Notes under the pieces: model-generated
Database searches by the model: none
What the model was told of the DNA's origin: nothing
The model's input: only the letters and a program-made list of their open reading frames with translations
Source: Amoebidium appalachense
Taxonomy: Eukaryota > Protista > Ichthyosporea
Direction of reading: 5' to 3'
Assembly: GCA_963693365.1 (NCBI GenBank)
Contig: CAVNZM010000004.1
Location: 8,894,468-8,958,467, forward strand
Length of the DNA: 64,000 bases
Position numbers and translations under genes: made by a program
Part shown: positions 1 to 64,000 of the stretch, one piece after another
How the letters are laid out: each line of letters starts with the position of its first letter
How positions within the stretch are numbered: position 1 is the stretch's first letter

Positions 1-69
1 GAAAGCGGCGGGGATTTCCTATAATGGGAATTTGTCGTCCACAACAAAAAAAAACTTCACCTTGACCTT

Positions 70-1554
70 TCATGAAGGCGCCCTCTCACCCATACACCGT
101 TTCAAGTACGCCACCTCCTCCCTTAACGCCACAACCTGGCCCTTAAGCGCCTCGTTTTCCGCCCTTAGCCTCCTATTGTCCTGCAACGTTTCGTGCTCCA
201 TCTTCCTCCTCCTTTCGCGGTACTTTCTCGACGCTTCGTTATTCCTTCCCCTTCGATCGCCCGTCGGCTCCCCGGCCTCACTTTGAACCTCTTTTCCCTT
301 TCCGTGCGAGCTCCCGTTCGCCTTGGAGGTTCTTGATGAATTTCGCATCTGAGCCACCGATCCGGGTGTGCCCATGTTCAAAATCCCCGACCCGTCTTGG
401 GAATTATTCAATGAATTTACAACACCCCCTAGGTGCCCCTCATTGTGCGAAGACGTGGTTTCGGACGTGGCAGAGCTGTTACTGCGCGCACGTTGCACGT
501 GATTACCCACACTCACTTTCGTCTCGAGATTATCACGTGACCCCCCAGGCGTGTGTCCGTCGTTCAAATCCATGGCGGTTGGGTGACCCTGGCCGCCGTG
601 GTGATTTTGATCAGAGTCGGAAGGTTTGCTCGAACCCACGAAATTTGACGGGTGGCGGGCGGCGCCGTGCGCAAAACTATTGCCATTTTCGATCGGGTGG
701 TGTGCGATTTCATTGGACGACGTCGAATGAAAAATGCTCGAATGGGAGTGGGACTTCCGAGGCGAAGGGGCGGGATGCCACTGAACACCGTGTGCGTCGT
801 AATGGAAAGGCACCCCCTGAGACCCATGGTATACGCCGGCCGGGGGCGCGTGTCTGTGATTCGCGTAATCGGCAGCGAGATCGGGATGATCGTGATTTGG
901 TCCAGGGGACCCGCTCGAGTAATTCCTATGTACTAAGGTACTGCTGGATGTGCCATGTCCCCGCATAGGCCCCGGGTGGTGCAGAACGCCGGCGCCGTAA
1001 AACTTTTTCGTTGGGTCAAGCATGGGGCTATCCACACTACTGCTATGGATCATATTAATGTTATTGGGATGCGCTTTCGACACCCCACGGTGATATGATT
1101 CCGGATTTCGGCAAACCGGCAAATCTTGTTCCGAATAGTGCATAGTTGCGTCGTCCGTGTAGCGATGGTGCCGATTAGTTATCATCGGCTGTGCGGCCAT
1201 AGGCACGCCAGTGTGTTCAAACACGCCCGGTTGGTACCCCGGGCCGCTGTGGAAATCACTTTTTGCACCTTGCGGCAATCTTTCACTGCTTGCACCGTGC
1301 ACGTGGTTACCCCACGCCGCGTGGTGTGAAACCCCGTCCATTGGTTGGTCGTTAACCCCTGGGTGATATCTGATGTGGCCACCGACATCCGTCATCATAT
1401 CCGAAGAAATTTTCCGTTCAGAGTGAAACATGCTCGCTTGCTGTTCGACTCGATAAGGAAAGCCGCCTGGGGGCGGCAGGGCTTCCGACATTTTCGAGTG
1501 TGGGGGTTCGTATGCTCGCGGGTGGTCGATGGGGCGAAGAACGAGGGCGCTCAT
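70..1554 (-). CDS. bZIP transcription factor (C/EBP-PAR-ATF4-like basic region), ~494 aa
   Basis: Long His/Pro/Ser-rich ORF ending in RRGRNNEASRKYRERRR followed by a leucine heptad (L-RAENEA-L-KGQVVA-L-REEVAY-L). First ATG after the (CA)n tract is at 1554; an acceptor (cacgtgcag|) at 1597 suggests an upstream intron, so a further 5' exon is possible. Confidence 0.88.
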   Translation of the reverse strand: MSALVLRPIDHPRAYEPPHSKMSEALPPPGGFPYRVEQQASMFHSERKISSDMMTDVGGHIRYHPGVNDQPMDGVSHHAAWGNHVHGASSERLPQGAKSDFHSGPGYQPGVFEHTGVPMAAQPMITNRHHRYTDDATMHYSEQDLPVCRNPESYHRGVSKAHPNNINMIHSSSVDSPMLDPTKKFYGAGVLHHPGPMRGHGTSSSTLVHRNYSSGSPGPNHDHPDLAADYANHRHAPPAGVYHGSQGVPFHYDAHGVQWHPAPSPRKSHSHSSIFHSTSSNEIAHHPIENGNSFAHGAARHPSNFVGSSKPSDSDQNHHGGQGHPTAMDLNDGHTPGGSRDNLETKVSVGNHVQRARSNSSATSETTSSHNEGHLGGVVNSLNNSQDGSGILNMGTPGSVAQMRNSSRTSKANGSSHGKGKEVQSEAGEPTGDRRGRNNEASRKYRERRRKMEHETLQDNRRLRAENEALKGQVVALREEVAYLKRCMGERAPS

Positions 1555-1598
1555 AGTTCGTTGGGTCAAGCTTGAAGGGCTAGTAGGAGTCACATCCT

Positions 1599-1653
<55 letters not shown>

Positions 1654-2383
1654 TGTGCGCGCGCGTGCGTGCGTGTGTGTGGTGGTGATAGTCACGGCGC
1701 GAATCAGGAATGGCTTGAAATATATGACGGGGGTTATGTGGTGTGTGCGCTGTGGTGTTATGTGTGACACAGTGTGTCTTCTGAGAGGTGACAGGAAGGG
1801 CAGGGCGGGGGGAGAGGGATGAGGGGGAGGGGGGATAAATCAGGCGAAGGTTAGCTTAACTACCCGTATACCCGGGACCTGCACAATACGGCATATCATA
1901 ATAATGATGATTATTACTGATAACAGCTGACATCCAGGTCCCGGACACGCGACATATCACATTATGAATGAGTATGGTGCTGGGTTATCACATTGCCGAA
2001 CGGGGATGTGCAAGTGCACTACCGTGCCACGTGCACTCTTTCACGGGAGTGCGTGGAGCCGCTGCGCTCAACCCCCCCCCCCCCCCTTCACACCCCCACC
2101 CCAATGTGACACTCAACCCAAATGGCCTCACGGCGTGCTCAGTAACACAATGTGTAACTCAGACAGGCCAACTTCGATATACTTTACTGTGGTGACACAC
2201 CGCATGGCACGAAATACTTTAGTTTGTAGCAACAAAACACAGGTTATTGCACACCTTCGTAATGCCGGTAAACCTCAGAGCCTGACCCCTCCCCGCCCGG
2301 ACCCCCCCCCCATGCCTTCCCCCCGTTCAAGCCCCCTCCCCCCCCCCCCCCCCCCCTCTCCTGGTCCCCATTGGTCGTGTCAT

Positions 2384-2448
<65 letters not shown>

Positions 2449-2790
2449 ATGTATGTAGAGTGGAGAATTGCACGTATGCCATTGTGTTGATGCTGACATG
2501 GCCATTCATGCTTGCATCTCAGTAATACTATGCATCTTAGAACTGCAATGCGCTGGTCATGGTGCCAGTGGCACAGTGATTGAAAGAGACTGGTCTGATT
2601 TTTTGTAGGCAACTTGGAACTTGTAACTGCCTCGGGACATGCCGAAGCCGGACCGTCTAGTAGAAATACAGCGAACCTGGTAAATAGAGCCGAATCGGTA
2701 AAATGAACGACTGAACCAAGAATGAAAGGCATAGAAAGGTGAATGAGGGAGACTACTTCGGGGAAGTAGCGTTTGGGTGTGCGTGTGTGC

Positions 2791-2836
<46 letters not shown>

Positions 2837-4454
2837 GTGTGCGGAGGGGAGAGGGGGGAGAGGGAGGGGGGGTTACCAAGAATCAGCTCGGAGATCTGAG
2901 TGACTCGGCCAGGGCCAACATTGAGCATGTGGCAACTCAGCGGCAGGGCAAAGCTCTCAGGTACTGCTTCAGGTTGCAAGCACCCGAGTAAACAACGACT
3001 AGTGTTTCTTAGTGTGATGTAGTGTTAACGTAAGCGTTAGGACCACCGAAAGTCAACCGGGATGTTATGACTTCCTAATTCCGTTACGGGCAAAACCTTG
3101 CAAGTTGGCTGTCTTCAGATCTTTCATGTCTTGCGTCGGGAAGCTAGGCTGAGTGGCACAGCAAGAGCTGCCGGCACATCGCTGCATGCAAAGTGATAAT
3201 GCCTATTGCCTTCAGGTAAAGAGTTGCCGGTTCCCAGTGCATGCTACGCGTCTATAGGTGGGCAGTTTGTGAATGTTAGCCAGCCGGTGCATTTCCAACT
3301 GAGGCTTCCGGTTTTTCAAGTTGGTTCAAGAGGTGTCCTCAGTGATGGCCTCGACTGATGACACTGTGACAAGTTAACTTGAGCCGGATTTGCTAGTTAC
3401 TCGTCATGCTAAAAACTCGTTATGCTAAAAAAGGGCCTGAAGCTCCTAAAAGAGTTATATATACTTCGTTAGTATCCATGAGTATAATTAACGTTCCCGA
3501 TTGACACCGGTGAGTGAATGAAACGGTTTGAAACTAAAAACTCGACTCCACCCGGCCCGCTGCGCAAATTTGGGCATGGACAGCCTCCCGGCTAAGGGAA
3601 TTCCTGAACAAACATGATGCGCACCTAAATTCCAAGCAACTATCACATAATCATTTAATTTTGTGAACTGATTTATAAAAGCTCTTATGTGCAAAAGTTA
3701 CATAAAGATGATGATATACTGTGGATTTTCCCCCCATTTCATGATAGATTGATACAATGTAATAATTATGTAGTTGATGCGAAGCTCCTGTCTTAATATT
3801 TCGACAGAGTCGATTCATTTTGTTAGTAGTCATGATTAAGATACTGTAAGACATATCTTTAAGCAAATTCGGGAAATCTTGGATCCGCAGAGCGGCCTTT
3901 TGTATGTCACGGACATGCCCTAGATCTAAGGTATGCGTATGCTGCGTCCAACCCACATAGGGTGGCACGCACACCGTCGCACAGTGACATTCATGAGTGC
4001 GAACCCGTGAGATAGGGCAATAAACACATATGAATCGAGTAATAACAGCTTTAAATGCGCGTTTCTATGTAGATAGTTTACAAAAACGGTAGAATATGAA
4101 AACATTCCGGAAATTCACCCATTGCCAGGGCAGAAAACATGGTGCTATCACCAACTTGGTTAATCGCCTGACTCGATGAGTCATGGCACAATATATTGAA
4201 TTCCCTATAAACCTTTCCGACCCCAATCGGTGAACAGTTACCACTTACCAGTGGATCATGCAATAGCCGGGAGAATGAGTACCCAGTAGCAACCAGCATC
4301 TTTAACCAAAAAATAAAATCTGAACCAGAAAAAAATCCTCCAAGGCTTATGATTGACATGTGTACATGTAAAAAGTTTGATGTATGAATTGATGATGTGC
4401 CGGCTCAGTATGACTTTCGAGTCAATATTCATCGATCAATTTTATTTTTTTTTC

Positions 4455-5618
4455 TTTTTCTTGTGACTGGATTTATTCGACGGAAAGATATGCAAGTATG
4501 CACGGCATACTGAGAATAAACCCCTACTGACAAGACAATAAAAAAAACTTCACGAGTTATCCAGTAACAAGTGCATCCTGAGATACCTGAACACTGTGTG
4601 AAAATCATATAAATACTCAATGTGACGACCAACAGAATTCAAATTTTTGGAAGTTCGGTAAATCTATTTTGGACTTGGCACCTACTGAATCGATGGACAC
4701 CACTCCATCATGATGATCATGAGCTCACGAGCCCAGCTGCAGCTTCCGTCAATAGCTTATCCATGATCATTTGCATTAGAGATTCACTGTATATACGTTT
4801 AATTCGATTTTTTTTTTTATCGAGGCAGGCTAAGAACCAGATATCTGCACAGGCACCACACAAAACCTCATATGATTTTCACACAGTGTTCAGGTATCTC
4901 AGTATGCACTTGTTACTGGATTACTCGTGAAGGGTTGGCTGCTGCAACTTCTTCAGCTACTTCTGCGCTGCGCGAGTGGAGGGGCGGCTACTTGGTCGTC
5001 GGGGAGCTTTCCAAGTGACTGCCAGTCCTTAGCCTCCAGTCGTATGGCAAAGACCGGGTTTGCTTGCATTATTCTGTAATTGTGTTTTTCTGTGTGTTCT
5101 GCCACAACTAGGCCACCTTATCAGAGAGCTAGATGCAGTTTCTCCGGGTTATCTAGGGGCCGCGGGCCCGTACATTAACGTTGGGATTGTTTTTTAGCTC
5201 AGATTTGGTCTGCATTGCTCTTTTAGAGGCTGACTTGCTTGCTGTGCCTCGGTAGGTTTTGAGGGGGGCCTGTTGGGAAGCAGCAGTAATGATGTCTTCT
5301 TGCGGATTGTGGTCTGGTCAACATCAATGCATATGACTAGTTGGAGCAAACTAGTTTCACGCATACACATACACTTAAGGTTTTGCCCGCTGGTGTCCTT
5401 TGTCACTTGTCGCTTTATTTTAATTATTTCGTAGCTTTGGCTTGGGGTTTACACACTTTTTATTGCGTGGACACTGCCGGAGGCCCAGCCACATTCGGCG
5501 GCCTACTGCGTTTTCCAGCACAGCCAATCAAATGCAGCCAGTGACATATGTACATGCTAGGCAACAATGAGCGCCATCGTAGTATATGACACCCCTACCA
5601 CCTACTGAGGCGGTGTCT

Positions 5619-5666
<48 letters not shown>

Positions 5667-6047
5667 TTAAAAGGGACGCCGCCTAAGTAGATGTAAAAAA
5701 CGTCGCACGTGCGGCAACACGTCAGTACGTGTTAGATGACACCCCTATTACATATTATGGGTAAGCAGAGGCTAGCATCGGTAGCTCCGAAAGAAAGTTA
5801 AGGCACCGGATCACAATATCATACTGTGCAGCATTAATAAGGAAGAAAAGAGAATAAAACCGCCAATAACCTCCGGTTCTAATTTCAGTTCTATTGGTGG
5901 TTATGTAGCCTGTGGCTGCACGTTGCCTTCATCAACGGATCAATAAAACCGAGTCAAAAGAAGAAAAAAAAAAGTTTTTATTGTCTTCTCAGTATGCCGT
6001 GCATACTTGCATATCTTTCCGTCGAATAAATCCAGTCAAAAGAAAAA
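4455..6047. repeat. Pair of ~75-95 bp inverted repeats enclosing ~1.4 kb (possible non-autonomous TIR element)
   Basis: 4464-4516 is the exact reverse complement of 5986-6038 (53 bp); similarity extends to 4455-4550 / 5972-6047 with an indel. Confidence 0.75.
5586..5747. repeat. Short foldback with poly-T core between 12-bp direct repeats
   Basis: ATGACACCCCTA at 5586-5597 and 5736-5747; imperfect 23-bp inverted arms at 5599-5621 and 5671-5693 around a ~44-nt T run. Confidence 0.55.
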
Positions 6048-8386
6048 CAATACCTCAGTCGGGTGTCAGTTAATCACCCTAGAGTCTGCCTTGACATGAT
6101 AGGTGCACGTGCCTGGCGGTGCGATTCGCCGAATAGACGCCATATGATCGTCGCCATCACAATGATGATTGATCAGCATCATCAGTGTACTTTGTGTACA
6201 TGTGGCGCCATTTATCCGCCAGGTGCGTAACAGATCTTACAGTTATATCCAGTTGAAATTATAGAATACTGCAATTGGCGTTAAGAAGGAAATGTTTTTC
6301 TTCAAATTCTTTCTTACTCATAAAGATTGCTTCGGTTGGCTTTAAGAATAGGGTCGTGTATATATGGGTGAGCGCGTATACGTGTGTGTACGTGTACACA
6401 CATGCAGATACGAATCGGTTGGCACACGCGGGCTAATACAACTCACACCCCTGCAGCCAATCAAATCTTTCGCTCGATCCGTTCAGATTTTTGTCGCACC
6501 TCATTTCCAGAAATTATATTTTCCAAAAAAGGTTCTGGTTATCTATACACAAATAAAAGCATTACTTATCTATCCATTCTGAGGACGCGTATCTGTATCA
6601 TGATCTACTTACATTGATGGGGGGGGCGGGGCGATCGAGGTGTACCAATACCATGTGCGCGCATAAATACTTGTCATGATTATACACAACATGCTTGAAT
6701 CAAAATAGCTCTAGCTACTAATTGGCTGCAGGTAAGATATCAAGAGGATGGGCTTTTTTATTCCCTTTATGTATTCGATTAGAAACTGAAAAATGCTATC
6801 TCTCTGTCATCGGTGGTTGTCAAGTCTCTGGTGACAGGTTTTGTAAAATTCTGAACAAATTGGCTACTTTGGCTCCCGGGCCGCTTTATCAATGACACAA
6901 GATTCAGTTGCAACAGCATTCTTGTGTCCGAAATGGACCATGCGCCACACTGGTGCTCACGCCATCGGTACACAACAGTATGATCATGAATGCTACATAA
7001 AATAGTCTACTCTAAAAACAAAGGATTCAGAGCTCTGGAGCCAGTGCTTCATATTTTTGATTATGGAGAAGGTATTTTAATAAATCTCTGGTAATTGGTA
7101 ACGTGGTAACTAATAAAATTAGTAAGTGACGCCGCGGCCCGCGGCCCGCGGCCCGTGGCCCGCAGGACAGTTTTTGCAGCAGCGTCGTATGACTACAACA
7201 CGATGTGATTGGCAGGTTATACTTTTTTGGCCCGCTCCCTCGTGCGCACGTGCACGTGTGCTCTGCCCGGATCATGATTCTCGGAATTGTTCCTCGAATA
7301 TAGCCCAACCTCGTTTGAATCAATCTGGTCAGAGTTCGAGGATATAAAAAGCCGCCCTGTAACCATCTTCTTTCCTCGATTAAATCCTCCTCGAGGATAG
7401 GCCCACATGCCAGGAGTATCATTTTTACCCAGAAGCACGGCCATCTAGATGGCCGTGCCCAGAAGGGGACGTGCACATGTGACTTCAAGTCGCCGCTTCA
7501 CGAAGCGTATCCTACTATGTAGTGTGTGTGCACACTGTGTGCACGTGTGTGTATGTGTGTGTGTGTGCTCGTGTGTGCGTGCGTGTGTTTCTCTTCTTTC
7601 TCGGCTCGCTCCCGGGCGCTCGCCCTACGCTCGCCCCGGGGCTCGCCCCTTGTAGGTACGTACGCTACAATAGTAAAAAGTCACCTACAAAAGACTCAAG
7701 TCGCAGCTTAAAGTCAGGACAAGTCACCAGCTCCTCTCACCAATTATACTAATTAGTCAAGTCGGCATAACTTGACTTGGCCGAAGTCAGGGTTTCCGTG
7801 ACTTCAAGTCGCAACTTTACGACTCTGCGCTCGCCGGCGAAGCCTCGCATTTTGATGATGGGTACAGCTCGCCCCAGCGCTTGCTCAATACGATTGGACC
7901 AAAAGCAGTGATGGAGCACCGCGCTATAGTTTATGCAAACTGATTGGATCACGCCTTGATTTTTGCAACCTGATTGGTTCCGGGATTATTGCGAACGGCT
8001 TAGTTCCTTCCCTTCCCCAGACCCTATCCTATCCCTATCTCCGTCGGTCACGCGACCTCCAAACTAAGTGACCGAGGTCACCAGTGGGAATCACGATTCG
8101 TCATGTCATGCAGATATATAGACATTTCATTCATATGATGATATGCTCCCAAATGTATTATCATCGTACACTGTAGTGGATAAGTCTTCAAGCTATATTG
8201 ATGTAGTACAGTGGCATAAAAAGAACAATACTACGGTAACATGATCATCCGATGTAATTGGCCCGAATCACGCGATCAAGCCGTGGCTGCACCGTGATGT
8301 ACATGTACAATACGTATATCCACGCTGTCAGTATACGTATGATCATGACTGATCCGATGATGATCGTGATGATCTGATTGTGAGCG

Positions 8387-8432
8387 GTCTAGTTATTTCA
8401 TCTCGCCCCCCTCCCTCTCTACTCTTATTCTA
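8387..8432 (+). repeat. Left terminal inverted repeat of the mitochondrial segment
   Basis: GTCTAGTTATTTCATCTCGCCCCC (8387-8410) matches the reverse complement of 14733-14756 exactly (24 bp); an imperfect pyrimidine-rich match continues for ~22 bp. Confidence 0.9.
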
Positions 8433-8647
8433 AGCTTCCGTCACTATATAAGATGATAATTACAATCCTAAATACAACATGTGATCGAAATCCAGAAAAT
8501 CGTCAATTTTGGAATTTTACCTATCATAGTTTGGAATTTATGAATTTTATAAGAATCTTAAATTGTAATTAACAGATTTATAAGATAGAATAAGTAATTT
8601 AGTACGATTAACATTGTATGTTAGGAATTAAATTAAATCATTCAATG

Positions 8648-8663
8648 TTAGGAAATAATAAAG
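8648..8663 (+). promoter_or_regulatory. Conserved 16-nt leader before rps13 ATG
   Basis: TTAGGAAATAATAAAG-ATG; 15/16 identical to the leader of atp6. Confidence 0.6.
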
Positions 8664-9056
8664 ATGAGAAAACACGATAAACAAGAATTAATATATGTAA
8701 CAGAAGAGAAAACGAAAGGTAGAGAAATATTTAAGAAGGTGTATGGGATAGGAGAAAAGGAATATGCAACAATAAGTGTAGAATTAGGATTGTCAAGCAA
8801 TCAAGGTAGAGGAGTAACGTCATATGAAAGAAGTCAAATTGACAATTATATTAAGAGACGTATGAAGTTTACAACATTAATTACAAATGACTTTCATATT
8901 AAACCTATTGAACAAAATTTAAGAGCTGCTACTAATTCTAAGATTTTAACTTTACAAAACATTAAAACATATAAAGGTATTCGCCATAAAAAGGGATTAC
9001 CAGTAAATGGACAACGTACTAAAACTAATGCTGTTTCGGCTAGACGTAAAAGATAA
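8664..9056 (+). CDS. rps13: Mitochondrial ribosomal protein S13
   Basis: 130-aa ORF with VYGIG and the S13 signature IKTYKGIRHKKGLPVNGQRTKTNA; AT-rich, intronless. Confidence 0.93.
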   Translation: MRKHDKQELIYVTEEKTKGREIFKKVYGIGEKEYATISVELGLSSNQGRGVTSYERSQIDNYIKRRMKFTTLITNDFHIKPIEQNLRAATNSKILTLQNIKTYKGIRHKKGLPVNGQRTKTNAVSARRKR

Positions 9057-9100
9057 CTAGTTTATCTTAACAAACAAGTAATACCTTTAGAGGTTAGAAT

Positions 9101-9116
9101 TTAGGTAATAATAAAG
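9101..9116 (+). promoter_or_regulatory. Conserved 16-nt leader before atp6 ATG
   Basis: TTAGGTAATAATAAAG-ATG; 15/16 identical to the rps13 leader. Confidence 0.6.
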
Positions 9117-9866
9117 ATGATAATAGGATCACCATTAGAACAATTTGTAATAAATCCATTAGTAAGCATATCAATGATAGGAATAGATCTATCAATAACG
9201 AATTCATCATTAACGATGATAATAGCCATAATATTAATAATAACAGCATATAAATTAAGCATAGAAAGAGGGTACATCGTACCAACTAGAATACAATCTG
9301 TAGTAGAAATCTTATACGAGACTGTTTATGGATTAATTAAAGATAACATCGGAGAAAAAGGTAATGCTTATTTTCCCTTTATCTTTACTTTATTCACATA
9401 TATAGTAGTTTTAAACTTAATGGGAATGGTTCCTTATGTATTTAGTGCTACTGCTCACATTAGTGTTGCTTTAGCTTTATCATTTGGAATTTGATTCGGA
9501 GTTACCTTACGTGGATTTAGTCTTCACGGTATTAACTTCTTAAGCATGTTCATGCCACAAGGAGCTCCAATGGCTCTTGCTCCTTTATTAGTAATGATTG
9601 AATTAGTAAGTTATTCAGCTAGAGCAATCTCATTAGGTGTTCGTCTTGCTGCCAACGTGAGTTCCGGACATCTTTTACTTGCTATTCTAAGCGGGTTTGC
9701 TTGAACAATGTTAAGTACAGGAGGTATTTTAGCGGCAGTTAGTATCTTACCAGCATTAGTCGTATTTGCTATGTCTGGATTAGAATTAGCCGTTGCGGTT
9801 ATTCAAGCTTATGTTTTCACACTCTTAACTTGTATTTATATTAACGATGCTATTCATTTACATTAA
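9117..9866 (+). CDS. atp6: Mitochondrial ATP synthase F0 subunit a, 249 aa (TGA read as Trp)
   Basis: SPLEQF N-terminus, [42 protein letters not shown]. In-frame TGA at 9492 and 9702 fall in Trp-type contexts (GIW, GFAW); the frame continues to TAA at 9864-9866. Confidence 0.96.
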
Positions 9867-10128
9867 TTTTATATTATAACTCTATCTCTCCTCGATGAGA
9901 GACTAATTCAATGCAATAAATAGGCTTGAAACCGCTATATTTTAAAGATAATGTAACTATTTACTTGTAGACTTGTGCAACTTTGTTAATTTAACGGCTA
10001 GGTACCAAATGTCAAAGTGCAATAACCTAGTTATAAATAAACTTAGTTATGGCCAACGCATTGAAACATTTAACTGTTTTAACTAAATCCCAGTCCAAAA
10101 AGCTTTTTGCTTCTAGATTGTATGCCCT

Positions 10129-10601
10129 GAGTGGTAGCGGAAGAATCTGAATTTATTGAATTGATCTGAGAAGGTATTAGTTAATTATTTAACACATTAA
10201 TTCAGATGTGGTACCCGGTTCTTCATTCTTTAGAGAGCCTGATGTTTAAATTCAGCTGCTAAATGTAGACATGAGTAAACAAAAATCAGTGGATTGAAAG
10301 TCTAAGACGTAGATATTGGATAAAAGATCTGTGTCACTTACTTGCCCAAAGTTTTAGATTGATTGCGCGGAGTGGTAGCGGAAGAATCTGAATTTATTGA
10401 ATTGATCTGAGAAGGTCCTAGTCAATTATTTAATACATTAATTCAGATGTGGTACCCGGTTCTTTAGAGAGCCTGATGTGTAAATTCCGCTGCTAAATGT
10501 AGACATGAGTAAACAAAAATCAGTGGATTGAAATCTGAGACGTAGATATTGGATAAAAGATCTGTGTCACTTACTTGCCCAAAGTTTTAGATTGATTGCG
10601 C
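10129..10601. repeat. Tandem duplication, ~240-bp unit x2
   Basis: GAGTGGTAGCGGAAGAATCTG starts at 10129 and 10370; copies are near-identical with small indels. Confidence 0.92.
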
Positions 10602-11094
10602 AGAGTGTAACAGCTCGTAAGAGAAAGCAAAAGCTTTATTCAATGGAAGAACTAAAATAGCAAGAAAATCGTAATGGTATTTAGGGCCCTATTACTTTAA
10701 TGTCAATCTAATTATAAAGCTCTTTAGAGTATCACTACTCTAATGACAATGGCTTCGTATTCAAGAAACAATTCTAGTATAAAGGCTCTACTGAGACTCT
10801 AGTACTAACTCGCAACTCGTTTAGTCCTTGCAACTCGTTGAGTAGTTTCAATCTGACACCAGTGGATAGACGTTAATGCGTTAAAGCATGGATGGGATGT
10901 TATTACAGAAACACGGCACAAATAATACCATAATTTTAGGTAAAGTATGTACTGCTTGAGGAATTATTATTATCAATATAGGCATTTTATATAGGGTGAA
11001 TTGTCGTTTGATTTCAAATTAGATCTGTATTGCTTGATAAAATAGTATCGTAGAGCATGGGAGAGTGCAATTAACACAATGATCTATTATAAAC

Positions 11095-11305
11095 TTCGCT
11101 ATATGCGAGAACCTTCTTAGAACCTACGGGACTAGACAGGGATTTCTTTTGTTAGTAAAACAACGTTCGGACGGGCAAATCCGTAGGAAACTACTCGAGA
11201 TAAAATATCTATTAGTAAATTTCTCATATACTACATGCAAAACAATCTGTTACATATACAGGTTGGAAAATATAGTCCGCTCTTAGATTAAAGTCTAAGC
11301 TGGTT
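11095..11305 (+). ncRNA. Degenerate group I (IB-like) intron catalytic core, no host gene recognised
   Basis: P-like TATATGCGAGAA (11100), Q-like AATCCGTAGGAAAC (11178), R-like TTCTCATATACTACATGC (11221), P8 hairpin CAATCTGT/ACAGGTTG, S-like GAAAATATAGTCC (11266), P9 hairpin CTTAGATT/AGTCTAAG; correct P-Q-R-S order. Confidence 0.62.
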
Positions 11306-13289
11306 GGAATGAATAGTACTATAACTTCCTTCTAACCTGGAGGTTTAATGATATATCATATTTATTAAACTAATATTTAGTGTTTATCGAAAATACAGTG
11401 TACTGCAAAATCATATTGTTAAAGTAATAGGATTCTTGCAAACTCGTAAGAGAAAGTATAATACATAATGTGTCTTCAATACTAGTACCTGAAGTCTGCT
11501 TGTTTAAGGTGTACTCTAAGGAATTTTTAAAGAAATTATAAATTCATATTACTTTCTAACCCTATGCAAAAATAGGGACCTTCCTCTGTTAATTCATCGA
11601 TAGAATAAATTTAATTCTAGAATTTTAAGGATTTTAATTAGAAATCGGCAAGATAATAATACTTTTACTATCTTTGAGACCAAACTCATGAAATTGAATT
11701 ATTTGTGCCGATGCGTTAATTGGGCTAGGTATATGAGAATGCGATCTGCAAAGTTTAAATAAGTAATGTGATGTTAGTTTTTCACTGAAGAGTCTGTCCC
11801 TCCGAATTTTTACTAGAGTCTCAGTAGAGTCACCACTCATAAAATACTCGTTAAAAAGTAGTATAAACTCTCCAAGTTTAGAGCTATATGCAGGATTTTT
11901 AAGGCTGGTGTATTAAGCCTGCTTCGAAAACTAAATTTATATAAGTAATAAAAGAAAGTTTACGGTTTAAGCTCCTAGATTAAAGATTAAGTACTTTCGT
12001 TTAGTTTGTACTATTTTAACAGTTTGAATTTGTATGCCATCTGACAGATTAGAAAATATAGATGTATAGTAGTAGGACGGTTTAAAAATAATAAGGTGCA
12101 TATTTAAGAACCGAATAAGTTATTGGTTATGTAAGTAGAGACGTTATTATGACATATCACCAAAGAGATAAAAAGTTTAAAGGCGAGAGTCTCTCTTGAG
12201 CCTTCTAGCTAAGAAACGTTCTTATGCTTTAGTAAAATTCTCCTTACTCGTACAAGGTGAATGGGTAATTCTCAAATTACAAGAGTCTCTTCAAAGCTTT
12301 CTCGCTAAGAGAAAAGTCTTATACTCTTGTCATTATACGACGACAAGCTCGTCTAGTACTCGCAACGAGTTGGTACTCGCAATACTCTTTTGTTAAGAAA
12401 GAGATAATAGTTATGCTATGAAGTAAAAGCTTGTGGACTTAAACTAAATGATTTTACATTGGACAAAGTATAAATCTGTATTAGATTTTTTACCGTTGGA
12501 CAAATCTGAGACCGTAAATTCTAGTCTCGGAAAAGTAATTGCTCTAAGAGCATTAACGATACCTGGTACGGGGGGAGACGAATAAATTGAAATCGAGATT
12601 AGATCCCGGATATTTCTCAAGGACGAAGTTTAGGGTGACTTGACGGAGGACTTTCTTGATGGTTAGCTAAGGTGCCTTAACAAAGGACTTTCTTAATAAG
12701 AGAGCTTTATACCTGTAAAATCTAGAAAGGTAAATATTTTTAAGGTGCTCTGCGGTTTAGAGCATCATTCGTTTACCAAATTTCACGCTGTTAAACTACT
12801 ATTGATAAATATCCTACCCCCTTCCATATTTGTTAATAAGGTACAGGTCTTGTATTCTTGATCGTCAGGATTGTTCAATTATGGGATGCCTCTTTGTAAA
12901 TCATTTAACATTCGAGTCGTCTGTCAAGAAATATCCGCCTAAACCTAAGATAACCTTGTAGAATTTTCTATAGTATAACAATGGTTGCTACCTTTCAGCC
13001 GGTAATCTTTTAGTCGGATTTCTAAATTTATATTGGTTTACTAAGGAAATCTCCACCTATAAATATATCACATGGTCTATTTTTCTTGCAGATGACAAAG
13101 GGTGCTACTCTTTCTGCAGATAATCCTTTAGTTGAATGTATAAGATCTTGAGTCGTTTCCCAAGGAAATCTAAACCTACATCCCAATAAAGCTGGTCTAT
13201 TATTCTCGCGAGGTCGAAGTTTGTTATCCTTTAGGCAGGTCATATCTTAGTTCGATTTATAACATTTAAGCTAATTTTCAAAGGGAATC

Positions 13290-14590
13290 TCAGTATATTA
13301 CAAGAATAACCTGGTTTATTCTCTTTTGAATAAGACATAAATACATGAATCCATTAGGATCGAGAATAAGTGCGAATACATAAATGCATAAATCAATCGT
13401 GCATGAATCAATGGGGCTCTGGCGTGCATGGTATGAATCATTGGGACTCTTGAATATAAGACATAAGTAAATGTACTTTGGGGTGCAGGAGTACATAACA
13501 TGAATGCGAATGCATGAATCAATGATGGTCGCGCACGATATGACATAAGTATATAAGTCAATTATGAGCCTGCAGGAATTAGTGGTGCTCTTGAGTGTAC
13601 GGCATAGGTCAATGGTGCTATTAGATGCATGAATATATTAAAAATTGTGCAGGAATCCGTAGTGCTATTGAGTATATAACATAAGTGCTAATACATAAGT
13701 GCATGAAGAAATTGGGATTGTGGATATTCTTGTTGTTCTTAAATCTTATGGTTGTTCATGGGTACTTCTGGCAATCATGTATATATCTCATGGATGTATA
13801 TGTATGCTTCTTAGCAATACTGTAATAGACAACTCTTAGGAATCATGGACGAGCTATTAGGCACTAATTTCGTATTATGAATGTTGTTTAGCTATCTAGT
13901 ATGTAAATGGATCATCGATGTTAAGGAGTCCCTCGTGCATGTCATGGCATGAGTGCAAGGATCAATGGTGTTCTAGAAATAAGTGCAGGAATCAAGGATG
14001 CTCTAAGTGTATGACATGAATGTATAAATTAATTGGGTTCTGGGTGTATGGAATAACATGAGTGTATAAATCAATGGAGCTATTAGATGCATGAGTGTAT
14101 AACATAAATGCATGAATCAATTAAAATAGTGAAGAAATTGATTAGGATCATGTAGTAATCAGTGGTGTTCTTGGGTACATGAATCAATTGGGATCGTGGA
14201 CATCCTTGTTGTTCTTAGATCTCATAGCTCTTTCTGGTTTCATGGCTGTTTATGAATCTCATGATTGTCCCTGTATGCTTCTTTTCAAAACTGTATGGAT
14301 CTCATGAATCTTATGGTTGTTTATGAATGCTTCTTAGCAATAATGTAATAGACAACTCTTAGCCATTATGGATGAGCTATTAGGCGCTAATTTTGTATTA
14401 TGAATGTTGTTTAGCTTTATTAAATATCAAGGGATCATCGATGTTAATGAGTTACTCGTGAAGGGTATAGCATAAGTGCATGGAACAATTAGGAATGCAG
14501 GAATCAATTGGAATCGGGCATAAGTAAATAACATGAATGCGAATGCATGAATCAATTGGGGATCACGCACGGTATAATATGGGTGCATGA
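13290..14590. repeat. Degenerate subterminal repeat array (~520-bp higher-order unit made of short CATGAAT/TGCATG motifs)
   Basis: A ~90-bp block TGCTTCTTAGCAATA...TTTAGCT recurs at ~13806 and ~14328; CATGAATGCGAATGCATGAATCAAT recurs at ~13499 and ~14532. Confidence 0.8.
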
Positions 14591-14657
14591 AATCCAAGAC
14601 GGCCACTCGGCAATCCAAGACGGCCACTCGGAAATCCAAGACGGCCACTCGGAAATC
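14591..14657. repeat. 21-bp tandem repeat x3
   Basis: AATCCAAGACGGCCACTCGG(C/A) at 14591, 14612, 14633. Confidence 0.95.
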
Positions 14658-14710
14658 ATAAAATTCCATCCTACCCTACATGTAGAATCTACACTTCCTA
14701 GGTACATGCC

Positions 14711-14756
14711 TAGAGTAAGAAGAAGGGAGAGAGGGGGCGAGATGAAATAACTAGAC
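14711..14756 (-). repeat. Right terminal inverted repeat of the mitochondrial segment
   Basis: Reverse complement of 8387-8432; outer 24 bp identical. Confidence 0.9.
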
Positions 14757-14790
14757 TGGGCCCCCCGAGCATGTCCTGGGGTGGGGGGGG

Positions 14791-14974
14791 TATGATGCAC
14801 TGAATTGGGTGCACTGAATCGCTTTCCGGGCACTGAAACCGACCGGCGCGGGCGGGGGGCGCGAACCCGGGCCGGCACATGATGATTCAGTGCATCGAAT
14901 TCAGTGCAAAAGCTCGTCGGCGTCGCCAGTGCTCATGTAAATTCAATTCAGTGCAACTTGAATTCAGTGCACCT
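14791..14974. mobile_element. ~180-bp foldback/MITE-like element made of TGCACTGAAT motifs
   Basis: Three forward copies (14796, 14810, ~14830) and four reverse copies ATTCAGTGCA (14885, 14899, 14946, 14962) around a GC-rich spacer. Confidence 0.55.
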
Positions 14975-15264
14975 AGGGTTTACATAGTTTGCGCAAACTT
15001 TGGCGCCAAATCGCCCCGCACGGCCCGGCCGGCGGGCGCCTCGCGTGTGCCGACTCAGTATGGTGTGACGGTATGTAAACGGCAAACCCGAAAATTTTTA
15101 GCACAATCATTCTTGGGTAGGCTCGCTAATTTCAATGCAGAAAGTCGTTGCAGTACCACGTGATACCTGCTACTATACAATACACTGCGGCGTGTAGTGT
15201 GGCAGTGGCTGCGGCCTTTTTCTTCTCATTGCAGCTGCAGCTACGTGTTTCTCATCCTTTGAAA

Positions 15265-19963
<4,699 letters not shown>

Positions 19964-20264
19964 GGTGTCCTAATGGTGCTTGGGGCTGTGGTTTTGCTAT
20001 TGGACCTGAATGGTTTTACATTAGGGTTGCATGTCCTGGGTGTGGGCATGGAGTGTGTGTGTTTCCCACTGCACATGGTACACGGGCCATTTTTGCCAAC
20101 AATTGATTAGGGCAGAGAATACTACTAGTAGTGGGGCACACACTTTGGTGCGCACTCTTGCATGGGCCATGGGCTCATGCACGTACACATGCACACAGGC
20201 AGGCACGCATGCACACATGCATACTATTAGGACGTACAGACACATACACACAGACACACACACA

Positions 20265-20383
<119 letters not shown>

Positions 20384-20454
20384 ACACACTCACACTCACA
20401 CACACACACACGGCACACACACACACACACACACACGGCACACGCACACGCGCG

Positions 20455-20516
<62 letters not shown>

Positions 20517-21029
20517 CACACACACATCTAGCCTAGTAGTACACTGTGGAGGCGTAGCTTAGCTTTTAGGTTCATGAATAAGTATAGGTATAGGCTAGTT
20601 TCGTATTCTTTTTTAGCCTGAGCTTGTAGCAATAAATGATAATATATGTTATGTTATAGAGATGATAATGACAATACCAGTACCTAAATTTCAGAGCTGG
20701 CATATGTGCCCGAAAGCATATTTACTGATGATCAGAGAATTCGTGTTGTCGTACTGAAGTTAACACAAGTGCGCACAGACACACTTGCACACACACGCGC
20801 GCGCGCGCACACACATAGACACACACACATGCACATGTATGTGCCGCAAGCACACACACAGAGAGGTACACACGTACACACGGAAATGTAGGCGCGGCCT
20901 GGCGCGCGGGACATCAGTATCATGAGTCATGTTATGCACACATACATAGATGTGTATCGGTGCGCCTGCATACATACAGAAAGATAACTACACAATGTGT
21001 CTGTGCAGGTATACACACACACGTGCGCA

Positions 21030-21084
<55 letters not shown>

Positions 21085-21112
21085 ATGAACACACACACAC
21101 ACACACACACAT

Positions 21113-21161
<49 letters not shown>

Positions 21162-21178
21162 CACACACGGACACACAG

Positions 21179-21211
<33 letters not shown>

Positions 21212-21291
21212 AATTCGAAGTTGCCATTATGTATGAAGTTCTCATTTTGATCCATTTTAATAGTGGAACTGGTACCCGGTACCCGTGGTTT

Positions 21292-21323
<32 letters not shown>

Positions 21324-21336
21324 AGTTTTGTTTCCC

Positions 21337-21371
<35 letters not shown>

Positions 21372-21564
21372 GGCCCCTTCGGGGGACCCCAGGACATGAA
21401 GTACCAGCCCCCTCCGGGCATCCCTTCCCCCCCCCCCCCCCCCCCCTCCCCCCCCCCCCCCCCCCAACCACCACCACCACCACCACCACACCACCACCGC
21501 CACCACCAAATACATACACACAGGCCCACACACACACCGCCACCCACACAGCCTGTCTGCCCAG

Positions 21565-21603
21565 CAAGGCCTCCTAAATAGGTGTGCTATTTAGGAGGCC
21601 TTG
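21565..21603. mobile_element. 39-bp perfect hairpin flanked by 8-bp direct repeat (minimal MITE-like element)
   Basis: CAAGGCCTCCTAAATAG-GTGTG-CTATTTAGGAGGCCTTG; CTGCCCAG at 21557-21564 and 21604-21611. Confidence 0.65.
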
Positions 21604-22476
21604 CTGCCCAGGCCCGAGCTGTTGCCCCCCCTCCGCTGGCCCGGCCAGCGGTTGCGATGGATATTACGTAATCTTTGGGTCCTGAGCCAATCACATTGCA
21701 AAATACAACGTTCGCACGAAACGATTGGTAGTTCCCTAGTTAGATCAAAGTAGTCTATATTAGGAAGCGTTGATTGTGGCTCATGAGCCAGGTGACGTAC
21801 ACATCTTCAAAGTTTGTATGTGAGACTTACCTAAACTATAACAGAACGGTTGTCTTTTCTTACAGTGACCACCGCCCAGACACGAGTTCTTGAAAACCCT
21901 CTTCGCTGGACTGACAGGTGTACCAGCTCATACGTTGCACCAGCCACCCACTGCTTGACGGGTTATTTTGGTGCACTTCGCATTGGTGTGGGCATCATCA
22001 TTTCGAGGTAGTCCGACACCTGGCATCCCTCACGGCGGTTTAGACTCTGATCCTTCCCCCCCCCCCCCTCCCCCCCCCCCCCCCCCTCCCCCCGCCCCAC
22101 CTCCCCTTCCCCCCCCCTCGCACCCCCCCTTCCCCCTCACCTCGCCGGACTTGTTTCCCCGGCTCAGCTAGTACGTGGCATGGCCCACCTTCCAGTCCAG
22201 AAATGGGTACTGGGCACGCCTCTCGACGACTATTACTCCCCTGCCGGCTAACTGCTGAGTGACAGACTCCCCCTCACACCCCACCCCATTCTCCGCCCCT
22301 CACCCCTCACCCCCCTCCTTCCCCCTTGCCCCCCTTTTTCAACCCTCTAGATCTTCCCCAGAGGCCCTCTAAGGCTTACTTTCCCCCTCTCCCCTCTGCA
22401 ACGTAAACAACTAACCACGCGAAACATTGCAACACAGGTACTTGTCTATCCTAAATTTTATCGATAAACCAAGAGG

Positions 22477-32247
<9,771 letters not shown>

Positions 32248-32786
32248 ATACGTCAATACGCAGAATACGCAAATAAGCGAATACGGAATACGAGAGTATT
32301 CGATTACGCAAACCCAGGAAAAAACAACAAGAATACCATGCCATTGCTCTACGTAAATCTTTGTTAAAACGCTTTAAACCACCCCAGAGTTTTACCCCTT
32401 TTTTTTTTTTGGAAAATATCTGGGAATTCTGCTTTTGACATGAGGTTTACTGTATATACCCTTGTGTTGTGTATTTTCTTTTTTGTTCATTTTCCTGCAA
32501 GTGTTCCCTTCTTGTATGTCACAGAAGTAGTGACATGAACGTCATCGTGTTGTTTCCCTCTGCCCCGGCTTGCCCTTTTTAAGCATAACCACAATATTAT
32601 ATGGAATTGGTGCGCATATATGGAGGTTGCTGAGTAATGTATGTTCAGTGTATAAGAGTATGTAAGAGATGGTGGATGGAAAACCCCCTTGTAAGCATTT
32701 TCATGTTGCATGTGCAATCAAATAAAGGAACCATGGTTTGACTTCTGTTGTTGTAAATCCGCAATATTAAACGATAACCCCAACCT

Positions 32787-32831
<45 letters not shown>

Positions 32832-33065
32832 AAAAAAAAAAAACTCTCAACCCCCCCTCCCGCCCACCTCCACCCACCCACCCGTCCACCCGAGAATATT
32901 GTGAAAGACTTGGGCCACTTTAGTCTGAAGGTGGGCTCTACTTTTATTCCGTTCTCTCGATATGTTTGCGGTATTGCACCAATATCACTTTAAATTTGTT
33001 TTGGATATAACGTATGTGTGTGATATGTCACAAAGAGTCTACTGTATATGCTTATACGTAAAATA

Positions 33066-33101
<36 letters not shown>

Positions 33102-33697
33102 TGCCCGCGGGTCCCTCTCAGTCCTCCTAGTCGGCCCATAACATTACGTCACAAACACGTGACGTTCCACCTGAATGTGGCTCTGATTCTCCATGGGATG
33201 TAAATGAACTGACATGTACAAGCATTTGTTACGCACGTACGTAGTATACGGTGACGGACATTGCCAAATATTTGTCGTGGTGGTGGTGGTGGCCCGGGAA
33301 GGGGGAGGGGGAGGGGGAGGGAAAGAAATGGGAGGTCGGGGTTGGGGTGTGTTTATGTGCAGCGGTGTGTGGTGTTCGAAACCAACCATGGCATGGCGGT
33401 TGGGGGAGGGAGAGGGGTAGCGTAGGGTCCGGGCGGGGGGGGGGAGGGGGAATGAGGATACTGGTGGGGCTGGGTGGGTGGGGTACGTGGGTGGGTGGAG
33501 GGGGAGGGGGGGTAGGGGGGGGGGAGGGGGGGGGGGGGGAAGGGGGAGGGGGAAGTAGGGGGCGGTGGGTGGGGAGAGAGAGAGGGGGAACACGTTGCAA
33601 TTTCTTTGTATTTCTAAATATGGCCGTGACGGGAAATTTATCTTTTCATTATGGTTCGTCAACAACATATGCCAGATGTATCTGTTGGTACAGGCCC

Positions 33698-33790
<93 letters not shown>

Positions 33791-34416
33791 ACCACCACCA
33801 CCACCACCACCACCACCACCACCACCACCACCACCACCACCACCGCCACCACCACCACACACACACACACACACACACCGACTCACCCACCCAAACACCA
33901 CAAAAAAATTAATAAAAAAATAAAAAAATAAAAAAAAATAAAAAAACACAATTAGCAGGGGCCCTCACCCAAGGGAAACCATAAACGGGAGAGAAACAGT
34001 TGAACTAAATCCTACCGTAGCCACAACAACAGGATTTATGAGCACCGTTTCATCTCCGGCCACACGCCAGGATTCCTCTGGACCAATCAATTCAACCAAA
34101 TTAAATACCAGAATGACTTCATCCGATGCCAATCCTCCCCCAGCATCGTAAAAGCAGAAAATGAGAATAAAAAAAATAGAAAAGCACAAAATGTGATTGT
34201 TCCGATTTTTCACACCTCCAACGATTGCACAATCACTATACAGCGGAATAACAAGAAGGAGCCACCCCCCCTCCCCCCACCCCCCCCCCCCCCAAAAAGA
34301 ACAGGGCATGCCACCAGTGAACCAGCCCAATCAATTACATGTCCGTTTCTAAATTGGCACCTTTCCCACCATTCACACAACCTTTTCTCTAATCACGTGA
34401 CTTCTCCACCCACCAA

Positions 34417-50898
<16,482 letters not shown>

Positions 50899-51240
50899 TC
50901 GTTGAGCCAAGCTCCCTCCGTCCACGAAAAGGAGCAATGTCGAACCCATTCTGCCCCCGAGGGAGCTATATTTCAAAGCAAAGCCCGGTAATAAAGGTAA
51001 GAAAAACTAACAAAAATTACTCGAGCAGGGCTGCTGGGATGTGGTATGGAACTGTGACGGAAACGAACCAGAGCTCAAAATGTAGCAAGAAACGTGCAAG
51101 GAAGGGATAGCTGAGTGTACCCTTACGGACTTCTTTCAGGGAAACGTAAGTGATAATGTGTGTATACGTGTTTATATATGCACGGAAACACACAGATCCC
51201 CTCGTGTGTGTCTGCTCTTCTAAGCTGCAAAACGCAACGG

Positions 51241-51279
<39 letters not shown>

Positions 51280-51797
51280 GAAGTGTTCGCGAAAATGCAG
51301 CTGGTCGCAAAAAAAAGCAAGAAAAGAGTTTTAAGACTACCGCATGGTCCTGCCGGCCAGTGCTGTGCGCTTTGATGATTAGTTCAAGAGGAACCCTTTT
51401 TGTGAGCCACATTTGTTTTATTGGTGCGCTGCTCAAGTAAATAACCGTATAAAGCTATTTAAGTTTTGTTTATAGGCCATTCATTGGCCATAAATGCACC
51501 ACTAACGGTTGACTAGGCCACAGTAGAGATGATCTGTATCGAATCAGCTGCCGCAATTTATCGATTACGCGCAATCGCATGATGACGCAACGGGAGATCT
51601 GTACACGTGTGTCTTTTGAATGCACTGCCCGTCATTGAACTGCAGCTGTATGATACTTCGTCAAGAGAAAAATCTAGTTGAAGGATTTGGGAAAAAAGTA
51701 GATCCATTTGGGTGATAGTTTGACGAATTTCACTCAGCTAAACAAGCACAAAAAACAACACACGTGTTCAGGGTACCTGTTATTTTCGTCTAGGAAA

Positions 51798-51926
51798 ATG
51801 GGGGAGAACGGAGTGAGCAAGAAGAGGACGCTGAGCCCGCAGTCAATCTTCGACGAAGAGGCTGTGCTGGAGGCTTTCAGGGAGCACGGCATCAAGTCAC
51901 AGCACGCATACAAGTGGGTGTGCCTA

Positions 51927-51978
<52 letters not shown>

Positions 51979-52993
51979 TGTGTGTGGGGGGGGGGGGTGC
52001 GTGTGTGCGTTGCGTTGCGTATGTGTGTGTGCGCGTGCGCACGCGTGTGTGTGCGTGCGTGTGCGTGCGTGTGCGTGTGCGTGCGTTTGTGTGTGCGTGT
52101 GTGTGCGCGCGTGCGCGCGTGCTTGTGTTTGTGTCTGTGTTTACTCGTTTGTGAGTGCGTGCGTGTGCGCACACGGGGATGACTGGGATTGTTGTGTGCA
52201 CTGATGATTGTTGCTGTATGTGCTGCACAAGGGCAGGATGCCACAGGCGCCTGCGTGCTGTGTTTTGTGCGTGCTGTGGGCTGTGCGTGCTTTCTGTGCA
52301 TCTTTACACGTTTGTGTGCATGTGGCAACGGGGTCAGCGGAAGTTTGCAATTGGGAAGGGAGGTGGACAGTGGTAACGATTCATATGCACGTGTGAACGC
52401 AATAGGTTAATAGTGGATCCTGGGGGATGGGGCGGTTGGGCTGGGGGGGAGGTGGGATGGTGGGGATGGGGGCTATGTATGTGTAGTAGTCGCACTGGCC
52501 GTCGCTGAGTGCGTCTGCACGTAGGACAAAGGTTGTCATGGTAGACACATCAGGAATAGCCCATGATCGCAGTTACAGCGATAAAATTGAATGTCAGTCT
52601 TGTGTATGGTTGGGAGTGTGCGGGTGTGTGGGTGTGGTTCTGCTTATGCGTGGGGGTATGCCAGACGCAGCCAGGGGGCGTGGTGGTTAGGAGGAGGGGG
52701 GGGAGGGGGGGGGGAGGCAACACAAATTTCGACCGATGCTGCTTAACCTTATTTGAAAGAAATGAAAAAGTCGAGAGTGGTCAAGCGACCTCACTTTGAG
52801 ATCAGGAGCAAGGGGAACCATTATGTGTTGGCACACTAACTGTGCACTACTTTCAGAGTTTGGCGTCTTCTTATTCAGCATGGGGTTGAGGACCTGAAAG
52901 AAGTTCCCGACCTGCCCAAGGTATTTCTACATACCCCCTCCCTCCCCCCCCCCCCCCCCCAAAAAAAAAAAATCCCGTAATTGCGCCCCCCCC

Positions 52994-53027
<34 letters not shown>

Positions 53028-53356
53028 AAAAACCCCGTAATTGTTTCCCCCCCCCCCCCCCCTCCTTCCCGGATGCAAGTCTTTATGCCTCCCCGGTTAT
53101 CCAACCGGTTGTATGTACAACGGAACATGAAAGAGGGTGGGGGGGTGTGGTGATGTGTGTGCGTGCGTGTTTTTGTGTGTGTAGCGCCCCCCCCACTCCC
53201 CTGGGGGGGAGGGTGTATGTGTGGTGGGGGGGGGGGGGGGGGGGGGGGGGAGGGGGAGGGGGGAGGTGGTGGTGGTGGTTGTGGTTGTGGTGTGTGTGCG
53301 TGTGTTTTTCTTTTTCTTTTTTTTTTTTTTTTTGGAGGGGGAGGGGGGGGGTTCTT

Positions 53357-53389
<33 letters not shown>

Positions 53390-53408
53390 TTTTTTTTGTG
53401 TGTGTGTG

Positions 53409-53439
<31 letters not shown>

Positions 53440-53655
53440 TGGCTCAGAAGACGAAGAGGGATTCGGCGAAGCTGGGGGAAAGTGACCCAATGTACAAAAG
53501 TGGGTGTTTTTTTTTGTTTCATTCTTTTTTTTTCGAGGGGGGGGGGGAAGGGGGGAGGGAGGAACGGGATGGAAAGGATGAGGGGAGAGGAAGGGGGAGG
53601 GGGGGGGGGGGGGGGAAGAGAGAGAGAGAGAGAGGGAGAATCGGGGTGGTTGTGT

Positions 53656-53704
<49 letters not shown>

Positions 53705-54394
53705 CGGGGTGGGTGTGTATGGTGTATATTTGTATTTGTTTGCAGGGGTTCTGGTACGCGGGGGGGGGGGGGGGGGGGGGGGGGGGTCGTGGCAGGGGGG
53801 AAGTGTGTGAGTGGGTGTGGGGGGGGGGGGGGAGGAGGGGGGGGGAGGGGCGCGATGGGAACATGGACCCTGTACTTTTGAACTGCCTCTAACACCACCA
53901 ACCAACTATCCCTTTTTACAGGCTGCGTTAGAGCTCCTGACGACCAAATTCGCCACCACGACCTCACGCGTGGTTAAAGAAACGACGTCATCCGACCGCT
54001 CAACCACGAAACTACTAGTGGAGCTGCAAGACGGGAAGAGGGTGGAATCTGTGATTATGCGATACGGAGACGTAGAGTTAAAGTCGTTTCCGGAGGAGGA
54101 AAAGGAAAGGTTAAGGAAGGGAGAAAAGTTGGAGTTTAAGTCGAACAAGAGGGCTACTCTGTGCATATCTTCGCAGGTTGGGTGTCAGATGGCGTGCACG
54201 TTTTGCGCCACGGGGACTATGGGGTTGGTTGGCAATCTGAGCTCCGGTGCGTGTTCACTATCCCCCCTCCCCTCCCTCCCTCCCCCCCTCCTTGCGACCC
54301 CCGCTGTCCTTCCACACACGCACATGTGCGCGCGCACACACACACACACGCATGCATGCATGTGCATGCGCGCGCACACACACACACACAAACA

Positions 54395-54441
<47 letters not shown>

Positions 54442-55892
54442 CAACACCACCACCACCACCCACCATCATCACCACCACCACCACCAACACACACACACCC
54501 TTCTACCTTTCGCCTGGATGACTTGGACCCCTCAAAATAGGTTCTACTTGTGTTACACGAGTCAGTTTGTGTACAGCGTTGTGCCAGTCAGAGCCCCCTT
54601 TGATGGCTACACATCAAGATGATTGACGGTATCCAATTAAATTTTATGTCGCATTAGGCCTACTGTTCCCCACCAATGACAGCCAATCGCTTCTCATCAT
54701 ATCAAACAGTCTTATATTTATCCACCATTTTCAGCTCTCCGATTTCCAAACTACGGCAAAGCACCAATGACATCTGACGATTGATTACTATATTAGGTGA
54801 GATTCTTGAGCAGCTGTACCACGCCAACAAGGTTGAACACATCCGCAATGTCGTATTTATGGGCATGGGTGAGCCTCTGGACAACTATGATGCCGTTATT
54901 GGAGCAGTGAGGGCCATGACTGACACCAGGAGGTACGTGTAGTTTCCGGGTTTAGCTGTGCCCAAAATGCGAACCATGTTTTTTTTTTTGTGCGTGTGTG
55001 TACGTGTGGTGGTGGTGGGAGTGGGGGGGGGGGGGGGGGGGGGGGGGGAAGGGGGGAGGAAGAGGGAGGGGCGGGAGAATAGAGAGGGGGGAGGGGGTTT
55101 CGGGGTATGTGTGGGTGTGGGTGTGGGTGCAGTCCGGCCTATGACACACACTAGGAGGTTTGTGTGGTTTTGTAGGTGTGGGTGTGGGAAATGTTCATCA
55201 TGTTTGTGTTGGGGGGTGGGGTGGAGGGTGAGGGGGTTGGGTTGGATGGGGGGGTGGGGAGGGAGGGAGGGGTGGAGGGGTGAAGAAGGGGGGAGGGGGG
55301 GGGGGGGGGGGGGGGGGGCGCTGAGGTATGTGTCGGTGTGGGCTTGGGTGCAGTCAGGGCTATGACAGATACTATATTAGGTTTGTGCAGTTTTGTGGGT
55401 TTGGGTGTGGAAATGTGCACCGTGTTTGTGTGTGCGCCGGGGGGAGGGGGGGATATGCTTGTGTGCGCACGTTGAGGTGATGGGGAGGGGTCCGGCGGGG
55501 GGGGGGGGGGGGGGGGGGGGGGGAGTGCGTGTGGTCGTCTTTCAGCCTGGAGAGGAACGGGTCATGGAGGGGCCGCTAACTTCTTTCTTTTTCCTTTTTT
55601 TCTCTTTTGCCCTTTTTTCCCCTCCTTGTTTTTCCCCTTTTGTATTACTTCTCCATGTTTTCTCATTTTTTTCGTTTTGTTTTCCGGTATTTCCCCTTGG
55701 CATTGGTGTGCAGGTGGGGCATGGCCACTACGCGCATATCAATCTCTACAGTCGGGGTGGTCCCCAGAATATACAAGGTGTGTACACGTGCACACGCATG
55801 GTCTGTGTGTGTGCACAGGCATGTGCATGCGCCTCCCGACACACACGCACACATTGCACACACATGCATACACACATGCACACGCACACGCA

Positions 55893-55941
<49 letters not shown>

Positions 55942-56102
55942 ACACACACACATGCACACACACACACACACATGCACACACACACAAACACAAATACAAT
56001 CTTTAATCGGGACTGCCGTCCTTCTCCCCCCCCCCCGCCACCTTCCCCTTTGGCACCCCGTTCCTACCTTGCTTTCACACCCCTCAGCGCAATCATGTCA
56101 AT

Positions 56103-56161
<59 letters not shown>

Positions 56162-56175
56162 CCCCCCCCCCTCCC

Positions 56176-56208
<33 letters not shown>

Positions 56209-56754
56209 TGCTCCTCTTACTCCCTTTCGCTTGTTCCCCCCCCCCCCCCCCCTCCCTCCCCTCCCCCCTTGCCCCTACCTCTTCTTCTCTGTCATTACAT
56301 ACCTCTGACATCCCCCTCCCCCCCCCCCCCTCCCCTCCCCTCCCCACCAAAAAAAAGAAAAAGAAAAAAAGCACCTTTCTGTGGTCGTTGGGTGTGTATC
56401 TCTAACATACCTCCCCCCCCCCCCCCCCCCTCCCCTTTAGCTCATGGAGGATGCACCTGAGATCAGCCTGGCCCTGTCCCTTCATGCGCCCAACCAGGAT
56501 CTGAGGTGCCGCATCGTGCCCTCATCAAAGGCATGGCACATCGACAGGATCATGGAGGCCATGGATGCTTATATAGACGTGAGCATATAGCCCCTCCGCT
56601 CCCCCCCCCCCTCTCTTCCCCTCACACACACAAGCGCACGCACACACACTCGCACACGCACACGCGCGCACACACACACTTGCACAAACACACACACTCA
56701 CACACACACGGGCAAGCAATGCTTGAACACATTGAGCAGTCACACCCACACCCA

Positions 56755-56793
<39 letters not shown>

Positions 56794-56832
56794 GCAGGCA
56801 GTGCTTGAACACATTGAGCAGTCACACACATC

Positions 56833-56863
<31 letters not shown>

Positions 56864-57064
56864 GGGCAGGCAGTGCTTGAACACATTGAGCAGTCACACA
56901 CATCCACACACGACACACACACACACACACACACACACGGGCAGGCAGTGCTTGAACACATTGAGCAGTCACACACATCCACACACGCACATGCATACCG
57001 GTACATGTTTCACAAGTCTTGCATCTCACGCATGTAGTTTTCTATTCCACTGACCCCCCCCCCC

Positions 57065-57095
<31 letters not shown>

Positions 57096-57180
57096 ACACC
57101 CCACCTCACCCACCCCACCCTACCCCCACCCCCCACCCTGGCCCCCCTTGGCTGTCTCTCTAGATTCACAGGGACGGACG

Positions 57181-57247
<67 letters not shown>

Positions 57248-58685
57248 TATACAGACATACATACATACACACAGAAGGCACCCACACTCACACAACACAC
57301 AACCCCCACACACGTGCACGTACACGCACACTTACACACACACACACACACGTACACACACAGAAACAAAACAGCGGCAAGGAGCGTAAGCGTCACGTGA
57401 TGGTCGAGTATGTTCTGATTGCTGACGTCAACGATACGGTCGACGTGGCCCGCCAGCTCGGAGCGCTGTTGCAAGGTCCGTGATATTAAAAATCAATTAT
57501 TTAAAATGCTATTTTACTATTGCATGCAGGCCCCAGGCCCCGGGCTAGAATAGGACAAGAGTAGGACAGGAATTATTCAAGTAAATGGGATGGTGAAGCA
57601 GGTAGGACTCTTTGAATTTGCTTTTTGCATGAGCTGTTAGGGCCTGTTTGGCAACGCGGAGTTACGAACTCCGGCGTAGACCGTATACGCCGGGTATCAA
57701 ATCAGTATCCAGATTCTGATTTGTAATCCGGATTTAGGTCAAAACCTGGCGTAGATACTAACCGCTCGTGCCAAACAGACAACACTTTTTTCAGCTGCAG
57801 CTTAGTTTATCAAGTCACATTGCGCAAGTTTTACGTTGATCGGAGTGCGCATACTTTGCACGTATATCATACCTAGGACTCAGTACTAATTTTTTTGTAG
57901 TGACTGTGCAGTGTCCCGTATGTATGTATTTGTATACACTGTAATGATACCATTTGCATATATAACAACATCAACGTTTCCGGTTGCAAAACCACTATGT
58001 ATTTAGCACGAAACATGGCCCTTTCGGCCGCAATTGCAGCAATTGCATTCTTTGCTTCCCCCTACAGGCATCCTGTCGGTTCAGACAATCTTGACCGATG
58101 TGCAAAAGATTGTCTAATGGTAAAAAAAAGGTTGCCTACAAGTTGGCCGCGTAGAGGAAGAATAGTTGAGGGGGGCTTGTTTTTATACGACCTACCACAC
58201 GTGGCCGGCTGTGTGTGGCTGGTCGCAGCCTGCGCTCGGGCTGTCGCAGGCTCACCAGCAAGCTGGCCATGCCGGTGACAACGTCGGACTTTCCGTTTGG
58301 CGTCTTTTCCACTTTAACTGTTTTTGGCTATATTGCACTGCCGCCAATTGGCCGATAGAGAAATTTAAAAAGGTCTCACGACATGAATTTTCATTGGTTT
58401 AGACCTTCACACGGCGTTCAATTTCGCGCATAATCCACCTCCGGAGGTGGATTATAGAAATTGGAGTACAAGCGATGTCCAAGGGGTTTGAAACCCGGCG
58501 TACACAGGCCCAGATTGGGCCGTCTGTTTGGCATCGCGGATTTCAGAAAATCCGCTTTAGCCCTAACTCCAAAATCGATCTTACTCCGGAGTATGGCCGC
58601 TAACTCCGCGTTGCCAAACAGGCCCTTAATGGTTGGGGTATGTGTGGGTGGGGGTGTTTTTTTTTTTCTTTATTTTTTTTTGGGT

Positions 58686-58718
<33 letters not shown>

Positions 58719-59731
58719 TGGGCACACATTCCTGATTGCATCAGCTATGTAAAGACCCTGTTGTTTTCCTACCTGTGCCCATGCGTGCGTGTTTGTGTGT
58801 GTGCATGTGTTTGCCTGTGAGTGTGTGTTTACGTATGTGCGTGTGTGTGTGTGTTGACCGTGAGGGTTGCAGGGAGGCAGGTGCTGCTCAACGTGATCCC
58901 ATACAACCCAACACTGGTGGAGGCAGACTACAAGGTGCGTGTGTGGGGAGGGGGGGAGGGGAAGGGAGGATTGCGAGTGCAGGTGGGGGTGTGAGGGCGG
59001 GGGGGGGGGGGGGGGGGGGAGGGGGGGGGAGGGAGGGAGGGGATCGTGTTTGTGTGTTGGACGTGGGCCTGGGTGTGGGCCTGGGCGCATTGGCTTGTGG
59101 GCGCATGGGTGGGCGGGCGCGTTTGCGGGTGAGCAGTCGGGCGGCCGGGCAGGTGGATGGGGCGTGCCTGCTCGTGCTGAGTGACTACCGTGCACATCGG
59201 TTCGTGCCTGCAAGTGTGCGTAGCTGCCTGCCTGTCTTTGAGCGTGTGCTTTTGCCTCTGTGGCCCCACATGTGCATGCGCTTGTACATGCGTGGGAGAA
59301 TGTTTTTGCACGGCATGTGTTGCGGTTTAGAGGTTGCACACTGGATCAATTTTAAGGTGTCGTGCAGGCACCGACGCGGGAATCCACGACGCTATTTATG
59401 GAAACGGTGCGCAGCTATGGGGTGCACACCTTAATTAGGCAGGAGCTGGGCCAGGATGTGAGCTCGGCATGCGGCCAGCTGGTGATTGATAACAGGTACG
59501 TACGTGTGTGTATGTGGGGGGGGGGGGGGGGGGGGAGAGGGGAGGAGGGGGGAAAGGGGAGGAGGGATATTGTGGGTGGGTGGGTGGGTGGGGGGGTGGG
59601 GGGGGGGGGGGGGGGGGGGGCAGAGGGATGGGTGATTGGGTGAATATGTGGGTGTGTGGGTGTGGATGTGTGTGTGCTTGGGTGGGTGTATGGGTGTGGG
59701 TGTGTTTGGGTGGGTGTATGTTCTTTTTTTT

Positions 59732-59785
<54 letters not shown>

Positions 59786-59963
59786 TGAGGAATGGAAACG
59801 GAAGATGCGGGTGGGGGACAGAGACAGGAAGGGAAAGAGGGGGAGAGAAAGGGATGGGGAGAAAGGATTTGTTATGCCAACTTAAGCGAGTTTGTCTGTC
59901 ATGTGTTCCAGTGAGGAGCTTATTATGGTGGTGGTGTATGTGTTTGTTTGTGTATGTGTGTGT

Positions 59964-59998
<35 letters not shown>

Positions 59999-60904
59999 AG
60001 AGAGGGATTGCGTGACCATTAAATTCATGGGATATGGAGTGAAAATGAGAAACACGTCACCCTTGTTAAGGTCGTCCCCCCTCCCCCCCCCCCTTCCCCC
60101 CGTCCCCCAAACAACAACAACAAAAAAAAGGGGCAGGGGGCGACGTTTTCACTAATATCTAATCTAGTCTACGGCGGGTCTCTCCTGGTTTCATAACACA
60201 ATGAAGCGTTTTAACCTGTACCCCCCTCCCCCTCGCCCCTCCCACATATGTCGCGGGCGCGGGCGCGCGCGCACACACACACCCACACACACACACACAC
60301 ACACACACAGTGGGTGCAGCAGCACGAAGGGCGGAGACAAAATCACACACGGAGACATTGAAGATCTAGTCCAAACGTCCACCCCTGCTCGTAGTCCGTC
60401 AACAAAAAGACCGGAAAAAGAAAAAATCGAGAGAAAGGAGAGGGAAGGAAAAACGAAGGCAGAGGAGCAAAAACCGGTGGTGGAAGGAACGGATTGGGGA
60501 CGTGTGTTGGGTAGGTTTGTGTTGGGTTTAGGAGGGGGAGAGTGTGGGTGGGTGGGTGGGTGGGTGGGTTGGTGAGTGTGGGTGTTGGTGGGTGTAGGTG
60601 GGGGTATGTGTGAGTGTGTGTGTCTGTGTGTGTGTCTATTCTGGGGGAGGAGGGGTGTTTCTGTTGGGCTTGGATTCTGCTTGGCACCCCACCCTGCCCG
60701 CGGCACCCCCTTCCCCAAACACATTCACACACTTTCTTTCTATATACACACACACACACACCGAGAGACGCACCATAATGCTTGAAAACTCACATAGGCA
60801 CAGAAAAGAAAAGCACACTCGGTTAACACACTCGTATGTCCACAGGCTATGTATTGGTGGCAGCATCAGTACTGTTGGTGGCACGTATGGGCCTCCGTCT
60901 GGCT
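51798..60904 (+). CDS. RlmN/Cfr-family radical SAM RNA methyltransferase, multi-exon
   Basis: Exons 51798-51913, 52857-52920, 53922-54246, 54797-54932, 55714-55777, 56441-56578, 57364-57475, 58873-58934, 59368-59495, 60311-60510, 60846-~60904. Motifs [17 protein letters not shown] (CxxxCxxC), [44 protein letters not shown]. Stop codon not resolved. Confidence 0.92.
56705..56992. repeat. Intronic minisatellite x4 with (CA)n spacers
   Basis: ACGGGCAGGCAGTGCTTGAACACATTGAGCAGTCACAC repeated four times. Confidence 0.9.
57640..58625. mobile_element. PIF/Harbinger (Tourist-like) non-autonomous element, 986 bp, in an intron of the RlmN-like gene
   Basis: Perfect 25-bp TIR GGGCCTGTTTGGCAACGCGGAGTTA (57640-57664 / 58601-58625); TTA target duplication (57637-57639, 58626-58628); additional subterminal inverted matches; no transposase ORF. 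Confidence 0.92.
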
Positions 60905-60914
60905 GTACGTGCCC

Positions 60915-60954
<40 letters not shown>

Positions 60955-60994
60955 TCCCCTCCCTCCCCACTCTCCCGGCTCCGCCCCTGTGGGT

Positions 60995-61105
60995 GGATGA
61001 CGTGGGCCCCACCTGCAGATGTGCTCTGCTTATTACATACTCTGTCTGTGTGGTTTGCACTTTGCATTGTGTCGTCCTTTGTGAATGTGTACTTCGCATA
61101 CTTTG
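60995..61105 (+). repeat. Dispersed ~150-bp repeat family, copy 2
   Basis: GATGACGTGGGCCCC...GATGTGCTCTGCTTATTACATACTCT...TGTGTACTTCG. Confidence 0.75.
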
Positions 61106-61464
61106 TCGCCCATTTACCCCCCCCCCCCCCCCCCCCCCCCTGCTGATGATGGGCTCTGCATTTGCACCCCTGGTGTGGCTTGTAGTTGCATTTTTTTTTT
61201 TTTTTTTCGTCGTCTGATCTCTCTGCTTCTATGCTTCTGATGCATACATTATCACTCAGCCTATCCTCCGGCACCGCCACCACCTGATCAACACCACTTC
61301 CACACAGACACACACACACATTCACGCACACACACCCACACACACACACACACACAAACACTCGGGCACCCACGTGTACAGTTACACCCGTACACCCGTG
61401 TATCGATCCACACATACCTGTGCACCACCTGCAACTTTTGATTCCGCCCCTCCCCCCCCCCTCC

Positions 61465-61500
<36 letters not shown>

Positions 61501-61814
61501 TAAAAAAAATACTAACACCTGCCAATGCCACAGGGACGCCAAACACGCTGAGATAGACAAGGGGCCGACAAGCAGTTTTTCTTGGACTTTTTCTCGAACT
61601 TTTAGACCTGCATGGGTGATTTTCATTGTTTTTGAAGATATGTAGGCCGGAAAATGGTTGCGGCGTGTATTTGCATGCATGTGTATGATGGGGTGTCTTT
61701 TTTCCTGTTTCTGGCTTTTTTCAATTTCCTTTCTTTTTTTCCTTCTTCTTCTTCTTCTTCTTTTTTTTTTTTTTTTCACCCTTTTTGGCAAGAGAAAGGG
61801 GGGAGGGGAGGAAA

Positions 61815-61855
<41 letters not shown>

Positions 61856-62822
61856 AGGTGCTGGTCACCAAAGAAAGAGAAACGTGCATATGCCACGATT
61901 GTTAGATATAGCCACGGACATGTACATGCAACTGAAAAAACGGCGTTACTTCTTCGTTTTCTTGTATATGGCACGACTCGCCATGATGCCTGTTTGGGAA
62001 AGTTTGCATATTCTGACTGTTTGGGTTTTTGGCATAGCACAAGTTGGTTGATATCGATACACACGATCTGAACATGAATAGGGGAGTGAAGTGGTGTGTT
62101 GCACATGCATGTACAATTAGGAAAGGGTGCATGCCCCTACATGTACCATAACGGAAAATGGCTTTTTTACGGGGTATTTACTGTTGGTTTAGGTCGAAAC
62201 CGGCTCGAACGGATCACCCATAGGTATATAGAAAGTGTGTAAAGTTCATTACGCATGTAAACATGAAAAACAGACGGGCTCACACTGACACTGGACATTA
62301 AGGTTGCACGGGAATAGGTAGCCTTCATATATATTATTTATGATGTAATGTGATGCAAGAATCAAGTGGGGATGTCGGTGCTATGATACACCATGACCCA
62401 TGTATCAGTCACCTAAAGAAACCAATTCTATTGAGAAACAAACAAATAAAATTGATGGGGCACACCCTTGCCTGATGATGATCATTATTATAAATCTCCT
62501 ACAATAGCAGTTAGAGAAGGTTAAAAGCTCGCAATTGAAATCAATTGCAAGCCGCTCTTACGCACTTGCACATGCACTCGGCGCATATGCTTCTGTTAGA
62601 CCCCCTGCGCTAGATATGATCGATCCGATCCCTCTTGCTCGAGCTCGAGTGCAAAGAAAATCTGAACATACAATGACGGTTTGTTTGCCGCAAAAAGAAC
62701 CAAGAATAGCCAAATGGTTTAAAATTAGATCGGACTATAACTTCGTGCACATGAGAGTAAATAAATAGCTATAGGTCAACAAACAAATAACCAAATAAAT
62801 GAATAAATCGAACATGTGCATA

Positions 62823-62957
62823 TCACATTTTGCTCTCGACTCTTCTCTGTGTCTCGATATACTCTTGGATTGCATTTCTCAGGTTGATGCTTGGTCGTAG
62901 GTCCTCAACACGTAGCCCTTGGTTGGTGAGGGGGTCCGTGCCCCGCATTTCTACGTG

Positions 62958-63037
<80 letters not shown>

Positions 63038-63373
63038 CGCGCGTGTGTGTGTGCCCACGCGCACGTGCGTGAGTGCGTTTGTGTGTGTGTGCGTGTGTGT
63101 GTGTGCCCACGCGCGCAACAGCAGGGATGTGTGGGTGGGAAAGGATGAGCAAAGCAAGAACGACAAAGTACATCAAGCCAGCCCCCTCCCCCCTCCCCCC
63201 TCCCCCCCCCCCCCCCCCCCGTTAACGAGGGGAATAGGTCGAAACTCGGGTACTGTCGATGACGTGGGCCCCCCCTGAGGATGGGCTCTGCTTATTATGG
63301 ATACTCTTTATGTATGGCTTGCATTCTGCATCGTGTTATCCGTTTGTTCTTGTGTACTTCGTACTTTTTGAAA

Positions 63374-63404
<31 letters not shown>

Positions 63405-63578
63405 AAAAAAAAAAAAAGAAGGAAGAAAGAAAAAAGAAACACAAAGGACCAAACCCAAAGTGCAAAGTGCAAGCAATCAAAACGAGAGATCCGAAAACCG
63501 ATGATGTGTCGCGATTGTGATTAGCAAAACACAAACCAGTTTGGTGCATGTTGAGCAACCCAAGAGTACAAACGAGTG

Positions 63579-63627
<49 letters not shown>

Positions 63628-64000
63628 TTGTGGTATGTGTGTGTGAGTGTGTGTGTGTGTGTGTGTGCACGCGCACGTGTGGTATGTGGTGTGGTGTGTG
63701 CGTGTTTGTGTCCGTGCGTGCGCGAACCCGCTTCGTGCGTGAGTGTGTGTGTAAAACCGTGCACACACACATATGTATAAACATGTAAGTGCTCGTGTGT
63801 GTTGAAAGAATACACCCCCTTTTCAGTTCCACACCGCGCCCCACACAGCGCCCAAACAAACACACTTATATAACTCCCACATTCTAACCACTTAAACTAA
63901 AAACATACCTTACAATAGCGCTTCTCTCATAGCAATGTCCATACGGTGTCTGCACGGGGTCGACCATTAACTCGTGTGTGATTGGGCAATAGAACGACGC
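62823..64000 (-). CDS. U-box E3 ubiquitin ligase, 3' end only (runs off the window)
   Basis: Exons >64000-63909 ([29 protein letters not shown]) and 62958-62823 ([16 protein letters not shown]...[14 protein letters not shown]) join through a GT-AG intron into a complete U-box. Confidence 0.9.
63237..63370 (+). repeat. Dispersed ~150-bp repeat family, copy 3
   Basis: GATGACGTGGGCCCC...GATGGGCTCTGCTTATTATGGATACTCT...TGTGTACTTCG. Confidence 0.75.

What the first reader, a model, noticed from the sequence alone, without database searches (positions are those of the whole stretch)
8387..14756. A whole linear mitochondrial mini-chromosome, termini included, inside a nuclear contig
Seen: a 6.37-kb AT-rich block with intact rps13 and atp6 in code 4, bounded precisely by ~45-bp inverted repeats (24 bp perfect), with genes near one end and a repeat array at the other. 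Known: the ichthyosporean Amoebidium parasiticum has a mitochondrial genome of hundreds of small linear chromosomes sharing terminal sequence patterns. Inference: this is one such chromosome captured end-to-end. Ordinary NUMTs break at arbitrary points, so linear organelle chromosomes may integrate here as discrete units. Intact ORFs and the absence of microsatellites imply a very recent event.
Basis: partly seen in the sequence, partly recalled or inferred. Interest (0 to 1): 0.9.

Follow-up and report, generated by a model that had tools for sequence, protein, structure and literature searches.

The report
Whole mitochondrial mini-chromosome, unfixed nuclear insertion
A full-length copy of one small linear Amoebidium mitochondrial chromosome sits inside a nuclear contig, but short-read data from two samples show the left flank running on without it, so it is likely a very recent insertion carried by only some nuclei, or else an assembly error.

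Summary
Window 8387-14756 is a 6,370-bp AT-rich block with rps13 and atp6 (91% and 94% identical to Amoebidium parasiticum), bounded by ~49-bp inverted repeats (24 bp perfect), inside nuclear DNA with no Ns. Public short-read contigs match the interior almost letter for letter at 8-58 times the depth of the single-copy left flank, so it is the resident mitochondrial sequence.

In two samples from two studies, a single-copy contig covers the left flank exactly to 8386 and then continues into 59 letters that are not the block. Depth and length arithmetic suggest these letters are the right flank, i.e. an empty site with no bases lost. No listed contig clearly bridges either junction, but the tables were cut and contigs drop rare alleles.

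The insertion is therefore not fixed. Best reading (0.52): a very recent, unfixed whole-chromosome NUMT captured by end joining. Close rival (0.36): a chimeric-read or assembly artefact. Intact genes cannot date it. Near-full-length NUMTs of linear mitochondrial chromosomes are already reported in Hydra, and one case gives no rule of discrete-unit integration. Modest interest.

The parts
8387..14756 (+). Full-length copy of an Amoebidium-type linear mitochondrial mini-chromosome (rps13-atp6 type)
   Evidence: GC 33.8%. Listed contig pieces cover 5,357 of 6,370 bp (8621-14356) with 1 substitution and 1 gap in all, at organelle-like depth.
8387..8435 (+). Left terminal inverted repeat (24 bp perfect with the right arm, then a pyrimidine-rich tract)
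   Evidence: Summed depth at 8439 is 4, 19 and 24 times the interior in X1, X3, X8, with many length variants at 8406-8415, so it is shared by many molecules.
14708..14756 (-). Right terminal inverted repeat
   Evidence: high summed depth in bin 14642-14908. The last base, 14756, may belong to the nuclear flank (inferred).
8664..9056 (+). rps13, 130 aa
   Evidence: PF00416 E 3.5e-14; 91% to A. parasiticum Q8M0B4 / AAN04078.1; 0 differences to an X8 contig over 8621-9326.
9117..9866 (+). atp6, 249 aa, code 4 (2 TGA = Trp)
   Evidence: PF00119 E 2e-58; 235/249 identical to A. parasiticum Q8M0B3 / AAN04079.1; next hit 80%.
10111..10607 (.). Tandem duplication of about 240 bp in non-coding mtDNA
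   Evidence: 92% identity, 10111-10374 against 10352-10607.
12295..12366 (.). Dispersed repeat shared by many mitochondrial molecules
   Evidence: Summed depth at 12334 is 73-180 times the interior, with many loose ends at 12295, 12352 and 12366.
13330..14560 (.). Degenerate repeat region with a 182-bp direct repeat (13785-13966 / 14308-14489, 84%)
14589..14657 (+). Subterminal 21-bp tandem array, 3.3 copies
   Evidence: TRF score 131.
7964..8386 (.). Single-copy nuclear left flank; in reads it continues into sequence other than the block
14757..15700 (.). Right flank: multi-copy nuclear repeat
   Evidence: Contig depths 547.5 and 276.2 in X1 and 1416 in X3, against 41.1 and 191.1 for the left flank; under 10 in X8.

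Best explanation
The block is a complete copy of a resident linear mitochondrial mini-chromosome that was likely captured whole at a nuclear double-strand break very recently and is likely carried by only some nuclei, one haplotype or one sub-line. Shown: the sequence is the current high-copy mtDNA, and an allele in which the left flank does not enter the block exists in two samples. Inferred: that allele is the empty site joining 8386 to 14756, with no bases lost, no target duplication and at most 1 bp of microhomology, as in end-joining capture. Also inferred: the natural chromosome ends served as the joining ends, which explains the repeat-to-repeat precision without an integrase, and an assembler would favour the insertion branch because organelle reads inflate its coverage. 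In the nucleus it would be inert: atp6 has two TGA codons and the genes have no nuclear expression signals that I could identify.
For: Identity to mtDNA: listed pieces cover 5,119 bp in X1 (1 substitution, 1 gap), 2,544 bp in X3 (0) and 3,655 bp in X8 (0). Contig depth is 8 times (X1) and 58 times (X3) the left-flank contig; X8 has about 190 inside and under 1 on the left flank. Empty site, two numerical fits: (i) at 14783 the X1 total depth 505.5 minus the 464.4 contig with a 2-bp deletion leaves 41.1, exactly the depth of the left-flank contig; (ii) consecutive contigs overlap by 30 letters, the X3 repeat contig starts at 14785, so an incoming contig ends at 14814 and a 59-letter tail starts at 14756. 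Exact flank adjacency with no Ns is hard to get from random ligation chimeras, which do not restore both sides of one break (inference). 54% of primate numt insertions show no deletion (PMC2567098, abstract), and polymorphic numts are common (PMC2820518, passages). Amoebidium isolates are polymorphic for large foreign insertions (PMC11244446, passages).
Against: No listed piece has 31 letters on both sides of either junction; shown were 32 of 3,514 pieces, 15 of 22 joints and 24 of 410 loose ends. The flank contig passes 8386 unbroken in both samples, whereas a common insertion allele should branch the graph there unless graph cleaning removed it (recalled behaviour; the tool says contigs drop rare variants). 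The 8386-to-14756 joint is not among the listed joints, so it is inferred and not seen. In X3 the residual depth at 14783 is 354.9, of which 163.8 is not explained by the flank contig. The right junction lies at the edge of a multi-copy repeat, where assemblies tend to break. One X1 contig lies up to 14768 and then carries adapter-like letters; it may cross the junction (for) or mean that natural ends run about 15 bp further (against exact end-to-end capture).
Confidence: 0.52

Rival explanations
1. Assembly artefact: a genuine free mitochondrial chromosome was written into the nuclear contig through chimeric long reads, gap filling, or scaffolding whose gaps were later polished away. The end-to-end precision follows because the free molecule, or its contig, is a whole chromosome.
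For: No junction support among the listed pieces, an unbroken flank contig in two samples, and identity to mtDNA. Linear mtDNA is 8-58 times deeper than nuclear DNA, so it is the likeliest chimera partner. The right junction is at a repeat edge. Published Amoebidium genomes were built from ligation-kit nanopore reads with Flye, micro-C scaffolding and later polishing (PMC11244446, methods passage); I do not know whether this window comes from such an assembly. A mis-join at linear mtDNA terminal repeats is documented in Chlamydomonas (PMC10030371, passage).
Against: There are no Ns. The flanks appear exactly adjacent in the empty allele (inferred), which needs one molecule flank-mito-flank or two chimeras at the same base. 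A 6.4-kb organelle contig is usually too small to be scaffolded (recalled). The X1 contig ending at 14768 may cross the right junction.
Confidence: 0.36
2. A fixed NUMT present in all nuclei of the species or strain, as the finding implies.
For: The assembly is gap-free across both junctions, and the best runs hold 0.85-0.89 of the sampled words of block plus flanks.
Against: A fixed insertion predicts that the single-copy flank contig runs into the terminal repeat. In X1 and X3 it does not, although both match the flank with 0 differences over 423 bp.
Confidence: 0.05
3. Active, transposon-like integration: mitochondrial chromosome ends are recognised by a nuclear transposase or integrase and inserted as units.
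For: Terminal inverted repeats and precise ends. The right flank is a multi-copy repeat, and 1.8 kb further on is a DUF6729-like frame with weak Mutator-transposase look-alikes (lead only).
Against: No target-site duplication at the junctions. No frame over 111 aa in the block besides rps13 and atp6. The repeats are explained as ordinary Amoebidium mitochondrial chromosome ends (PMC2518934, passage). There is one case only.
Confidence: 0.07

Closest known systems
Amoebidium parasiticum linear mitochondrial chromosomes (Burger et al. 2003; not seen, cited through passages of PMC2518934 and PMC7027106)
   Same: Several hundred linear chromosomes with inverted terminal repeats and shared 5' and 3' subterminal sequences, genes in one orientation, TGA = Trp. 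Its rps13 and atp6 have consecutive accessions AAN04078.1 and AAN04079.1, which suggests the same two-gene chromosome.
   Different: Proteins are 91% and 94% identical, so this is a related Amoebidium lineage and not that record. Here the chromosome is embedded in nuclear sequence. Its terminal sequence could not be compared.
Hydra magnipapillata NUMTs from linear mtDNA (PMC3716686; abstract, passages and section 11 seen)
   Same: Nuclear copies of linear mitochondrial chromosomes with inverted terminal repeats, up to 7,684 of 8,194 bp and 7,421 of 7,686 bp, up to 100% identical.
   Different: The passages seen do not describe both termini retained or an empty site. Hydractinia and two jellyfish with linear mtDNA have no NUMTs (PMC11067881, PMC7305137, passages), so linearity alone does not predict capture.
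Polymorphic NUMTs inserted by non-homologous end joining (PMC2567098 abstract; PMC2820518 passages)
   Same: Clean insertion without flank loss, little or no microhomology, presence/absence polymorphism.
   Different: Those come from circular mtDNA, so both ends are fresh breaks. Here both ends would be the natural chromosome ends.
Chlamydomonas reinhardtii NUMTs (PMC10030371, passages)
   Same: Linear mtDNA with terminal inverted repeats; junctions checked with long reads; an assembler mis-join at the terminal repeats was found.
   Different: Validated organellar insertions there are only 28-384 bp.

Membership tests
Amoebidium-type linear mitochondrial chromosome | Mitochondrial genes closest to Amoebidium, TGA = Trp | tested here: met
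   atp6 94%, rps13 91%; 2 TGA in atp6.
Amoebidium-type linear mitochondrial chromosome | Inverted terminal repeats at both ends | tested here: met
   49-nt arms, 24 bp perfect.
Amoebidium-type linear mitochondrial chromosome | Terminal sequence shared by many chromosomes | tested here: met
   Summed depth at 8439 is 4-24 times the interior, with variant contigs at both ends. Summed depth is not a copy number.
Amoebidium-type linear mitochondrial chromosome | Genes co-oriented from the 5' subterminal to the 3' subterminal sequence | tested here: inconclusive
Amoebidium-type linear mitochondrial chromosome | Present at organelle copy number | tested here: met
   Contig depth 8 and 58 times the single-copy flank contig; present at about 190 in X8 where the left flank is under 1.
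Amoebidium-type linear mitochondrial chromosome | Free molecule ends exactly at 8387 and 14756 | tested here: inconclusive
   Contigs cannot show molecule ends; one X1 contig extends to 14768 before adapter-like letters.
NUMT | Mitochondrial sequence flanked by nuclear DNA in the assembly | tested here: met
   Flanks hold bZIP and ABC-transporter frames and microsatellite-rich introns; no Ns.
NUMT | Both junctions supported by reads at nuclear depth | tested here: inconclusive
   No listed bridging piece, and the left flank contig goes elsewhere in X1 and X3; tables are cut and contigs drop rare alleles. A fixed NUMT is not met in these samples.
NUMT | End-joining signature at an identifiable empty site | tested here: inconclusive
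   Empty site 8386-14756 inferred from depth and contig geometry, not read directly.
NUMT | Divergence or nuclear methylation distinguishing it from mtDNA | not testable with these tools
   Needs raw long reads; the interior is identical to mtDNA contigs.
TIR DNA transposon | Target-site duplication | tested here: not met
   The 30 bases on each side of both junctions show none.
TIR DNA transposon | Transposase or integrase encoded within | tested here: not met
   No other frame over 111 aa in the block under code 4; only the two genes were scanned against Pfam.

The most novel reading that the evidence does not exclude
Amoebidium mitochondrial mini-chromosomes enter the nucleus and integrate repeatedly as whole, end-to-end units through their terminal repeats, in real time within cultures and possibly at transposon ends. 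The nuclear genome would then hold a catalogue of complete mitochondrial chromosomes with directly ligatable termini, which would reveal how these still-unexplained ends are built.
Probability: 0.1. Interest if true: 0.72.

Novelty: new member of a known kind. Interest (0 to 1): 0.33.

Why it matters
If real, it shows that natural Amoebidium mitochondrial chromosome ends can be joined directly to a nuclear break. That argues against covalently closed or protein-blocked ends, or requires very clean processing, and it bears on how this several-hundred-chromosome genome keeps its ends. It would also be an insertion caught before fixation. If it is an artefact, it warns that assemblies of organisms with many small linear organelle chromosomes can show convincing gap-free 'whole-chromosome NUMTs'. 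Either way the block gives a complete rps13-atp6 chromosome sequence for a second Amoebidium lineage. I found no paper on Amoebidium NUMTs in the listings, and 'NUMT' occurs 0 times in the main text of PMC11244446. Subscription papers and all supplements were not seen and may bear on this.

Tried and rejected
No whole genome is held, so the search for other repeat-to-repeat inserts was not possible. Terminal-motif scans gave 0 matches in viral contigs and 1 in metagenome contigs, L001. That hit is a 19-bp match inside bacterial-looking coding sequence with no other similarity to the block, rejected as chance. There are no tRNA or tmRNA genes in the window and no Rfam match in 8000-15200 at E up to 0.5. 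No RNA holder was listed. Run X9 was laid but not used: 61 of its 67 changed places are C>T or G>A, like a base-converted library (inference), and it barely covers the flanks. Only 4 of the 24 listed runs were laid. I looked for the far end and target duplication of the right-flank repeat, to prove flank adjacency from the window alone; no convincing partner was found, and one search was swamped by microsatellites. Three look-ups in earlier findings returned nothing. The primary Amoebidium mtDNA paper was not obtained. The 16.5-17.6-kb frame had no Pfam hit and no solved-structure hit better than E 0.57. 'Intact ORFs imply recency' and 'no microsatellites imply recency' were rejected as arguments, because an artefact predicts both equally.
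Full report
OBSERVATION. Window 8387-14756 is 6,370 bp at 33.8% GC between flanks of 48% and 54%, with no N in the window. Its ends are inverted repeats of 49 nt (8387-8435, 14708-14756), perfect for exactly 24 bp and not extendable outwards; chance expectation is about 4e-7. Two genes lie on the + strand near the left end: rps13 (8664-9056) and atp6 (9117-9866, two TGA read as Trp). The rest is non-coding: a ~240-bp duplication, degenerate repeats and a 3.3 x 21-bp array before the right end. No tRNA or Rfam hit was found.

IDENTITY. The best atp6 hit among the 7,999 scored candidates is Amoebidium parasiticum (235/249); the next is 80% and the rest are 66% or less. rps13 has one hit at E up to 1e-10 among 552 candidates, again A. 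parasiticum, 91%. The two A. parasiticum proteins have consecutive accessions in the same order, suggesting the same two-gene chromosome. Passages of PMC2518934 and PMC7027106 describe that genome as several hundred linear chromosomes with inverted terminal repeats and shared subterminal sequences; the primary paper was not seen. The flanks are nuclear: a bZIP frame, an ABC-transporter fragment and microsatellite-rich introns.

READS. Of 24 listed runs, 20 hold part of 6600-16500; I laid 4 of them on 7700-15700. All are short contigs, and the best holder may be the assembly's own sample. Inside the block the listed pieces cover 5,357 of 6,370 bp with one substitution and one gap in total, both in X1 within the duplication. 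Per-contig depth is 302-351 in X1 against 41.1 for the left-flank contig, about 11,000 against 191.1 in X3, and about 190 against under 1 in X8. Both termini carry much higher summed depth and many variants, as expected of ends shared by many chromosomes. So the block is the living mitochondrial chromosome's sequence.

THE JUNCTIONS. In X1 and X3 (different samples and studies) one 482-bp contig matches 7964-8386 with 0 differences and then goes on for 59 letters that are not the block (table 8). A fixed insertion predicts that it runs into the terminal repeat, so the insertion is not fixed in these samples. Two numbers suggest the tail is the right flank. At 14783 the X1 total depth minus the contig with a 2-bp deletion is 41.1, the flank contig's exact depth. 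Consecutive contigs overlap by 30 letters and the X3 repeat contig starts at 14785, so an incoming contig ends at 14814, and 59 letters back is 14756. That gives an empty site joining 8386 to 14756: no bases lost, no duplication, one base ambiguous. This joint is inferred. It is not among the 15 of 22 joints shown, and in X3 163.8 of the residual depth is unexplained.

No listed piece bridges either junction by the tool's 31-letter rule, but only 32 of 3,514 pieces and 24 of 410 loose ends were shown, and contigs drop rare variants, so a minority or heterozygous insertion allele is not excluded. One X1 contig lies up to 14768 and then carries three other letters and what I recall as Illumina adapter; its start is not shown. 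It may cross the right junction, mark a natural end about 15 bp further out (the window's left end would then be about 15 bp short), or come from another copy of the flank repeat. I could not settle this.

MECHANISM. Best (0.52): a free mini-chromosome reached the nucleus and was used as filler at a double-strand break by end joining, its own ends being the joining ends; the allele is new and unfixed, and the assembler took the insertion branch because organelle reads inflate it. Clean insertion without deletion is the commonest numt outcome in primates (54%, PMC2567098 abstract), and presence/absence polymorphism is usual (PMC2820518 passages). Exact flank adjacency without Ns is what tips me towards a real molecule, since random chimeras do not restore both sides of one break. 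Rival (0.36): chimera, gap fill or scaffolding. The linear mtDNA is abundant, the right junction sits at a multi-copy repeat edge, published Amoebidium genomes used nanopore, Flye, micro-C scaffolding and later polishing (PMC11244446 methods passage; the window's own source is unknown to me), and an assembler mis-join at linear mtDNA ends is documented in Chlamydomonas (PMC10030371 passage). A fixed NUMT (0.05) and transposase-driven integration (0.07; no target duplication, no enzyme in the block) are unlikely. My first stated odds favoured the artefact, 60 to 35; the exact-adjacency fit moved them, and they remain close.

COMPARISON AND NOVELTY. It is a member of the Amoebidium-type mitochondrial chromosomes on four tested features, with the true ends unconfirmed. 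It works like a NUMT, but membership depends on junction reads, which are inconclusive. Hydra has NUMTs covering 94-97% of its linear chromosomes (7,684 of 8,194 and 7,421 of 7,686 bp; PMC3716686 passage), whereas Hydractinia and two jellyfish have none (passages). Whole-molecule capture is therefore not categorically new, and one case gives no rule. I found no paper on Amoebidium NUMTs (listings); supplements and subscription papers were not seen. Papers PMC8303319, PMC3268669 and PMC7194472 were seen as single passages and add only that the genome is fragmented and linear.

VERDICT. Interest 0.33.

Noticed in passing
window 16501-19963: Intron-split gene on +. The 360-aa frame at 16537-17616 resembles DUF6729 (PF20499) clusters by language-model features (0.92-0.94), with weaker Mutator/MULE transposase look-alikes at 0.80-0.82; no Pfam hit. 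Possibly a Mutator-like transposon whose left part is the multi-copy repeat beside the right junction.
   Followed up: partly
window 14796-14971: Cluster of a 10-bp motif in both orientations (2 forward, 4 reverse), like subterminal transposase-binding repeats, found nowhere else in the window.
   Followed up: partly
window 12295-12366: Short repeat at 73-180 times the interior depth, shared by many mitochondrial molecules, with related copies at about 10780-10850, 11800-11840 and 12186-12310; could give a rough count of mitochondrial chromosomes.
   Followed up: partly
window 10533-10537: In X1 the second copy of the ~240-bp duplication differs from the window by one substitution and one inserted base, while X3 matches the window at 10537: repeat collapse or gene conversion in mtDNA.
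   Followed up: no
window 70-1839 (-): Long frame with a C-terminal bZIP domain (PF07716, E 1.2e-10).
   Followed up: partly
window ~25000-32000, ~34000-46000 (-), ~52000-59000: Exon fragments that read like a nitrilase-family enzyme, an ABC transporter (PF00005 hit) and a radical-SAM RNA methyltransferase; the first and third names are recalled from motifs and were not confirmed by Pfam on the fragments scanned.
   Followed up: no
proteins P0002, P0121: Unnamed atp6 proteins from Logan contigs; P0002 is 80% identical to this one and P0121 is in its 90% cluster: another ichthyosporean-like mitochondrial lineage in public runs.
   Followed up: no
L001 405-423: Chance 19-bp match to the terminal repeat in a bacterial-looking metagenome contig.
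   Followed up: yes

Follow-up and report, generated by a model that had tools for sequence, protein, structure and literature searches.

Biases in codon use at the 5′ ends of genes are normally faint and statistical, extend over about 10 codons and have a debated cause, with folding, tRNA supply and mutation all under discussion. In the account of E. coli given in PMC12725619, the 5′ zone that affects expression covers only ~10 codons and is A-rich, weakly folding and low in G, and 5′ anomalies that extend further can be of mutational origin. The translational ramp of Tuller (PMC4288200; contested in PMC11249729) is presented as a slight enrichment of rare codons. For mammalian mitochondria, the 5′ coding region has been proposed as a protein-binding platform for initiation, read by mS39 and LRPPRC-SLIRP and U-rich from codon 7 of leaderless mRNAs (PMC7797035). 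According to PMC7027106, Amoebidium mitochondrial DNA comprises several hundred linear chromosomes, is about 20% coding and reads UGA as Trp.

Here we describe a codon bias in two mitochondrial genes of Amoebidium appalachense, rps13 and atp6, that is near-absolute, five times longer than usual, bounded by a sharp edge, evident even in single genes and absent from the related mitochondria tested. It therefore offers a clean natural case for separating folding, tRNA and mutation as causes, and it gives a first handle on gene recognition and translation in a relative of animals whose mitochondrial genome is fragmented. Our literature search returned no report of codon use that varies with position within genes in the mitochondria of Amoebidium or other ichthyosporeans; the 2003 genome description lay outside that search, and a prior mention is possible.

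We regard the bias as a new, extreme form of a known 5′ coding-sequence bias, one that works like the bacterial zone and differs from it in length, shape and G content. As far as PMC12725619 and PMC12661326 describe the E. coli zone, the two have in common a tie to the start codon, an enrichment of A-ending codons regardless of the amino acid and folding weaker than that of synonymous alternatives (with mixed results in local atp6 windows). The E. coli zone, however, is a gradual plateau of ~10 codons, high in A/T and depleted of G at 5′ synonymous sites, whereas the Amoebidium zone extends over ~55 codons, ends in a step, nearly excludes T and has raised G-endings, with an odds ratio (~20) strong enough to alter amino acids. 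Like the ramp, as outlined in PMC4288200, the bias has a length of tens of codons, with ATA and AGA early and ATT/ATC and CGT later, but it is a near-total switch by third-base purine that includes four-fold boxes. A protein-binding platform in the 5′ coding region is proposed here as it is for mS39 in PMC7797035, although the Amoebidium genes have a conserved leader before the ATG and exclude U runs, and their first ~55 codons are poorer in T than the remainder rather than U-rich after codon 7.

rps13 and atp6 lie on a high-copy linear mitochondrial chromosome

The window, a stretch of 64,000 nt, comes from a nuclear scaffold. GC content is 31 to 36% in the block at 8387 to 14768 and 40 to 62% around it. 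In run X1, a possible source of the window, single contigs identical to this block had a depth of ~170 to 200 compared with about 2 to 6 for the flanking bins, contig depth not being an exact copy number. Identical contigs were also found over rps13 and atp6 in runs X2 and X10. One X2 contig ended at 14768 and continued into what we take to be Illumina adapter, marking a free end of the chromosome. On the evidence of the inverted repeats, the X1 depth and the identical contigs, the block is a genuine high-copy linear mitochondrial chromosome, and its place inside the nuclear scaffold reflects either a recent NUMT or an assembly join. Separately, a nuclear contig of run X2 followed the window from 7964 to 8386 and then carried 59 letters that differ from it.

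The block has the makings of an Amoebidium-type linear chromosome: a few-kilobase unit bounded by terminal inverted repeats, Amoebidium-like genes with TGA read as Trp, and high copy with a free end. Terminal repeats, TGA as Trp and the pair rps13 and atp6 are likewise features of the multipartite linear mtDNA of Amoebidium parasiticum as described in PMC7027106. The two proteins are 91% and 94% identical to those of A. parasiticum (AAN04078 and AAN04079, consecutive accessions), so the window is a close but different sequence. Both reading frames were translated under table 4, with two TGA codons of atp6 read as Trp; rps13 encodes ribosomal protein S13. Coordinates are collected in Table 1.

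Table 1. Features of the mitochondrial chromosome in the window
Feature	Position	Strand	Evidence and remarks
Whole linear mitochondrial chromosome, ~6.4 kb	8387..14768	.	Terminal inverted repeats, contig depth, GC content
Left terminal inverted repeat arm	8387..8435	+	49 nt, 78% complementary pair; 21-nt core only at both ends
Shared leader TTAGGAAATAATAAAG + ATG of rps13	8648..8666	+	Purine-rich zone starts here
rps13, 130 aa	8664..9056	+	Pfam PF00416; 91% identical to A. parasiticum AAN04078.1
Purine-ending head of rps13, codons 1-55	8664..8828	+	A/G ending at 19/21 degenerate sites vs 9/33 after; break 52-62
Shared leader TTAGGTAATAATAAAG + ATG of atp6	9101..9119	+	Second copy in window
atp6 (ATP synthase subunit a), 249 aa	9117..9866	+	Pfam PF00119; 94% identical to A. 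parasiticum AAN04079.1
Purine-ending head of atp6, codons 1-55	9117..9281	+	A/G ending at 32/34 degenerate sites vs 38/106 after; break 49-56
Right terminal inverted repeat arm	14708..14756	-	Pair of left arm; shares 21-nt core

There were no tRNA genes in the window and no Rfam matches on the mitochondrial chromosome; sigma-70-like sites were at chance level (8 found, 9.5 expected). A search of viral and GTDB contigs with the terminal-repeat pattern found no match. Direct repeats occur in the non-coding part of the chromosome at 10111 to 10607, 13335 to 14556 and 14589 to 14657, comprising units 233 to 241 nt apart, short ATGAATC-like arrays and a 21-nt triplet, many of them common to other high-depth contigs. 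In the nuclear flank, two long ORFs at 16537 to 17619 (360 aa) and 19070 to 19963 (297 aa) had no Pfam match.

Each of the two ATGs has a copy of the 19-nt leader TTAGGWAATAATAAAGATG, and the window contains no third copy, against an expectation of 0.02 copies; nine matches to the leader pattern in viral contigs were left out of the analysis. The purine excess begins at the leader: purines account for 72% of positions 8646 to 8663, compared with 54% of the 164 nt upstream (8482 to 8645) and 52% of the 42 nt that precede the atp6 leader (9057 to 9098). Both of these segments contain pyrimidine runs, the latter two of them. In run X3, which is putatively RNA, a single contig passes unbroken from 8482 to 9609 through rps13 into atp6, although a contig does not reveal where a transcript starts. 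Its consensus has no differences from the DNA, and RNA editing was accordingly rejected at the consensus level. A reading of ATA as Met was also rejected because the nearly invariant residues I12 and I35 are encoded by ATA.

Both genes switch from purine-ending to pyrimidine-ending codons

The original prediction was that both genes use A-ending codons over the first ~55 codons and T-ending codons afterwards. The codon switch is confirmed, and the Ile counts on which the prediction was based proved exact: all 14 Ile codons among atp6 codons 1 to 52 are ATA and the 12 from 9420 on are 10 ATT and 2 ATC, while in rps13 4 ATA codons are followed by 8 ATT codons. The earlier count had omitted 7 Ile codons between atp6 codons 53 and 101 (in order, ATC, ATA, ATC, ATT, ATC, ATC and ATA), and these form the transition. 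Pooled over both genes, A-ending versus pyrimidine-ending Ile codons number 18:1 in the heads (codons 1 to 55) and 2:24 in the bodies. At four-fold and Ile sites together, the A:T ratio falls from 30:0 to 33:56 in atp6, with the break at codon 56 (Fisher P = 1e-10), and from 15:2 to 8:23 in rps13 (Fisher P = 5e-5). None of 300 within-family permutations reached the best break in either gene.

Although the positional switch is real, the bias sets purines against pyrimidines and does not concern A alone. The purine:pyrimidine ratio at four-fold sites pooled over both genes is 34:3 in the heads and 44:68 in the bodies, and within the Val, Ala, Thr and Ser boxes the shift is from 18:0 to 22:42. 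G-endings at four-fold sites rise to 7/37 in the heads from 5/112 in the bodies (P = 0.01), and the head G:T ratio of 7:2 is the reverse of that predicted by non-coding composition (P = 0.016). Two-fold A/G sites (Lys, Glu and Gln) are unchanged, with A:G ratios of 17:4 in the heads and 20:5 in the bodies. Since G-endings rise too while the A/G two-fold sites stay put, the rule is purine over pyrimidine. Two-fold T/C sites stay T-rich (12:2 in the heads, 34:16 in the bodies), and pure avoidance of U was rejected because T is kept there.

The expected shift in Ser, Val, Thr and Ala was borne out for Val, Ala and Thr and only in part for Ser, which has 7 TCA, 3 AGC and 1 AGT in the heads and 3 TCA and 8 AGT in the bodies. 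Gly shows no shift (GGA:GGT, 5:2 versus 12:5), and the Arg AGR:CGN ratio goes from 4:0 to 7:6. The 327 head nucleotides contain no pyrimidine run longer than 3 nt, only one CT step and 2 TTT, compared with 32 TTT in 804 body nucleotides; T content is 23.5% in the heads and 35.9% in the bodies. Stop codons in the +1 frame are more frequent in heads than in bodies (33.9 versus 10.9 and 12.7 versus 5.3 per 100 codons). We consider such hidden stops (the ambush idea) to be a by-product, as +2-frame stops fall and ACA, GCA, TCA and CCA make no stop.

The switch is a step anchored to the start codons

As originally predicted, the pattern resets at the second gene, with purine-ending codons restarting at the atp6 start codon, and the zone is tied to the start codons and the shared leader over a length of ~160 to 170 nt. 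Purine endings account for 94% of four-fold and Ile sites up to codon ~53 and 34% thereafter; through codon 45, 44 of 46 endings are purines. The break intervals obtained for each gene on its own have codons 52 to 56 in common. A step described the data best (AIC, 209.9) and a narrow sigmoid came next (212.0); the AIC was 228.2 for an exponential decay and 241.1 for a linear trend. For atp6 taken by itself, the step is equalled by a sigmoid with a width of 7 codons. A zone of such fixed length is more in line with a physical footprint than with an initiation effect that fades out.

Neither neutral composition nor N-terminal turnover accounts for the bias

The 4,841 non-coding nucleotides downstream contain 1584 A and 1585 T, and neither head nor body can therefore be the neutral state. 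Purines occupy 34/37 head four-fold sites against a non-coding expectation of 52% (P = 4e-7), and the bodies deviate in the opposite direction (44/112; P = 0.008). Turnover of N termini of the yeast type, as discussed in PMC11249729, predicts a bias confined to poorly conserved residues. Conservation of atp6 is 0.51 in the head and 0.67 in the body, yet the conserved head residues end in 11 A, 1 G and 0 T and the variable body residues in 26 T and 17 A; turnover is excluded on this basis.

We then compared the head/body log odds ratios of the two genes, 3.0 and 3.1, with those of other genomes. Across all 80 alphaproteobacterial atp6 homologues from a GTDB scan, with start codons located by script, the log odds ratio over 55 codons had a median of −0.02 and a maximum of 0.88. 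A metagenome scan yielded 6 mitochondrial loci with 46 to 67% identity, none of them Amoebidium, which on sequence grounds are probably ichthyosporean. Five of them supplied nine control genes (five atp6, two cox3, nad2 and cob), with L014 lacking the 5′ end and L015 used only before a frameshift. Head bias was never significant in these genes (smallest P = 0.11 among 8 tested), and in cob it ran in the opposite direction (8/22 versus 82/159). Protein-seeded scans of viral contigs gave no match. Long ORFs lie beside atp6 (L012, 2833 to 4755) and inside cob (L011, 2093 to 3076) in these related mitochondria, and they carry what we take to be GIY-YIG-like and LAGLIDADG-like motifs.

The constraint reaches the amino acid sequence

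The N terminus of atp6 is poor in Leu and Phe. Their combined fraction in the head is 0.13, a lower value than in any of the 118 other homologues counted (median, 0.28); the count leaves aside A. parasiticum, with 0.13, and an 80%-identical relative, with 0.15. The atp6 body is only mildly low (7/118). In rps13, 2 of the 102 homologues that passed length and start-Met filters (from 149) have a head pyrimidine load equal to or below the one seen here, and the load of the body is ordinary (78/102). A third gene, represented by the A. parasiticum cox3 protein, weakly goes the same way, with 8 of 117 homologues at or below its head Leu and Phe content and 33 of 117 for head-minus-body pyrimidine load; the cob search returned no protein named Amoebidium. 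N-terminal amino acid composition in the Amoebidium lineage may thus be nucleotide driven and should be interpreted with caution.

A close relative is represented in run X20, an RNA run that contains a small share (0.05) of the window, at contig depths of 2 to 3.6. It has 2 to 3 synonymous changes in ~50 head codons compared with 6 to 9 in ~51 body codons, a contrast that is not significant (P = 0.05 to 0.27) but whose direction would be that expected under purifying selection. There are 5 differences at 9138 to 9288 (the 4 shown being two ATA to GTA, one ATA to ATC and one ATC to ATT) and 9 at 9306 to 9460 (the 6 shown all synonymous). A purine ending was lost at only one of the head sites shown. 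Run X12 was left out as a base-converted library, 27 of its 28 listed changes being C to T or G to A.

The heads are predicted to fold weakly, but folding alone does not explain the choice of bases

The zone had been proposed to be A-rich and unstructured, to be judged by folding against synonymous shuffles. From −40 to the head end, the predicted RNA is less folded than 60 of 60 synonymous permutations for rps13 and 58 of 60 for atp6, leaving 0 and 2 shuffles that fold more weakly. Thus, the weak folding stands and the term A-rich is too narrow, since G-endings are enriched too. Within the atp6 head, 45-nt windows were not consistently weaker than shuffles (z = −0.9 to +1.5). Predicted 10-nt accessibility is 0.2 to 0.5 around the rps13 start and 0.06 to 0.20 in the atp6 head, compared with mostly below 0.06 in the body.

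At head four-fold sites, the folding model ranks A as the least-folding base and G as the worst (−0.24 kcal/mol), yet G is the second most common ending, and only 42% of these sites carry the least-folding base. Because G is enriched in the heads despite its rank, a drive toward minimal folding does not by itself account for the pattern, and the constraint looks like avoidance of pyrimidines. A stronger RNA:DNA hybrid was rejected as the cause, as the rps13 head shows it and the atp6 head does not.

A pyrimidine-poor loading zone is the favored explanation

The reading we favor, at a probability of roughly one half, is that selection keeps a pyrimidine-poor, weakly folding loading zone of ~165 nt behind the shared 19-nt leader. 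The evidence consists of two genes on one chromosome, examined as DNA. Selection on the mRNA, rather than local mutation, would keep the first ~55 codons free of pyrimidine runs, giving an open zone behind the leader on which the mitoribosome, or else a helper protein, would load in initiation. The canonical pairs A-U, G-C and G-U each need one pyrimidine, so RNA stripped of U and C would be open; it could also suit a purine-preferring RNA-binding protein. Since folding alone fails for G, we favor a pyrimidine-poor segment that would be both open and possibly protein bound, acting with the leader. The combination of leader and purine step could help to call true genes among the many mitochondrial ORFs of Amoebidium.

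A bolder version strikes us as quite unlikely. The leader and a fixed coding segment of ~165 nt free of pyrimidine tracts would form a two-part license, read by a dedicated factor that separates genuine mRNAs from the transcripts of hundreds of chromosomes that are mostly non-coding. In that case, the N termini of mitochondrial proteins would have been rewritten by a nucleotide constraint.

A different role for the missing pyrimidine tracts is conceivable, if doubtful: a head without them may let the young transcript escape a termination or decay factor acting within ~170 nt of the 5′ end or the leader. The lack of runs longer than 3 nt in the heads, the single CT step, the disfavoring of both T and C with tolerance of G, and the step-like edge at an equal distance in both genes would all suit such an escape, which would mark true mRNAs in a mostly non-coding genome of many chromosomes. 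The Amoebidium genome as described in PMC7027106, with several hundred linear chromosomes and about 20% coding sequence, is of that kind. The factor itself, however, is purely hypothetical, the first pyrimidine run of at least 4 nt is only modestly unusual in its position (274 and 119 of 5000 permutations), and the stronger RNA:DNA hybrid is seen in rps13 only.

We think it unlikely that the heads record mutation without benefit, with the leader serving either as a promoter or as a site of RNA processing, and with a structure of fixed length behind it, such as an R-loop or repair patch, biasing mutation toward coding-strand purines. A sharp, fixed length is the expected trace of a physical footprint on DNA, and first codon positions are affected, as the replacement of Leu and Phe shows; nevertheless, a ~20-fold transversion bias would be required, and cytosine deamination yields T, not purines. 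At synonymous sites, divergence from the X20 relative is reduced rather than raised in the head, a weak argument, and the putative-RNA contig, which does not reveal a transcript start, runs unbroken from 8482 through a segment (8482 to 8645) that is unskewed. Mutational 5′ anomalies of bacteria are nonetheless documented in PMC12725619.

A ramp of slow codons is very improbable. ATA and AGA, read by scarce tRNAs, would slow the first ~55 codons ahead of a body of optimal codons (ATT/ATC, CGT, GTT and GCT), in keeping with the Ile and Arg counts and with a length near the proposed 30 to 50 codons (PMC4288200, PMC9828097). The strongest shift, however, includes the four-fold boxes, which mitochondria usually read with a single U34 tRNA, a good partner for A (PMC9828097, for chloroplasts). 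The loss of Leu and Phe is left unexplained, and ramp effects elsewhere are slight and disputed, according to PMC11249729. Hardly credible is a by-product of fast-evolving N termini, gene history or chance: only two genes are involved, the atp6 head is less conserved and recombination is possible because diverged atp6 pieces over 9226 to 9326 occur elsewhere in the genome, but conserved head residues show the bias in full and variable body residues lack it, two unrelated genes have one break point, and no control gene, among 80 from bacteria and 9 from mitochondria, approaches it.

Variant copies of atp6

The pieces over 9226 to 9326 were found in runs X1 and X2 as several copies with 3 to 12 differences, some with indels. 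They straddle the codon switch point, each has a depth of ~115 to 230 in X1, and they probably represent fragments of atp6 pseudogenes carried by other mitochondrial chromosomes. In run X3, the contig at 8482 to 9609 has a depth of 4274 and that at 9580 to 10019 a depth of 14.5, contig depth being unable to rank parts of the region; a hairpin is predicted near this change, at 9560 to 9578. The same run contains a second variant of the atp6 3′ end, with 49 differences and 5 gaps over 9580 to 9867, at a depth of 9.4. Finally, atp6 of the window differs from that of A. parasiticum at 14 places, and 10 of these lie close together in codons 181 to 216 (9657 to 9764). At 8 of the 10, A. parasiticum and the 80%-identical relative are alike, which suggests that the lineage of the window went through a burst of change.
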